Positions 1 through 64,000 of a stretch of 64,000 bases of DNA are shown here, piece after piece (position 1 is the first letter of the stretch; every line of letters begins with the position of its first letter). The DNA is taken from NCBI RefSeq assembly GCF_003991155.1, contig NZ_CP031293.1; one strand, given 5' to 3'. The position numbers were made by a program, and so were the translations under genes. This DNA comes from Escherichia coli. Lineage in GTDB: Bacteria > Pseudomonadota > Gammaproteobacteria > Enterobacterales > Enterobacteriaceae. Below the pieces are notes generated by a model. The model did no database searches, had not been told where the DNA came from, and saw only the letters and a program-made list of their open reading frames with translations.

Positions 1-118
1 TCTCTACCCTGCTTAATGCTGTTAGAGAAGCATTTAGACCCCTTATTTTTAATTACCTAAAGTATCCTCTATACATCTCTGTTATGAAACACCTCTGAAT
101 CCTTCATAAAACACATTA

Positions 119-178
119 TGACGCAAAGAACACTTTTCTAAGGTGATTCCCTTCCTGAACTCTGTTTCTTGCGTCAGA
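119..178. repeat. Imperfect inverted repeat (TGACGCAA...TTGCGTCA arms, about 30-bp spacer)
   Basis: Read directly: tgacgcaaagaacac at 119-133 and ctgtttcttgcgtca at 164-178; the outer 8 bp are perfectly complementary. Confidence 0.5.
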
Positions 179-180
179 GA

Positions 181-300
181 GCTACACAGAGAGCTTATAA
201 AGCTATTATTAATAATAAAGTAGATAAAGTAAGTAAGATAAGTAAGAAGATTAACTAAGATAGATAAGATTAATAAGATCAGAATTCTCTTTCGGTGTCG
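181..300. repeat. Purine-rich low-complexity tract of degenerate AAGATA/AAGTA units
   Basis: Read directly: aagtagataaagtaagtaagataagtaagaagattaactaagatagataagattaataagatc. Confidence 0.5.
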
Positions 301-323
301 CCTCTGGCTTTTCCACCGAAAAC

Positions 324-474
324 AATTACACGACTACAGAATGTAGGAAGTGAAATTGTATTGAGGCTTAGTGAAATTACACGAGGAAAGCAGAGTGTAA
401 TTGAGCTTTAGCCGCTCTCTCTTCGAGTAATTACACAACTACAGAGAATAACAGAGTTATTAAATGTAGGAGGG
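324..474. repeat. Direct repeats AATTACAC(G/A)ACTACAGA ... ATGTAGGA(A/G)G, with extra AATTACAC / GTGTAATT copies forming a short palindrome
   Basis: Copies at 324-350 and 428-474; inverted arms aattacac / gtgtaatt within 371-406. Confidence 0.5.
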
Positions 475-883
475 TAATTAAGAGTTAGAGAGAGTTAACA
501 CGTAAGCAATCAGATGATTGGTTAGGTGATTACTCTTACTGCGCACAGCGCAATAGTATTCCTTCGTGGGCGTTACCGCCAACGATAGTTACACGAAGAA
601 AGTAACGCTTTGCTTTCGGTGTGAGCGGAACGGGCCAGCCACAAAGCCCGAAAGGTAGCGGAGTAAGGCTGCTTGCCAGAGAGTGGAGCTAACGCCGGAA
701 GGCAAAAGATCATATATATAGTATAAAGAATATTATTTAATTATAGTATTGGTGGAACTCATTACCTAAGGTAAACCGGAGACCACTTCCAACGGTTAGG
801 CAACCACTTCCAATTGTGTTATTTCCCCTTTTACCCTAAGTAAATTTTAGCCTTTCGTTACATCCATTTATCACATAGCACTT

Positions 884-1018
884 ACCCTGTGTAAATCATA
901 GAATAATGCTCTCTATTCCCTGTGTAATTCCATACTAAAAAATTCAATGAAAAGTAGTTTAAAAGTGCAATGTTAGCTTTCTTCACTTTTACATCACTTT
1001 CGCTGCGCCTTGTGTAAT
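884..1018. repeat. Three direct copies of a CCYTGTGTAAW motif (iteron or operator-like)
   Basis: ccctgtgtaaat (884-895), ccctgtgtaatt (918-929), ccttgtgtaatg (1007-1018). Confidence 0.45.
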
Positions 1019-1312
1019 GCGGCTTACAGAGCACTATCAGAAATTATTGATCAAAAATCAACCTATTATTTGTCGAACAAGTTTTCTTTAATGCAACAAA
1101 AATTATTTTTTCAAAATAAACACACAATTTAATAGCTTGCTAATTTTACCAAAATGTAACTACATGATTCTCATGCAAGAAGTGTAGTGATAAGGCAGGC
1201 TAAATCACCACACTAAAAAACTTCGAATTTCGTAGTGAAAAAAGTACTTTACACACCTAATCAACACGCCCAATAATCACTACACACAAATCAATACAGA
1301 AGAAAAAAGAAG

Positions 1313-1864
1313 ATGGCTAATATTGGATACATTAGGGTATCGACTGTGCAACAAAACACAGACCGTCAATTAGCAGGAGTAACTCTTGATAAAGTCTTTG
1401 AAGATAAAGCGTCAGGCAAGAACACTCAGCGCCCACAGTTTGAGGCAATGATGAACTATGTGCGGGAGGGTGACGTGTTACACGTCCATAGTATTGATCG
1501 CCTTTGTCGTAATACAGCCGACCTTCTGGCAACTGTAGAGCAATTAACAAAGCGCGGCGTGTCTGTGCATTTCCATAAAGAAGACTTTAAGACAGGAAAG
1601 AACTCTCCCGCAGGGAATATGATGCTCACAGTTCTTGCAGCAGTGGCACAAATGGAACGTGAAATGATGCTTGAGCGTCAACGTGAAGGGATCGCCGCAG
1701 CCAAGGCCGCTGGACGTATAGCAAAACGTGGTAATGGAAAAGCAATTGATCGAGCGGGAATTGCTGCCGCTCTCGCGAATGGTGGCTCAATTCGGAGCGT
1801 AGCAAAAGATTTCAGTGTCAGCACGCAGACGGTGCAACGTATCAAGAAAGAGCAGGTGGCGTAA
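1313..1864 (+). CDS. Small serine recombinase (resolvase/invertase family)
   Basis: 183 aa. N-terminal IGYIRVSTVQQ motif with the catalytic Ser typical of serine recombinases; C-terminal helix-turn-helix (SIRSVAKDFSVSTQTVQRI). Confidence 0.8.
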   Translation: MANIGYIRVSTVQQNTDRQLAGVTLDKVFEDKASGKNTQRPQFEAMMNYVREGDVLHVHSIDRLCRNTADLLATVEQLTKRGVSVHFHKEDFKTGKNSPAGNMMLTVLAAVAQMEREMMLERQREGIAAAKAAGRIAKRGNGKAIDRAGIAAALANGGSIRSVAKDFSVSTQTVQRIKKEQVA

Positions 1865-2030
1865 TGCCTCCTTGATATTTGACAGGGACGGTCGGCAAAA
1901 ATCGGGGCTTGCTGATCTCAGCGTTGAGCGGTTCTTGCAATGGTGCCTAGGTGCTCGCTTGTATTCCCCTTCGATAATCACCACTAAGCCACTTATTGCC
2001 TTGTGGAGTGGCCCGAAAATTACTGATATC

Positions 2031-2495
2031 TTATTGATTCAGTCGATCCCATTTAACCGCAGATACAATTCCCCAATTACCACTAGCATTAGGCCTACGC
2101 CACTTCGCGGTTTCCATTCCACGAAGGTATTCGAGAGCTTCATTGAACGAACTGAAACGTTTCTGGGCTGATTTTTCCCCTACTCTAAACGAACCATCGC
2201 GAGTACTTGCCAATCCTGGATGAAAACACGACCCATCTGCAGCATAAGGAACAAGTACCTCCTGATCATCAGGTTTCCTTGAATCAGAAGCCAGTAACTG
2301 CCAAGGCTCAATACGCAAAGCGTCAGCCAGAACCTCAATTGCATCAAGAGATGCATTAGAGCAACCACGCTCAATTCGACTCATATAACTACGTGCAAAA
2401 CCACACCGATCTGCAAAGGCCTCTTGGCTTAAGCCAATAGCTATACGGAACTCTTTTACTCGTTGTCCAAAAAGGTATCTCAGATTCTTTCGCAT
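2031..2495 (-). CDS. XRE-family helix-turn-helix regulator with an uncharacterised C-terminal domain
   Basis: Start trimmed to MRKNLRY. HTH segment IGLSQEAFADRCGFARSYMSRIERG is Cro/CI-like; divergent from the downstream secreted-protein gene. Confidence 0.7.
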   Translation of the reverse strand: MRKNLRYLFGQRVKEFRIAIGLSQEAFADRCGFARSYMSRIERGCSNASLDAIEVLADALRIEPWQLLASDSRKPDDQEVLVPYAADGSCFHPGLASTRDGSFRVGEKSAQKRFSSFNEALEYLRGMETAKWRRPNASGNWGIVSAVKWDRLNQ

Positions 2496-2605
2496 GGCAC
2501 AAAGATGCAATTTGACGCACCAATTAACCACGCACTAATCGTGACATTTTGAATCAATCATGTATTATTAGCATCACCATCCATTTGACACACCAAGGGA
2601 GACAA

Positions 2606-2953
2606 ATGAAAAAACTAGTATTTGCCGCTTTGTTAATTCCAGTGATGGGCCACGCCACAACCTTTTCCTGTAAAGCAATACAGGAAGGTCATATTGACTC
2701 GGGAAGTCAGAAAGTTTCTGTAGATTCAACTTTTGATATACAAGATAAAAAAATGACCATAAATCTTGGCGGTAAAACTTGGAGACTTGATTTGGTAGGT
2801 CAAAAAAGCATCGCAAAGATGTATGCTACACCTGACGGAGGGGTTGCAGCCACATACATTGACAATGGCAGTATACCGATATTTGTATTACGCCCTTCTA
2901 ATCCCGATGGGGAGATGGCTGTTTACACATTGAGTATGTGTTCTGAAGTATGA
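2606..2953 (+). CDS. Small exported protein of unknown function
   Basis: Start trimmed to MKKLVFAALLIPVMGHA, a signal-peptide-like N-terminus. No recognisable domain. Confidence 0.5.
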   Translation: MKKLVFAALLIPVMGHATTFSCKAIQEGHIDSGSQKVSVDSTFDIQDKKMTINLGGKTWRLDLVGQKSIAKMYATPDGGVAATYIDNGSIPIFVLRPSNPDGEMAVYTLSMCSEV

Positions 2954-3030
2954 TTGATCGGCGTGATATTCACGCCGTTTTTGGGGAAATTTGTATATTG
3001 AAAAATATAGAAATAGAACTTTTATCAAGC

Positions 3031-3756
3031 CTATTTATTAACAGGTAGTAATGTCAGATCGCCATAATGGGCTTGTCTATGGCAATTAGGACATAATGCA
3101 ATAGCATTTTCCACAGAGTCCTCCCCCCCCTTTGAAAGCCACTCAATATGATGAACTTCTAGAAATGGAGTACCATCTTCCTTTAGAAAAGGAGCATCTC
3201 GCTTACAATATTGACATTTTCCATTTGCACTCAAAAGAACTTCAGCAACTACATATGGGCTTCGTTTATAAACTCGTGTTGTTACTTCGATTAGTTCCGG
3301 GATTTTACTTTCTGTCGCTAAAATTTGCTTTCGTTCCACTGAAGATAATTTTGCAGCCGTCTCAACAGCTTCTTCGAAAACCGATTTTACTTGACGATAA
3401 CGCCACATCCCTTCTAAATCCTGGTATAATTCCCAAATACCGTGCACAGATGGTTGATAGATTTCAAAAATATTTCCACGCTTGAACAATCGGTCATACT
3501 TATGATGCCGATGAGTTACATCATCAGTTCGTCGGGCAGTTTTGTTGAAACTCCAGTAGCTCCGCTTACAATTAACTGTATTAGCAATTAAATTGAGCCA
3601 AGTATTATCTTTATAAGATGGAAATAGCTTTCTAAGATAATCATCTACCTGCTTAGCCGTTGCAGCCCCACCAAACTGATTAGCAATTATCTGTATGGTA
3701 ATAGCTCTTATCGGTTGATCGCCATACTTGTATTTTTTGCCTAAATTTTTAACCAT
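3031..3756 (-). CDS. McrA-like HNH endonuclease; candidate modification-dependent (type IV) restriction nuclease
   Basis: C-terminal CQYC...LEVHHIEWLSKGGEDSVENAIALCPNCHRQAH is an HNH motif with paired Cys zinc ligands. N-terminal roughly 150 aa unassigned. Confidence 0.6.
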   Translation of the reverse strand: MVKNLGKKYKYGDQPIRAITIQIIANQFGGAATAKQVDDYLRKLFPSYKDNTWLNLIANTVNCKRSYWSFNKTARRTDDVTHRHHKYDRLFKRGNIFEIYQPSVHGIWELYQDLEGMWRYRQVKSVFEEAVETAAKLSSVERKQILATESKIPELIEVTTRVYKRSPYVVAEVLLSANGKCQYCKRDAPFLKEDGTPFLEVHHIEWLSKGGEDSVENAIALCPNCHRQAHYGDLTLLPVNK

Positions 3757-3884
3757 AGAAGACTCACTAAGCCTAAATTCATCTTAAGTTATTATTGTAA
3801 ATTAGTTGTGAAAATTTTTGATCTCAGACAATAAAAATCTACAAATTATTAGCTGGTTATACACTAAGAAGGATACACGAATAA

Positions 3885-5192
3885 CTAAGTCTCCCAACAA
3901 AGACCATCGATCACATAACAAACGGTGGAAAGTGGGAATGTGTGCAGATAACGCTGGGTAATCCCTACTCCACTCTTTTCATGACCTACCACCTGTTGCA
4001 GATGCGCCAAATTACTCACCCAACCAGCTAAACAAGTAGAAATCATAGTATGCCGGAAACTATGCACCAAGCGCCGCTGCCCATAATCATCAAGATAAGG
4101 AATATCAAGCTGATCACGAACATCTGAAAGAACTTTACCTATCTTTGACATATTTCGACCTGAGACTTCCGAAAAGATTTTCTCTTTCCATTGGCGGTTA
4201 ACAAAATCCAGAAACCCCCACTCAATCAGTTTGGGATGAATCACTACCTGTCTTGTAGCATTCTCAGTTTTACCCAGCCTTCTTTCCGCGATCAGAAGAT
4301 AGTGCCGCTGGCTATCTTCATCAAATTTGATCTGCGACTTCTCCAGTTTAGCAATCTCACCTCTTCTGGCTCCTGTGTACGCCAACAACAAAGTGATCCA
4401 CTTCTGCCATCCATCAGGCTGCTTTAGTGCCCATCCTACAAATTTTTTCATTTCTGCTGCACTGTATGCACCAAACCTAGCTTTGGATGGTGCCGCTACT
4501 ATTCCATCAGTCGGAGACTTAGATAGAATATCTTTGTTTTCAGTCAGAAATGTTTTGAATAACGATTTGTAGATTTTAAGGTGCTTATGTACAGCCTCAG
4601 CACCAACTAAATCCTCTGGCAGCACATCATCACATTCGATTAGTTGCTGAATAGTCATTGACCTATACGGTTGCACTACACGCTTTGGTAAGTTTTCGAC
4701 AGTTTCCATTACTCGCTTAATATCTTGTTTGGTGATTGCCGTTACGTCTGTTTCTTTTCCCAAGACAACAAGCAATACCTCCATATAACGCTCATTTGCC
4801 ATTGAGATCGATTTTGTCCAATTTCGACCTCTTTCCTCCTTGTACATAGCCCACGCATCAGCAAGTGTTAGCACCTTTTCCGGTTTGGCTGGTGGTTGAA
4901 GCTGCAAAACTTCTTTAGAAATATTGTTCAATTGCTGAGGGAGTGGCAACGGAATCATTACGTTACGTGACGAAGCGATCAAGTTTGAAACAAACTTATT
5001 AAATTGTGGCAACGGAGTAGCGAGTGATTTAACGAAAGGAATGTGCGGAGTAAGGCCAATCATCAACGCCGATGCTTCGCGATAACTGTCAGTAAAAAGT
5101 GATTTTTTGTATATCCGACCATCCGAAAGCCGGATTTGTAGATAGTAATTACCGTTTCGCTGAAATGTGTATGGGAGAGTTCTTGACCTCAT
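3885..5192 (-). CDS. Tyrosine recombinase / integrase
   Basis: C-terminal catalytic signature (ARRGE, HSFRHT, VGHEK, TQRYLH). Start chosen at the internal Met (MRSRTLPY) because the first Met lacks an upstream ribosome-binding site. Confidence 0.8.
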   Translation of the reverse strand: MRSRTLPYTFQRNGNYYLQIRLSDGRIYKKSLFTDSYREASALMIGLTPHIPFVKSLATPLPQFNKFVSNLIASSRNVMIPLPLPQQLNNISKEVLQLQPPAKPEKVLTLADAWAMYKEERGRNWTKSISMANERYMEVLLVVLGKETDVTAITKQDIKRVMETVENLPKRVVQPYRSMTIQQLIECDDVLPEDLVGAEAVHKHLKIYKSLFKTFLTENKDILSKSPTDGIVAAPSKARFGAYSAAEMKKFVGWALKQPDGWQKWITLLLAYTGARRGEIAKLEKSQIKFDEDSQRHYLLIAERRLGKTENATRQVVIHPKLIEWGFLDFVNRQWKEKIFSEVSGRNMSKIGKVLSDVRDQLDIPYLDDYGQRRLVHSFRHTMISTCLAGWVSNLAHLQQVVGHEKSGVGITQRYLHTFPLSTVCYVIDGLCWET

Positions 5193-5385
5193 AAACGCCC
5201 CCTTTTTGTACCTTAACAGCATGATTTATGGTCAAAAAGAGATACAACCACATAATTTTCAAGACTATTTTGGCCCCCTACGCTGGCATTATCCAGATCA
5301 GGTGATACGGGTATTTCTCAGCCTTCACGCAGAAGGGCACCCCGAGTCGTTTGGTTGCGATGATAAATCGCAAAGGAGGATGGTA

Positions 5386-5460
5386 ATGTCCAGCGCACGC
5401 GTTGTAAACGAGGAAAAACGGCAGTTTTACAATCGCGTTAATAAATTATTTGATATATGA
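5386..5460 (+). CDS. Candidate 24-aa small ORF with a strong ribosome-binding site
   Basis: AAGGAGG at 5373-5379, then ATG at 5386 ([24 protein letters not shown]). Its 3' end overlaps the 3' end of rcnR convergently. Speculative. Confidence 0.2.
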
Positions 5461-5718
5461 ATCCAGCACCTTCAGAACGACATCCAGATCTTCTTCACGT
5501 TTTAGCTCATCCCCCTGGTGAACGATGTGTTCCGTCAGATGACCTTTAATCACTTCCCGCATCAGACCGTTTACCGCGCCACGGATAGCAGCAATCTGTT
5601 GTAAAACTGCAGCGCATTCGTGCGGCTCGTCGAGCATTTTCTTGAGCGCCACGACCTGGCCCTGAATCTTACTGGCACGCGCTTTCAGTTTCTGTTTATC
5701 ACGGATGGTATGAGACAT
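5446..5718 (-). CDS. rcnR: Ni/Co-responsive transcriptional repressor RcnR (CsoR/FrmR family)
   Basis: 90 aa, recognised as RcnR; divergent from rcnA with the operator in between. Confidence 0.95.
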
Positions 5719-5766
5719 GGCAACACCTGGTTAACAAGAATATGAAAAATCATAGCACTATTAATC

Positions 5767-5801
5767 TACTGGGGGGTAGTATCAGGTACTGGGGGGGAGT
5801 A
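5767..5801. promoter_or_regulatory. RcnR operator: two TACT-G6/7-N-AGTA sites in the rcnR-rcnA intergenic region
   Basis: tactggggggtagta (5767-5781) and tactgggggggagta (5787-5801), matching the known G-tract operator architecture. Confidence 0.75.
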
Positions 5802-5838
5802 GAATCAGATTGCCGAATTAATACTAAGAATTATTATC

Positions 5839-6648
<810 letters not shown>

Positions 6649-6866
6649 CTCAATCCTTTAGGCTTGCATGTTATCTTCAGCCCAGGATGATTCTTAAATC
6701 AGCTATTTCCGCTGACTCTCTGCTCGCTAAGGATGCTTTTAGGGCATCCTTTCATTTACACTTTTTACGAAATCATGGGATCACTAACAAAATATCGCTT
6801 GTCAGTTATATTGTATGGCAGGAAAGATATGCGACTGATATTACAGATCCCCAAAGTGGAGAGTTT

Positions 6867-7205
6867 ATGACCATTAAAAATAAGATGTTGCTGGGTGCGC
6901 TTTTGCTGGTTACCAGTGCCGCCTGGGCCGCACCAGCCACCGCGGGTTCGACCAATACCTCGGGAATTTCTAAGTATGAGTTAAGCAGTTTCATTGCTGA
7001 CTTTAAGCATTTCAAACCAGGTGACACCGTACCAGAAATGTACCGTACCGATGAGTACAACATTAAGCAGTGGCAGTTACGTAACCTGCCCGCGCCTGAT
7101 GCCGGGACGCACTGGACCTATATGGGTGGCGCGTACGTGTTGATCAGCGACACCGACGGTAAAATCATTAAAGCCTACGACGGTGAGATTTTTTATCATC
7201 GCTAA
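6867..7205 (+). CDS. rcnB: Periplasmic Ni/Co homeostasis protein RcnB
   Basis: Start trimmed to MTIKNKMLLGALLLVTSAAWA (signal peptide), 112 aa; the longer ORF-track start is an upstream extension. Confidence 0.9.
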   Translation: MTIKNKMLLGALLLVTSAAWAAPATAGSTNTSGISKYELSSFIADFKHFKPGDTVPEMYRTDEYNIKQWQLRNLPAPDAGTHWTYMGGAYVLISDTDGKIIKAYDGEIFYHR

Positions 7206-7210
7206 AAAAA

Positions 7211-7231
7211 GCCCCCTCGGAGAGAGGGGGA
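7211..7231. terminator. GC hairpin between convergent rcnB and yehA
   Basis: ccccctc / gaggggg stem with ggaga loop; the A-run at 7204-7210 is a U-run for the minus-strand yehA transcript. Confidence 0.6.
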
Positions 7232-7286
7232 AATGCAAACACCTTGTTATTTTTTATTATTAGCCACTTGCTCGTCTTGCTTATTA

Positions 7287-8321
7287 TTAGTCGTATTTCA
7301 CATTGATTAATGCGGTTGCCTCCAGTGCGCCAGATTTAACTTTGTTTGTATCGTAAACGTAGTAACTGGCCGTTATCGGAATTGAAACCGTTGTATCTGT
7401 AAGTTTTGACTTTGCCGCAATTTCTTTTAAATTTGTATATCCTTTACTGCTGTTAGTGATATTTAAAAGTGTGACTGGCGTACCATTACTTTCAAGAATA
7501 AATCCTACGCCATTATCTTCCGCACCTTTCAGGATCGTGTTGCTGTTGGTTAACAAGTCAGAACTTGATAAATACACCTGCATTTTCCGTGATGTTTGAT
7601 TTTGTTGACCTAATAAGTTTTTACAACGCAGAACAATATCCCCTTTGTTACTATTTATTGTTGCTTTGTTACCTGTAGCTGGTAATTGTGAAACGGGAAT
7701 ACTCTCTAACGTAATTAATAAATCGTCCGGTTTGCAGGTTGTGGTTATCGGGTTGTATGACAATGTCAGATTAAAGGAATAGACACCTGCATTTTGTGCC
7801 AATGCATTTCTGTAGCTATTTACACATGCATCCCATGACTTGCCACCGAATAAACACAGTAAAAATTGTACTGCAGCACTCCCGCGTGTCGATGATGAAG
7901 CACTGGATAATGTCGCAACACCATTAATCATCACTGAACCGCCGCCCCCCGCAGAAACATTCACTTTTGCATTACTGGCCGCAGGTGTCACCGTTACCGA
8001 ATAACCACTGGTGAAACTGGTCTGAGTATTTGACAACGTGATGTTGTTTTTATTGGTCCATTCAAAATGTAAATTTAATTTAATGGTATCGTTATAAAGT
8101 CCAACAATAATATCCGACGGGCTCATAGGGGTGATAGTATTTGTACTCACGCATGACGAATCATTAAAATTATGCTCATATGTCGCCATTTGTGTTTGAG
8201 TAAGTGCAAAATCCCCCTGAACAACCAAATTGTGCTGAACAGATAACTCACTATAACATGCTGCATAGCTCACAGGCATAACCATCATTATTAATATAAA
8301 TAGCATTATGCGAATTTCCAT
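7287..8321 (-). CDS. yehA: Fimbrial adhesin-like protein YehA
   Basis: 344 aa, signal peptide; last gene of the yehDCBA operon. Confidence 0.9.
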   Translation of the reverse strand: MEIRIMLFILIMMVMPVSYAACYSELSVQHNLVVQGDFALTQTQMATYEHNFNDSSCVSTNTITPMSPSDIIVGLYNDTIKLNLHFEWTNKNNITLSNTQTSFTSGYSVTVTPAASNAKVNVSAGGGGSVMINGVATLSSASSSTRGSAAVQFLLCLFGGKSWDACVNSYRNALAQNAGVYSFNLTLSYNPITTTCKPDDLLITLESIPVSQLPATGNKATINSNKGDIVLRCKNLLGQQNQTSRKMQVYLSSSDLLTNSNTILKGAEDNGVGFILESNGTPVTLLNITNSSKGYTNLKEIAAKSKLTDTTVSIPITASYYVYDTNKVKSGALEATALINVKYD

Positions 8322-8336
8322 AGAACCACCTGACTA

Positions 8337-10817
8337 TTACTGGCAAATATAATTTTTACTTTCATCAATCTCTTTACCGAAGGTGATTGTGCATGAAAGC
8401 CCTTGTTGCTTATCAATTGCCACATTAACCGATGGCGGTACTTCATTGGTGCGAATAAATAACTGGCTTCCCTGGCCGACAACACCAATATTATGACCAT
8501 GGATATCATTGACTTCATAACCAAACGTTAATGGTTGCCCATCCGCTCTTAATGCTTTTATAAACCATGGCTTGCGCTGATCGGTATCAAAATTAACCAG
8601 TACAACCGCGCCGCGATAAGGGGCGGCAATTTTCCGGTTGCCACGTAATTCTGCTTCGCTATCGCTTTGTGACACATCCAACATCAGGTAATTTTCCCGA
8701 TAAGGTGTCATTCCGTCGTATACCACCACTCCATTACGGTTTGTTGTGCGATATTTTTGCCCATTGACATAAGCATCTTTAATTCCTGGCGCATTCATCA
8801 CAGCAAACGTTTCAGAAAGACGGTTTGCCAGATTAACGCCACCCGACCAGGCGACAATGCCCCCTGAAACACTGGCTCCAGCCTGTCGATAAGCACTCGA
8901 CTGACTATAACTGCCATTCACTGTCGCAACCGGCGCGTTCCAGGTTAAATTCGCCCCAGCTGTCGTTTCATTTCCCTGATACTGATAACTCAGGTTGACC
9001 CCATAGTTAAACTGATCCCGGCTTCCAACGGTTCCTGATAATCCCGTATTATTTGAGGCAACCCCCTGATCATCAAACGTCGTTGAGTTAGACATATATA
9101 TTTGCCGACGAGGCGTCGTAACGTCATCACCCCAATCAAAGGGAATCGATATAAAAATATTAAAACGTTTCTCTTCATGATGATTCTCGTCATAAGCCTG
9201 GCTTGCCGCGAGGGTATAGCTTATCCGTCGCAGGTTGTTGGAATAACTCAACTGATAATCCTTACTACTGCCGCTACGCCCCCAGTAATCTCGCCATAAC
9301 GTACTTAATGACACAGAACCCCAGCCTTCTGGCAATGACTGGCTCATATTAGCAGAAAAGCTATTTTTACGGCCAAAATCGTTCTGGTAATAATCGGCAA
9401 TGTCATAGATATCGTTTTCATCACGGCGATAATTATCTTTATTGTTTGCCCAAACGTGATCGTTAAATGTCCGGTAATCACGCGACGAATAACGCCAGGC
9501 TGCCAGACCAAAACGCGTCGACGTTTGGCTCACAAATTTGTTGTAGGCAATTTGATAACTTTGCCCGTCAAACACATCGCCGTTGTCTTGTTTACTATGC
9601 GACTTCGTGGCATCGACGGAAATGGCACCAATGCGTGTATTCCAGCCAGTCCCCAAAGTGAACGCGTAATAATTATTCGCGACCATCGATCCGCCATACA
9701 GCGTCAATAAGTTATTAAAACCATACTGATAACCCGCCTGAACAAAATCACTTTGTTTGCTCGCCCCTTCAATATGGCTACGACCTGCCGCAAAATCATA
9801 TTTCGACACGCCGGGTTGCAGCATATTCGGCACTGCTGCATAAGGCACCAGATAGGTGGTTACCGAACCGTCCGCCTCTTTCACGCTGACATCAAGATCT
9901 GCTCCACCACCGGCCAACTGCAAATCTGTAATCGCAAACGGGCCAGGAGGAACCTCTTTCTGATAAACCACAAAACCGTTCTGTTCAATAGTTACCAGCG
10001 CGTTACTCTGAGCAATCCCCTGCACCCGTGGCGTAAAATTCTGTTTCGAGTTAGGCAACATCTGCATATCACGAAACAACCGCACACCGCTGAAGCGAAC
10101 AGAATCAAAAATATCGCTTGATGTGTACATATCACCCACGCGAAGCGTGCCGAGAAGTTGGGCAAATCCACGTTCCAGATACAGGGTATTGCTTTTCCAC
10201 ACCCCTGGATTGCTATTTGTTTTACTGAAACTGGCATCAGAATGCAGTTGCCACCCCAGTAAGTTTAACCCGCTGTTAAAACGTACATATGTACTCTTGC
10301 TATTACCCGACGCTTTATAGTCGCTGTAATACTGACTCACATAATAAGAGGTATAAAACGCATTAATACCCCGCTCCCAGTTTTCCGGTGGAACATAGCC
10401 ACTTTCCAGTTCTTCCACCCACGCCTGCGGGACACTGAAATCGAGACGAAAAACTCCGATATCCCAGGTATAGCTCCCACCCTGAACAAGTTGCTCAAAT
10501 GTTAAACATTGCTTACCGCTGGCAAAGTTATCGGTATTAATGCCTAACCGCTTGATAATTTCCCTTGATAAACATGTTTCTTGCGGGTTGTCTTTAACAA
10601 TAATCTCATATTTCCCGCGCCATTGCTTATTGACATAAATATCGATGTCATACTGCCCCGGCAAGGGTTGATTATCATCAAGACGAATATTTGCAACCTG
10701 CTGGTCTTTCATTCCACCTATCATAAAATGGGTATCAAAGGTTTCTTCAGCTGCATAAGCTTCAATGCCGAGCAATAACGCTACGATTGCTGATGCAAGT
10801 GGGGTCATTCTCAACAT
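8337..10817 (-). CDS. yehB: Outer-membrane fimbrial usher YehB
   Basis: Start trimmed to MLRMTPLASAIVALLLGIEAYA, 826 aa; usher-family size and composition. Confidence 0.9.
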   Translation of the reverse strand: MLRMTPLASAIVALLLGIEAYAAEETFDTHFMIGGMKDQQVANIRLDDNQPLPGQYDIDIYVNKQWRGKYEIIVKDNPQETCLSREIIKRLGINTDNFASGKQCLTFEQLVQGGSYTWDIGVFRLDFSVPQAWVEELESGYVPPENWERGINAFYTSYYVSQYYSDYKASGNSKSTYVRFNSGLNLLGWQLHSDASFSKTNSNPGVWKSNTLYLERGFAQLLGTLRVGDMYTSSDIFDSVRFSGVRLFRDMQMLPNSKQNFTPRVQGIAQSNALVTIEQNGFVVYQKEVPPGPFAITDLQLAGGGADLDVSVKEADGSVTTYLVPYAAVPNMLQPGVSKYDFAAGRSHIEGASKQSDFVQAGYQYGFNNLLTLYGGSMVANNYYAFTLGTGWNTRIGAISVDATKSHSKQDNGDVFDGQSYQIAYNKFVSQTSTRFGLAAWRYSSRDYRTFNDHVWANNKDNYRRDENDIYDIADYYQNDFGRKNSFSANMSQSLPEGWGSVSLSTLWRDYWGRSGSSKDYQLSYSNNLRRISYTLAASQAYDENHHEEKRFNIFISIPFDWGDDVTTPRRQIYMSNSTTFDDQGVASNNTGLSGTVGSRDQFNYGVNLSYQYQGNETTAGANLTWNAPVATVNGSYSQSSAYRQAGASVSGGIVAWSGGVNLANRLSETFAVMNAPGIKDAYVNGQKYRTTNRNGVVVYDGMTPYRENYLMLDVSQSDSEAELRGNRKIAAPYRGAVVLVNFDTDQRKPWFIKALRADGQPLTFGYEVNDIHGHNIGVVGQGSQLFIRTNEVPPSVNVAIDKQQGLSCTITFGKEIDESKNYICQ

Positions 10818-10832
10818 AGGCAGCTCCTGCAA

Positions 10833-11507
10833 TTAAATTTTGTCACTAATATAGTTGCCATGGTCATCGATAATGGTCAGATGCCAGTTATTCGCATTAT
10901 TACTTTTGACATTAATACTCTGACTTTCTAAGGGGGCAATCATAATAGTTTCATAATTGACTTTGACATTATTAGCTTTGACATCCGAAATCGTCACCCA
11001 ATTTGCTGAGTCATTTTTTATCACCAATCCATTGCCACTGCGATTTACCCGTAACTTTTTAAATGTCGCTTTATTTACCGGTGCAATACCCGCAGGCCGG
11101 TAAAACAATTTGATTCTGTTTTGCATTGCAAATTTCAGTGCATTCTTGCCCTCTTGCTCTGGACTATTTGGTGGAATATCCAGAACATTCAGATAAAAAA
11201 TGCTCTCTTTATTAGTGGGCAGTTTATTCGGCATAATTTTGATTTTTACTTGCTGCCCGGAATTTGCCCCTATTTTTGCCACTGGTGGCGTTAACATGAA
11301 AGGAACCTGAATTTTTTCTGGTGGTAACGACGTATCACCATCATCAATCCACGCCTGCAGCAGCGAAGAACGGTTTCCCTGATTCATCAACTGCACCATC
11401 ACTTCTTTATTTTCTGCCGGGTAAATAATACGCGTCCCGTAGATAACAATACCGGCATGTGCAGGAAGGACCATAGAAGAAATGAGTAAAGCAAATAATC
11501 CTTTCAT
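10833..11507 (-). CDS. yehC: Periplasmic fimbrial chaperone YehC
   Basis: 224 aa with signal peptide; PapD-like chaperone between major subunit and usher genes. Confidence 0.9.
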   Translation of the reverse strand: MKGLFALLISSMVLPAHAGIVIYGTRIIYPAENKEVMVQLMNQGNRSSLLQAWIDDGDTSLPPEKIQVPFMLTPPVAKIGANSGQQVKIKIMPNKLPTNKESIFYLNVLDIPPNSPEQEGKNALKFAMQNRIKLFYRPAGIAPVNKATFKKLRVNRSGNGLVIKNDSANWVTISDVKANNVKVNYETIMIAPLESQSINVKSNNANNWHLTIIDDHGNYISDKI

Positions 11508-11520
11508 CTTAATGCCTCTT

Positions 11521-11551
11521 AAATTAAAAGGCCGCCATGGGGATAGCGGCC
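11521..11551 (-). terminator. Intra-operon hairpin between yehD and yehC (attenuator)
   Basis: ggccgc / gcggcc stem at 11530-11551 followed on the minus strand by a T-rich run. Confidence 0.45.
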
Positions 11552-11587
11552 ATGTTTATTACCTGGAGAAACTTGAAATTTTATTTA

Positions 11588-12130
11588 TTAATCCTGCGCC
11601 ACACGCATAACCAGAGAAGATAACACATCACCTGATTGCACTGAATTATCTGTCAGCTTCAGGTATTTTGCTTTAAACGGAATAGCATATTGACCTTCCG
11701 CTGTTTTATAACTCTCAATGTTAAAAGGTGCAGAAACATCCAGGACATCGCTGTTATCACCTAAATAGAGATAGTACCCCACGGTATCGTTGCTACTGGC
11801 TATCGCCTTATCGTTTCCGGTTATTTTATCGTTGGTAATCAACGAGAGTTTTACACCAGCAACTTCTTTCGGACAGCTAATTTTTAACATGCTGCTGGTT
11901 ACACCGACTGCATCATCATAGGTCGAGTATTTAGCTTTACCTTCAAAGACAGTGGTTGGTACAGTTGGCATATTAATACTTACTGAATCGCCACCCGCTT
12001 CGAATTTACACGGAGATTCTGCAATATTCCCTTTAATGGTTAATGTTCCGGTATCAACGTCTGCGGCAAATACCCCAGCGCTCATAAAAAAAGAAGAAAA
12101 GACAGCGGCAGCAATAATTGAACGTTTCAT
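11588..12130 (-). CDS. yehD: Major fimbrial subunit YehD
   Basis: 180 aa, signal peptide; first gene of the operon, downstream of an AT-rich region. Confidence 0.9.
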   Translation of the reverse strand: MKRSIIAAAVFSSFFMSAGVFAADVDTGTLTIKGNIAESPCKFEAGGDSVSINMPTVPTTVFEGKAKYSTYDDAVGVTSSMLKISCPKEVAGVKLSLITNDKITGNDKAIASSNDTVGYYLYLGDNSDVLDVSAPFNIESYKTAEGQYAIPFKAKYLKLTDNSVQSGDVLSSLVMRVAQD

Positions 12131-12350
12131 AATATGTTCCTTAATAAAATTTATTTTTTGGTTGTTAAGAGTCTGTATCTCTTAGAAACAAATTTCTCAC
12201 ATCAAAAAAGTTGCCGCAATGTAAACATATTGTTTTATTGATTTAAAGCAAATTAACTATTGCAATATAAATACAACAAATACTTAAGCATATTAAATAT
12301 TTATCACATCTATTAATTAATGCAGATTTTTGTAAATGGTATTATTTATA

Positions 12351-12387
12351 TCAATAAAAAAGCTAAAATCATTCACACGAATGATTT
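12351..12387 (-). terminator. Rho-independent terminator downstream of yehE
   Basis: Perfect 9-bp stem aaatcattc / gaatgattt with a 4-nt loop, followed on the minus strand by a T-run. Confidence 0.55.
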
Positions 12388-12425
12388 CAGCTTTCTAAAT
12401 CCGATTAAAAAACCAGGGTGGCAAA

Positions 12426-12707
12426 TTAATCGTAGCGATTTAACACGATTCGACGTTTGCTATCGCTACCTGCAACAACCACTTCTGTCGTTACACCTTT
12501 GACTGGCGAAGAAACCTGATGACGGGTATCAACATCATACGTTAACTGACCACAATGCTGTTGAGGTTGTCCATTAACCATAGCCATACTGCATGTTGGG
12601 GGACTGATCCTGCCATTAATCGTTAATGTGGCAGTCTGTGAAGAGAACGCGGGAGAAGCCATTCCATAGGCAAGAAAAATAATTCCTGACAGCCAGTACT
12701 TATTCAT
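12426..12707 (-). CDS. yehE: Small exported protein YehE
   Basis: 93 aa with signal peptide. Confidence 0.85.
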   Translation of the reverse strand: MNKYWLSGIIFLAYGMASPAFSSQTATLTINGRISPPTCSMAMVNGQPQQHCGQLTYDVDTRHQVSSPVKGVTTEVVVAGSDSKRRIVLNRYD

Positions 12708-12969
12708 TGAACGTTATCCCTGTAGTAAAGGTTATGCCTGGATAGAATGAGTGCATAACAAACTATAGCTGTACATCCACTACACAGCCACGAAGGATGA
12801 TAATGAAGCATTGCCTGTACGATCAATCGACTTTATAGAGTTTCGGACGAAGGTCCGCAGAATATTTGCAGCATTAAATAAGTGTTCATTAATGCGGCAA
12901 AAACAAATACACCGCATCAATGTAACATCTCTGCGGTGTATGAAAAGCAACCAAAAAGGTTTATACGCG

Positions 12970-14079
12970 TTAGACCGCGCGGAAGGAAATCTCGCCAGGA
13001 ATGACTTCTCCCTGCCAATAAAGCTGGGCTGCAACGCGGTCAGCCAGCTGGCGGTAGATAGCGGTAAATTCGCTCTCCGGACGGCTGATAACCGTTGGCG
13101 TGCCTTTATCGAGATCTTCACGTAAGGAGATGTGTAACGGCATCTGCCCCAGCAACTGCGTGTGGTATTTCTCGGCCAGTTTCTCTGCACCACCGGTACC
13201 GAAAATCGGTTCATGGTGACCACAGTTACTGCAAATATGCACACTCATGTTCTCGACAATACCGAGCACCGGAACCTCGACTTTCTCGAACATCACAATG
13301 CCTTTTTTCGCATCGATCAACGCAATGTCCTGCGGGGTGGTGACCACTACCGCGCCAGTTACTGGAATGTTCTGTGCCAGTGTCAATTGAATGTCACCGG
13401 TGCCTGGCGGCATATCAAGCACCAGATAGTCGAGATCCGGCCACAAGGTTTCCTGCAACATTTGCATTAACGCCTTGCTCGCCATCGGACCACGCCACAC
13501 CATCGCATTGTCGTCAGTGACCAGATAACCAATTGAATTGGTTGCAAGGCCATGAGACATAATCGGTGCCATGTGGGTACCGTCCGGCGAAGTTGGACGC
13601 TGATTTTCTGCGCCCAGCATGGTGGGGATTGATGGGCCGTAGATATCGGCGTCCAGAATGCCGACTTTCGCCCCTTCCGCCGCCAGTGCCAGCGCCAGGT
13701 TTACCGCCGTGGAGGATTTACCCACGCCGCCTTTACCGGAGCTGACCGCAATGATGTTCTTCACGCCGTTAATTCCCGGCTGATTCTTCACGCGTTTTAA
13801 GGTGGCGATATTGTGCGACAGTTTCCAGTCGATAGCTTTCGCCCCGGTGATACGCAGCAGTTCGGCGCTACATTGCTCTTTTAACTCTTCGAACGCGCTA
13901 TGCCAGACGAATGGCATAACCAGTTCCACATGCAACGTGTCGTCCATCCAGGCGACATGGTGCAACGCTTTCAGCGTGGTGAGGTTATGCTTCAGGGTTG
14001 GGTGCTGAAAATTGGCCAGTGTCCCGGCGACCATTGCGCGCAAGGCTTCTGGTGATTTGGCCTGGGATTGTTCGTTCAT
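12970..14079 (-). CDS. mrp: Fe-S cluster carrier ATPase Mrp/ApbC
   Basis: Start trimmed to MNEQSQAKS, 369 aa; P-loop GKGGVGKS. Confidence 0.95.
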   Translation of the reverse strand: MNEQSQAKSPEALRAMVAGTLANFQHPTLKHNLTTLKALHHVAWMDDTLHVELVMPFVWHSAFEELKEQCSAELLRITGAKAIDWKLSHNIATLKRVKNQPGINGVKNIIAVSSGKGGVGKSSTAVNLALALAAEGAKVGILDADIYGPSIPTMLGAENQRPTSPDGTHMAPIMSHGLATNSIGYLVTDDNAMVWRGPMASKALMQMLQETLWPDLDYLVLDMPPGTGDIQLTLAQNIPVTGAVVVTTPQDIALIDAKKGIVMFEKVEVPVLGIVENMSVHICSNCGHHEPIFGTGGAEKLAEKYHTQLLGQMPLHISLREDLDKGTPTVISRPESEFTAIYRQLADRVAAQLYWQGEVIPGEISFRAV

Positions 14080-14210
14080 CCCGACTCCTTTTTTGTATAG
14101 ATAAACCATCAGCTGATAGTTTACCTGAAGAATATAGAGAAGTACTTACTTAACATTTTCCCATTTGGTACTATCTAACCCCTTTTCACTATTAAGAAGT
14201 AATGCCTACT

Positions 14211-16244
14211 ATGACTCAAGTCGCGAAGAAAATTCTGGTGACGTGCGCACTGCCGTACGCTAACGGCTCAATCCACCTCGGCCATATGCTGGAGCACATC
14301 CAGGCTGATGTCTGGGTCCGTTACCAGCGAATGCGCGGCCACGAGGTCAACTTCATCTGCGCCGACGATGCCCACGGCACACCGATCATGCTGAAAGCTC
14401 AGCAGCTCGGTATCACCCCGGAGCAGATGATTGGCGAAATGAGTCAGGAGCATCAGACTGATTTCGCAGGCTTTAACATCAGCTATGACAACTATCACTC
14501 GACGCACAGCGAAGAGAACCGCCAGTTGTCAGAACTTATCTACTCTCGCCTGAAAGAAAACGGTTTTATTAAAAACCGCACTATTTCTCAGCTGTACGAT
14601 CCGGAAAAAGGCATGTTCCTGCCGGACCGTTTTGTGAAAGGCACCTGCCCGAAATGTAAATCCCCGGATCAATACGGCGATAACTGCGAAGTCTGCGGCG
14701 CGACCTACAGCCCGACTGAATTGATCGAGCCGAAATCGGTGGTTTCTGGCGCTACGCCGGTAATGCGTGATTCTGAACACTTCTTCTTTGATCTGCCCTC
14801 TTTCAGCGAAATGTTGCAGGCATGGACCCGCAGCGGTGCGTTGCAGGAGCAGGTGGCAAATAAAATGCAGGAGTGGTTTGAATCCGGCCTGCAACAGTGG
14901 GATATCTCCCGCGACGCCCCTTATTTCGGTTTTGAAATTCCGAACGCGCCGGGCAAATATTTCTATGTCTGGCTGGACGCACCGATTGGCTATATGGGCT
15001 CTTTCAAGAATCTGTGTGATAAGCGCGGCGACAGCGTAAGCTTCGATGAATACTGGAAGAAAGATTCCACTGCCGAGCTGTATCACTTCATCGGTAAAGA
15101 TATCGTTTACTTCCACAGCCTGTTCTGGCCAGCAATGCTGGAAGGCAGCAACTTCCGCAAGCCGACCAACCTGTTTGTTCATGGCTATGTGACGGTGAAC
15201 GGCGCGAAGATGTCTAAGTCTCGCGGTACCTTTATTAAGGCCAGCACCTGGCTGAATCATTTTGACGCCGACAGCCTGCGTTACTACTACACTGCGAAAC
15301 TCTCTTCGCGCATTGATGATATCGATCTCAACCTGGAAGATTTCGTTCAGCGCGTGAATGCCGATATCGTTAACAAAGTGGTTAACCTGGCCTCCCGTAA
15401 TGCAGGCTTTATCAACAAACGTTTTGACGGCGTGCTGGCAAGCGAACTGGCTGACCCGCAGTTGTACAAAACCTTCACTGATGCCGCTGAAGTGATTGGT
15501 GAAGCGTGGGAAAGCCGCGAATTTGGTAAAGCAGTGCGCGAAATCATGGCGCTGGCTGATCTGGCTAACCGCTATGTCGATGAACAGGCTCCGTGGGTGG
15601 TGGCAAAACAGGAAGGCCGCGATGCCGACCTGCAGGCAATTTGCTCAATGGGCATAAACCTGTTCCGCGTGCTGATGACTTACCTGAAGCCGGTACTGCC
15701 GAAACTGACCGAGCGCGCAGAAGCATTCCTCAATACAGAACTGACCTGGGATGGTATCCAGCAACCGCTGCTGGGCCACAAAGTGAATCCGTTCAAAGCG
15801 CTGTATAACCGCATCGATATGAAGCAGGTTGAAGCACTGGTGGAAGCGTCTAAAGAAGAAGTGAAAGCAGCTGCCGCGCCAGTTACTGGCCCACTGGCAG
15901 ATGATCCGATTCAGGAAACCATCACCTTTGACGACTTCGCCAAAGTTGACCTGCGCGTGGCGCTGATCGAAAACGCAGAGTTTGTTGAAGGTTCTGACAA
16001 ACTGCTGCGCCTGACGCTGGATCTCGGCGGTGAAAAACGCAATGTCTTCTCCGGCATTCGTTCTGCTTACCCGGATCCGCAGGCACTGATTGGTCGTCAC
16101 ACCATTATGGTGGCTAACCTGGCACCACGTAAAATGCGCTTCGGTATCTCCGAAGGCATGGTGATGGCTGCCGGTCCTGGCGGGAAAGATATTTTCCTGC
16201 TAAGTCCGGATGCTGGTGCTAAACCGGGTCATCAGGTGAAATAA
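14211..16244 (+). CDS. metG: Methionyl-tRNA synthetase
   Basis: Start trimmed to [25 protein letters not shown], 677 aa; HLGH and KMSKS class I motifs. Confidence 0.97.
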
Positions 16245-16255
16245 TCTCCTTTCAA

Positions 16256-16283
16256 GGCGCTGTATCGACAGCGCCTTTTCTTT
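16256..16283 (+). terminator. Rho-independent terminator of metG
   Basis: ggcgctg / cagcgcc stem followed by ttttcttt. Confidence 0.7.
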
Positions 16284-16384
16284 ATAAATTCCTAAAGTTG
16301 TTTTCTTGCGATTTTGTCTCTCTCTAACCCGCATAAATACTGGTAGCATCTGCATTCAACTGGATAAAATTACAGGGATGCAGA

Positions 16385-19300
16385 ATGAGACACTTTATCT
16401 ATCAGGACAAAAAATCACATAAATTCTGGGCGGTGGAGCAGCAAGGCAACGAGTTACATATCAGTTGGGGCAAAGTCGGCACTAACGGGCAAAACCAGGT
16501 AAAAAGCTTTGCTGATGCTGCGGCAGCGGCAAAAGCGGAGCTTAAGCTGATCGCGGAGAAAACGAAAAAAGGCTATGTGGAAAATGCTTCAGCAAACGTG
16601 CATATCCCCCCCATCACCAAAGCCACTCCTGAAGTTAAAACTCCCCCTGTGAGTCAAAATAAACACCCATGGCTGGCTGATGATGCAGTCATTCCTGTCA
16701 CTGACGATATTAATCGATTTGCTTTTCCACATCGCTCTCGCCCCAGAGAGATCAATTATCTGCACAAAGATGGTCAAATATGGCAGCGCATTGCGAATAA
16801 CACCAGGGCATATGACCCCGACAATAATTACCGCTCTTATCCTGAAAACTGGCAGCAAGCGTTTGCCGAGTTACAAAGTCGAATTCTGGACAATCAACAA
16901 ACAGGGAGTGCGCAATCTGATGCGGCATTGCTCTGGAGTTTTTGGAACTCTTACTCTGCAGATGAACTGGTCGATGACTTAGTCATTCGCTGTGGTCTGG
17001 AAAGTGCCGTTGAAATCGCCCTTTTTGCTCTTCAACTCAAATATAAACCAGTAAAAGGCGCAGTCACCACCATCATTCCACCTGGTCACAAAGCAGAATC
17101 GCTACCGAGTTGGCATCAACGTCTATGTCATCATCTTTCACTCGCTTCAGAAGATGAGTGGCAACGCTGTGTGAATAAAGTGCTTACTGCTATTCCGACG
17201 CTATCCCCAGCACGGCAACCTTTTGCGGCGTTACTGCTCCCTGAACGCCCGGATATTGCCAATGCTATGGCTCTACGTTACGCAGACCAAAACGTTCCGG
17301 CGATGACCTGGTTAAGACTGGTAGTAACCGATGATGCCGCTCTGACTGCAGCAGAAAAATACGACTTCCCACCGTTATATCGTGATTTTCGCGCTTATCT
17401 GGCAATGTTGCTGGCAAATAATGGGGTGAGCGGTGTAAGCCGGATACTTACTGAGTTTGTGGAAGAGCATTCTGACAATCCCACTTATCTCTTCGAGCGC
17501 ATCAGCGAGACTGAAGATCTTGTCAAATGGTTATGGAAAACGAATCACCCGGATGCGATTCAAATTCTGATCCTCGGTGTAATTGGCAAGAAAAAGCACC
17601 TGGAATACTTAAGCAAAGCCTGTCAAAAACATCCCGCTGCGGCTATTGCCGCTTATGCAACTTTGCTGGCAATACATGAAGATGCACAGTGGCGCAACGC
17701 GCTTGTCAAACTGGTTACCGTCACGCCAGAGTTGGTATGTGACGTCATTCCCTGGGTTAATGCTAAAGCGGCAGGCATCTTATCTGAATGTCGTCCGCAG
17801 CCAGTAGCTGAAGAATGTGAATATGCCACTGTGGATATGTTGCCGGAGCTGTTTGTTTCGCCGCCCTGGATGACCAAAGAGAAAAAGAAAAATACGCCTG
17901 TGTTTGATCTTCCAGTGCTTCCAGTTCCTTCTGTTTCTGATGTCACTCCCGAGATTGCCAAAAGACTAACCCGTACTTACCTTGTCACCCGCTTCCAGCA
18001 AATAGCCCAACAGCAGGCGACAAAACAAACATTGTTTACCGACCTGCCGCCGATAAAAAAAGCAAGCTGGGAGAAACACTTAATACCGCTTACACCGGAG
18101 CAACAAATACTGTGGCATCTTGGTTTTGAAAAATGGCGGGAAAGCGGAGAAAAAATCTACGAAAAAATTCCGGCGCCACAAAGCGCCGTTGATGCCCTGC
18201 TACGCTTCGATTTTCCAGCACTCAATGCTGAATTTGTGCAATACCATAACAATGCATACAAAAGCTGGAATCTCATTGCCCTCTGTTACCTGCCTGGTCA
18301 ACAGGCCATTTCTTTTCTTAACCAGATAGTCAAAGAAGATAACTACTCTGATGAGGGAAATATTCTGGCAATTTTTGGTAGCGCCGCCATACCTGCATTT
18401 ATGACCTGCCTGCAACGTGATCCACGACGTCTGTGCTTCTTCCCCTTTTTCCTCGGTGTCAGTGACCTGGCCTTACCGATGGCGCAACAATTACAGAAAA
18501 AAATGTCTTATGACGATGCGCGAAACTGGCTGACTGATTACCCGCGCCATGCCGCCGCCGGACTGCTTCCTGTAGCACTGGGTAAACACTGCCAAAATCG
18601 GGAATATGCCCGCCAGGCGCTCCGCCTGCTGGTGAATTTAAACCAACGAGAAACGATTGAGGAAATCGCCCGGGGGTATAACCAACCAGATGTTTTAGCT
18701 GCGCTGGCAACATTGTTCGATAGCGACCCACTGGAAGAATATCCTGCAAAAATCGCCCCATTGCCCGGCTTTTATCAGTTCACCTTATGGCGCAGACCAC
18801 GGCTTAAAAGTAACAATCTGCCTCTGTCCGATGACGCTATGCGCCACCTGGGCACTATGTTGAGCTTCCCTCGCGACATTACCGCCTACGCTGGACTGGA
18901 TATCATTAGAGAAATCTTCACCCGGGAATCACTGGCTGACTTTGGCTGGGATCTCTACACGGCATGGATGGAATCTGGCGCGCCCGCAAAAGAAAACTGG
19001 GCATTTACCTCGCTGGGGATTTTAGGCAATAACGACACCGCGCGTAAACTAACCCCGCTTATCCGGGCCTGGCCGGGTGAATCCCAGCATAAACGCGCGG
19101 TTTCTGGGCTCGATGTGTTAGCCAGTATCGGTAGCGATATTGCGCTGATGCTGCTTAATGGCATTGCACAAAAAATTAAATTCAAAGCATTGCAGGAACA
19201 TGCCCGCGACAAAATCAATATGGTCGCCGAAAATCGCGGATTGACAATGGCCGAACTGGAAGACCGCCTGGCTCCAGATTTAGGGCTTGATATCAACGGC

Positions 19301-20185
19301 TCGCTGATACTTGATTTCGGCCCACGTCAATTCACCGTTGGTTTTGACGAAACCTTAAAACCTGTAGTGCGCGATGCAAACGGCAAGGTCCTGAAAGATT
19401 TACCCAAACCAAATCAGAGCGATGATAAAACACTGGCAACTGACGCCGTTAACCTCTTTAAACAATTGAAGAAAGATGTTCGTGCTATCGCCAGCCAGCA
19501 AATTACCCGTCTGGAACAGGCTATGTGCCAGCGCAGACGCTGGACGACAGAGCAGTTCCGCCTGTTCATGGTGGAGCACCCACTGGTACGTCACTTAACC
19601 CGACGACTGTTATGGGGGGTATATACTGAGGAAAACACGCTGATTGCCTGCTTCCGGGTCGCAGAAGACAGCACTTACAGCGATATGCAGGATGAGCTAT
19701 TCACGCTACCAGCAGGAAACATCGGTATTCCGCATATGCTGGAAATCCCCCCTGAATCTGCCGCTGCATTCAGGCAAATTTACGCTGATTACGAACTGCT
19801 CCCCCCCTTCCAACAGCTCGATCGTGGTAGTTATCGTCTTGCTGATAATGAACGGAATACCCACGAACTGACACGCTGGAGCGGACGCCTTTGCCAGGCA
19901 GGGCGCATTGTCGGGCTAGAGCGCCGAGGTTGGCAACGTCTGGAAGAAAGCGGCAGCGTCTATGCGATGCGCAAATCTACTCCTTATGGCGATCTCGAAC
20001 TTGAAACAGAACATTTTTCATTAATTTATGGCGAAACAGGTTATGGCGACCTGTTACCTGTTGAAAGCGTAAAAATCACCTCGCCAGATGATCGCTACGG
20101 TAAACAACCTTTACTTACTTTTTCCATGCTCGACGACATCACCGCCAGCGAGCTGATTAACGACATTGAATCATTGTTTGATTAA
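16385..20185 (+). CDS. molR: Large MolR-like protein, paralog 1 (N-terminal WGR-like domain, long C-terminal region)
   Basis: 1266 aa. N-terminus HKFWAVEQQGNELHISWGKVGTNGQ fits the WGR pattern; C-terminal half shares long near-identical segments with the next gene. Symbol assignment is tentative. Confidence 0.75.
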   Translation: MRHFIYQDKKSHKFWAVEQQGNELHISWGKVGTNGQNQVKSFADAAAAAKAELKLIAEKTKKGYVENASANVHIPPITKATPEVKTPPVSQNKHPWLADDAVIPVTDDINRFAFPHRSRPREINYLHKDGQIWQRIANNTRAYDPDNNYRSYPENWQQAFAELQSRILDNQQTGSAQSDAALLWSFWNSYSADELVDDLVIRCGLESAVEIALFALQLKYKPVKGAVTTIIPPGHKAESLPSWHQRLCHHLSLASEDEWQRCVNKVLTAIPTLSPARQPFAALLLPERPDIANAMALRYADQNVPAMTWLRLVVTDDAALTAAEKYDFPPLYRDFRAYLAMLLANNGVSGVSRILTEFVEEHSDNPTYLFERISETEDLVKWLWKTNHPDAIQILILGVIGKKKHLEYLSKACQKHPAAAIAAYATLLAIHEDAQWRNALVKLVTVTPELVCDVIPWVNAKAAGILSECRPQPVAEECEYATVDMLPELFVSPPWMTKEKKKNTPVFDLPVLPVPSVSDVTPEIAKRLTRTYLVTRFQQIAQQQATKQTLFTDLPPIKKASWEKHLIPLTPEQQILWHLGFEKWRESGEKIYEKIPAPQSAVDALLRFDFPALNAEFVQYHNNAYKSWNLIALCYLPGQQAISFLNQIVKEDNYSDEGNILAIFGSAAIPAFMTCLQRDPRRLCFFPFFLGVSDLALPMAQQLQKKMSYDDARNWLTDYPRHAAAGLLPVALGKHCQNREYARQALRLLVNLNQRETIEEIARGYNQPDVLAALATLFDSDPLEEYPAKIAPLPGFYQFTLWRRPRLKSNNLPLSDDAMRHLGTMLSFPRDITAYAGLDIIREIFTRESLADFGWDLYTAWMESGAPAKENWAFTSLGILGNNDTARKLTPLIRAWPGESQHKRAVSGLDVLASIGSDIALMLLNGIAQKIKFKALQEHARDKINMVAENRGLTMAELEDRLAPDLGLDINGSLILDFGPRQFTVGFDETLKPVVRDANGKVLKDLPKPNQSDDKTLATDAVNLFKQLKKDVRAIASQQITRLEQAMCQRRRWTTEQFRLFMVEHPLVRHLTRRLLWGVYTEENTLIACFRVAEDSTYSDMQDELFTLPAGNIGIPHMLEIPPESAAAFRQIYADYELLPPFQQLDRGSYRLADNERNTHELTRWSGRLCQAGRIVGLERRGWQRLEESGSVYAMRKSTPYGDLELETEHFSLIYGETGYGDLLPVESVKITSPDDRYGKQPLLTFSMLDDITASELINDIESLFD

Positions 20186-20197
20186 AAGGATTTAGCA

Positions 20198-23100
20198 ATG
20201 AAAACCTATATTTATCAGGACGAAAAATCACATAAATTCTGGGCAGTGGAGCAACAGGGAAACGAGCTGCATATTAGTTGGGGCAAAGTCAGTACCAACG
20301 GGCAAAGCCAGGTAAAAAGCTTTGCTGATGCTGCGGCGGCGGAAAAAGCGGAACTGAGGCTGATTGCGGAGAAGATGAAGAAGGGGTATGTGGAGCAAGC
20401 GAAGGATAATTCTTTGCAACCTTCCCAAACGGTAACGGATTCTCTCAAGGTAGCGGCCTTATCCACCATTATTCAGGAACAACCCTTTTGCGTAGCAGAA
20501 GCCCGTGTGGCTGACAAAAATACAGATGATGTTTTACCGTGGCTGGCGAAAGATATTGCTGTCGTTTTTCCGCCCGAAGTTGTACACACCACGTTAAGCC
20601 ATCGCCGCTTTCCCGGAGTTCCTGTTCAGCAAGCAGACAACTTGACCCAGTTACGTCGCTTAGCCTGTAGCGTGTCGCAACGGGATAATAAAACAGCCAC
20701 ATTTGACTTCAGCGCCTGTTCTTTAGTATGGCAAAACACCGTCGCCCAGGCGATCAGTCAGATCGACTGCCTGAAAACAACACAGTTACCATCACCAGTA
20801 ATGGCTGTACTCACGGCACTTGAAATGAAATGCACAAGATATAAAGTGCGTGAGGATGTTATGGATCAGATCATTCAGGAAGGCGGTCTGGAATATGCTA
20901 CTGATGTAATAATACACCTTCAACAGATTGATATTGAATGGAATTATGCGAATAATATCATTATTATTCTGCCGTCTGGCATTGCACCTGATAACTTGCA
21001 GCAATATTCCAGTTTTGAATTACGCCTACGGAAACATTTATCACTGGCGGAAGAGTCTCTCTGGCAAAAATGTGCACAAAAACTTATTGCCGCAATTCCA
21101 CATATTCCAGAATGGCGGCAACCATTAATTGCTTTGTTATTACCCGAAAAACCAGAAATTGCACATGAAATTGCCCAGCGTCTACTGGGGAAAAAAAAAT
21201 TACCCTCGCTTGAGTGGCTAAAAATAGTGGCGACTGATGAGCACATTCTTGCCTCATTAGAAAAATATCACGAGCCATATGCCATTTTTGATGATTACTA
21301 TTGTGGTGCGATATGGTCAGCCACCGTATTACAGGAGCAAGGTGTTGCAGCCCTGCCCCGATTTGCTCCCTATGCCGCAAGTGACTACTGCGCCGATGTG
21401 TTGCGTCATATCAATCATCCGTTCGCATTAACACTGCTTATACGTGTAGCCGGGCATACTAAACGCTGTCACGATCGAATGACGAAAGCCTGCGCTGCGT
21501 TCCCACACGCAGCACTGGCAGCACTGGCGGAACTTCTAGTGCAAAAAGAAGAGAATAGTTGGCGCATTATGCTAATGACGATGCTTATCTCGCAACCAGC
21601 ACTGGCAGAACAGGTCATTCCCTGGCTTTCGACACCCGCAGCTGCAGTGCTGAAATCATGCCAGCAACAACTGACACAGCCATCAAACCATGCCAGCACC
21701 GATCTACTGCCGGCCATAGTAGTCTCCCCACCATGGCTTTCGAAAAAGAAAAAATCGTCGATTCCGGTGCTTGATTTAGCACCATTAGGCATTGAGCCAA
21801 TCAGTTATCTGACAGAAGAAATCAGTAATCAACTTTTGGCGAAATATATCTGGTATTCAAAACACATCACGGTTAGTCATGAAGAAAGTACTGCCAATCT
21901 GTTGGCAAGGATGGGTTTTCAACGACGGATCGCTGGTACATATATTAAAGCTCCCGAAGCGGTAGTTGAGGCATGGCTAAATGAAGATTATTCAACCTTA
22001 ATAAGTGAATTTAAGGTGTTTCATTCACCTACCGGGCATTATTGGCATTTGGGGATTTTGACAACATTGCCGCTGGAGAAAGCAATAAGAGCATGGAATG
22101 CCCTTACTCTATCTCCGCATACCGATACCGAATACGCCATGTTACATTTTGGACTCAAAGGATTACCTGGGTTAGTAAACTCACTTGCACGTTATCCACA
22201 GGAAGCCTTGCCCATAACGAATTACTTCGCAGCGAGTGAGCTGGCTCCTGCCGTCGCCCGCGCCTTCAACAAACTCAAAACCCTACGACAAGACGCCCGC
22301 ACCTGGCTGCTGAAATACCCGGAACACGCCATTACCGGCCTGCTACCTTCGGCGCTCGGCAAAGCCGGTGAAGCACAGGATAACGCCCGCGCTGCCTTGC
22401 GTATGCTTATCGAAAACGATCATCAGCCATTACTGCAAGAAATCGCCCGGCGTTATAACCAGCCGGAAGTAACAGATGCGGTGAACGCTATGCTTGCGCT
22501 CGATCCCTTAGATAATCACCCGACAAAAATCCCCACTCTTCCGGCCTTTTATCAGCCATCGATCTGGACCCGCCCGGTATTAAAAGCAAATGCCCAATCA
22601 CTGCCAGATAACGCCCTCCTCCACCTCGGTGAAATGCTCCGCTTCCCTCAGGAAGAGGCTCTGTATCCGGGATTATTGCAGGTGAAAGATGCCTGTACCG
22701 CCGACTCACTGGCTGAATTTGCCTGGGATCTGTTTACCGCCTGGCAGACCGCTGGCGCACCGTCGAAAGAAAGTTGGGCGTTCACTGCGTTAGGCGTTCT
22801 CGGTAACGATGACACCGCCCGCAAACTGACGCCATTAATCCGCGCCTGGCCTGGCGAATCTCAGCATAAACGTGCCACCGTTGGGTTGGATATTCTCGCT
22901 GCTATCGGCAGCGATATCGCCCTGATGCAGCTTAACGGCATCGCCCAGAAACTGAAATTCAAAGCATTACAGGAGCGAGCAAAAGAAAAAATTGCCGACA
23001 TTGCCGAAAGCCGCGAACTCACAGTGGCAGAACTTGAAGATCGGTTAGCACCGGATCTCGGTCTGGATGATAACGGTTCGCTGCTGCTGGATTTCGGGCC

Positions 23101-23992
23101 ACGGCAGTTCACCGTCAGCTTTGATGAAACCTTAAAACCGTTTGTGCGTGATGCTTCCGGCAGCCGCCTGAAAGACTTGCCTAAACCGAACAAAAGCGAT
23201 GATGAAACCCAAGCGAACGATGCAGTTAACCGCTACAAACTGTTGAAAAAAGATGCGCGTACCGTTGCCGCCCAGCAGGTAGCAAGGCTGGAATCCGCCA
23301 TGTGCCTACGCCGCCGCTGGTCGCCGGAAAACTTCCAGCTATTCCTGGTTGAGCATCCGCTGGTTCGCCACTTAACCCGCCGTCTGATTTGGGGCGTTTA
23401 TAGCACCGAAAACGAGCTACTGGCCTGTTTCCGGGTGGCAGAAGATAACAGCTACAGCACCGCTGACGATGATCTTTTCACCCTGCCGGAAGGCGATATC
23501 TCTATTGGTATTCCTCACGTTCTGGAAATATCACCGACGGATGCCGCCGCCTTTGGTCAGCTTTTTGCCGACTACGAACTTTTACCGCCGTTCCGTCAGC
23601 TCGACCGCAACAGTTATGCCCTGACTGAAGTCGAACGCAACGCCAGCGAACTAACCCGCTGGGCAGGCAGAAAATGCCCGAGCGGTCGGGTTATGGGGCT
23701 GTCGAATAAAGGCTGGGTGCGTGGTGAACCGCAGGACGGTGGCTGGATCGGCTGGATGATCAAACCTCTGGGCCGCTGGTCATTAATCATGGAAATCGAT
23801 GAAGGATTTGCAGTTGGTATGTCGCCAGCCGAACTCAGTGCCGAGCAACTCTTAAGCAAGCTGTGGCTATGGGAAGGCAAAGCAGAAAGCTATGGCTGGG
23901 GGAGTCATTCAACACAGGAAGCGCAGTTCTCCGCACTCGATGACATCACCGCCAGCGAGTTGATTAACGATATTGAAGCCCTGTTTGAATAA
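20198..23992 (+). CDS. Large MolR-like protein, paralog 2 (N-terminal WGR-like domain)
   Basis: 1264 aa; same N-terminal and C-terminal sequence blocks as paralog 1, separated from it by only 12 bp. Confidence 0.75.
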   Translation: MKTYIYQDEKSHKFWAVEQQGNELHISWGKVSTNGQSQVKSFADAAAAEKAELRLIAEKMKKGYVEQAKDNSLQPSQTVTDSLKVAALSTIIQEQPFCVAEARVADKNTDDVLPWLAKDIAVVFPPEVVHTTLSHRRFPGVPVQQADNLTQLRRLACSVSQRDNKTATFDFSACSLVWQNTVAQAISQIDCLKTTQLPSPVMAVLTALEMKCTRYKVREDVMDQIIQEGGLEYATDVIIHLQQIDIEWNYANNIIIILPSGIAPDNLQQYSSFELRLRKHLSLAEESLWQKCAQKLIAAIPHIPEWRQPLIALLLPEKPEIAHEIAQRLLGKKKLPSLEWLKIVATDEHILASLEKYHEPYAIFDDYYCGAIWSATVLQEQGVAALPRFAPYAASDYCADVLRHINHPFALTLLIRVAGHTKRCHDRMTKACAAFPHAALAALAELLVQKEENSWRIMLMTMLISQPALAEQVIPWLSTPAAAVLKSCQQQLTQPSNHASTDLLPAIVVSPPWLSKKKKSSIPVLDLAPLGIEPISYLTEEISNQLLAKYIWYSKHITVSHEESTANLLARMGFQRRIAGTYIKAPEAVVEAWLNEDYSTLISEFKVFHSPTGHYWHLGILTTLPLEKAIRAWNALTLSPHTDTEYAMLHFGLKGLPGLVNSLARYPQEALPITNYFAASELAPAVARAFNKLKTLRQDARTWLLKYPEHAITGLLPSALGKAGEAQDNARAALRMLIENDHQPLLQEIARRYNQPEVTDAVNAMLALDPLDNHPTKIPTLPAFYQPSIWTRPVLKANAQSLPDNALLHLGEMLRFPQEEALYPGLLQVKDACTADSLAEFAWDLFTAWQTAGAPSKESWAFTALGVLGNDDTARKLTPLIRAWPGESQHKRATVGLDILAAIGSDIALMQLNGIAQKLKFKALQERAKEKIADIAESRELTVAELEDRLAPDLGLDDNGSLLLDFGPRQFTVSFDETLKPFVRDASGSRLKDLPKPNKSDDETQANDAVNRYKLLKKDARTVAAQQVARLESAMCLRRRWSPENFQLFLVEHPLVRHLTRRLIWGVYSTENELLACFRVAEDNSYSTADDDLFTLPEGDISIGIPHVLEISPTDAAAFGQLFADYELLPPFRQLDRNSYALTEVERNASELTRWAGRKCPSGRVMGLSNKGWVRGEPQDGGWIGWMIKPLGRWSLIMEIDEGFAVGMSPAELSAEQLLSKLWLWEGKAESYGWGSHSTQEAQFSALDDITASELINDIEALFE

Positions 23993-24001
23993 GGAAAGAA
24001 C

Positions 24002-27000
24002 ATGGACAAGGAATTACCGTGGCTGGCGGATAACGCCCAACTGGAACTGAAATATAAAAAAGGCAAAACACCACTCAGCCATCGCAATTGGCCGGGAGAA
24101 CCGGTGCCTGTTATCACTGAAAGCCTCATCCAGACACTGGGTGATAAATTGCTACACATTGCTGAGAAGAAAAAAAACATTGTCTGGCGTTATGAAAATT
24201 TTTCACTGGAATGGCAGTCCGCCATCACGCAGGCCATCAACTTGATCGGCGAGCACAAACCCTCAGTTCCGGCCCGGACAATGGCGGCGCTAGCCTGTAT
24301 CGCGCAAAATGACAGCCAACAGTTGCTCGACGAAATCGTCCAACAAGAGGGACTGGAATATGCGACTGAGGTGGTGATTGCACGCCAGTTTATTGCACAG
24401 TGTTATGAGAGTGATCCTCTGCTAGTGACATTGCAGTATCAGAACGAGGATTATGGCTATGGTTATCGCTCAGAAACCTATAACGAATTCGATCTCCGAC
24501 TGCGTAAGCATCTCTCTCTGGCAGAGGAAAGCTGCTGGCAGCGTTGCGCCGACAAACTCATTGCCGCACTGCCAGGACTACCCCAAGTTCGCCGTCCTTT
24601 TATTGCGCTGATCCTCCCGGAAAAACCAGAAATCGCCAATGAGTTGGTAGGCCTTGAATGCCCGTGGACTCATTTTCATTCTAAGGAGTGGTTAAAAGTT
24701 GTTGCTACTGACCACAGGGCAGTGGGAAAACTCGAACGCTACTGGAGCCAGGATATATTTAGCGATCGCGAAGCCAGCTACATGTCGCATGAAAACCACT
24801 TCGGCTACGCGGCCTGCGCCGCCCTTTTGCGCGAACAAGGAATTGCAGCCGTTCCACGCCTCGCGATGTATGCCCATAAAGAAGATTGCGGCAGTCTGCT
24901 GGTACAAATTAACCATCCGCAGGTCATCCGTACCCTGCTGTTAGTTGCTGATAAAAATAAACCCAGCCTGCAACGTGTGGCTAAATACAGTAAAAACTTC
25001 CCCCATGCGACGCTTGCCGCACTGGCAGAGCTTCTGGCGTTAAAAGAACCGCCTGCACGCCCTGGTTATCCAATCATCGAAGACAAAAAGCTGCCTGCAC
25101 AGCAAAAAGCTCGAGATGAATACTGGCGTACGCTGTTACAAACGCTGATGGCATCGCAGCCACAACTGGCAGAAGAGGTGATGCCGTGGTTAAGTACTCA
25201 AGCCCAGGCAGTGCTGAATAGTTATTTATCGGCACCGCCCAAAACGGTTATTGATAGCACCGATAACATCCAAATGCCTGAAATCCTCGTTTCACCACCG
25301 TGGCGTAGTAAGAAAAAAATGACAGTTCCACGTCTTGATTTGGCACCGTTCGAATTAACGCCGCAAGTTTACTGGCAACCAGGCGAACGAGAGAGGCTTG
25401 CCGCCACTGAGTCTGCCCGTTATTTCAGCACGGAATCTCTTGCGGAACGCATGGAACAAAAAAGTGGACGAGTTGTATTACAGGAGCTGGGTTTTGGAGA
25501 TGATGTATGGCTGTTTTTGAATTATATACTCCCCGGAAAACTGGATGCTGCACGCAATTCACTCATTGTTCAGTGGCATTACTACCCAGGGCGGGTTGAA
25601 GAGATCATGAATGGCTGGAGCTCCCCGGAAGCTCAATTAGCAGAACAGGCGCTTCGCAACGGTCACGTAGAAGTGTTAATTAACATATGGGAAAATGACA
25701 GCTACTCACGCTATCGTCGGGAAAAGAGTATCTGGAACCTGTATTTATTGGCGCAGTTGCCGCGTGAGATGGCTTTGACTTTCTGGCTACGTATCAATGA
25801 GAAAAAGCATCTGTCTGCGGGTGAGGACTATTTTCTCAGTATCTTCGGATTGGATGCTCTACCAGGTCTGCTGTTGGCTTTTTCACATCGTCCAAAAGAA
25901 ACATTTCCATTAATTTTAAATTTCGGCGCAACAGAACTGGCCCTGCCCGTTGCCCGCGTCTGGCGACGTTTCGCGGCGCAGCGTGATCTGGCTCGCCAGT
26001 GGATTTTACATTGGCCGGAACATACAGCTACTGCACTTATCCCTCTTGTCTTCACCAAATCCAGCGATAATAGCGAAGCTGCATTACTTGCCCTGCGTTT
26101 ACTTTACGAACAGGGACATGGCGAATTACTGCAAACCGTGGCAAACCGCTGGCAGCATACAGATGTATGGCCTGCCCTGGAGCAATTACTTAAACAGGGT
26201 CCAATGGACATTTACCCGGCACGCATTCCCAAAGCCCCTGATTTCTGGCATCCGACAATGTGGTCCAGACCGAGACTTATCACGAATAATCAGCCTGTTA
26301 CCGATGATGCTCTGGAAATTATCGGCGACATGCTGCGCTTTACCCAGGGCGGACGTTTTTATTGCGGGCTGGAACAACTGAAAACGTTCTGCCAGCCACA
26401 AACGCTGGCAGCTTTTGCCTGGGATCTCTTCACCGCGTGGCAACAAGTTGGCGCCCCCGCAAAAGACAACTGGGCATTTCTGGCGTTAAGTCTCTTCGGT
26501 GACGAAAGCACGGCTCGGGATCTGACAACACAGATCCTCGCCTGGCCACAGGAAGGCAAATCTGCCCGTGCCGTCAGTGGCCTGAACATACTTACTCAGA
26601 TGAATAATGATATGGCGCTGATACAGCTGCATCATATATCGCAACGGGCGAAATCCCGCCCCTTACGTGATAACGCGGCGGAATTTCTTCAGGTGGTCGC
26701 AGAAAATCGTAGGCTAAGCCAGGAACAGTTAGCGGACAGATTAGTCCCAACACTGGGTCTTGATGATCCGCAGGCGTTGAGTTTTGATTTTGGTCCACGG
26801 CAATTTACCGTTCGCTTTGATGAAAACCTTAACCCGGTTATCTTTGATCAGCAAAACGTTCGCCAGAAAAGCGTTCCCCGGTTGCGCGCCGATGACGATC
26901 AACTGAAAGCGCCCGAGGCACTGGCCCGACTAAAAGGGCTAAAAAAAGATGCGACTCAGGTGAGCAAAAACCTGCTCCCGCGTCTTGAAACGGCCCTACG

Positions 27001-27634
27001 CACCACCCGACGCTGGTCGCTGGCAGATTTTCATACTCTGTTTGTTAATCATCCCTTTACCCGCCTGGTTACTCAGCGATTAATATGGGGCGTGTATCCG
27101 GCAAATGAACCGCGTCGTTTACTCAACGCCTTTCGTGTGGCCGCAGAGGGGGAGTTCTGCAATGCACAAGATGAGCCCATTGACCTGCCTGCGGATGCTT
27201 TGATTGGCATTGCCCACCCGTTAGAAATGACAGCAGAAATGCGCAGTGAATTTGCACAGCTTTTTGCCGATTACGAAATTATGCCGCCTTTTCGCCAGTT
27301 GACGAGGCGCACAGTGCTGCTCACGCCTGACGAGTCAGCCAGTAACAGCCTGACTCGCTGGGAAGGTAAATCCGCTACCGTTGGGCAACTTATGGGAATG
27401 CGATACAAAGGCTGGGAGTCAGGCTATGAGGACGCATTTGTCTATGACCTGGGCGAGTACCGGCTGGTCCTTAAGTTTTCATCCGGTTTTAACCACTACA
27501 ATGTTGATAGCAAAGCGCTAATGAGCTTCCGTTCTCTTCATGTATACCGTGACAATAAATCTGTCACTTTTGCCGAACTTGATGTGTTTGATTTGAGTGA
27601 AGCGTTAAGCGCACCCGACGTCATTTTCCATTAA
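24002..27634 (+). CDS. yehI: Large YehI protein (shares the C-terminal region of the two upstream paralogs, lacks the WGR-like N-terminus)
   Basis: 1210 aa; shared blocks such as DLFTAWQ..GAPAKDNWAF and FGPRQFTV; 9 bp downstream of paralog 2. Confidence 0.85.
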   Translation: MDKELPWLADNAQLELKYKKGKTPLSHRNWPGEPVPVITESLIQTLGDKLLHIAEKKKNIVWRYENFSLEWQSAITQAINLIGEHKPSVPARTMAALACIAQNDSQQLLDEIVQQEGLEYATEVVIARQFIAQCYESDPLLVTLQYQNEDYGYGYRSETYNEFDLRLRKHLSLAEESCWQRCADKLIAALPGLPQVRRPFIALILPEKPEIANELVGLECPWTHFHSKEWLKVVATDHRAVGKLERYWSQDIFSDREASYMSHENHFGYAACAALLREQGIAAVPRLAMYAHKEDCGSLLVQINHPQVIRTLLLVADKNKPSLQRVAKYSKNFPHATLAALAELLALKEPPARPGYPIIEDKKLPAQQKARDEYWRTLLQTLMASQPQLAEEVMPWLSTQAQAVLNSYLSAPPKTVIDSTDNIQMPEILVSPPWRSKKKMTVPRLDLAPFELTPQVYWQPGERERLAATESARYFSTESLAERMEQKSGRVVLQELGFGDDVWLFLNYILPGKLDAARNSLIVQWHYYPGRVEEIMNGWSSPEAQLAEQALRNGHVEVLINIWENDSYSRYRREKSIWNLYLLAQLPREMALTFWLRINEKKHLSAGEDYFLSIFGLDALPGLLLAFSHRPKETFPLILNFGATELALPVARVWRRFAAQRDLARQWILHWPEHTATALIPLVFTKSSDNSEAALLALRLLYEQGHGELLQTVANRWQHTDVWPALEQLLKQGPMDIYPARIPKAPDFWHPTMWSRPRLITNNQPVTDDALEIIGDMLRFTQGGRFYCGLEQLKTFCQPQTLAAFAWDLFTAWQQVGAPAKDNWAFLALSLFGDESTARDLTTQILAWPQEGKSARAVSGLNILTQMNNDMALIQLHHISQRAKSRPLRDNAAEFLQVVAENRRLSQEQLADRLVPTLGLDDPQALSFDFGPRQFTVRFDENLNPVIFDQQNVRQKSVPRLRADDDQLKAPEALARLKGLKKDATQVSKNLLPRLETALRTTRRWSLADFHTLFVNHPFTRLVTQRLIWGVYPANEPRRLLNAFRVAAEGEFCNAQDEPIDLPADALIGIAHPLEMTAEMRSEFAQLFADYEIMPPFRQLTRRTVLLTPDESASNSLTRWEGKSATVGQLMGMRYKGWESGYEDAFVYDLGEYRLVLKFSSGFNHYNVDSKALMSFRSLHVYRDNKSVTFAELDVFDLSEALSAPDVIFH

Positions 27635-27694
27635 ACCACAGCGGGCAGTGATGCGACTGCCCGTTATTAACACGACCTGCCACCGGGAAAAGCG

Positions 27695-28015
27695 ATGATC
27701 GTGCAAAAAGAGCTGGTCGCTATTTATGATTATGAAGTCCCTGTACCTGAAGATCCGTTTTCCTTCAGACTTGAGATCCATAAATGCTCTGAATTATTTA
27801 CAGGTTCCATCTACCGGCTGGAGCGATTCCGGCTACATCCAACATTTCATCAACGTGATCGAGAGGATATCGACCCGCTAATAAATGATGCGTTGATTTA
27901 TATAAGAGATGAGTTTATTGATGAGCGAAAATTACGGGGCGAATCACCAGAAATGGTAATAGCCATTTTTAATCGTGAACTACAGAATATATTCAACCAA
28001 GAAATAGAAAAATAG
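27695..28015 (+). CDS. yehK: Small protein YehK
   Basis: 106 aa ORF directly after yehI. Confidence 0.8.
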   Translation: MIVQKELVAIYDYEVPVPEDPFSFRLEIHKCSELFTGSIYRLERFRLHPTFHQRDREDIDPLINDALIYIRDEFIDERKLRGESPEMVIAIFNRELQNIFNQEIEK

Positions 28016-28453
28016 CTTTATTAAAGAGGGAGACGGTATTCCCCCTTAGATGCGTTTCAATTTGCCCGTTACTTCAACAAATCAATCAACCGTAACAGAG
28101 CCACTAATAACTCCAGTACGGCAATGAGCACAGTTAACTTTTGTGTCAGCGTGTCCATCCGCTCTCCTTATTAAGGAGCGCAACACCAGCACCTTACCCT
28201 TACACTGCCTGTCGATACTGGTTTACGTATGTTGGACCACGATGTTGCACTCCGGATCAGGGCACTACCTGCGGCACCACCCGTCCGGTAGCCATGACTT
28301 GAAATGGGTTCGATCCGGCGCAACGTCCCAACAGTCAGGATTATAAATCTCATTATCTTAATTGCAACGGGGTCCACCGATGGTTATAATTCGTTCGTTG
28401 GAACACGATGTTGCACAGGCTGCGGCGTTGGGCCTGAAAATAGTAAATAAAAG

Positions 28454-28481
28454 AACCTGCCTCACCAGCAGGTTTTTTTAT
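28454..28481 (+). terminator. Rho-independent terminator in the yehK-yehL intergenic region
   Basis: aacctgc / gcaggtt stem, ctcacca loop, then tttttta. Confidence 0.55.
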
Positions 28482-28590
28482 TTACTGTGATCTGCTTTCC
28501 AGATATTTTCCGCTCAAACAACTAATGCGCCAAACATTTATTGCGCGTAAAATATCGTTTATTTCATTAATACATTTCAGGGATGAATAT

Positions 28591-29679
28591 ATGTCACCGC
28601 AGAATAATCATCTGCAGCGTCCGCCTGCCGCTGTGTTATACGCCGATGAACTGGCAAAATTAAAACAAAATGATCACGCACCTTGCCCGCCCGGTTGGCA
28701 GTTAAGTTTGCCTGCGGCCCGTGCTTTTATCCTTGGCGACGAAGCGCAAAATATTAGCCGTAAAGTCGTGATCAGTCCCTCCGCTGTCGAACGCATGTTA
28801 GTCACTCTCGCTACCGGGCGCGGTTTGATGTTGGTGGGGGAACCTGGCACCGCAAAATCGCTCCTGTCTGAATTACTGGCAACCGCTATTAGCGGCGATG
28901 CCGGGTTAACCATCCAGGGCGGCGCATCTACCACCGAAGATCAAATCAAGTACGGCTGGAACTACGCTCTGCTTATCAATCATGGTCCATCAACGGAAGC
29001 GCTGGTCCCTGCCCCGCTTTACCAGGGAATGCGCGACGGCAAAATCGTCCGTTTTGAAGAAATAACGCGTACACCGCTGGAAGTGCAGGACTGTCTGTTA
29101 GGTATGCTTTCTGACAGGGTGATGACGGTGCCGGAACTCACCGGTGAAGCCAGTCAGCTCTATGCGCGGGAAGGCTTTAATATTATTGCCACTGCCAATA
29201 CCCGCGATCGCGGCGTCAATGAAATGAGTGCTGCGCTAAAGCGTCGTTTCGATTTTGAAACTGTCTTTCCGATTATGGATTTCGCTCAGGAGCTGGAGCT
29301 TGTCGCCAGTGCTTCGGCGCGTTTGCTGGCCCATAGCGGTATTCCGCATAAAGTGCCTGACGCGGTACTGGAGTTACTGGTCCGCACCTTCCGCGATCTG
29401 CGTGCCAACGGCGAAAAGAAAACGTCAATGGATACACTAACAGCGATTATGTCCACCGCTGAAGCCGTGAACGTGGCCCACGCTGTGGGCGTCCGCGCCT
29501 GGTTTTTAGCGAATCGCGCAGGTGAGCCAGCCGATCTGGTGGACTGTATTGCCGGAACCATCGTCAAAGATAACGAAGAAGATCGCGCTCGTCTGCGCCG
29601 TTACTTCGAACAGCGAGTCGCCACACATAAAGAAGCTCACTGGCAGGCTTATTATCAAGCCCGCCACCGCCTGCCGTGA
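28591..29679 (+). CDS. yehL: MoxR-like AAA+ ATPase YehL
   Basis: Start trimmed to MSPQNNH, 362 aa; Walker A GEPGTAKS. Confidence 0.9.
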   Translation: MSPQNNHLQRPPAAVLYADELAKLKQNDHAPCPPGWQLSLPAARAFILGDEAQNISRKVVISPSAVERMLVTLATGRGLMLVGEPGTAKSLLSELLATAISGDAGLTIQGGASTTEDQIKYGWNYALLINHGPSTEALVPAPLYQGMRDGKIVRFEEITRTPLEVQDCLLGMLSDRVMTVPELTGEASQLYAREGFNIIATANTRDRGVNEMSAALKRRFDFETVFPIMDFAQELELVASASARLLAHSGIPHKVPDAVLELLVRTFRDLRANGEKKTSMDTLTAIMSTAEAVNVAHAVGVRAWFLANRAGEPADLVDCIAGTIVKDNEEDRARLRRYFEQRVATHKEAHWQAYYQARHRLP

Positions 29680-29689
29680 GGAAAGATGC

Positions 29690-31969
29690 ATGAGCGAGCC
29701 GTTAATTGTCGGCATCCGGCATCATAGCCCGGCCTGCGCCCGGCTGGTGAAATCGTTAATCGAAAGCCAGCGGCCACGATACGTGTTGATTGAAGGCCCG
29801 GCTGATTTTAATGACCGGGTAGACGAACTGTTTTTAGCCCACCAGCTTCCGGTAGCTATTTACAGTTATTGCCAGTATCAGGACGGTACGGCCCCCGGGC
29901 GCGGTGCCTGGACGCCATTTGCTGAATTTTCACCGGAGTGGCAGGCGCTACAAGCCGCACGTCGTATTCAGGCACAAACTTACTTCATCGATTTACCTTG
30001 CTGGGCGCAGAGTGAAGAAGATGACGATTCGCCTGATACGCAAGAGGAAAGCCAGACCTTGCTGCTGCGTGCCACCCGCATGGATAACAGCGACACCCTG
30101 TGGGATCACTTGTTCGAAGATGAAAGCCAGCAAACTGCATTACCCTCTGCGCTGGCGCACTATTTTGCACAACTGCGGGGCGATTCCCCCGGAGATGCTC
30201 TCAATCGTCAGCGCGAAGCCTTTATGGCCCGCTGGATTGCATGGGCGATGCAGCAAAACAATGGCGACGTGTTAGTCGTCTGCGGCGGCTGGCATGCTCC
30301 GGCACTGGCAAAGATGTGGCGCGAATACACGCAGGAAATTAACACGCCGGAATTGCCCTCGCTGGCAGATGTCGTTACAGGTTGTTATCTCACCCCCTAC
30401 AGTGAAAAGCGCCTTGATGTGCTGGCAGGATACCTTTCCGGTATGCCTGCCCCGGTCTGGCAAAACTGGTGCTGGCGGTGGGGCTTGCAGCAGGCAGGTG
30501 AACAACTGCTGAAAACGGTTCTTACCCGTTTGCGCCAGCACCACTTGCCTGCTTCAACAGCGGATATGGCTGCCGCTCATCTGCATGCGATGGCACTGGC
30601 ACAGTTGCGCGGTCATACACTACCGTTACGCACTGACTGGCTGGATGCCATAGCAGGCTCGCTGATTAAAGAAGCCCTGAATGCGCCGTTGCCGTGGAGC
30701 TATCGCGGCGTTATTCATCCCGATACCGATCCGATTCTGCTAACGTTGATAGACACATTAGCGGGTGACGGATTCGGTAAACTTGCCCCTTCTACGCCAC
30801 AACCGCCTCTGCCAAAAGATGTCACCTGCGAACTGGAACGTACCGCAATCTCTCTTCCGGCGGAGCTTACCTTAAATCGCTTTAACCCCAATGGACTAGC
30901 GCAAAGTCAGGTGTTACATCGGCTGGCAATACTGGAGATCCCAGGGATTGTACGCCAGCAGGGAAGCACACTGACACTTGCAGGCAACGGTGAAGAACGC
31001 TGGAAATTAACCCGCCCGCTTAGCCAGCATGCGGCATTGATTGAGGCCGCCTGCTTTGGTGCAACACTCCAGGAAGCCGCACGCCATAAATTAGAAGCCG
31101 ATATGCTGGACGCGGGTGGAATCGGCAGTATCACCACATGTCTTAGCCAGGCGGCGTTAGCGGGTCTGGCGTCCTTCAGTCAGCAATTACTGGAACAACT
31201 CACATTATTAATCGCCCAAGAAAATCAGTTTGCCGAAATGGGCCAGGCGCTGGAAGTGCTTTACGCCTTGTGGCAGCTCGATGAAATCAGCGGTATGCAA
31301 GGCGCGCAGATATTACAAACGACGTTATGCGCGGCTATCGATCGCACGCTGTGGCTGTGTGAATCTAACGGCAGACCGGATGAAAAGGAGTTTCACGCTC
31401 ACCTGCATAGCTGGCAAGCGCTTTGCCATATCCTGCGCGATCTACATAGCGGCGTTAATTTACCCGGCGTTTCTCTTTCTGCGGCGGTAGCCTTACTGGA
31501 GCGACGCAGTCAGGCGATTCATGCCCCGGCGCTGGATCGCGGCGCGGCTCTTGGCGCACTAATGCGTCTGGAACATCCCAACGCCAGTGCCGAAGCGGCG
31601 CTGACGATGCTGGCGCAGTTATCCCCGGCACAATCCGGCGAGGCGCTGCACGGTTTGCTGGCGCTGGCCCGCCATCAACTGGCCTGTCAGCTGGCATTTA
31701 TCGCCGGTTTCAGTAGTCATTTAAATCAACTGAGTGACGACGATTTTATTAACGCCCTGCCCGATTTACGCGCGGCGATGGCCTGGCTACCACCACGAGA
31801 ACGCGGGACGCTGGCGCATCAGGTGCTTGAGCATTACCAGCTCGCACAGCTTCCCATTTCAGCGCTGCAAATGCCGTTGCATTGTCCACCGCAAGCCATT
31901 GCACATCATCAACAACTCGAACAGCAGGCACTGGCATCGCTGCAACACTGGGGAGTTTTCCATGTCTGA
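29690..31969 (+). CDS. yehM: Large uncharacterised protein YehM
   Basis: Start trimmed to MSEPLIVGIRHHSPA, 759 aa; begins 11 bp after the yehL stop. Confidence 0.85.
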   Translation: MSEPLIVGIRHHSPACARLVKSLIESQRPRYVLIEGPADFNDRVDELFLAHQLPVAIYSYCQYQDGTAPGRGAWTPFAEFSPEWQALQAARRIQAQTYFIDLPCWAQSEEDDDSPDTQEESQTLLLRATRMDNSDTLWDHLFEDESQQTALPSALAHYFAQLRGDSPGDALNRQREAFMARWIAWAMQQNNGDVLVVCGGWHAPALAKMWREYTQEINTPELPSLADVVTGCYLTPYSEKRLDVLAGYLSGMPAPVWQNWCWRWGLQQAGEQLLKTVLTRLRQHHLPASTADMAAAHLHAMALAQLRGHTLPLRTDWLDAIAGSLIKEALNAPLPWSYRGVIHPDTDPILLTLIDTLAGDGFGKLAPSTPQPPLPKDVTCELERTAISLPAELTLNRFNPNGLAQSQVLHRLAILEIPGIVRQQGSTLTLAGNGEERWKLTRPLSQHAALIEAACFGATLQEAARHKLEADMLDAGGIGSITTCLSQAALAGLASFSQQLLEQLTLLIAQENQFAEMGQALEVLYALWQLDEISGMQGAQILQTTLCAAIDRTLWLCESNGRPDEKEFHAHLHSWQALCHILRDLHSGVNLPGVSLSAAVALLERRSQAIHAPALDRGAALGALMRLEHPNASAEAALTMLAQLSPAQSGEALHGLLALARHQLACQLAFIAGFSSHLNQLSDDDFINALPDLRAAMAWLPPRERGTLAHQVLEHYQLAQLPISALQMPLHCPPQAIAHHQQLEQQALASLQHWGVFHV

Positions 31970-33098
31970 ACTGAACGATCTTCTGACCACCTGTGAGCTA
32001 CAACGCTGGCGATTAATTCTTGGCGAAGCGGCAGAAACGACCCTTTGTGGGCTGGATGACAATGCCCGGCAGATAGACCACGCGCTGGAGTGGCTGTATG
32101 GGCGCGATCCTGAACGGCTCCAGCGTGGTGAACGCTCTGGTGGATTAGGTGGCTCAAATCTCACCACCCCTGAGTGGATCAACAGTATTCACACACTGTT
32201 TCCGCAACAGGTGATTGAGCGACTGGAAAGCGATGCCGTACTGCGCTACGGCATTGAAGATGTGGTGACGAATCTCGACGTACTGGAACGTATGCAGCCT
32301 TCTGAAAGCCTGCTACGCGCCGTTTTGCACACCAAACATCTGATGAATCCCGAAGTACTGGCTGCCGCCCGCCAGATAGTGCGCCAGGTTGTTGAAGAAA
32401 TTATGGCTCGACTGGCAAAGGAAGTTCGTCAGGCTTTTTCTGGTGTCCGCGATCGCCGTCGCCGCTCATTTATTCCACTGGCGCGAAACTTTGATTTCAA
32501 AAGTACTCTGCGCGCCAACCTGCAACACTGGCACCCGCAACACGGCAAGTTGTATATCGAATCCCCCCGCTTTAACAGCCGCATTAAACGCCAAAGCGAA
32601 CAATGGCAACTGGTCTTACTGGTTGATCAAAGCGGATCAATGGTGGACTCGGTGATCCACTCCGCAGTGATGGCGGCCTGTTTATGGCAGTTACCCGGTA
32701 TTCGTACCCATCTGGTGGCGTTTGACACCAGCGTCGTCGATCTCACGGCAGACGTTGCTGATCCGGTAGAATTATTAATGAAAGTGCAATTAGGCGGCGG
32801 GACCAATATCGCCAGTGCTGTGGAATATGGTCGGCAACTTATTGAACAACCAGCGAAAAGCGTCATCATCCTCGTGAGCGATTTTTATGAAGGGGGTTCA
32901 TCATCATTGCTGACGCATCAGGTGAAAAAGTGTGTCCAGAGCGGCATCAAAGTGCTGGGGCTGGCAGCGCTCGACAGCACCGCAACGCCTTGCTATGACC
33001 GCGATATGGCCCAGGCGCTGGTTAATGTTGGCGCACAAATAGCCGCAATGACACCGGGTGAACTGGCTACCTGGCTTGCGGAGAATTTGCAGTCATGA
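31962..33098 (+). CDS. yehP: von Willebrand factor A domain protein YehP
   Basis: Start trimmed to MSELNDLL, 378 aa; MIDAS motif DQSGS; start overlaps the yehM stop by 8 nt. Confidence 0.9.
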   Translation: MSELNDLLTTCELQRWRLILGEAAETTLCGLDDNARQIDHALEWLYGRDPERLQRGERSGGLGGSNLTTPEWINSIHTLFPQQVIERLESDAVLRYGIEDVVTNLDVLERMQPSESLLRAVLHTKHLMNPEVLAAARQIVRQVVEEIMARLAKEVRQAFSGVRDRRRRSFIPLARNFDFKSTLRANLQHWHPQHGKLYIESPRFNSRIKRQSEQWQLVLLVDQSGSMVDSVIHSAVMAACLWQLPGIRTHLVAFDTSVVDLTADVADPVELLMKVQLGGGTNIASAVEYGRQLIEQPAKSVIILVSDFYEGGSSSLLTHQVKKCVQSGIKVLGLAALDSTATPCYDRDMAQALVNVGAQIAAMTPGELATWLAENLQS

Positions 33099-35095
33099 AT
33101 TCACTACGTCCGGAATTATTAGAACTCACGCCGCAGGCCCTGACGGCGTTAAGCAATGCCGGTTTTGTTAAGCGCAGTCTTAAGGAACTGGAAAATGGCA
33201 ACGTCCCGGAAATCAGCCATGAGAACGGCGCTTTAATCGCCACCTTCAGTGACGGTGTCCGTACCCAACTGGCGAGCGGTCAGGCACTGAAAGAGGCTCA
33301 GTGCAGCTGCGGGGCCAACGGCATGTGCCGCCATCGCGTGATGCTGGTTTTAAGTTATCAGCGACTTTGCGCCACCACCCAGCCTACGGAAAAAGAAGAA
33401 GAGTGGGATCCGGCAATCTGGCTGGAAGAACTGGCTACCCTGCCCGATGCCACCCGCAAACGCGCACAGACACTGGTCGCTAAAGGCATCACCATTGAGT
33501 TGTTCTGTACGCCGGGCGAAATTCCCTCTGCCCGCTTACCGATGAGCGATGTACGTTTTTATTCCCGCAGCAGCATTCGTTTCGCACGCTGTGATTGTAT
33601 TGAAGGCACGCTGTGTGAACACGTAGCACTGGCTGTGCAGGCCTTCGTCGAGGCCAAAACTCAGCAAGCGGAATTTACTCATTTAATCTGGCAGATGCGC
33701 AGCGAACACGTCACATCATCTGACGATCCGTTTGCCAACGATGAGGGCGACGCGTGTCGTCAATATGTTCAGCAATTAAGCCAGGCGTTATGGCTTGGCG
33801 GCATCAGCCAGCCGCTTATTCATTACGAGGCTGCTTTCAGCCGCGCGCAGCAAGCGGCGGAACGCTGCAACTGGCGCTGGGTAAGTGAATCACTACGACA
33901 GCTACGGGCAAGCGTTGATGCCTTCCACGCCCGCGCCAGTCACTATCATGCCGGAGAATGCTTACGTCAGCTTGCGGCATTAAACAGTCGATTAAATTGC
34001 GCACAAGAGATGGCGCGGCGCGACAGTGTTGGTGAAGTTCCTCCTGTGCCGTGGCGCACGGTCGTTGGCGCTGGCATTGCCGGAGAAGCAAAGCTTGATC
34101 ATCTGCGGCTGGTGTCTTTAGGTATGCGTTGCTGGCAGGATATTGAACAGTATGGTTTACGCATCTGGTTCACCGATCCCGACACCGGCAGTATTTTGCA
34201 CCTTTCGCGTAGTTGGCCGAGAAGCGAACAAGAAAACGCTCCCGCGGCAAAACGTCGGCTGTTTAGTTTTCAGGCTGGCGCACTGGCAGGTGGGCAAATT
34301 GTTTCACAAGCAGCGCGTCGCAGTGCCGAAGGCGAACTGCTGTTCGCGACCCGTAACCGCTTGAGTAGTGTTGTGCCGCTGTCGCCAGATGCCTGGCAAA
34401 TGTTGAGCGCGCCGTTGCGCCAGCCGGGCATTGTGGCTTTGCGGGAATATTTACGCCAGCGTCCCCCCGCCTGCATACGGCCTCTTAATCAGGTGGATAA
34501 CTTATTTATTCTGCCGGTCGCTGAGTGTATTTCACTCGGTTGGGATAGCAGCCGCCAGACGCTGGATGCGGAGGTAATCAGCGGCGAAGGTGAAGATAAC
34601 GTGCTGACATTATCCCTACCAGCCTCTGCCTGTTCGCCCTTTGCTGTTGAACGCATGGCAGCTCTGTTACAACAAACAGAGGACCCCGTGAGTCTGGTTT
34701 CTGGCTTTGTCAGCTTTGTAGAGGGGCAATTGACACTGGAACCACGGGTGATGATGACAAAAACCCGCGCCTGGGCGCTGGACGCAGAAACTGCGCCTGT
34801 GGCACCGCTACCTTCTGCCAGCGTTCTGCCTGTGCCGTCTACCGCTCATCAGTTGCTGATGCGCTGCCAGGCGTTACTTATTCAACTGCTCCATAACGGC
34901 TGGCGCTATCAGGAACAGAGTGCTATTGGTCAGGCAGAGTTGCTGGCGAATGACCTCACCGCGGTGGGTTTTTATCGGCTGGCACATGTGTTGGCACAAT
35001 TTCGTAATACAGAAAGCGAGGCACGGGTAGAAGCAATGAATAACGGTGTTTTGATTTGCGAACAATTATTCCCCATGCTTCAGCAACAAGGATGA
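33095..35095 (+). CDS. yehQ: YehQ, protein with two SWIM-type zinc-finger motifs
   Basis: Two CxCx5CxH motifs (CSCGANGMCRH and CDCIEGTLCEH); ATGA start/stop overlap with yehP. Start position is uncertain. Confidence 0.8.
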   Translation: MNSLRPELLELTPQALTALSNAGFVKRSLKELENGNVPEISHENGALIATFSDGVRTQLASGQALKEAQCSCGANGMCRHRVMLVLSYQRLCATTQPTEKEEEWDPAIWLEELATLPDATRKRAQTLVAKGITIELFCTPGEIPSARLPMSDVRFYSRSSIRFARCDCIEGTLCEHVALAVQAFVEAKTQQAEFTHLIWQMRSEHVTSSDDPFANDEGDACRQYVQQLSQALWLGGISQPLIHYEAAFSRAQQAAERCNWRWVSESLRQLRASVDAFHARASHYHAGECLRQLAALNSRLNCAQEMARRDSVGEVPPVPWRTVVGAGIAGEAKLDHLRLVSLGMRCWQDIEQYGLRIWFTDPDTGSILHLSRSWPRSEQENAPAAKRRLFSFQAGALAGGQIVSQAARRSAEGELLFATRNRLSSVVPLSPDAWQMLSAPLRQPGIVALREYLRQRPPACIRPLNQVDNLFILPVAECISLGWDSSRQTLDAEVISGEGEDNVLTLSLPASACSPFAVERMAALLQQTEDPVSLVSGFVSFVEGQLTLEPRVMMTKTRAWALDAETAPVAPLPSASVLPVPSTAHQLLMRCQALLIQLLHNGWRYQEQSAIGQAELLANDLTAVGFYRLAHVLAQFRNTESEARVEAMNNGVLICEQLFPMLQQQG

Positions 35096-35219
35096 AATAG
35101 TGCTTTTTACTAAGAGTTCTACTCCAGTTCCGGACTGCTCACGCCACAGTATTAGGCATATCCTATATAGCCCCTGGTGAGAGTCACCAGTTCCTTGATT
35201 AAATAAAATGGAGTTTTAC

Positions 35220-35681
35220 ATGAAGGCTTTCAATAAGCTGTTTTCCCTTGTGGTAGCATCTGTTCTGGTTTTCTCTCTTGCTGGCTGCGGTGACAAAGAA
35301 GAATCGAAGAAATTCAGCGCCAATCTGAACGGCACTGAAATTGCCATTACCTATGTCTACAAAGGTGACAAGGTGCTTAAGCAATCTTCTGAAACCAAAA
35401 TTCAATTTGCCTCCATTGGTGCAACCACCAAAGAAGATGCCGCCAGGACACTTGAGCCGTTAAGCGCCAAATACAAAAACATCGCGGGTGTTGAAGAAAA
35501 ATTAACCTATACCGATACCTACGCGCAGGAAAACGTGACTATTGATATGGAAAAAGTGGATTTTAAAGCCCTGCAGGGTATTTCAGGAATCAACGTTTCT
35601 GCTGAAGATGCCAAAAAAGGTATCACTATGGCGCAAATGGAACTGGTGATGAAAGCCGCTGGTTTTAAAGAAGTGAAATAA
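35220..35681 (+). CDS. yehR: Lipoprotein YehR
   Basis: Start trimmed to MKAFNKLFSLVVASVLVFSLAGC (lipobox), 153 aa. Confidence 0.9.
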   Translation: MKAFNKLFSLVVASVLVFSLAGCGDKEESKKFSANLNGTEIAITYVYKGDKVLKQSSETKIQFASIGATTKEDAARTLEPLSAKYKNIAGVEEKLTYTDTYAQENVTIDMEKVDFKALQGISGINVSAEDAKKGITMAQMELVMKAAGFKEVK

Positions 35682-35687
35682 TCTGTC

Positions 35688-35712
35688 GGCGGCCATGTTT
35701 CGCATGGCCGCC
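35688..35712. terminator. Strong GC hairpin between convergent yehR and yehS
   Basis: ggcggccatg / catggccgcc 10-bp stem with tttcg loop. Confidence 0.65.
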
Positions 35713-35721
35713 ATACCCGTC

Positions 35722-36192
35722 TTAGCTTTTCTTCACATGCTGGCGCGCTGCCAGTCCACGCAGAAAATAACGTAAAAATTGATCGCCGCATTCGCGGAAG
35801 TTTTTATGATCCGGTGCACGCATCATCGCCGTAATTTCCGGCATCGAAACGCGGAACTGCTGTTCGGTGAGGATTGCCAGAATGTCATCGGTTTTAAGCG
35901 AAAACGCGATGCGTAATTTTTTCAGCACGATGTTGTTATTAATGCGACGTTCCGGCTCCAGTGCCGGAGCAGACTCATCCTTGCCGCGTTTTTCATAAAT
36001 CAGGCAATTGAGGAATGAAGACAAAACAATGTCCGGACAACGCTGAAAACCCTCTTCGTCTTCTTTACGTAGCCAGACGGCGATCTGTTCCGCGGTGGCT
36101 TCGACATTACCCAGCGCCAGAATACGCACCAGGTCATTATTATTGGCTTTCAAAATGTAGCGCACGCTGCGCAGAATATCGTTACTTAGCAT
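35722..36192 (-). CDS. yehS: Uncharacterised protein YehS
   Basis: Start trimmed to MLSNDILRSV, 156 aa. Confidence 0.85.
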   Translation of the reverse strand: MLSNDILRSVRYILKANNNDLVRILALGNVEATAEQIAVWLRKEDEEGFQRCPDIVLSSFLNCLIYEKRGKDESAPALEPERRINNNIVLKKLRIAFSLKTDDILAILTEQQFRVSMPEITAMMRAPDHKNFRECGDQFLRYFLRGLAARQHVKKS

Positions 36193-36238
36193 GAGGCCTT
36201 CAGGTGTTGATGAGGCAAAAAGCCATTTTAGCAGTCTT

Positions 36239-36958
36239 TTACAGGCCAATCGCCTCTTTTAAGCTTTTCAGATAACGGCGGCTGACCGGCACGGTTAAGC
36301 CATTACGCAAAATCAACTCGGCCTGACCGTTATCTTCCAGACGAATCTCCTGTAAATGCGCGAGGTTAACCAGATACTGACGATGGCAGCGCAGTAGTGG
36401 TGTACGACTCTCCAGGGTACGTAATGTCAGTTCGGTAAAGCCCTCTTTCCCTTCGTGACTGGTAACGTAGACACCGCTCATCCGACTGCTGACAAATGCC
36501 ACATCTTTCATTTGCAGCAAATAAATCCGACTATGCCCCGTACAAGGGATAAATTTCAGCGCCTGTTGATTTTCCGGTAACAACGAAACATCCTGCTTGC
36601 TGCGCTCCAGACGCAATCGCGCCAGCGTTTTCTCCAGTCGCGCTTCATCAATTGGCTTCAGCAGATAATCAAAGGCATGTTCTTCAAAGGCTTTAATGGC
36701 GTATTCGTCAAACGCGGTGAGAAAAACAATATACGGGCGATGTTCCGGGTCGAGCATCCCCACCATTTCCAGACCACTGATGCGCGGCATCTGGATATCG
36801 AGAAACAGCACATCCGGGCGCAGTTTATGCACCGCGCCGATCCCTTCTACGGCGTTTGAACACTCTCCAACGATTTCAATATCGCTCTGCTCCTGCAAAA
36901 ATACGCGCAGGTTCTCCCGTGCTAACGGTTCATCATCGACAATTAAGACTTTAATCAT
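36239..36958 (-). CDS. btsR: LytTR-type response regulator BtsR (YehT)
   Basis: Start trimmed to [16 protein letters not shown], 239 aa; receiver domain plus LytTR DNA-binding domain. Confidence 0.93.
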
Positions 36959-38640
36959 GCCTCGTCCCTCCATGGTAGTCGTAACGTTATTCGGGTGTAA
37001 CTATCAGGCTCACAGGCGACGCTTATCCCATAGTCATCGCCAAACCGTTCACGTAAACGCTTATCCACCAGATTCATCCCCAGCCCACTGGCATTGGTTA
37101 CCGGTTGATACAAACCTGCATTGTCTTCGATCTCCAGCATCAAATGTTGCCCCTCACGTCGGGCGCTGATTGCCACTCGCCCTGTATCCAGCAGTTGTGA
37201 TGTCCCATGTTTAATGGCGTTTTCCACTATCGGTTGCAGGGTAAACGCGGGCAATTGCTGCTGGGATAATTCTTGCGGAATAGCAATGTTGACCTGCAAC
37301 CGCGACTGGAAGCGCGCCTTTTCAATTTGCAGATAAGCGTTCACATGTTCAATTTCGTCGGCGAGAGTAACAAACTCCGAAGGCCGCTTTAAGTTTTTGC
37401 GGAAAAAAGTGGAAAGATACTGCACCAGCTGGCTGGCCTGTTCGCTGTCGCGGCGGATCACCGCTTTAATGGTGTTAAGCGCATTAAACAAAAAATGGGG
37501 ATTCACCTGGGCGTGAAGCAGTTTGATCTCTGACTGGGTGAGCATCGCTTTTTGCCGCTCATATTGCCCGGCGAGGATCTGTGCCGAAAGCAGTTGCGCA
37601 ATCCCCTCACCCAGCGTGCGATTGATTGAACTGAATAAACGGTTTTTGGCTTCATACAATTTGATGGTACCCATCACTCGCTGATTTTCACCACGCAACG
37701 GAATGACCAGCGTCGACCCCAGTTTGCATTGCGGATGCAAAGAGCAACGGTAAGGCACTTCGTTGCCATCAGCGTAGACCACTTCACCGGTTTCAATCGC
37801 TTTTAAGGTATAAGTTGAAGAAATCGGTTTGCCGGGTAAATGGTGGTCGTCACCAATTCCGGTAAAGGCCAGCAATTTCTCTCGATCGGTAATCGCGACT
37901 GCACCAATATCCAGCTCCTGATACAGCACCTGTGCCACTTTCATGCTGTTCTCTTCGTTAAACCCCTGGCGCAAAATGCCTTCCGTCGAGGCCGCCACTT
38001 TCAGCGCAGTGGCAGAAAAAGCCGAAGTGTATTTTTCAAACATCGCGCGTTTATCGAGCAATATACGCATAAACAGTGCCGCGCCGACGGTATTGGTGAC
38101 CATCATTGGCGCAGCAATATTACTCACCAGACGCACCGCATCTTCATAAGGTCGGGCGATCGCCAGGATGATCAACATTTGCACCATTTCAGCGACGAAC
38201 GTAACGGCACCGGCGGTAATGGGGTTAAAGACTTTATCAGTGCGCCCGCGACGGATCAGGATGCTGTGTACCAGGCCGCCGAGCAATCCTTCAACGATGG
38301 TCGAGATCATGCAACTTAGCGCGGTCATGCCCCCCATCGAATATCGATGTAACCCGCCGGTCAGACCAACCAGCCCACCGACGACCGGACCGCCGAGTAA
38401 GCCGCCCATTACCGCGCCTATCGCACGGGTATTGGCAATAGAATCGTCAATGTGCAACCCAAACCAGGTGCCCATGATGCAGAAGATGGAAAAGACGATG
38501 TAGCAGAGAAATTTATGCGGCAGACGAACCGTGACCTGCATTAGCGGTATGAATAATGGCGTTTTACTCATTAACCACGCAATGACTAAAAAAACGCACA
38601 TCTGCTGAAGCAGCAGCAACACCAGATTAAAATCGTACAT
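36955..38640 (-). CDS. btsS: Sensor histidine kinase BtsS (YehU)
   Basis: Start trimmed to [13 protein letters not shown], 561 aa; multi-pass membrane N-terminus; stop overlaps the btsR start. Confidence 0.93.
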
Positions 38641-38861
38641 ACCCGCAAACCACACTTCCCTTTAAAACGCGTAACATACATTGCCTGCGTTTAACTTTCT
38701 TTGAACTCTTGCAGAAAAATGAGAATTCGTGAGTACGATCACTCAAAATCGCCTGGCAAAAATAAAATCACCCTATAGATGCACAAAAAACGGGCAAAAC
38801 TACCTGGTTCGCAAAACTGCGTCTAAAGTTAAACCGGGACCTCGCGAGCAAGGGTGAGACG

Positions 38862-39593
38862 ATGGCGCTTTACACAATTGGTGAAGTGGCGTTGCTTTGT
38901 GATATTAACCCTGTCACGTTACGCGCGTGGCAGAGGCGTTACGGATTGCTGAAACCGCAACGGACAGACGGCGGTCATCGGCTGTTCAACGATGCCGATA
39001 TTGACCGGATCCGCGAGATCAAACGCTGGATCGACAACGGCGTGCAGGTCAGCAAAGTAAAAATGCTGCTCAGTAATGAAAATGTTGATGTGCAGAACGG
39101 CTGGCGCGATCAGCAAGAAACATTACTGACTTACCTGCAAAGCGGCAATCTGCATAGCCTGCGAACGTGGATCAAAGAGCGCGGTCAGGATTACCCCGCC
39201 CAGACACTCACCACACATCTGTTTATTCCTCTGCGCCGACGACTTCAGTGTCAACAACCGACTCTCCAGGCGCTGCTAGCGATCCTCGACGGCGTACTGA
39301 TCAACTACATCGCCATCTGTCTGGCTTCGGCACGTAAAAAACAGGGTAAAGATGCGCTGGTGGTTGGCTGGAATATTCACGATACCACCCGTCTGTGGCT
39401 GGAGGGCTGGATTGCCAGTCAACAAGGATGGCGCATTGATGTCCTCGCCCACTCGCTCAATCAACTACGCCCTGAACTGTTCGAAGGCCGTACATTGCTG
39501 GTGTGGTGCGGTGAAAATCGAACCTCCGCCCAACAGCAGCAACTCACCAGTTGGCAGGAACAAGGCCATGATATTTTCCCACTCGGCATTTAA
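38862..39593 (+). CDS. mlrA: MerR-family regulator MlrA
   Basis: 243 aa; N-terminal MerR HTH (YTIGEVALLCDINPVTLRAWQRRYGLL). Confidence 0.95.
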   Translation: MALYTIGEVALLCDINPVTLRAWQRRYGLLKPQRTDGGHRLFNDADIDRIREIKRWIDNGVQVSKVKMLLSNENVDVQNGWRDQQETLLTYLQSGNLHSLRTWIKERGQDYPAQTLTTHLFIPLRRRLQCQQPTLQALLAILDGVLINYIAICLASARKKQGKDALVVGWNIHDTTRLWLEGWIASQQGWRIDVLAHSLNQLRPELFEGRTLLVWCGENRTSAQQQQLTSWQEQGHDIFPLGI

Positions 39594-39652
39594 TGATTCG
39601 TTAACAAATGCGCTTTACTGTACAATCCTTTCGTTAACATAAGGAGTGCATT

Positions 39653-39760
39653 ATGCGCATAGCTAAAATTGGGGTCATCGCCCTGTTCCTGTTTATGGCG
39701 TTAGGCGGAATTGGTGGCGTCATGCTCGCAGGTTATACCTTTATTTTGCGTGCTGGCTGA
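39653..39760 (+). CDS. yohO: Small membrane protein YohO (35 aa)
   Basis: Found by eye, below the ORF-track cutoff: [35 protein letters not shown], with AAGGAG upstream. Confidence 0.8.
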
Positions 39761-40472
39761 ACGCCTGCACCAGCCTTTCAAACAGGCGGTCTGCGATGAT
39801 CGCCGCCAGTGCCACCAGTAACGCCCCCTGGATCACATACGCGGTATTAAATCCGCTAAGCCCGATGATGATCGGCATACCCAGCGTGCTGGCCCCTACC
39901 GTTGAGGCGATCGTCGCCGTACCAATGTTGATAATCACCGAAGTTCGCACGCCCGCCAGAATCACCGGAGCCGCCAGCGGTAGCTCGACCTTACGCAGTC
40001 GCTGACCACGACTCATTCCCATACCTTTCGCAACTTCTGTCACGCTGGCATCAATCGCTCCCAGCCCGGCAAGTGTCGCCTGCAGGACGGGCAGCACGCC
40101 GTAAAGGATCAAGGCGATAATCGCGGGTTGCAGACCAAAGCCGATCACCGGAACGGCAATCGCCAGCACCGCGACGGGCGGAAAAGTCTGCCCAACGGCG
40201 GCAATAGTTTCCACCAGTGGGCGAAATTCCGCGCCCCACGGGCGAGTAACAATAATTCCTGCACCAGTGCCAATGATCACCGCAAACAAACTCGAAATTC
40301 CCACCAGCCAGAAATGAGCCAGTGCCAGAGCTGCAAAACTTTCTTGCTGATAAACGGGGCGTGGCAGTTGTGGGAACAAGGCAGCAAACAGCGGCTGGCT
40401 GTAAGGCAGCCAGAAAATCAGTGCCACAAACAAAGCAATGAGCCAGAACAGCGGATCGCGCAACATCTTCAT
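39741..40472 (-). CDS. yehW: ABC transporter permease YehW (osmoprotectant uptake)
   Basis: 243 aa, hydrophobic permease. Confidence 0.92.
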
Positions 40473-40476
40473 ACGT

Positions 40477-41403
40477 TTATGCCTCCACCAGCAGATCCTG
40501 AAAATGCAGCGTGCCGCAAGGCTGGCCCTGCGTGTTCATCACCGGCAGCACCTCGCATCCCCGCGCGACAAACAGGGAGAGCGCATCGCGTAGCGTCATC
40601 TCTTCTGCCAGTGCCTCACCTTCTGCACGTTCTTCGCGACGCACGTAATCCGCCACACTACGTAACGAAAGCAGGCGCACACCCAGTTCACTACGTCCAA
40701 AAAACTGGCGAACAAAATCATTCGCCGGACGAGTCAGCATCGTCAGCGGATTGCCCTGCTGCACCACTTCACCGTGATCCATCAATACCAAATGTTCTGC
40801 CAGCCGTAGCGCCTCATCAATATCATGAGTGACCAGCACAATAGTGCGCCCCTGCAAACGGTGAATGCGCGTCATCTCTTGTTGCAACGCGCCGCGCGTT
40901 ACCGGGTCCAGTGCGCCAAAAGGTTCATCCATCAGCAAGACTTGCGGATCGGCAGCCAGTGCGCGCGCCACTCCCACACGTTGCTGCTGACCACCGGAAA
41001 GCTGATGCGGATAACGCTCACGCAGATTTGACTCCAGCCCCAGTAGCGCCATTAATTCGTCGATACGATCGTCAATCCGTGCCCGCGACCATTTTTGTAA
41101 TTGCGGCACGGTAGCGATGTTTTGCGCCACGCTCCAGTGGGGGAACAGGCCAATAGATTGAATGGCATAGCCCATCCGGCGGCGCAACTCCAGTACTGGC
41201 AGCGAGCGAATTTCTTCTCCGGCAAAGCGGATCACGCCGCTGTCATGCTCCACCAGGCGGTTGATCATTTTCAGGGTGGTGGATTTGCCGGAGCCAGATG
41301 TGCCAATCAGCACCGAAAAACTCCCCTCCTGAAAATTGAGATTGAGATCGTTAACGGCTTTTTGTGCGCCGAACAGTTTGCTGACATGGCTAAATTCAAT
41401 CAT
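40477..41403 (-). CDS. yehX: ABC transporter ATP-binding protein YehX
   Basis: 308 aa; Walker [10 protein letters not shown] and ABC signature LSGGQQQR. Confidence 0.93.
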
Positions 41404-42553
41404 TACGTTTCACCTTCAGCAGTGCGATAAGCAAATCGAACAGCGCGTCGGTAAGCACCGCCAGAACAATTACCGGGATCACCCCCAGCAACACTAAATC
41501 AATGGCGCTGCTTAGCAGCCCCTGGAAAACCAGCGCACCAAAACCGCCTGCGCCGATTAACGCCGCAATCACCGCCATGCCGACGGTTTGCACCATCACC
41601 ACCCGCAGGCTACGCAGAAATACCGGTAACGCCAGCGGTAACTGAACATGCAGGAATCGCTGCGCCTCGCTCATGCCCATCGCTCTGGCGCTCTCCAGCA
41701 TATCGCGCGGGATCTGGTTCAAGCCGACTACCACGCCGCGCACCAGCGGCAGCAAGGCATAGAGCACCAGCGCAATCAGTGCGGGTGTCATTCCGGTTCC
41801 TGCTATGCCGAGCTTACCCAGCCACGGAAAGGCCGTAACCAGCGCGGCAAGCGGCGCAATCAACAGGCCAAAGAGCGCCACCGAAGGCACGGTCTGAATG
41901 ACATTCAACAGAGAAAAAATCGCCCCCTGCCGCGCAGTGGAAAAGTAGCACCAGACGCCCAGCGGCACACCAATCACTAACGCAGGCAGCACCGCACCAA
42001 ACAGCAACGTCAGATGTTGTGCCAGCGCGTCGTCAAACACATCCTGACGGTTGGCGTATTCTTTCATTAGCGAGAGATCGTTAAGCGTGCCGGAGTACAG
42101 CAACCACAGCGGAATAATGGCAATCTGCATATGCAACAACCAGCGCCACAGCGGATGCGTGGAGATTCGGCGGATGGCATCGCTACAGGCCAGCAATGCC
42201 AGCGCCGCAGCCAGCCAGAAACCACTGCCGAGGCTGGTACGCGCCAGCGCACTGCCATTTTGCGCCAGTTGGGTCGCCGCTTTTCCCGCTCCCCACACCA
42301 GCAATACGAAGACGAGTTGCGCCAGGATGAGTGCAAAAATGCTGCCTTTTCTACCGGGAATAAAACAGGCTGTCAGCCAGGCGCAACATACGCCCACCAG
42401 CATCCAGATCGTTTGCGGCCACAACTGCCAGAGATGACGCCCCTCACCAGAGACTAAACGATTAGGCGCGTAACTGATAAACGGCAGCGCCGCTGCGATT
42501 GCCGTCAGCAACAGCAGCAGCGCCAGAACAGGATTAATACGTAAATAAGTCAC
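41396..42553 (-). CDS. yehY: ABC transporter permease YehY
   Basis: 385 aa, hydrophobic permease. Confidence 0.92.
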
Positions 42554-42559
42554 GGGAAA

Positions 42560-43477
42560 TTACTTCGTCCACCCTTTTTGTTTCAGGTAGTCGGCAGCCA
42601 CTTTTTTGGCATCCAGTCCTTCAACGGCAATGCTGGCATTCAGTTGCTGTAATGTTTTTTCATCGAGGCTGGCGAAGACTGGCTGTAGCCACTGTGCCAT
42701 TTGCGGATACTCTTTCAACACCGACTCTCGCACCACTGGTGCAGGCGCGTAGATAGGCTGAACGCCTTGCGGATCGCTTAAGGTTTGCAGCCCCAGCGCC
42801 GCGACCGGACCGTCAGTGCCGTAAGCCATTGCGGCATTAACGCCGGATGTTTGCTGGGCAGCGGCCTTGATCGTCACCGCCGTGTCGCCACCAGCCAGTG
42901 ACAGCAACTGATCCTGACCGAGCTTAAAGCCATAGGCTTTTTCAAAGGCGGGTAACGCATCGGCGCGTTCGATAAACTCTGCTGAGGCAGCCAGTTTGAA
43001 GGTGCCACCCTCTTTCAGATAACGACTCAGGTCAGCAAGCGAAGTGAGTTTGTTTTTCTCTGCCACATCCTGACGCACGGCGATGGTCCAGGTGTTATTT
43101 GCAGGCGCGGGCGTCAGCCAGATTAACTTGTTTTGCTCTGCATCGAGTTTTTTGACTTTCTCATAGCCTTGCTGCGCGTTTTTCCATGCCGTATCGTTTT
43201 CATCTTTAAAGAAAAACGCGCCATTGCCAGTATATTCCGGATAGATATCCAGCTCACCAGAAGTGATCGCCCCGCGCACTACGGGAGTCGTTCCCAATTG
43301 CACTTTATTTACCGTAGGAACGCCGTGACTTTCCAGCACCTGCAAAATGATATTGCCGAGCAGCGCGCCTTCGGTATCGATTTTTGAACCGACTTTAACG
43401 GGGGAAGCCGCGTGCAGCGGCAGGCTCACGGCTGCCAACAAAACCAGTGAACCTGCCCAGACCTTTGAGAGTGGCAT
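42560..43477 (-). CDS. osmF: Periplasmic glycine-betaine-binding protein OsmF (YehZ)
   Basis: 305 aa with signal peptide; first gene of the osmF-yehYXW operon. Confidence 0.92.
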   Translation of the reverse strand: MPLSKVWAGSLVLLAAVSLPLHAASPVKVGSKIDTEGALLGNIILQVLESHGVPTVNKVQLGTTPVVRGAITSGELDIYPEYTGNGAFFFKDENDTAWKNAQQGYEKVKKLDAEQNKLIWLTPAPANNTWTIAVRQDVAEKNKLTSLADLSRYLKEGGTFKLAASAEFIERADALPAFEKAYGFKLGQDQLLSLAGGDTAVTIKAAAQQTSGVNAAMAYGTDGPVAALGLQTLSDPQGVQPIYAPAPVVRESVLKEYPQMAQWLQPVFASLDEKTLQQLNASIAVEGLDAKKVAADYLKQKGWTK

Positions 43478-43620
43478 GATGCTTTCCTCATTCTTTTACT
43501 GTTGTTTTCAGCGAATTAAGAGAAAAGCATAGTTGATAATGACAGGGTTAGCCTGAGCGGACGGATTCAGTTGCAGAATCAGATAAATACTTAAGAGGCA
43601 TATTCGGTCCGGCGTTTCCT

Positions 43621-43654
43621 GCCGGATGCGGCGCGAGCGCCTTATCCGGCCTAC
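43621..43654. repeat. REP (repetitive extragenic palindrome) element
   Basis: gccggatgcggcgcgagcgccttatccggcctac matches the enterobacterial REP consensus. Confidence 0.8.
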
Positions 43655-43696
43655 AAAGGGCGAAAATTCAGCAAGTTAAGATATGAACATCAGGCA

Positions 43697-43719
43697 AAGG
43701 GCGCAAACGTCGCGCCCTT
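43697..43719 (-). terminator. Hairpin downstream of bglX
   Basis: aagggcgc / gcgccctt stem with a 7-nt loop; weak U-run. Confidence 0.4.
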
Positions 43720-43728
43720 GCTAAAGCA

Positions 43729-46026
43729 TTACAGCAACTCAAACTCGCCTTTCTTAACGCGTGCGGAATCAGTGCCGATAAAGACATTGAACTTGCCAGG
43801 CTCGGCGTCATATTTCATCTGTTGATTCCAGAACTTCAGCGCCTCGATATCAATCGGGAAGCTGACGGTCTGGGTTTCGCCCGGTTTCAGGGTGATTTTC
43901 TCAAAGCCTTTCAGCTGTTTTACCGGGCGACTCATGGAAGCCGTCACATCCTGCAGGTACATCTGAACTACCGTCGCCCCTTCGCGCTTACCGGTGTTCG
44001 TCACCTGCACGCTGGCGGTCACTTTGCCGTCACGCTTCATGGTCGGCGCAGAAAGTTTCACATCAGAGACGGTGAAAGTGGTATAGCTCAGACCATAGCC
44101 GAACGGATAAAGCGCCCCGTTAGCTTCATCAAAATAACGCGAAGTGTATTTGTTCGGCTTGTCGGCATTATACGGGCGACCGGTATTCAGATGACTGTAG
44201 TACACCGGGATCTGCCCGACAGAACGCGGGAAGGACATCGGCAGCTTGCCGGACGGGTTGTAATCGCCAAACAATACATCGGCAATTGCATTACCGCCTT
44301 CAGTCCCCGCAAACCAGGTTTCCAGAATCGCATCCGCCTGCTGATCTTCTTTCACCAGCGCCAGCGGACGCCCGTTCATCAGCACCAGCACCAGCGGTTT
44401 ACCGGTGGCTTTCAGCGCCGCAATCAAGTCACGTTGGCTTTGCGGAATAGTGATATCGGTACGGCTGGAGGCCTCGTGCGCCATCCCCTGAGCTTCACCG
44501 ACCACAGCCACCACCACATCAGATTGCTTCGCGGTTTGCACCGCTTCATCAATCATCTCTTGCGGCGAGCGCGGGTCGACTTTGACCGCCTCTTCATACT
44601 GATTCAGGAAATCGATAATGCCTTTGTCACTGGTGACGTTCGCCCCTTTGGCGTACAGCACTTTACCGTTTTCACCGACGGCGTTTTTAATCCCTGTTAG
44701 CACAGTAACAGATTGATCGGCGACACCTGCTGCCGACCAGCTTCCCATCACGTCACGCTTGCTGTCTGCCAGCGGGCCAACCACCGCAATGGTGGCTGAT
44801 TTTTTCAGCGGTAACGTTTCGAGACGGTTTTTCAGCAACACCAGGCTTTCGCGTGCCACTTCACGCGCTTCTTTGCGGTGCAGGCGGTTTTCGGCATTGG
44901 TATCCACCGGGTCAGACTCTTTCGGACCGAGATGGCTGTACGGGTCGTTAAACAACCCCATATCATATTTAACGTTCAGTACATGACGGGCAGCGTCATC
45001 CAGCTCTTCCATCGTCACTTTGCCGGATTTGATCAACCCAGGCAGATACTTCGAGTAATACTCGTCGCTCATACTCATGTTGATGCCGGATTTCAGCGCC
45101 ACGCGCACCGCATCTTCCGGGTCTGCCGCCGTGCCATGTTTAATCAGCTCTTTGATTGCGCCGTGATCGGAAACGGTGATGCCTTTAAAGCCCCACTGGT
45201 CGCGCAGAACATCTTTCAGCAGCCAGGAGTCGGAGGTGGCTGGCGTGCCGTTCAGCGAGTTCAGCGCCACCATCACCGCACCGCTGCCTGCATCCAGCCC
45301 CGCTTTGTACGGCGGCATATAGTCGTTAAACAGGCGCTGCGGACTCATATCGACGGTGTTGTACTCTTTACCGCCTTCTACCGCGCCGTATGCGGCAAAG
45401 TGTTTGACGCTGGTCATCACCGAGTAGCGATCTGCCGGGCTTTTACCCTGCATCGCTTCCACCATGGTTTTGCCCATTATTGAGGTGAGATACGTATCTT
45501 CGCCAAAACCTTCGGAAGCACGTCCCCAGCGCGGATCGCGCGAGACATCGACCATCGGTGCCCAGGTCATGTTCAGGCCATCATCTGCCGCTTCATAAGC
45601 AGAGACACGCCCGACTGTTTTCACTGCATCGAGGTTAAAAGACGAGGCCAGACCGAGGCTAATCGGGAACACCGTGCGCTGACCGTGCAGCACGTCGTAA
45701 GCAAAGAAAAGAGGAATTTTCAGGCGGCTTAATTCCATCACCTGATCCTGCATGGCGCGGATATCCTGACGGGTTACGGTGTTGAAAATCGCCCCAACCT
45801 GCCCGTCTTTGATCATCTCGCGGATCGCCTCTTTCGGATTATCCGGGCCGACGCTGATTAAACGCAGCTGACCAATTTTCTCATCAACTGTCATTTTCTT
45901 AAGCAGTTCGGTGACGAACGCATCCCGCGCTTCGGGCGTTAATGGATGGTTGCCGAATAAATCATCCGCCAGTGCTGGCTGCAGGGCCAGACTCACCGCG
46001 ATTCCTACTGAACATAGCCATTTCAT
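43729..46026 (-). CDS. bglX: Periplasmic beta-glucosidase BglX
   Basis: Start trimmed to MKWLCSVGIAVSLALQPALA (signal peptide), 765 aa. Confidence 0.95.
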   Translation of the reverse strand: MKWLCSVGIAVSLALQPALADDLFGNHPLTPEARDAFVTELLKKMTVDEKIGQLRLISVGPDNPKEAIREMIKDGQVGAIFNTVTRQDIRAMQDQVMELSRLKIPLFFAYDVLHGQRTVFPISLGLASSFNLDAVKTVGRVSAYEAADDGLNMTWAPMVDVSRDPRWGRASEGFGEDTYLTSIMGKTMVEAMQGKSPADRYSVMTSVKHFAAYGAVEGGKEYNTVDMSPQRLFNDYMPPYKAGLDAGSGAVMVALNSLNGTPATSDSWLLKDVLRDQWGFKGITVSDHGAIKELIKHGTAADPEDAVRVALKSGINMSMSDEYYSKYLPGLIKSGKVTMEELDDAARHVLNVKYDMGLFNDPYSHLGPKESDPVDTNAENRLHRKEAREVARESLVLLKNRLETLPLKKSATIAVVGPLADSKRDVMGSWSAAGVADQSVTVLTGIKNAVGENGKVLYAKGANVTSDKGIIDFLNQYEEAVKVDPRSPQEMIDEAVQTAKQSDVVVAVVGEAQGMAHEASSRTDITIPQSQRDLIAALKATGKPLVLVLMNGRPLALVKEDQQADAILETWFAGTEGGNAIADVLFGDYNPSGKLPMSFPRSVGQIPVYYSHLNTGRPYNADKPNKYTSRYFDEANGALYPFGYGLSYTTFTVSDVKLSAPTMKRDGKVTASVQVTNTGKREGATVVQMYLQDVTASMSRPVKQLKGFEKITLKPGETQTVSFPIDIEALKFWNQQMKYDAEPGKFNVFIGTDSARVKKGEFELL

Positions 46027-46221
46027 ATGGATTTTTCTTCCTCTGTTGCCCGACGAGGCAGCGAAAATGGTGCAAAAACCGTAGTTTGCCATAAGCATGA
46101 TAGAGAGAGAAAAAGAATGCTCAGTTTATTGTCTGAATTTTCAAAATATTCACTCGCTGAATTGTCATACAAGGCGCTATTCTAGTTTGTGATATTTTTT
46201 CGCCACCACAAGGAGTGGAAA

Positions 46222-47937
46222 ATGTCTTCCATGACAACAACTGATAATAAAGCCTTTTTGAATGAACTTGCCCGTCTGGTCGGTCATTCACACCTGCTCA
46301 CCGATCCCGCAAAAACGGCCCGCTATCGCAAGGGCTTCCGTTCTGGTCAGGGCGACGCGCTGGCTGTCGTTTTCCCTGGCTCACTACTGGAATTGTGGCG
46401 GGTGCTGAAAGCCTGCGTCACCGCCGACAAAATTATTCTCATGCAGGCCGCCAATACAGGTCTGACCGAAGGATCGACGCCAAACGGTAACGACTATGAT
46501 CGCGATATCGTGATCATCAGCACCCTGCGTCTCGATAAGTTGCACGTTCTCGGCAAGGGCGAACAAGTGCTGGCCTATCCGGGCACCACGCTTTATTCGC
46601 TGGAAAAAGCCCTCAAACCGCTGGGACGCGAACCGCACTCGGTGATTGGATCATCGTGTATAGGCGCATCGGTCATCGGCGGTATTTGTAACAACTCCGG
46701 CGGCTCGCTGGTGCAGCGTGGCCCGGCGTATACCGAAATGTCGTTATTCGCGCGTATAAATGAAGACGGCAAACTGACGCTGGTGAACCATCTGGGGATT
46801 GATCTGGGCGAAACGCCGGAGCAGATCCTTAGCAAGCTGGATGACGATCGCATCAAAGATGACGATGTGCGTCACGATGGCCGTCACGCCCACGATTATG
46901 ACTATGTCCACCGCGTTCGTGATATTGAAGCCGACACCCCCGCACGTTATAACGCCGATCCGGATCGGTTATTTGAATCTTCTGGTTGCGCCGGGAAGCT
47001 GGCCGTCTTTTCGGTACGTCTTGATACCTTCGAAGCGGAAAAAAATCAGCAGGTGTTTTATATCGGCACCAACCAGCCGGAAGTGCTGACCGAAATCCGC
47101 CGTCATATTCTGGCTAATTTCGAAAATTTGCCGGTTGCCGGGGAATATATGCACCGGGATATCTACGATATTGCGGAAAAATACGGCAAAGACACCTTCC
47201 TGATGATTGATAAGTTAGGCACCGACAAGATGCCGTTCTTCTTTAATCTCAAGGGACGCACCGATGCGATGCTGGAGAAAGTGAAATTCTTCCGTCCGCA
47301 TTTTACCGACCGTGCAATGCAAAAATTCGGTCACCTGTTCCCCAGCCATTTACCGCCACGCATGAAAAACTGGCGCGATAAATACGAGCATCATCTGCTG
47401 TTAAAAATGGCGGGCGATGGCGTCGGTGAAGCCAAATCGTGGCTGGTGGATTATTTCAAACAGGCCGAGGGCGATTTCTTTGTCTGTACGCCGGAGGAAG
47501 GCAGCAAAGCGTTTTTACACCGTTTCGCCGCTGCGGGCGCAGCAATTCGTTATCAGGCTGTGCATTCCGATGAAGTCGAAGACATTCTGGCGCTGGATAT
47601 CGCTCTGCGGCGTAACGACACCGAATGGTATGAGCATTTACCGCCGGAGATCGACAGCCAGCTGGTGCACAAGCTCTATTACGGCCATTTTATGTGCTAT
47701 GTCTTCCATCAGGATTACATCGTGAAAAAAGGCGTGGATGTGCACGCGCTGAAAGAACAGATGCTGGAACTGCTGCAGCAGCGTGGCGCGCAATACCCTG
47801 CCGAACATAACGTCGGTCATTTGTATAAAGCACCGGAGACGTTGCAGAAGTTTTATCGCGAGAACGATCCGACCAACAGTATGAATCCGGGGATCGGTAA
47901 AACCAGTAAGCGGAAAAACTGGCAGGAAGTGGAGTAA
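46222..47937 (+). CDS. dld: FAD-dependent D-lactate dehydrogenase Dld
   Basis: Start trimmed to MSSMTTTDNKAF with AGGAGTGG upstream, 571 aa. Confidence 0.95.
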   Translation: MSSMTTTDNKAFLNELARLVGHSHLLTDPAKTARYRKGFRSGQGDALAVVFPGSLLELWRVLKACVTADKIILMQAANTGLTEGSTPNGNDYDRDIVIISTLRLDKLHVLGKGEQVLAYPGTTLYSLEKALKPLGREPHSVIGSSCIGASVIGGICNNSGGSLVQRGPAYTEMSLFARINEDGKLTLVNHLGIDLGETPEQILSKLDDDRIKDDDVRHDGRHAHDYDYVHRVRDIEADTPARYNADPDRLFESSGCAGKLAVFSVRLDTFEAEKNQQVFYIGTNQPEVLTEIRRHILANFENLPVAGEYMHRDIYDIAEKYGKDTFLMIDKLGTDKMPFFFNLKGRTDAMLEKVKFFRPHFTDRAMQKFGHLFPSHLPPRMKNWRDKYEHHLLLKMAGDGVGEAKSWLVDYFKQAEGDFFVCTPEEGSKAFLHRFAAAGAAIRYQAVHSDEVEDILALDIALRRNDTEWYEHLPPEIDSQLVHKLYYGHFMCYVFHQDYIVKKGVDVHALKEQMLELLQQRGAQYPAEHNVGHLYKAPETLQKFYRENDPTNSMNPGIGKTSKRKNWQEVE

Positions 47938-47975
47938 TAATTACGGATGGCAGAGTATCGCCATCCGTCATTCAT

Positions 47976-48908
47976 TTAATCGTTCTGTGCCGTCTGCCCC
48001 GCCGCCGCCATCTGGGCGGCTTTTTGTTTTTTATAGCTCAACGCTGCTGCCGGAACAGGCATCACTTTACCGGTCTCAATCCAGGTACGCAGGCGGCTGG
48101 CATCGGCAAAATGGGTATATTTGCCAAACGCGTCCATTACTACCAGCGCCACCGGTTTATTATTGATAACCGTACGCATCACCAGACAATGGCCCGCCGC
48201 ATTGGTAAAGCCGGTTTTGGTTAACTGAATATTCCAGTTATCGCGATACACCAGATGGTTAGTATTGCGGAACGGCAGCGTATACGTCGGGTTAGAGAAG
48301 GTTGCCATATCTTCCCGGGTGGTACTTAACTGCCCGATCAACGGATATTGTTTGCTGGCAATGAGCAGTTTGGTTAAGTCACGGGCGGTTGAAACGTTAT
48401 GCACCGACAATCCGGTCGGTTCAACAAAGCGCGTGTTGTTCATTCCGAGCGATTTCGCTTTCGCATTCATCGCCTTAATAAAGGCTTTGTAACCACCGGG
48501 ATAATGGTGCGCAAGGCTTGCCGCCGCGCGGTTTTCTGAAGACATCAGCGCCAGCAACAGCATATCTTTACGGCTGATTTCGCTGTTCAGTCGTACGCGC
48601 GAATAGACCCCTTTCATCTCCGGCGTCTGGCTGATATCCACTTTTAGTTTTTCATCCAGCGGCAGTCGTGCATCCAGCACAACCATCGCGGTCATTAATT
48701 TGCTGATAGACGCAATCGGACGCACCAGATCCGGGTGGTTCGAATAGATCACTTTGTTGGTATTCAGATCAACAATCATCGCGCTACCGGAGGCAATTTC
48801 CGGTTGTGACGCGGTGGTAGCGGCTGCCGTTTTCGCAACGGCCTGCGGTGCAAAAGGCACAGCCAGCATCAGGGCCAGGCTAAATAAAGAAACTCGAAAT
48901 TTCGGCAT
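47976..48908 (-). CDS. pbpG: D-alanyl-D-alanine endopeptidase PbpG (PBP7)
   Basis: Start trimmed to [20 protein letters not shown], 310 aa; SxxK active-site motif (SISK). Confidence 0.93.
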
Positions 48909-49081
48909 GATGAGCATTCAGATAGTGGTTCACGCGCACGGGTTGCGCACCGCCGGAGTAAGGATTTACTGAGGCTAGCGACGCCATCATAACGAGCAAA
49001 AAGTGCGATCGTCAAAGAAGAATCGTGAGGAAATGCTGCATTGCTGACATTTACGCCAGCAATGCAGCGCAAAAGAACTTT

Positions 49082-49669
49082 CTAGAACAAACGATAACCG
49101 TAGCCCCATAGTATAACGGTAAGGGCGAGCAGCACTTCCAGCACCAGCACGCCTATCGCCAGTGTCGAACTGGAGAAGCTAAGTCCTTCCTCTTTGTTGA
49201 TATTCAGGAAGCTCGGAATACCGAGATACAGCAGGTAGCCGGTGTAAAACAGCGCCACCGTGCCGACCAGCGCACACAACCAGACCAGCGGGTAAAGCGC
49301 CACCAGACCGCTTAAAAACAGCGGAGTTGCAACGTAGCCCGCGAAGACCATGCAGTGCGCAAGTGACGGACGCTGCGGATAATTACGCGCCATCCACCAG
49401 ATGACCCGCCCCATCACCGCAACCCCAGCCAGCATAACGCCGTAAAACAAGACAGCCAGCGCCAGTCCGGTAAACCAGGATAACTTCAGGATAGTGCCAT
49501 CGCCAAAATTCCAGCCAATCTGTGTAGTGCCAATGAAGGCGCAAATCACCGGAATCGCCGCCATCAGCAAAACGTGGTGGGTGTAATGGTGAGAAATCGT
49601 TTCGTTTTCGCGATTAATCACCTGCATTTCACGATCGGGATGGGAAAACAGTCCCCAGACATGGCTCAT
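49082..49669 (-). CDS. yohC: Inner-membrane protein YohC
   Basis: Start trimmed to MSHVWGLFSHPDREMQ, 195 aa. Confidence 0.88.
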   Translation of the reverse strand: MSHVWGLFSHPDREMQVINRENETISHHYTHHVLLMAAIPVICAFIGTTQIGWNFGDGTILKLSWFTGLALAVLFYGVMLAGVAVMGRVIWWMARNYPQRPSLAHCMVFAGYVATPLFLSGLVALYPLVWLCALVGTVALFYTGYLLYLGIPSFLNINKEEGLSFSSSTLAIGVLVLEVLLALTVILWGYGYRLF

Positions 49670-49838
49670 ACCGCCCCCTTGTTGTGAGTTCATGAACCTG
49701 ACAGTTCAAGTATAAGTCAGCTTGTGATTATTTTTTGTTCGCTCATATAATTTGCACCGTCTGATGTACGTCCTTTTTCAGCGTGAATGATTCACAGGGT
49801 GTATGCTTACAGGCAAGCAAAGGGAGACAGACTGTCCT

Positions 49839-50417
49839 ATGGATCTCAATACACTCATCTCACAATATGGTTATGCCGCGCTGGTGATCGGTAGCCTGGC
49901 GGAAGGTGAAACCGTGACTTTGCTGGGAGGCGTTGCGGCACATCAGGGGCTATTAAAGTTCCCGCTGGTGGTACTTTCTGTGGCGCTTGGCGGCATGATT
50001 GGCGACCAGGTGCTTTATCTGTGCGGGCGGCGCTTTGGCGGCAAGCTGTTACGCCGTTTCTCGAAACATCAGGATAAAATTGAGCGGGCGCAGAAACTTA
50101 TCCAACGCCATCCGTATCTGTTTGTCATTGGTACGCGTTTTATGTATGGCTTTCGGGTGATTGGCCCGACGCTGATTGGTGCCAGCCAGCTGTCGCCGAA
50201 AATCTTTCTGCCGCTGAATATTCTCGGCGCATTTGCCTGGGCGCTGATTTTTACCACTATCGGTTACGCTGGTGGGCAGGTGATTGCGCCGTGGTTGCAC
50301 AATCTCGACCAGCATTTGAAGCACTGGGTCTGGTTGATTCTGGTCGTGGTTCTGGTGGTAGGCGTGCGCTGGTGGCTGAAACGGCGCGGGAAGAAAAAGC
50401 CGGATCATCAGGCGTAA
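49839..50417 (+). CDS. yohD: DedA-family inner-membrane protein YohD
   Basis: Start trimmed to MDLNTLISQYGYAAL, 192 aa. Confidence 0.88.
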   Translation: MDLNTLISQYGYAALVIGSLAEGETVTLLGGVAAHQGLLKFPLVVLSVALGGMIGDQVLYLCGRRFGGKLLRRFSKHQDKIERAQKLIQRHPYLFVIGTRFMYGFRVIGPTLIGASQLSPKIFLPLNILGAFAWALIFTTIGYAGGQVIAPWLHNLDQHLKHWVWLILVVVLVVGVRWWLKRRGKKKPDHQA

Positions 50418-50425
50418 AACCATTG

Positions 50426-50506
50426 CCCTGGATAAGGTGTTCGCGCCGCATCCGACATCCGGTGCACCATGCCTGATGCGACGCTGGCGTGTCTTATCTG
50501 GCCTAA
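50426..50506. repeat. Pair of REP elements in opposite orientation (BIME-like)
   Basis: ggataaggtgttcgcgccgcatccgacatccggtgc and gcctgatgcgacgctggcgtgtcttatctggcctaa. Confidence 0.75.
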
Positions 50507-50536
50507 CCCAATGAAATAACCACGCACCTCACTGCG

Positions 50537-51298
50537 CTATTCTGGGTTGAACTGCGGATTCGCCAACATAAAGCCGCCATCCACTATCAACGACCGCCCG
50601 GTGGTGTAATTTGCGCCCTCCGAACAAAGCCATACCACCAGACTGGCAATCTCATGCGTTGTGCCAAAACGTCGCAAGGGAATCGAAGGCTCCGCGTCGG
50701 GCTTCACATCGCCGTCATCCATGCCGTTCATTGGCGTGGCGATCGCCCCAGGTGCGACTGCGTTCACCAAAATTTTATGCCTGACCAGCTCCAGCGCCAT
50801 TGCTTTGGTTAACCCGCCGAGCGCATGTTTAGCGGCTGTGTAGGCGCTGGCATCCGGCAGCGGCGTATGTTCATGTACCGATGTAATGTTGATGATGCGA
50901 CCGCCCTGCCCTTGCTTCACCATCTGGCGGGCAGCAATTTGCGAGCATAAAAATGCACCATCGACATCAACGGTAAAAATCTTGCGCCACTCATCGAAAG
51001 CCATATCAAGAAACGGCGCTTTGGTCATTGCGCCCGCATTATTCACCAGCACATCAATACGCCCCAGCCGATGAATAAGTTTCTCCAGCGCCAGTGCCCC
51101 TTCTGGTAGATTGCCGAGATCCAGTTGCACGATCTCCGCACGTACGCCGTGGCTAACTACCTCACGCGCGGTATCTTTTGCCCCTTCTTCATCTGAGTGC
51201 CAGGTAATGCCAATATCAAACCCCTGCTGCGCCAGTAATAACGCGCACTCTTTGCCGATCCCCGAATCGGAGGCGGTAATTATCGCGACCTGTGCCAT
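50537..51298 (-). CDS. yohF: Short-chain dehydrogenase/reductase YohF
   Basis: Start trimmed to MAQVAIITASDSGIGK (Rossmann TGxxxGxG-like), 253 aa. Confidence 0.9.
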   Translation of the reverse strand: MAQVAIITASDSGIGKECALLLAQQGFDIGITWHSDEEGAKDTAREVVSHGVRAEIVQLDLGNLPEGALALEKLIHRLGRIDVLVNNAGAMTKAPFLDMAFDEWRKIFTVDVDGAFLCSQIAARQMVKQGQGGRIINITSVHEHTPLPDASAYTAAKHALGGLTKAMALELVRHKILVNAVAPGAIATPMNGMDDGDVKPDAEPSIPLRRFGTTHEIASLVVWLCSEGANYTTGRSLIVDGGFMLANPQFNPE

Positions 51299-51350
51299 CG
51301 AGTTCTCCACTTAACGCTGAATAAATGTTAAGTATAGAAGGCGCATATCA

Positions 51351-52787
51351 TCAGCGTTTGTAACCTCCGCCCAGCGCACCGGTGAGTTGAATGGAGGCAT
51401 CCAGCCACTGCCCTTGCAATAACAGGCCATTGGCCCGCTCACGCAGCGCGGGGATTCTGGCTTCGCTGACGCGGGAACCAGCAATGATGCCCGCGTTAAA
51501 GCGCGCCTGCGCAAGACCTACCACACGCAAGGCATCGTGCTCAATTTGCGCCTGATGCTGGTTTTTCTCCGCCAGTGTCTGAACCTGGCTGGCCGCCCGC
51601 GCCACGTCATTTACCGCTTCAACCACCGCTTTGTTGTAGCTGGCGATAGACAAGTTGCTTTCGGCTTTTGCGATATCGAGATTGGCGTTAAGACGACCAC
51701 TATCGAAAATGGGTAGCGTCAGGCCTGCCGTAACGCCCATTTGCTGCGCGGAATGACGGAACAGATCGCTTAAGTGCAACGCATCCTGTTGCAGAAAGGC
51801 CATCAGGTTGATGTCAGGATAAAATGCCGCTTTTGCCGCATCAATAGTGCTTAACGATGACTCAACGTACCAGTGCGCCGCCTGCAAATCTGCCCGCCGG
51901 GCCAGTAAGGAGTACCCGAGTTCATCAGGAAGCTGACTTGCCACTTTCGGCAACGCGACCGGTTTAAGCTTCAATGACTTTGTCTGGTGGTTGGTGAGCG
52001 CACTTAACCGTGCCTCAATAATTTTCATTTTCCCCGCGACATCGTTGAGCTGCTGCCGGGTTTTGCTGGCATTAATATCGGTTTCCACACCTTCAACTGA
52101 AGAAGTAATCCCGTTCTGATATAGCTGGCGATCGGTCGCGATAATGGTGTTCTGCTCTTTTTCGATTTGCTGCAAGACCGTGTTTAACGCCGCCTGGGTT
52201 TGCCACTCCCAGTACAGGCGGGCTACGCTGCCAGCCAGCAATTGGCAGGTTTGCTCGCGTTCCGCCGCCCGTGCTTTAACCGTACCGAGGCGAGCAGTAA
52301 CCTCCGCCCGATTCTTTCCCCAGATATCGAGATGCCAGCCCGCCGTTAAGCCAAAAGTACCGTTGGTGTACCACGGACCGGTCGTACCTGCGGCAGGATC
52401 GTTCAGAGCAAACGGCCCCATTAACCCTTCTGCAGACATTTTTTGCCGCTCCATATCCGCAGAAAAGTCGATCTGCGGACCATCCTGAGTGGCAACTGCC
52501 TTCGCCTGGGCTTCAGCCAGCTGAATGCGCTGTTCAGCCACCTGCATATCCGGTGCGTTCTGTAGTGCATTGTTAATTAATGAAGTGAGTTGATTATCGT
52601 GATACTCCAGCCACCATTGGCTGTCTGGCCAACCATTTTTCAGCGCCGTGGGTAATGCGGTGTCAACTTGTGCCGCGGGTGTTTGCTGGCTTAACGCCTG
52701 GCGGGTTTCATGCATAGGCGCACACCCGGCCAGCATCAGTAACAGCGGAAAACAGGCGATGGCTGGATAAAAAGAATCACGATTCAT
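51351..52787 (-). CDS. mdtQ: Outer-membrane efflux lipoprotein MdtQ (YohG), apparently intact
   Basis: Start trimmed to MNRDSFYPAIACFPLLLMLAGC (lipobox), 478 aa with no internal stop. Confidence 0.85.
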   Translation of the reverse strand: MNRDSFYPAIACFPLLLMLAGCAPMHETRQALSQQTPAAQVDTALPTALKNGWPDSQWWLEYHDNQLTSLINNALQNAPDMQVAEQRIQLAEAQAKAVATQDGPQIDFSADMERQKMSAEGLMGPFALNDPAAGTTGPWYTNGTFGLTAGWHLDIWGKNRAEVTARLGTVKARAAEREQTCQLLAGSVARLYWEWQTQAALNTVLQQIEKEQNTIIATDRQLYQNGITSSVEGVETDINASKTRQQLNDVAGKMKIIEARLSALTNHQTKSLKLKPVALPKVASQLPDELGYSLLARRADLQAAHWYVESSLSTIDAAKAAFYPDINLMAFLQQDALHLSDLFRHSAQQMGVTAGLTLPIFDSGRLNANLDIAKAESNLSIASYNKAVVEAVNDVARAASQVQTLAEKNQHQAQIEHDALRVVGLAQARFNAGIIAGSRVSEARIPALRERANGLLLQGQWLDASIQLTGALGGGYKR

Positions 52788-53010
52788 GGGGGAATAATCA
52801 GGTAAGAAAAGGTGCGCGGAGATTACCGTGTGTTGCGATATATTTTTTAGTTTCGCGTGGCAATACATCAGTAGCAATAAAACGACATATCCAGAAAAAT
52901 ATACACTAAGTGAATGATATCTTCCGATTTATCTTAATCGTTTATGGATAACGGCAAAGGGCTTCGTTTTTTCCTATACTTATTCAGCACTCACAAATAA
53001 AGGAACGCCA

Positions 53011-53094
53011 ATGAAAATTATACTCTGGGCTGTATTGATTATTTTCCTGATTGGGCTACTGGTGGTGACTGGCGTATTTAAGATGATATTTTAA
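53011..53094 (+). CDS. yohP: Small membrane protein YohP (27 aa)
   Basis: Found by eye: MKIILWAVLIIFLIGLLVVTGVFKMIF with AAGGAA upstream. Confidence 0.8.
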   Translation: MKIILWAVLIIFLIGLLVVTGVFKMIF

Positions 53095-54560
53095 AATTAA
53101 TTAATGTCATCAGGTCCGAAAATAACGAGAATAGTTCAGTCTCTCATCCTGTTGCGCTCCTGTCATGTGCATTGCTTCATATCATCACTGGCGCAAGGAG
53201 CGCGCAGGGGGCGGCCAGTCGCCGTCGCCCCCTGCACCCCCGGGCTCTGGCGAACAAAATCGCCGCTGCGCGGTACCCTCGGCTTATCCCTTGCTGCTAC
53301 CGGGTCGGGCGCGAGGTAACATATATGGACGCTCCCGGAATGCAATGCTTTCTTCAGTTATGTAATAAAACGGGTAGGTGCAGCCATATATCCGGTTTCT
53401 GATGGGATTTTTATCCCGAACCATGATGAAATCCGCCAGGCAGGTACCAATCATCCTCTACGGGCTAACTTGCCCTTGTTACCTCTCGGTGTATCCTGCC
53501 TGCGGTCTTACCTGTTTTGCCATCTTCTGAAGTCACCTGCACCTCCCAGGACGTTAACTTTTTTTCAGCACCTCGTCAGATTGACTGACCTTGTGTCAGG
53601 CGAGCTGCCGAGGTTGATATTCAGTATTGTGTGACAACATTGACCACATGATCCTCGCTGTTTTTGCCGCCATGGCGACAACAGCTACATTGTAGTGCTT
53701 CCGCTCAAGGAGTCCCTGAAGCCAGGAATTCTCCTCAACCGCGCCGTTTCGGTTGACCCAGGCGGTAAGTGCGCGTGCGCCGTGAACCAGCAGGTATCGG
53801 AAATATCCATCTCCACGTTTGCTGATCCCTCCCAGTTGCTGTTTCCCGCCGCTGGAATGTTCCTTTGGTGTCAGCCCCAGCCATGAAGCGAACTGCTTTG
53901 CGGTACTGAATTGTCGGGCATTACCCACTGCTGCTACCACATAAGTGGCCGTTAGCATGCCAACCCCCGGGATCTTGGCCATTCTCTGGCAGGCTTCCTG
54001 CGTTCTATACCAGGAGGCCAGAGCTTCTTCTACCTGTTTAACTTGTTCTTCAAGTTCCCGGATATGTTTAGACTGTCTGTAGATGCTGGTTCTGACAAAG
54101 GGAGATAAACCATTTTCGCCATCCTCCAGAATGGCTGGCAGCTCACGTGTTAAATGGCTTTGTCCGGCCGCAATCGTAATACCAAACTCAGCAAGTGTGG
54201 CTCTTAAACTATTGGCACAGGCAATCCGCTCACGGATAAGTATTCCCCGTTCAGTGTGTAACGCTAAAACGGCCTGCTGCTCTTCGGTTTTTATCTGAAC
54301 AAAACGCATATTCGGACGGGTTACCGCTTCGCAGATTGCTTCAGCATCTGCTGCATCCGTCTTGTTCGTTTTCACATAAGGCTTCACATACTGCGGAGGT
54401 ATGAGTTTTACCTCATGACCATAGCGGGTGAATAATCGCGCAAAATAATGACTGGATGAGCAGGCTTCCATGCCAATCAGACAAGGTTCCAGTTGAATCA
54501 CAAACTGAACAAACTTAGCCCGGGTGAGCTTTTTACGCAAAATAGTATGGCCTTCATGAT

Positions 54561-55810
<1,250 letters not shown>

Positions 55811-56221
55811 CCACTACAGATCGACACCATGAAGCTGAAAAACGTTCTTTGCCAGGTCGATACCAAGAGTTGATACTTTCATGTGGACGCTCCTAATTTT
55901 TCAGGACGTATTGCAACGATCCAGTCTGGTACTTTGATACCGTAAAATCTGGAGCGTCCATCTCATTATCCCTGTAAAACGCGCCCTCAGCCCACATCCA
56001 TGTGGGCTGCCCCGCCCTTCAGGGAACGCCTCGGCGATTTTGACGCCACCAACACCGGTGCGGTTTGTAATTAAAGCGCAAGAACATCTTTAAATGAAAA
56101 CGAATACTCTACTGCTCCTTATGCATAACATTTCCTTTTAATTGCAACTTTACTCGTCCTTCCGCTTTCAGTAGTGTGTCATCGCGCATTTCGACTTCAT
56201 CTTTGCAAGGACTGGGTTTTC

Positions 56222-57121
56222 ATGTTTTCTGGGCTGTTAATCATTCTGGTTCCCCTGATTGTGGGTTACCTCATTCCGCTTCGCCAAAAAGCTGCATTAA
56301 GAGTTATTAATCAGCTATTAAGCTGGATGGTTTACCTTATTCTCTTTTTTATGGGTATCAGTCTGGCGTTTCTCGATAACCTCGCCAGTAACCTGTTGGC
56401 GATTCTGCATTATTCTGCTGTCAGTATTACCGTTATTTTACTGTGTAATATTGCCGCCCTGATGTGGCTGGAGCGCGGCCTGCCATGGCGCAACCACCAT
56501 CATCAAGAAAAACTCCCGTCGCGTATTGCGATGGCGCTGGAGTCGCTAAAACTGTGCGGCGTAGTAGTGATTGGTTTTGCCATTGGCCTGAGTGGACTGG
56601 CTTTCTTACAACATGCGACCGAAGCCAGTGAATACACCTTAATTCTGCTACTTTTCCTCGTCGGTATTCAGTTGCGCAATAATGGCATGACCTTAAAGCA
56701 GATTGTCCTTAATCGCCGGGGAATGATTGTCGCCGTGGTGGTGGTTGCCAGTTCATTAATTGGTGGTTTAATTAACGCCTTTATTCTTGATCTTCCCATC
56801 AATACCGCGCTGGCAATGGCCTCCGGTTTCGGCTGGTATTCTCTTTCCGGTATTTTATTGACCGAATCTTTTGGTCCGGTAATCGGGAGCGCGGCGTTTT
56901 TTAATGATCTGGCCCGTGAGCTGATTGCTATTATGTTGATCCCTGGGCTGATTCGCCGTAGCCGCTCGACTGCACTGGGCTTATGTGGTGCGACGTCGAT
57001 GGATTTCACCCTGCCCGTTCTTCAACGTACTGGCGGGCTGGATATGGTCCCGGCGGCGATTGTTCACGGTTTTATTCTTAGCCTGTTAGTGCCGATCCTC
57101 ATCGCCTTTTTCTCTGCATAA
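56222..57121 (+). CDS. lysO: Lysine exporter LysO (YbjE)
   Basis: Start trimmed to MFSGLLIILVPLIVGYLIPL, 299 aa, multi-pass membrane protein. Confidence 0.9.
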   Translation: MFSGLLIILVPLIVGYLIPLRQKAALRVINQLLSWMVYLILFFMGISLAFLDNLASNLLAILHYSAVSITVILLCNIAALMWLERGLPWRNHHHQEKLPSRIAMALESLKLCGVVVIGFAIGLSGLAFLQHATEASEYTLILLLFLVGIQLRNNGMTLKQIVLNRRGMIVAVVVVASSLIGGLINAFILDLPINTALAMASGFGWYSLSGILLTESFGPVIGSAAFFNDLARELIAIMLIPGLIRRSRSTALGLCGATSMDFTLPVLQRTGGLDMVPAAIVHGFILSLLVPILIAFFSA

Positions 57122-57154
57122 TACCTCTCTGGCGGTAGATCCCTGCCGCCAAAA

Positions 57155-57168
57155 TTGCGCTAAATCAA
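57155..57168. promoter_or_regulatory. Candidate FNR-like site upstream of hcp
   Basis: TTGCGctaaATCAA resembles TTGAT-N4-ATCAA with two mismatches in the left half. Low confidence. Confidence 0.25.
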
Positions 57169-57264
57169 TCTCCCCTAAAGTTGCATTAAAAATCTCTTTT
57201 ATCCCCGCGTTAAGCGTCTTAACCTTAAACATGTATATTAAATATAACTTTAAAAGGTGTGATC

Positions 57265-58917
57265 ATGTTTTGTGTGCAATGTGAACAAACTATCCGTACT
57301 CCGGCAGGAAACGGCTGCTCATACGCGCAGGGGATGTGTGGTAAAACGGCGGAAACCTCTGACCTTCAGGATTTACTCATCGCGACGCTGCAAGGGCTTT
57401 CGGCCTGGGCAGTGAAAGCACGTGAATACGGCATCATCAACCACGATGTAGACAGCTTTGCGCCACGTGCCTTTTTCTCAACCCTGACCAACGTTAACTT
57501 CGATTCTCCGCGTATTGTCGGCTACGCTCGTGAAGCGATTGCCCTGCGCGAGGCGCTGAAAGCACAGTGCCTGGCTGTAGATGCCAACGCCCGCGTCGAT
57601 AACCCGATGGCTGACCTGCAACTGGTGAGTGACGATCTCGGCGAGCTGCAACGTCAGGCGGCGGAATTTACTCCCAATAAAGATAAAGCTGCGATTGGCG
57701 AAAACATTCTCGGCCTGCGTCTGCTGTGCCTGTATGGCCTGAAAGGTGCGGCGGCCTATATGGAACACGCACACGTTCTCGGTCAATACGACAACGATAT
57801 TTATGCCCAGTACCATAAAATCATGGCGTGGCTGGGGACCTGGCCTGCCGATATGAACGCGCTTCTTGAGTGTTCAATGGAAATCGGCCAGATGAACTTC
57901 AAAGTGATGAGCATTCTGGATGCAGGCGAAACCAGTAAATACGGTCACCCGACGCCAACCCAGGTCAACGTCAAAGCGACGGCAGGTAAATGCATTCTGA
58001 TTTCCGGTCACGATCTCAAAGATCTCTACAACCTGCTGGAACAGACCGAAGGCACGGGCGTTAATGTCTACACCCACGGTGAAATGCTGCCTGCGCATGG
58101 CTACCCGGAGCTGCGTAAATTCAAGCATCTGGTCGGTAACTACGGCAGCGGCTGGCAGAATCAGCAAGTGGAGTTCGCTCGTTTCCCTGGCCCCATCGTG
58201 ATGACCTCGAACTGCATCATCGACCCAACCGTAGGCGCTTATGACGATCGTATCTGGACCCGCAGCATCGTTGGCTGGCCGGGTGTGCGTCATCTGGATG
58301 GCGAAGATTTCTCTGCGGTCATCGCCCAGGCGCAACAGATGGCGGGCTTCCCGTACAGCGAAATTCCGCACCTGATCACCGTGGGCTTTGGTCGCCAGAC
58401 ACTGCTTGGCGCAGCCGATATGCTGATTGATCTGGTGAGCCGTGAAAAACTGCGTCATATCTTCCTGCTTGGCGGCTGTGACGGCGCACGCGGCGAGCGT
58501 CACTACTTCACCGATTTCGCCACCAGCGTGCCGGATGACTGCCTGATCCTGACCCTCGCTTGCGGTAAATATCGCTTTAATAAACTTGAGTTTGGCGATA
58601 TCGAAGGTCTGCCGCGTCTGGTAGATGCTGGTCAGTGTAACGATGCTTACTCAGCAATTATTCTGGCGGTAACGCTGGCAGAGAAACTGGGCTGCGGAGT
58701 CAACGATCTGCCGCTGTCGCTGGTGCTCTCCTGGTTTGAACAGAAAGCGATTGTCATTCTGCTGACGCTGCTTTCTCTGGGTGTGAAAAATATCGTCACC
58801 GGCCCGACTGCACCTGGTTTCCTGACACCAGACCTGCTGGCGGTGCTGAACGAGAAATTCGGCCTGCGTTCTATCACCACTGTTGAAGAAGACATGAAGC
58901 AACTGTTGAGCGCGTAA
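57265..58917 (+). CDS. hcp: Hybrid-cluster protein (hydroxylamine reductase) Hcp
   Basis: Start trimmed to MFCVQCEQT, 550 aa; N-terminal Cys cluster. Confidence 0.95.
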
Positions 58918-58928
58918 GGAGTTTGTCG

Positions 58929-59897
58929 ATGACGATGCCAACGAATCAATGCCCGTGGCGGATGCAGGTTCATCACATTACGCAAGAAACGCCGGATGTG
59001 TGGACGATTTCCCTGATTTGCCACGATTACTACCCATATCGCGCCGGGCAATATGCACTGGTCAGCGTGCGTAACTCAGCGGAAACGCTGCGTGCTTACA
59101 CCATTTCCTCCACGCCAGGCGTGAGTGAATACATTACCCTGACTGTGCGGCGGATTGATGACGGTGTCGGCTCCCAGTGGCTGACGCGCGATGTAAAACG
59201 CGGTGATTATCTCTGGCTTTCGGACGCGATGGGGGAATTTACCTGCGACGATAAAGCAGAAGATAAATTCCTGTTGCTGGCGGCAGGCTGCGGCGTTACG
59301 CCGATTATGTCGATGCGTCGCTGGCTGGCGAAGAACCGTCCACAGGCCGATGTGCAGGTGATCTACAACGTGCGTACGCCGCAGGATGTGATTTTCGCCG
59401 ATGAGTGGCGTAACTATCCGGTAACGCTGGTGGCGGAAAATAACGTTACCGAAGGCTTTATCGCTGGTCGTCTCACTCGCGAACTGCTGGCAGGTGTCCC
59501 TGATTTAGCCTCACGTACCGTGATGACCTGTGGCCCTGCTCCATATATGGATTGGGTAGAGCAGGAAGTGAAAGCGCTCGGCGTGACGCGTTTCTTTAAA
59601 GAGAAATTCTTCACCCCAGTAGCGGAAGCGGCGACCAGCGGTCTGAAATTCACCAAACTGCAACCGGCACGAGAATTTTACGCCCCGGTTGGCACCACGC
59701 TACTGGAGGCGCTGGAAAGCAATAACGTTCCGGTTGTCGCCGCCTGCCGTGCAGGTGTTTGCGGCTGCTGTAAGACAAAAGTGGTTTCCGGTGAATATAC
59801 GGTGAGCAGCACAATGACGCTGACCGACGCCGAAATCGCTGAAGGTTACGTGCTGGCCTGCTCCTGCCATCCGCAGGGAGATTTGGTTCTCGCATAA
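58929..59897 (+). CDS. hcr: NADH oxidoreductase Hcr (FAD and 2Fe-2S)
   Basis: Start trimmed to MTMPTNQCPW, 322 aa; C-terminal ferredoxin-type CRAGVCGCC motif. Confidence 0.93.
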   Translation: MTMPTNQCPWRMQVHHITQETPDVWTISLICHDYYPYRAGQYALVSVRNSAETLRAYTISSTPGVSEYITLTVRRIDDGVGSQWLTRDVKRGDYLWLSDAMGEFTCDDKAEDKFLLLAAGCGVTPIMSMRRWLAKNRPQADVQVIYNVRTPQDVIFADEWRNYPVTLVAENNVTEGFIAGRLTRELLAGVPDLASRTVMTCGPAPYMDWVEQEVKALGVTRFFKEKFFTPVAEAATSGLKFTKLQPAREFYAPVGTTLLEALESNNVPVVAACRAGVCGCCKTKVVSGEYTVSSTMTLTDAEIAEGYVLACSCHPQGDLVLA

Positions 59898-60029
59898 TCG
59901 CCTGATGCCCGATGATATTCCTTTCATCGGGCTATTTAACCGTTAGTGCCTCCTTTTTCTCCCATCCCTTCCCCCTCCGTCAGATGAACTAAACTTGTTA
60001 CCGTTATCACATTCAGGAGATGGAGAACC

Positions 60030-61748
60030 ATGAAACAAACGGTTGCAGCTTATATCGCCAAAACACTCGAATCGGCAGGCGTGAAACGCATCTGGGGAGT
60101 CACGGGCGACTCTCTGAACGGTCTTAGTGACAGTCTTAATCGCATGGGCACCATCGAGTGGATGTCCACCCGCCATGAAGAAGTAGCGGCGTTTGCCGCT
60201 GGCGCTGAAGCACAACTTTCAGGAGAACTGGCGGTCTGTGCCGGATCGTGCGGCCCCGGCAACCTGCACTTAATCAACGGCCTGTTCGATTGCCACCGCA
60301 ATCACGTTCCGGTACTGGCGATTGCCGCTCATATTCCCTCCAGCGAAATTGGCAGCGGCTATTTCCAGGAAACCCACCCACAAGAGCTATTCCGCGAATG
60401 TAGTCACTATTGCGAGCTGGTTTCCAGCCCGGAGCAAATCCCACAAGTGCTGGCGATTGCCATGCGCAAAGCAGTGCTAAACCGTGGCGTTTCCGTTGTC
60501 GTGTTACCGGGCGACGTGGCGTTAAAACCTGCACCAGAAGGGGCAACTACCCACTGGTATCATGCGCCACAGCCAGTCGTGACGCCGGAAGAAGAAGAGT
60601 TACGCAAACTGGCGCAACTGCTGCGTTACTCCAGCAATATCGCCCTGATGTGCGGCAGTGGCTGCGCGGGGGCGCATAAAGAGTTAGTTGAGTTTGCCGG
60701 GAAAATTAAAGCGCCTATTGTTCATGCCCTGCGCGGTAAAGAGCATGTCGAATACGATAACCCGTATGATGTCGGAATGACGGGATTAATCGGCTTCTCG
60801 TCAGGTTTCCATACCATGATGAATGCCGATACGTTAGTGCTGCTCGGCACGCAATTTCCCTACCGCGCGTTCTACCCGACCGATGCCAAAATTATTCAGA
60901 TTGATATCAACCCAGCCAGCATCGGCGCGCATAGCAAGGTAGATATGGCGCTGGTCGGCGATATCAAATCAACCCTGCGGGCATTGCTGCCACTGGTGGA
61001 AGAAAAAACCGATCGCAAGTTTCTGGATAAAGCGCTGGAAGATTACCGCGACGCCCGCAAAGGGCTGGATGATTTAGCTAAACCGAGCGAGAAAGCCATT
61101 CACCCGCAATATCTGGCGCAGCAAATTAGTCATTTTGCCGCCGATGACGCCATCTTTACCTGTGACGTTGGTACGCCAACGGTGTGGGCGGCACGTTATC
61201 TGAAAATGAACGGCAAGCGTCGTCTGTTAGGTTCGTTTAACCACGGTTCGATGGCTAACGCCATGCCGCAGGCGCTGGGTGCGCAGGCAACCGAGCCGGA
61301 ACGTCAGGTGGTCGCCATGTGCGGCGATGGCGGTTTCAGTATGTTGATGGGCGATTTCCTCTCAGTAATGCAGATGAAATTGCCAGTGAAAATTATCGTC
61401 TTTAATAACAGCGTGCTGGGCTTTGTGGCGATGGAGATGAAAGCCGGAGGCTACCTGACAGACGGTACTGAGCTGCACGACACCAACTTTGCCCGCATTG
61501 CCGAAGCGTGCGGAATTACGGGTATTCGCGTGGAAAAAGCCTCTGAAGTCGATGAAGCCCTGCAACGCGCCTTTTCCATCGACGGTCCGGTGTTGGTGGA
61601 TGTGGTAGTAGCCAAAGAAGAGTTAGCCATTCCACCGCAGATCAAACTTGAACAGGCCAAAGGATTTAGCTTGTATATGTTGCGCGCAATCATCAGCGGA
61701 CGCGGTGATGAAGTGATCGAACTGGCGAAAACGAACTGGCTAAGGTAA
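60030..61748 (+). CDS. poxB: Pyruvate oxidase PoxB (ubiquinone-dependent, TPP/FAD)
   Basis: 572 aa; thiamine-diphosphate enzyme signature (GDGGF). Confidence 0.96.
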
Positions 61749-61784
61749 AAAGGGTGGCATTTCCCGTCATAATAAGGACATGCC

Positions 61785-62786
61785 ATGATTGATTTACGCA
61801 GTGATACCGTTACCCGACCGAGCCGCGCCATGCTCGAAGCGATGATGGCCGCCCCGGTTGGGGACGACGTTTACGGAGACGACCCTACCGTTAATGCTCT
61901 GCAGGACTATGCAGCAGAGCTTTCCGGTAAAGAAGCCGCCATTTTTCTGCCGACCGGCACCCAGGCTAACCTGGTCGCTCTGCTCAGTCACTGCGAACGC
62001 GGCGAAGAGTATATTGTCGGTCAGGCCGCACACAACTATCTGTTTGAAGCCGGTGGCGCAGCGGTGCTGGGCAGTATTCAACCGCAACCCATCGACGCGG
62101 CTGCCGACGGCACGCTACCGCTGGATAAAGTGGCGATGAAAATCAAACCCGACGATATCCATTTCGCCCGCACCAAATTACTCAGTCTGGAAAACACTCA
62201 CAACGGCAAAGTGCTGCCGCGTGAATACCTCAAAGAAGCATGGGAATTTACCCGCGAGCGCAATCTGGCGCTGCATGTGGACGGTGCGCGCATCTTTAAT
62301 GCTGTGGTGGCTTACGGCTGCGAACTGAAAGAGATCACACAATATTGTGATTCGTTCACCATTTGCCTGTCGAAAGGTCTTGGGACGCCAGTCGGTTCAT
62401 TACTCGTCGGTAATCGTGATTACATTAAACGTGCCATTCGCTGGCGGAAAATGACAGGTGGCGGGATGCGCCAGTCCGGCATTCTGGCTGCCGCCGGAAT
62501 ATATGCCCTGAAAAATAACGTTGCGCGCTTGCAGGAAGACCACGACAACGCTGCCTGGATGGCGGAGCAGCTGCGTGAAGCAGGCGCGGATGTGATGCGT
62601 CAGGACACCAATATGCTGTTTGTTCGCGTCGGGGAAGAAAATGCTGCCGCGTTAGGCGAATACATGAAAGCGAGAAACGTGCTGATTAACGCCTCGCCGA
62701 TTGTCCGCCTGGTGACGCATCTTGACGTCTCGCGCGCTCAGCTGGCGGAAGTCGCCGCCCACTGGCGCGCATTCCTGGCGCGTTAA
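61785..62786 (+). CDS. ltaE: Low-specificity L-threonine aldolase LtaE
   Basis: 333 aa, PLP-dependent aldolase. Confidence 0.95.
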
Positions 62787-62796
62787 GGAGGGAGAC

Positions 62797-64000
62797 GTGC
62801 CGCAACGCATTTTAGTTCTCGGTGCCAGTGGCTACATTGGTCAGCATCTGGTGCGAACACTCAGCCAGCAGGGGCATCAGATCCTGGCGGCGGCACGTCA
62901 TGTCGACAGGCTTGCAAAGCTGCAACTGGCAAATGTCAGTTGCCATAAAGTCGATCTCAGCTGGCCGGATAACCTTCCGGCCCTGTTGCAGGATATCGAT
63001 ACGGTCTATTTTCTGGTGCACAGCATGGGCGAAGGCGGCGATTTTATCGCTCAGGAGCGCCAGGTGGCTCTCAACGTCCGCGATGCGCTACGTGAAGTCC
63101 CAGTTAAGCAATTAATCTTTCTCAGTTCGTTGCAGGCCCCGCCACATGAGCAGTCGGACCATCTGCGCGCCCGTCAGGCTACGGCGGATATTCTTCGTGA
63201 AGCGGGTGTCCCGGTGACCGAATTGCGTGCCGGAATAATCGTTGGTGCAGGTTCAGCGGCGTTCGAAGTCATGCGCGATATGGTCTACAACCTGCCAGTG
63301 TTAACGCCGCCACGCTGGGTTCGTTCACGCACCACGCCCATCGCGCTGGAAAACTTGCTGCACTATCTGGTGGCGCTGTTAGATCATCCGGCCAGCGAAC
63401 ATCGCATCTTCGAAGCCGCCGGACCAGAAGTGCTCAGTTATCAGCAACAGTTTGAACATTTTATGGCGGTGAGCGGTAAGCGCCGCTGGTTGATCCCCAT
63501 CCCCTTTCCGACCCGCTGGATTTCGGTGTGGTTTCTCAATGTGATTACTTCCGTACCGCCCACCACCGCCAAAGCGTTGATTCAGGGGCTGAAACACGAT
63601 CTGCTGGCAGATGACACCGCGTTACGTGCACTCATCCCACAACGGCTGATTGCTTTCGATGACGCGGTACGTCGCACCCTGAAAGAGGAAGAAAAGCTGG
63701 TCAACTCCAGCGACTGGGGATACGACGCTCAGGCCTTTGCCCGCTGGCGACCGGAGTACGGTTATTTCGCCAAACAGGCGGGGTTTACCGTTAAAACGTC
63801 CGCCAGCCTTGCGGCTTTATGGCAGGTGGTGAATCAAATCGGCGGTAGAGAGCGTTATTTCTTTGGTAATATTTTGTGGCAGACCCGGGCGCTGATGGAC
63901 CGCGCGATCGGTCATAAGCTGGCAAAAGGCCGCCCGGAGCGTGAATATTTGCAGACCGGAGATGCGGTGGATAGCTGGAAAGTGATTGTCGTTGAACCGC
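62797..64000 (+). CDS. ybjT: NAD(P)-binding Rossmann-fold protein YbjT, 5' part only (runs off the window end)
   Basis: GTG start after GGAGGGAG; N-terminus [16 protein letters not shown] (GxxGxxG). Frame continuity to the window end not verified codon by codon. Confidence 0.7.

What the first reader, a model, noticed from the sequence alone, without database searches (positions are those of the whole stretch)
55883..56060. Structured non-coding end of the IS110-family element, a possible bridge-RNA locus
Directly upstream of the transposase start there are two perfect 10-bp inverted repeats: tggacgctcc / ggagcgtcca (55884-55893 and 55951-55960), which brackets the region next to the start codon, and cagcccacat / atgtgggctg (55987-56008). 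IS110-family elements are known to encode a structured guide RNA in a non-coding end that pairs with target and donor DNA. Because the recombinase gene is disrupted, any such RNA here would be an orphan.
Basis: partly seen in the sequence, partly recalled or inferred. Interest (0 to 1): 0.5.

Follow-up and report, generated by a model that had tools for sequence, protein, structure and literature searches.

The report
ISEc81 left end, not guide RNA
The flagged stretch is half the short left end of a known insertion sequence (ISEc81), where a conserved hairpin buries the transposase ribosome-binding site, and half host DNA; the element's real guide RNA lies 2.4 kb away, downstream of the transposase gene.

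Summary
Both inverted repeats are real, but they belong to two different things, and neither is a bridge RNA.

- **The element.** It lies on the minus strand at 53323-55967. It is ISEc81, an IS1111-group member, and its transposase is split by an IS3-family insertion.
- **Boundary.** K-12 empty sites place the left boundary at 55967/55968.
- **Repeat 1 (55884-55893 / 55951-55960).** This is the left subterminal inverted repeat pairing with a third copy that contains the Shine-Dalgarno GGAG.
  - It closes a three-helix 5'-UTR structure.
  - About 20 relatives (40-53% protein identity) keep this structure, with compensatory changes.
  - It is best read as a translational operator.
- **Repeat 2 (55988-56009).** This is host DNA: hairpin 1 of a TwoAYGGAY-like repeat, which is the element's insertion target.
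- **The true guide RNA.** The seekRNA/bridge-RNA homologue sits at 53379-53530 (minus strand), downstream of the transposase.
  - A covariance model built without this sequence finds it at 104.8 bits.
  - The same model finds published ISEc11 at 123 bits.
  - The loop carries GAGGUAACA, the exact complement of the right flank.

The finding is ordinary overall. Two modest observations may be new: the conserved left-end motif and the choice of target.

The parts
53323..55967 (-). ISEc81 (IS1111 group) copy, 1384 bp once the IS3-family insert and one copy of its target duplication are removed
   Evidence: Boundaries come from K-12 empty sites. Intact copies 100% identical over the first 296 nt, spanning the rejoined site, occur among the ~177 E. 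coli genomes that hold the element. The transposase matches ISfinder ISEc81 at 337/341 residues.
55883..55967 (-). Left end, i.e. the 85-nt 5' UTR of the transposase. It holds helix P1 enclosing hairpins P2 and P3.
   Evidence: MFE -30.2 kcal/mol, z = -4.2. Almost all of 22 relatives give the same architecture in their own MFE folds.
55950..55960 (-). Left subterminal inverted repeat ATGGACGCTCC.
55884..55893 (-). 3' arm of P1, GGAGCGTCCA. It is a third, right-end-like copy of the repeat and contains the Shine-Dalgarno GGAG (55890-55893), 1 nt before the start codon region.
   Evidence: The SD is predicted to be more than 99% paired.
55928..55941 (-). P2 hairpin GGTAT-CAAA-GTACC. Relatives conserve it as GGCAU-nnnn-GUGCC.
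   Evidence: 99% of cells are paired and 2 pairs show double changes.
55904..55922 (-). P3 hairpin, variable in sequence among relatives
55819..55882 (-). Transposase start codon (55880-55882) and codons 1-21, cut off from the rest of the gene
54561..55818 (+). IS3-family insertion sequence that splits the transposase gene. Its 3-bp duplication 'gat' lies at 54558-54560 and 55819-55821.
   Evidence: RefSeq annotation 'IS3 family transposase, programmed frameshift'. Rfam isrC hit at 54629-54751.
53596..54560 (-). Remainder of the ISEc81 transposase gene (codons 22-341)
53379..53530 (-). The element's real guide RNA: a homologue of the IS1111-family seekRNA / bridge RNA in the downstream non-coding region
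   Evidence: Leave-out model R2 scores 104.8 bits, E = 1.7e-23. The consensus structure has 34 pairs, 22 of them with double changes. R2 also hits annotated ISEc11, IS5708, IS4321 and IS5075.
53434..53504 (-). Target-binding stem-loop of the guide RNA. The 5' loop side GAGGUAACA lies at 53477-53485. The 3' loop side GGAUG lies at 53452-53456.
   Evidence: GAGGTAACA is the exact reverse complement of the right flank T|GTTACCTC. The same loop positions match each relative's own flanks and the published ISEc11 target.
53325..53335 (-). Right subterminal inverted repeat GGAGCGTCCAT. The -35-like TTGCAT lies just upstream of it.
55968..56056 (-). Host DNA: left part of a TwoAYGGAY-like repeat, which is the insertion target.
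   Evidence: The sequence is present without any IS in K-12. It matches RF01731 at 30.9 bits, below the gathering score of 43, over the full-length model. The Citrobacter copy carries three compensatory changes.
53258..53322 (-). Host DNA: right part of the same kind of repeat, here from the yohP locus. It holds the 3' half of hairpin 2.

Best explanation
The interval is a composite of element DNA and host DNA.

**(1) 55883-55967 is the 85-nt left end and 5' UTR of ISEc81, an IS1111-group insertion sequence on the minus strand.**
- The first inverted repeat is the left subterminal repeat (UGGACGCUCC) pairing with a third, right-end-like copy (GGAGCGUCCA).
- That third copy contains the Shine-Dalgarno sequence and ends 1 nt before the AUG region.
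- In the mRNA this pairing (P1) closes a three-helix structure (P1 around hairpins P2 and P3) that buries the ribosome-binding site.
- The most likely function is to hold transposase translation low, whatever promoter makes the transcript.

**(2) 55968-56060 is host DNA.**
- The second inverted repeat is hairpin 1 (loop AUGGAU) of a TwoAYGGAY-like repeat.
- The element has inserted into the apex of that repeat's second hairpin.

**(3) The RNA that guides this element lies elsewhere.**
- It is the roughly 150-nt structured RNA at 53379-53530 (minus strand), downstream of the transposase gene.
- Its internal loop carries the complement of the right flank on its 5' side and a short match to the left flank on its 3' side.

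**Shown versus inferred.**
- Shown: the boundaries, the identity as ISEc81, conservation and covariation of both structures, guide-flank matching, and predicted SD pairing.
- Inferred: that P1 actually represses translation, that the RNAs are made, and the junction promoter.
For: **Boundaries.**
- K-12 and about 5,400 other genomes carry 56230-55968 and 53322-53050 without the IS.

**Identity.**
- The rejoined 341-aa transposase is 99% identical to ISEc81.
- It carries the motif WLGLTPKEHSSGG.
- The element has 11-bp subterminal repeats, an 85-nt left end and a 273-nt right end.

**P1-P2 structure.**
- MFE z = -4.2.
- Almost all of 22 relatives fold on their own into P1 enclosing P2 and P3, with GGAG in the 3' arm 1-4 nt from the ATG.
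- In a fixed ungapped register, 90.7% of cells pair against 81.4% in shuffles (0/500). Eight pairs and 33 cells show double changes, and slid controls give 30-50%.
- Cognate arms pair at 8.2 of 9 positions against 6.8 of 9 for non-cognate arms (0/20,000 permutations).
- In relatives with long left ends, the P1 arms vary (GGACCC, GGATCC, GGACTC) while the terminal repeats stay constant. This argues for a nucleic-acid structure rather than a shared protein site.
- ISEc11 and IS5075 have P1 too.
- The SD is predicted to be more than 99% paired for transcripts starting at element positions 1, 8 or 10.
- There is an experimental precedent in the IS110 family: the ISPpu9 5'-UTR structure includes the RBS, and weakening it raises translation (PMC8450116).

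**Guide RNA elsewhere.**
- Leave-out model R2 scores 104.8 bits at 53379-53530 and finds nothing in the flagged interval.
- On alignment A6, 97.1% of cells pair and 22 pairs show double changes.
- Loop sides match each element's own flanks: the mean longest match is 7.1 against 3.4 nt for the right flank, and 5.7 against 3.1 nt for the left flank.
- In ISEc11 the same loop positions carry the published target GTGAAAATACTG.

**Host hairpin.**
- TwoAYGGAY alignment and compensatory changes in Citrobacter.
Against: - No expression or translation data exist for ISEc81. SD sequestration is a thermodynamic prediction.
- P2 is far more conserved in sequence (ACGGCAUC...GUGCC) than a passive SD mask needs. 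This hints at a bound factor.
- A transcript from the predicted junction promoter would still contain most of P1. The structure therefore does not obviously discriminate read-through from genuine transcripts, and it is unclear how translation is ever allowed.
- The helix-only alignment A4 was registered by me, anchored at the outer TGG, so pair counts lean somewhat towards the structure.
- Some relatives (L013, L031, L043) have weak P1 pairing.
- The left-flank guide match in ISEc81 is only 4-5 nt.
- The TwoAYGGAY match is below Rfam's gathering score.
Confidence: 0.62

Rival explanations
1. One reading: the interval encodes an IS110-type bridge RNA in the left non-coding end, with loops that pair with target and donor DNA.
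For: - The left end is strongly structured and conserved.
- IS110-group elements such as IS621 do encode the bridge RNA upstream of the recombinase (PMC11208160).
Against: - The element belongs to the IS1111 group, whose guide lies downstream.
- Only 85 nt of the interval are element DNA, and the rest is host DNA.
- The left end shares only TTTTAC with the target.
- The family covariance model hits 53379-53530 and not this interval.
- The variable, flank-matching loops are in the downstream RNA.
Confidence: 0.03
2. P1-P2-P3 is not a passive mask but a protein- or RNP-binding RNA. The P1 duplex is made of a left-end-like arm and a right-end-like arm, so it mimics the paired IS ends. The transposase, alone or with the guide RNA, would bind it to autoregulate its own translation or to assemble on its own mRNA.
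For: - The P1 arms resemble the two ends. Compare the J3+P1 3' arm CAGGCAAACCGGAGGGTCCGAGAT with right ends such as TTGGCAAACGGGAGGCGTCCATAT.
- The sequence of P2 and its flanks is nearly invariant across relatives at 40% protein identity.
- The SD is buried in every predicted transcript form, so some opener seems to be needed.
Against: - There are no binding data.
- The published ISEc11 small-RNA sequencing, as described, reports only RNAs derived from the downstream non-coding region.
- IS4321 and IS5075 keep P1 but lack P2.
Confidence: 0.2
3. The feature works at the DNA level. The third repeat copy next to the ATG would be a transposase binding site or an alternative internal right end. 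This would be analogous to the internal A'/B' boxes that give ISPpu9 its modular circles. The apparent covariation would then reflect co-evolving protein sites.
For: - There are three copies of the 10-bp motif in the element.
- ISPpu9 uses internal end-like boxes (PMC12288879).
Against: - In relatives with long left ends, the P1 arms differ from the terminal repeats and vary between close relatives while the terminal repeats do not.
- P2 also covaries.
- The sequence following the internal copy (ATGAAAGTA) does not match the guide's right-flank specificity.
Confidence: 0.1
4. P1 is a 5'-terminal stabiliser hairpin for the junction-promoter transcript. It would protect that transcript from 5'-end-dependent decay, as the ompA 5' stem-loop does.
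For: The predicted junction promoter TTGCAT-16-TATAAT would start transcription at about element positions 9-11, at the foot of P1 (my reading of the sequence).
Against: - In most relatives P1 lies 50-120 nt inside the left end, not at the 5' terminus.
- The invariant feature is inclusion of the SD.
Confidence: 0.05

Closest known systems
ISEc81 (ISfinder entry; IS1111 group of the IS110 family)
   Same: The transposase is 337/341 identical to the ISEc81 sequence in the ISfinder-derived FASTA of PMC11187229. The element has subterminal repeats, a short left end and a long right end.
   Different: This copy is inactivated by an IS3-family insertion after codon 21. It also has chimeric flanks, with the lysO-side left flank and the yohP-side right flank.
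ISEc11 seekRNA (Siddiquee et al. 2024, PMC11187229) and the IS1111-type bridge RNA (Durrant et al. 2024, PMC11208160)
   Same: - The RNA at 53379-53530 is found by the same covariance model as annotated ISEc11 (123 bits).
- It lies downstream of tnp.
- The top-strand match lies 5' of the bottom-strand match.
- The matches sit in the two sides of one internal loop.
   Different: - This RNA is not in the flagged interval.
- The transposases are only 43% identical.
- The guides differ.
- The ISEc81 left-flank match is short (4-5 nt).
- The RNA itself has not been tested experimentally.
ISPpu9 tnp 5'-UTR secondary structure (Gomez-Garcia et al. 2021, PMC8450116), and, from my own knowledge, IS10/IS50 fold-back inhibition of transposase translation
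   Same: A 5'-UTR helix that includes the ribosome-binding site of an IS transposase mRNA and keeps translation low.
   Different: - The ISPpu9 UTR is 244 nt, belongs to the IS110 group and is opened by an antisense RNA.
- Here the UTR is 85 nt and one arm is the subterminal inverted repeat itself.
- No antisense RNA is shown here. There is only a promoter-like site at chance frequency.
TwoAYGGAY RNA motif (Rfam RF01731; Weinberg et al. 2010, PMC2864571)
   Same: The host repeat aligns over the full 168-position model as two adjacent hairpins, and hairpin 1 has the loop AUGGAU.
   Different: - It scores 30.9 bits, below the gathering score of 43.
- The second loop is AGGGAU, not AYGGAY.
- Many outer-stem pairs are non-canonical in the alignment.

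Membership tests
IS110-group bridge RNA encoded in the left end (IS621 type) | Element of the IS110 group: long left non-coding end and no long subterminal inverted repeats | tested here: not met
   The left end is 85 nt and the right end 273 nt. The subterminal repeats are 11 bp: ATGGACGCTCC / GGAGCGTCCAT.
IS110-group bridge RNA encoded in the left end (IS621 type) | [quoted passage not shown] | tested here: not met
   Between the left end and the target the only shared word of 6 nt or more is TTTTAC.
IS110-group bridge RNA encoded in the left end (IS621 type) | Match to a covariance model of the family's guide RNA | tested here: not met
   Rfam 15 gives no relevant hit and apparently holds no such family. 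Family model R2 gives only negative-bit noise in 55700-56300 with filters off.
IS1111-family seekRNA / bridge RNA (downstream non-coding region) | Encoded downstream of the transposase gene, inside the element | tested here: met
   The hit lies at 53379-53530 (-), 66 nt after the stop codon.
IS1111-family seekRNA / bridge RNA (downstream non-coding region) | Conserved secondary structure supported by covariation | tested here: met
   34 pairs, 22 of them with changes on both sides. 97.1% of cells pair against 82.9% in shuffles (0/500), and slid controls give 30-46%.
IS1111-family seekRNA / bridge RNA (downstream non-coding region) | [quoted passage not shown] | tested here: met
   - Top-strand match: GAGGUAACA, 9 nt, exact.
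- Bottom-strand match: only GGAU(G), 4-5 nt.
- Across 11 relatives, cognate matches exceed non-cognate ones for both sides.
IS1111-family seekRNA / bridge RNA (downstream non-coding region) | Homology to an experimentally defined seekRNA | tested here: met
   The same model hits annotated ISEc11 at 123.1 bits. The published target sits in the same loop positions.
IS1111-family seekRNA / bridge RNA (downstream non-coding region) | RNA is produced, binds the transposase and is required for transposition | not testable with these tools
   This needs small-RNA sequencing, co-purification and transposition assays.
IS1111 group of the IS110 family (ISEc81) | DEDD transposase of 330-350 aa with the GL-P----S(T)G motif | tested here: met
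   341 aa, with WLGLTPKEHSSGG. 99% identical to ISEc81.
IS1111 group of the IS110 family (ISEc81) | Subterminal inverted repeats with short terminal extensions, and specific insertion without a real target duplication | tested here: met
   The extensions are 6 nt on the left and 2 nt on the right. Only an ambiguous AT is shared at both junctions. The same site is used in E. coli, Kluyvera and Citrobacter.
IS1111 group of the IS110 family (ISEc81) | Promoter assembled at the circle junction | tested here: inconclusive
   Joining the ends on paper gives TTGCAT-16 nt-TATAAT. A -35-like CTTGC is conserved before the right repeat in relatives. No circle or transcript was observed.
RBS-sequestering 5'-UTR structure of an IS transposase mRNA | A stable helix that includes the Shine-Dalgarno sequence | tested here: met
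   The P1 3' arm is GGAGCGUCCA. The SD has an unpaired probability below 1%. The feature is conserved with covariation.
RBS-sequestering 5'-UTR structure of an IS transposase mRNA | Weakening the helix raises translation and compensatory changes restore repression | not testable with these tools
   This needs reporter fusions.
TwoAYGGAY RNA (RF01731), for the host hairpin | Score at or above Rfam's gathering threshold (43 bits) | tested here: not met
   30.9 and 30.6 bits for the two K-12 copies. E = 0.0037-0.04, and the model aligns over its full length.
TwoAYGGAY RNA (RF01731), for the host hairpin | Two adjacent hairpins, each with an AYGGAY terminal loop | tested here: inconclusive
   Hairpin 1 has the loop AUGGAU, which fits. 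Hairpin 2 has AGGGAU, which does not. Kluyvera and Citrobacter have AGGGAU in hairpin 1 as well.

The most novel reading that the evidence does not exclude
The left-end P1-P2-P3 element may be a conserved cis-acting RNA of IS1111-family elements. I could not find it described in Rfam or in the searchable literature.

Its closing helix is built from one left-end-like arm and one right-end-like arm, so it mimics the synapsed IS ends. On this reading the transposase or the transposase-guide RNP binds it. That would couple transposase translation to the state of the RNP, or would provide a second RNA component for end recognition in a group whose donor recognition is still unclear.
Probability: 0.12. 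Interest if true: 0.65.

Novelty: new member of a known kind. Interest (0 to 1): 0.28.

Why it matters
**For the scan.** This corrects a plausible-looking lead.
- In IS1111-group elements the guide RNA must be sought downstream of the transposase, not next to its start codon.
- Element boundaries should be fixed from empty sites before hairpins are interpreted.

**For biology.** The result is mostly ordinary: a catalogued IS, a known class of guide RNA, and a known type of translational control. Two by-products could be useful.
- **A conserved left-end motif.** A covarying 5'-UTR motif (P1 with the SD, and P2 as GGCAU-loop-GUGCC) is shared by IS1111-family elements from several phyla. It could be turned into an RNA family and tested as a regulator when these recombinases are used as tools.
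- **A structured target.** ISEc81 targets the apex of a hairpin in a TwoAYGGAY-like host repeat. This adds another structured repeat to the list of IS1111 targets and gives that orphan motif a handle.

Tried and rejected
- **Rfam scan of 53000-57000 at E <= 10.** It found no guide-RNA family and only isrC inside the IS3-family element. I rejected this as evidence either way, because Rfam 15 seems to hold no IS110 or IS1111 guide family and it also misses the real guide RNA.
- **Plain MAFFT alignment of the left ends (A3).** It put the P1 arms out of register and was not used for counting. N-padded sequences were re-gapped by MAFFT. I therefore used an equal-length, helix-only alignment (A4) and an independent permutation test.
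- **L027 (Citrobacter braakii) and L038 as ISEc11.** I first took them to be ISEc11. L027 is only about 75% identical in DNA to the E. coli relatives, and the L038 transposase is 92% identical to TnpEc11 with different flanks. An annotated ISEc11 copy (L039) was then used instead.
- **Fold-back discrimination, as in IS10.** The idea was that P1 blocks only read-through transcripts. I rejected it as the main idea because the predicted junction-promoter start keeps most of P1, and in relatives P1 is internal.
- **Promoter and terminator scan.** Counts were at chance level, so it was used only as a lead.
- **Older papers.** Prosseda 2006 and Partridge & Hall 2003 are not held. I could not check whether the third repeat copy was noted there.
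- **Reciprocal junction.** I did not locate the other junction of the inferred lysO-yohP rearrangement.

Full report
**What is in the sequence**

The two inverted repeats exist.
- Repeat 1 is TGGACGCTCC at 55884-55893 and GGAGCGTCCA at 55951-55960. The arms extend to 17 nt at 88% complementarity.
- Repeat 2 is CAGCCCACAT at 55988-55997 and ATGTGGGCTG at 56000-56009, one base off the stated coordinates.
- A perfect 10-bp inverted repeat with a loop of 80 nt or less occurs in 0.6% of shuffles of the 178-nt interval.

The transposase reads on the minus strand from ATG at 55882-55880. After codon 21 it is interrupted by an IS3-family element at 54561-55818, which carries a 3-bp 'gat' duplication. 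It then resumes at 54560 and ends at 53596. Removing the insert gives a 341-aa ORF. The rejoined DNA is 100% identical to intact copies in E. coli genomes, and about 177 genomes hold the element.

**Where the element ends**

- A query running from the transposase start into lysO matches about 5,400 E. coli genomes, K-12 included, only over 56230-55968.
- A query from the other side matches them only over 53322-53050.
- Both K-12 empty sites read ...GCGCGTTTTACAGGGATGTTACCTCGCGCC....

The element is therefore 53323-55967, or 1384 bp after reconstruction. It has an 85-nt left non-coding end and a 273-nt right non-coding end. Everything from 55968 to 56060, repeat 2 included, is host DNA.

**What the element is**

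- It has 11-bp subterminal inverted repeats: ATGGACGCTCC, 6 nt from the left tip, and GGAGCGTCCAT, 2 nt from the right tip.
- A third copy, GGAGCGTCCA, lies directly before the ATG.
- The transposase carries the GL-P----SG motif (WLGLTPKEHSSGG).
- It is 337/341 identical to the ISEc81 transposase in the ISfinder-derived FASTA that accompanies Siddiquee et al. 2024. It is 43% identical to TnpEc11.

These are the hallmarks of the IS1111 group. Both Siddiquee et al. (PMC11187229) and Durrant et al. (PMC11208160) report that this group's guide RNA lies in the long non-coding region downstream of the transposase, not upstream.

**Where the guide RNA is**

A scan of representative genomes gave 34 related loci.
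- Kluyvera and Citrobacter copies at 96-97% identity sit in the same host repeat.
- Relatives at 40-53% identity come from many phyla.
- Their downstream regions share a core of about 150 nt. RNAalifold gives it 34 consensus pairs, 20 of them with compensatory changes.

To avoid circularity I built model R2 from 17 relatives, without the window or the Kluyvera sequences.
- On that alignment 97.1% of cells pair against 82.9% in shuffles, 22 pairs show changes on both sides (0/500), and slid controls give 30-46%.
- R2 finds window 53379-53530 (-) at 104.8 bits, E = 1.7e-23, as the only hit in 64 kb.
- With filters off it gives only negative-bit noise in 55700-56300.
- The same model hits an annotated ISEc11 copy (123 bits), IS5708, IS4321 and IS5075, always just after the stop codon.

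The first domain is a stem closing an internal loop that is capped by a small hairpin.
- In ISEc81 the 5' loop side carries GAGGUAACA (53477-53485). This is the exact reverse complement of the right flank T|GTTACCTC, spanning the insertion point.
- The 3' side carries GGAU(G), which matches the left flank GGGAT|G.
- In eleven relatives the same columns match each element's own right flank and left flank. The mean longest match is 7.1 against 3.4 nt non-cognate for the right flank, and 5.7 against 3.1 nt for the left flank.
- In ISEc11 these columns hold CAGUAUUUU and CCGUGAAAAU, that is, the published target GTGAAAATACTG.

This is the seekRNA/bridge-RNA homologue. It is intact, and it sits downstream of a broken transposase gene.

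**What repeat 1 is**

The 88-nt left end folds at -30.2 kcal/mol, z = -4.2. Its parts are:
- P1: UGGACGCUCC with GGAGCGUCCA.
- P2: GGUAU-CAAA-GUACC.
- P3: a third, variable hairpin enclosed with P2 by P1.

The P1 3' arm contains the Shine-Dalgarno GGAG and ends one nucleotide before the AUG region.

*Conservation.*
- Almost all of 22 relatives, folded alone, give the same picture, with the 3' arm 1-4 nt from the ATG.
- In relatives with a short left end, the 5' arm is the terminal repeat itself.
- In relatives with a long left end, the 5' arm is an internal repeat-like copy. Its sequence differs from the terminal repeat and varies between close relatives (GGACCC/GGGUCC, GGAUCC/GGAUCC, GGACUC/GAGUCC) while the terminal repeats stay constant. 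This argues against simple co-evolution of protein-binding half-sites.

*Covariation.*
- In a fixed, ungapped register anchored at the outer TGG, cognate arms pair at 8.2 of 9 positions against 6.8 of 9 for non-cognate arms (0/20,000 permutations).
- On the helix-only alignment A4, 90.7% of cells pair against 81.4% in shuffles. Eight pairs and 33 cells show double changes (3/500 and 0/500 shuffles), and slid controls give 30-50%.
- P1 position 4 shows all four Watson-Crick combinations.
- ISEc11 and IS5075 also have P1.

*Accessibility.* The SD is predicted to be more than 99% paired in transcripts that start at element positions 1, 8 or 10.

*Precedent.* The closest experimental precedent is the ISPpu9 5' UTR, which folds over its RBS and whose weakening raises translation (PMC8450116).

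I therefore read repeat 1 as a translational operator. Three caveats apply:
- I registered the alignment myself.
- P2 is conserved in sequence beyond what a passive mask needs.
- Nothing shows how translation is ever released.

**What repeat 2 is**

- Both K-12 copies align over the whole Rfam TwoAYGGAY model (RF01731) at 30.9 and 30.6 bits. This is below the gathering score of 43, with E = 0.0037-0.04.
- Repeat 2 is the model's hairpin 1, GCCCAC-AUGGAU-GUGGGC.
- The Citrobacter copy keeps hairpin 1 through three double changes.
- ISEc81 is inserted in the apex of hairpin 2, at ...CAGGGAU|GUUACC... Membership of the family is not established, and the second loop is AGGGAU.

**Other points**

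- Joining the ends on paper gives TTGCAT-16 nt-TATAAT across the junction, in line with the junction promoters described for ISEc11. This is inferred, not observed.
- The left flank of this copy comes from the lysO locus and the right flank from the yohP locus. In K-12 these lie about 1.3 Mb apart, with their repeats in inverted orientation. This implies an inversion. ISEc81 joined to each of these two flanks is common in other genomes (93 and 174 genomes), so recombination between two copies is plausible. The reciprocal junction was not examined.

**Verdict**

- The bridge-RNA reading of this interval is not supported.
- The interval is the ordinary, but conserved and structured, 5' UTR of a catalogued IS1111-group element plus a host hairpin.
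- The guide RNA lies at 53379-53530.

Noticed in passing
window 53100-53322 and 55968-56060; L002 780-1000; L003 510-745: A host repeat of roughly 230 bp, with a median of 3 places per E. coli genome and also present in Kluyvera and Citrobacter. It aligns at full length, but below threshold (30.9 bits against 43), to Rfam TwoAYGGAY. ISEc81 inserts in the apex of its second hairpin.
   Followed up: partly
window 53013-53322 versus 55968-57121: The flanks of the element are chimeric: the left flank is the lysO/aqpZ locus and the right flank is the yohP/dusC locus. In K-12 these lie about 1.3 Mb apart with the repeats inverted. This implies an inversion between two repeat or IS copies, roughly symmetric about the terminus. 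The same junction is present in the complete genome NZ_CP029747.1.
   Followed up: partly
window 54561-55818: An IS3-family element, annotated with a programmed frameshift and flanked by a 3-bp 'gat' duplication, splits the ISEc81 transposase. Its 5' region gives a strong Rfam isrC hit (54629-54751, 145 bits).
   Followed up: no
window 53596-54609 (L001 5622-6635): RefSeq annotates the truncated transposase as a complete 337-aa 'IS110 family transposase' (WP_096427304.1). Its first 17 or so residues ([17 protein letters not shown]) are read from the end of the IS3-family element, so this is an annotation artefact.
   Followed up: yes
window 55849-55877, + strand: A promoter-like site (TTGCCA-17-GATACT) lies antisense to the first transposase codons and would start an RNA complementary to the 5' UTR. 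Its position recalls the ISPpu9 Asr9 promoter. However, such sites occur at chance frequency in this region (2 found, 2.4 expected).
   Followed up: no
L007 2795-2800 versus L004/L005 (Kluyvera genomosp. 3): One Kluyvera copy has the right junction CCATATAC|GTTACC instead of CCATATAT|GTTACC, while all left junctions read GGGAT|AATGAG. This single case hints at where strand exchange falls within the shared AT.
   Followed up: no
relatives L014-L019, L024-L028 (left ends); window 55884-55900: The sequence just before the ATG (for example CAGGCAAACCGGAGGGTCCGAGATG) resembles the element's own right terminus (TTGGCAAACGGGAGGCGTCCATAT). The 5' UTR therefore contains a left-end-like and a right-end-like copy facing each other.
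   Followed up: partly
window 53190-53230: A very GC-rich hairpin (GGGGGCGGCGGCGA-TTGG-CCGCCCCC in K-12) lies in the distal part of the host repeat. It gave only spurious microRNA-family hits in Rfam.
   Followed up: no

Follow-up and report, generated by a model that had tools for sequence, protein, structure and literature searches.

The 14-bp sequence TTGCGCTAAATCAA, which lies on the + strand at exactly 57155–57168 of a 64,000-nucleotide stretch of Escherichia coli DNA (hereafter the window), is very probably, at roughly 95% in our estimate, the operator bound by FNR, the oxygen-sensing activator, at the promoter of hcp-hcr. It is the reverse complement of TTGATTTAGCGCAA, the hcp FNR site of Myers et al. 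(2013), and its box is retained upstream of hcp throughout the Enterobacteriaceae that we compared. The genes concerned form a nitric-oxide defense operon that FNR switches on in the absence of oxygen, and they consist of hcp, encoding the hybrid cluster protein (57265–58917, + strand, from the list of open reading frames and the RefSeq annotation of strain 2016C-3878), and, as the second gene, hcr, encoding an NADH oxidoreductase (58929–59897, + strand, from annotation mapped onto the window). FNR control of hcp-hcr via this box is already known from the literature and from regulon databases. The preliminary description of this DNA therefore picked a true regulatory site from the raw sequence, and in doing so it adds no new biology.

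The FNR box in the hcp control region

The reading frame of hcp opens with the ATG at 57265 (MFCVQCEQ...), and its control region is the whole of the 143-bp gap between this codon and the stop codon of lysO (57121), the annotated gene that bounds it upstream. The center of the FNR box, at 57161.5, falls 103.5 bp before the ATG, and its 3' end falls 97 bp before it, so that the FNR-type 14-mer reported about 100 bp before the hcp start is present at that place. The box has the layout TTGCG-CTAA-ATCAA, in which ATCAA, on the right, matches the FNR half-site perfectly and TTGCG, on the left, has other bases than TTGAT at positions 4 and 5; these are the two left-hand mismatches that had been pointed out from the sequence.

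The published data on this site are extensive. Table S6 of Myers et al. (2013; PMC3688515) lists TTGATTTAGCGCAA at hcp with a PatSer score of 13.11 and an ln p of -11.6, which passes the precision-recall cut-off of -10.75, and the site lies under an FNR ChIP-seq/ChIP-chip peak that was found by all callers and is free of masking by nucleoid proteins. Table 1 of that study places the site at -72.5 from the transcript start and counts hcp-hcr among the operons that FNR activates directly, with reference to Filenko, Browning and Cole (2005), and its expression table carries values of 0.43 (hcp) and 0.40 (hcr) with the operon classed as "Activated". The reading of the 14-mer as the hcp FNR site is supported by each of these points: the same sequence, the ChIP-seq peak, the position at -72.5, and direct activation of hcp-hcr by FNR. 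The description of the site as weak, on the other hand, does not hold, as the box is bound in vivo and is nearly invariant across about 30 genera, though it scores low among bound sites.

The window and K-12 agree closely in this region. The hcp-hcr FNR site of K-12 is the identical 14-mer at the identical distance of 103.5 bp from the ATG, accompanied by the same NarL/NarP-like and NsrR boxes, and the few base differences between the two promoters all fall outside the regulatory boxes (identity to MG1655 is about 97% here). Nothing of substance differs between them; the window comes from another E. coli lineage and has IS elements about 1.3 kb upstream, which leave the promoter untouched. In K-12, reporter tests of the mutated box have reportedly been carried out already.

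Matrix score and the expectation by chance

Mismatch counts fail to separate the FNR box from chance, since TTGATNNNNATCAA is matched with two or fewer mismatches 45 times in the window, against 36 ± 6 times in shuffled sequence. We therefore used matrix scoring, for which a symmetric log-odds matrix was derived from the 62 FNR sites that Myers et al. (2013) list with a ChIP-seq peak in Table S6, with hcp left out. Under this leave-hcp-out matrix, the hcp box scores 13.19 bits and ranks third over all positions of the 64-kb window, which is not the poor score that would have counted against it. The per-position probability of such a score in an iid model is about 1.5e-5, and the number of matches expected by chance at the hcp score is about 1 per 64-kb window and about 0.002 per 143-bp lysO-hcp intergenic region. 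No better site exists elsewhere in the hcp promoter, another possibility raised against the box beforehand: the runner-up 14-mer between 57100 and 57264 reaches only 5.15 bits, 8 bits below the box, and the interval contains nothing else that resembles an FNR site. Candidates for a second FNR box in the hcp promoter, including TTGCATTAAAAATC at 57181, were rejected on the same grounds, none of them scoring above 5.15 bits.

Taken by themselves, the mismatch counts, which are no higher than in shuffles, and the single match of this score expected in 64 kb would be compatible with a sequence that resembles the FNR consensus by accident and has no regulatory role. That reading is at odds with the ChIP-seq peak and the FNR-dependent expression in K-12, with an invariant box in about 30 genera whose intergenic flanks diverge, and with a constant spacing to the core promoter (see below), and we regard it as already effectively refuted. 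Conservation in 78 species and published ChIP-seq together put the FNR box well beyond chance.

Among the sites used for training, 56 of 62 score above the hcp box, which puts it toward the low end of the bound sites. It falls there because positions 4 and 5 carry non-preferred bases; in bound sites, C occurs at position 4 with a frequency of 3% and G at position 5 with a frequency of 9%.

The two matches that score higher in the window lie at 10668–10681 and 12238–12251 (TTGATTATCATCAA and TTGATTTAAAGCAA). These matches are the equivalents of the yehB and yehD sites, which are predicted, not FNR-bound, and covered by H-NS (Myers et al. 2013; PMC3688515).

Conservation across the Enterobacteriaceae

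A genome scan with the Hcp protein recovered 80 loci in the Enterobacteriaceae, the family to which the comparison was limited, from about 30 genera and at 89–99% protein identity, and 78 of these loci had enough upstream DNA for analysis. In all 78 of these other species, this same box gives the best match to the FNR matrix within 260 bp upstream of the ATG, at a distance of 101.5–112.5 bp from the start codon. The box is identical to the letter in 66 of the 78, and the only variants are TTGAGC... (2 species), ...GTTAA... (6), and ...CTATATC... (2). Each of its 14 bases is 92–100% conserved in a MAFFT alignment, in which many bases between 57175 and 57222 are merely 4–60% conserved, with bases near the box going down to 4–40%. 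Beyond this variable stretch is an invariant core box, CTTAAACATGTATAT (57224–57238), of the core promoter/NsrR region. Despite indels in other parts of the region, the FNR box and the core box are separated by 69 bp in 76 of the 79 sequences, with 68 bp in the other 3, and the interval from the core box to the ATG runs from 39 to 50 bp. A spacing that stays constant across a divergent spacer sequence matches the requirement of an activator that must sit on a defined face of the helix.

Two readings that keep the box functional and assign it another role have to be weighed here, namely that it is a repressor site for FNR or that it serves lysO instead of hcp. The second draws on the position of the box, which starts just 34 bp past the lysO stop codon. 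Being downstream of lysO on the same strand, however, the FNR box cannot be a promoter element of that gene, and it is from the core promoter of hcp, and not from lysO, that its distance has been conserved. A repressor role disagrees with the classification of hcp-hcr as activated (Myers et al. 2013) and with a location at -72.5, where the box would not overlap polymerase. Both roles are very improbable, and an activator site for hcp is the reading that we retain.

Comparable arrangements have been described before. In an alignment of eight enterobacterial hcp upstream regions, Rodionov et al. (2005; PMC1274295) found a conserved upstream FNR-like box, and they assigned a downstream inverted repeat to NsrR. 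The boxes of HcpR, DNR, and NnrR in the same study are likewise palindromes of the CRP/FNR family that, in other bacteria, precede hcp or denitrification genes, and the NnrR consensus, TTGCG-N4-CGCAA, resembles the left half of the hcp box, TTGCG, while the right half of the hcp box is the perfect FNR ATCAA. In enterobacteria, hcp is under FNR and NsrR instead of HcpR, DNR, or NnrR (Rodionov et al. 2005; PMC1274295), and the likeness of TTGCG to the NnrR half-site is probably coincidental. In Shewanella, hcp was reported to depend on EtrA, yet it has no recognizable box there. The "hcp" of Dickeya and Pectobacterium is a type VI secretion protein and is irrelevant to the hybrid cluster protein.

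A natural variant of the promoter was seen in E. coli O169:H41 strain 2014EL-1345-2 (L083, locus 2585–3990), where an insertion of IS421, an IS4-like element, separates the FNR box from the hcp core promoter. In this strain, hcp should be uncoupled from FNR.

Core promoter and mode of activation

Promoters activated by FNR and CRP follow established rules, among them class I activation through the C-terminal domain of the RNA polymerase alpha subunit (alpha-CTD), for which FNR occupies positions on a fixed helical face (-61.5, -71.5/-72.5, -82.5, and so on). The permitted class I positions are reportedly those described by Wing, Williams and Busby in 1995. The hcp box at -72.5 lies one helical turn upstream of the canonical class I position of -61.5, and this location, which takes its transcript start from the literature, fits a class I site together with the constant spacing of 69 or 68 bp.

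Adding the published -72.5 (Myers et al. 2013, Table 1) to the center of the box puts the putative transcript start of hcp at 57234 on the + strand, with a leader of 31 nt. From this start, we infer a -10 element, TAACCT, at 57220–57225 (+ strand), in which T1, A2, and T6 are 99–100% conserved, and 17 bp upstream of it a poor -35 element, TTTTAT, at 57197–57202 (+ strand), where the sigma-70 scan gave no match. The sequence CTTT (57196–57199), which adjoins the putative -35, is 96–100% conserved. A scan for the sigma-70 consensus over 57000–57320 found nothing, a null result that is uninformative because it is expected of an activator-dependent promoter. Myers et al. (2013; PMC3688515) observed no sigma-70 ChIP peak at hcp and cited a reported dependence on sigma-E, so that the polymerase holoenzyme acting at hcp may be that of sigma-70 or that of sigma-E.

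Natural promoters activated by FNR are mostly of class II, and among those with a known start, 19 of 23 have their site at -41.5 ± 4 (Myers et al. 2013; PMC3688515); hcp belongs to the small number with an upstream site. Comparable class I promoters are, for example, those of ydjX (-60.5) and ackA (-74.5) (Myers et al. 2013, Table 1). Features that hcp has in common with such promoters are a single FNR box far ahead of the -35, an offset of about one helical turn from -61.5, and a poor core promoter; the alpha-CTD contact at hcp is presumed from the layout of the promoter.

These features show how the promoter very probably works. In the absence of oxygen, a dimer of [4Fe-4S] FNR binds TTGCG-CTAA-ATCAA centered at -72.5 and from there recruits RNA polymerase to a core promoter with a poor -35 and a poor -10. 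Judging from the architecture, its contact would most likely be with the alpha subunit C-terminal domain, as in class I activation, which works through FNR activating region 1 and the alpha-CTD of sigma-70 polymerase. The candidate NarL/NarP site, some 32 bp upstream of the FNR box, would add induction by nitrate and nitrite, and an NsrR operator over the transcript start holds the promoter closed for as long as NsrR has not been inactivated by nitric oxide.

The NsrR operator and a candidate NarL/NarP site

The order of a NarL/NarP site, an FNR site at -72.5, and an NsrR operator is the known layout of this promoter. A candidate NarL/NarP site of the 7-2-7 type, TACCTCT-ct-GGCGGTA, lies at 57122–57137 (either strand) and is centered at 57129.5. 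In 46 of the 79 species, its left heptamer is an exact match to TACYYMT, and the variation falls for the most part at degenerate positions; its right heptamer, GGCGGTA, is present in 67 of 79. The heptamer consensus and the position of the hcp site at -104.5 are reportedly those given in papers from the Cole and Busby laboratories. Induction of hcp by nitrate and nitrite depends on NarL and NarP, as cited by Rodionov et al. (2005; PMC1274295).

The NsrR operator is an 11-1-11 inverted repeat, AACATGTATAT-T-AAATATAACTT, that occupies 57228–57250 (either strand) and overlaps the transcript start; most of its columns are 95–100% conserved in the alignment, and its half-sites are known from ChIP-seq. 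In E. coli CFT073, the NsrR ChIP-seq peak has its summit 22 bp before the hcp start codon, and the motifs listed under it are AACATGTATAT, AAGTTATATTT, and AAGTTGCATTA (Mehta et al. 2015; PMC5320621). We located these in the window at 57228–57238, at 57240–57250 on the reverse strand, and at 57178–57188, respectively. The last of them is an additional, third NsrR-type half-site of 11 bp, on the + strand, downstream of the FNR box and upstream of the core promoter. In the alignment it stands out in part as an island of conserved bases, and its K-12 counterpart is AAGTTGCATGA.

A conserved hairpin downstream of lysO

The bases directly upstream of the FNR box are also conserved, which is accounted for by a hairpin, UGGCGGUAG-AUCC-CUGCCGCCA, at 57130–57151 (+ strand). 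It begins 9 nt past the lysO stop codon and stops 4 nt short of the FNR box, and the right NarL/NarP heptamer is contained in its left arm. Folding gives an energy of -16.5 kcal/mol (z -3.2), and across 72 distinct enterobacterial sequences 95% of the cells are paired, in a stem of 8–9 bp with a variable loop of 4–6 nt. Covariation supports the pairing as well, with one position occupied by U-G in 40 sequences, U-A in 24, and C-G in 6, and another by G-C in 60, G-U in 4, A-U in 3, and C-G in 2. The frequent U-G pair fits an RNA made from the sense strand of lysO. An intrinsic-terminator scan of 57000–57320 returned nothing, and the hairpin has no U tract, so that it is not a canonical terminator; a scan of 56900–57400 against Rfam matched no family. 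Our guess is that it acts as a stabilizer of the lysO 3' end or as a non-canonical terminator.

Genomic surroundings

The region was matched in 5,424 of 5,426 complete E. coli genomes, and the RefSeq gene order is lysO - hcp - hcr - poxB - ltaE. Over 12,601 bases, the window differs from strain 2016C-3878 at a single base. Upstream of lysO (ybjE; 56222–57121, + strand) are two transposase genes, one of the IS110 family at 53596–54609 on the - strand and one of the IS3 family at 54633–55810 on the + strand. Beyond these IS genes lie yohP, mdtQ, and yohF, which in K-12 are far from hcp, and the junction is near 55968. This points to an IS-associated chromosomal rearrangement that is common to the window and strain 2016C-3878.

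The aqpZ-ybjD segment of K-12, with its FNR site TTGATTTAGGGCAA, is absent from the window. In K-12, this aqpZ/ybjD intergenic site (NC_000913.3, around 916201) has one base that is different from the hcp site TTGATTTAGCGCAA and lies about 2.3 kb from it. The near-identity of the two sites is probably a coincidence.

The non-consensus half-site

Positions 4–6 and 9 of the FNR box (within 57158–57163) are 92–100% conserved in the 78 species, which is beyond what the FNR matrix leads one to expect. In that matrix, positions 4 and 5 of the box carry disfavored bases, and the spacer positions 6 and 9 are nearly uninformative (about 0.07 bits). A change of C to A at position 4 would add 5 bits to the score, yet it was found in just 2 of the 78 species; conversion of the whole of TTGCG to TTGAT is predicted to bring the score from 13.2 to 21.2 bits. 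One way to account for such a pattern is that a second factor, or a need for a certain DNA shape, overlaps the FNR box, FNR then being one of two ligands; another is that the half-site is kept at a tuned, sub-maximal affinity. The conservation of the disfavored and uninformative positions and the near absence of the score-raising change speak for an added constraint of this sort. Against it stand the lack of any second motif that we could recognize over the box and the fact that FNR occupancy alone already accounts for 10 of the 14 positions, and we hold the idea to be a rather unlikely one. The consensus sequences of CRP, IHF, NsrR, and NarL were compared by eye with the 14-mer, and none of them fit.

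The FNR operator itself is a known element, and what is mildly novel is that a sub-optimal FNR site has been kept with every base in place, including the two "wrong" ones. Along with the constant spacing to the core promoter and the covarying hairpin after lysO, this could prompt a small experiment. A more speculative proposal, to which we give a low probability, combines this with the hairpin: the near-invariant TTGCG and spacer would reflect selected sub-maximal affinity, or an overlapping second ligand or DNA shape, and the hairpin would couple lysO to the hcp promoter. If this is true, the hairpin could tie the termination or stability of the lysO transcript to the architecture of the hcp promoter, and sub-maximal affinity for FNR could set the oxygen or nitric oxide threshold at which hcp responds.
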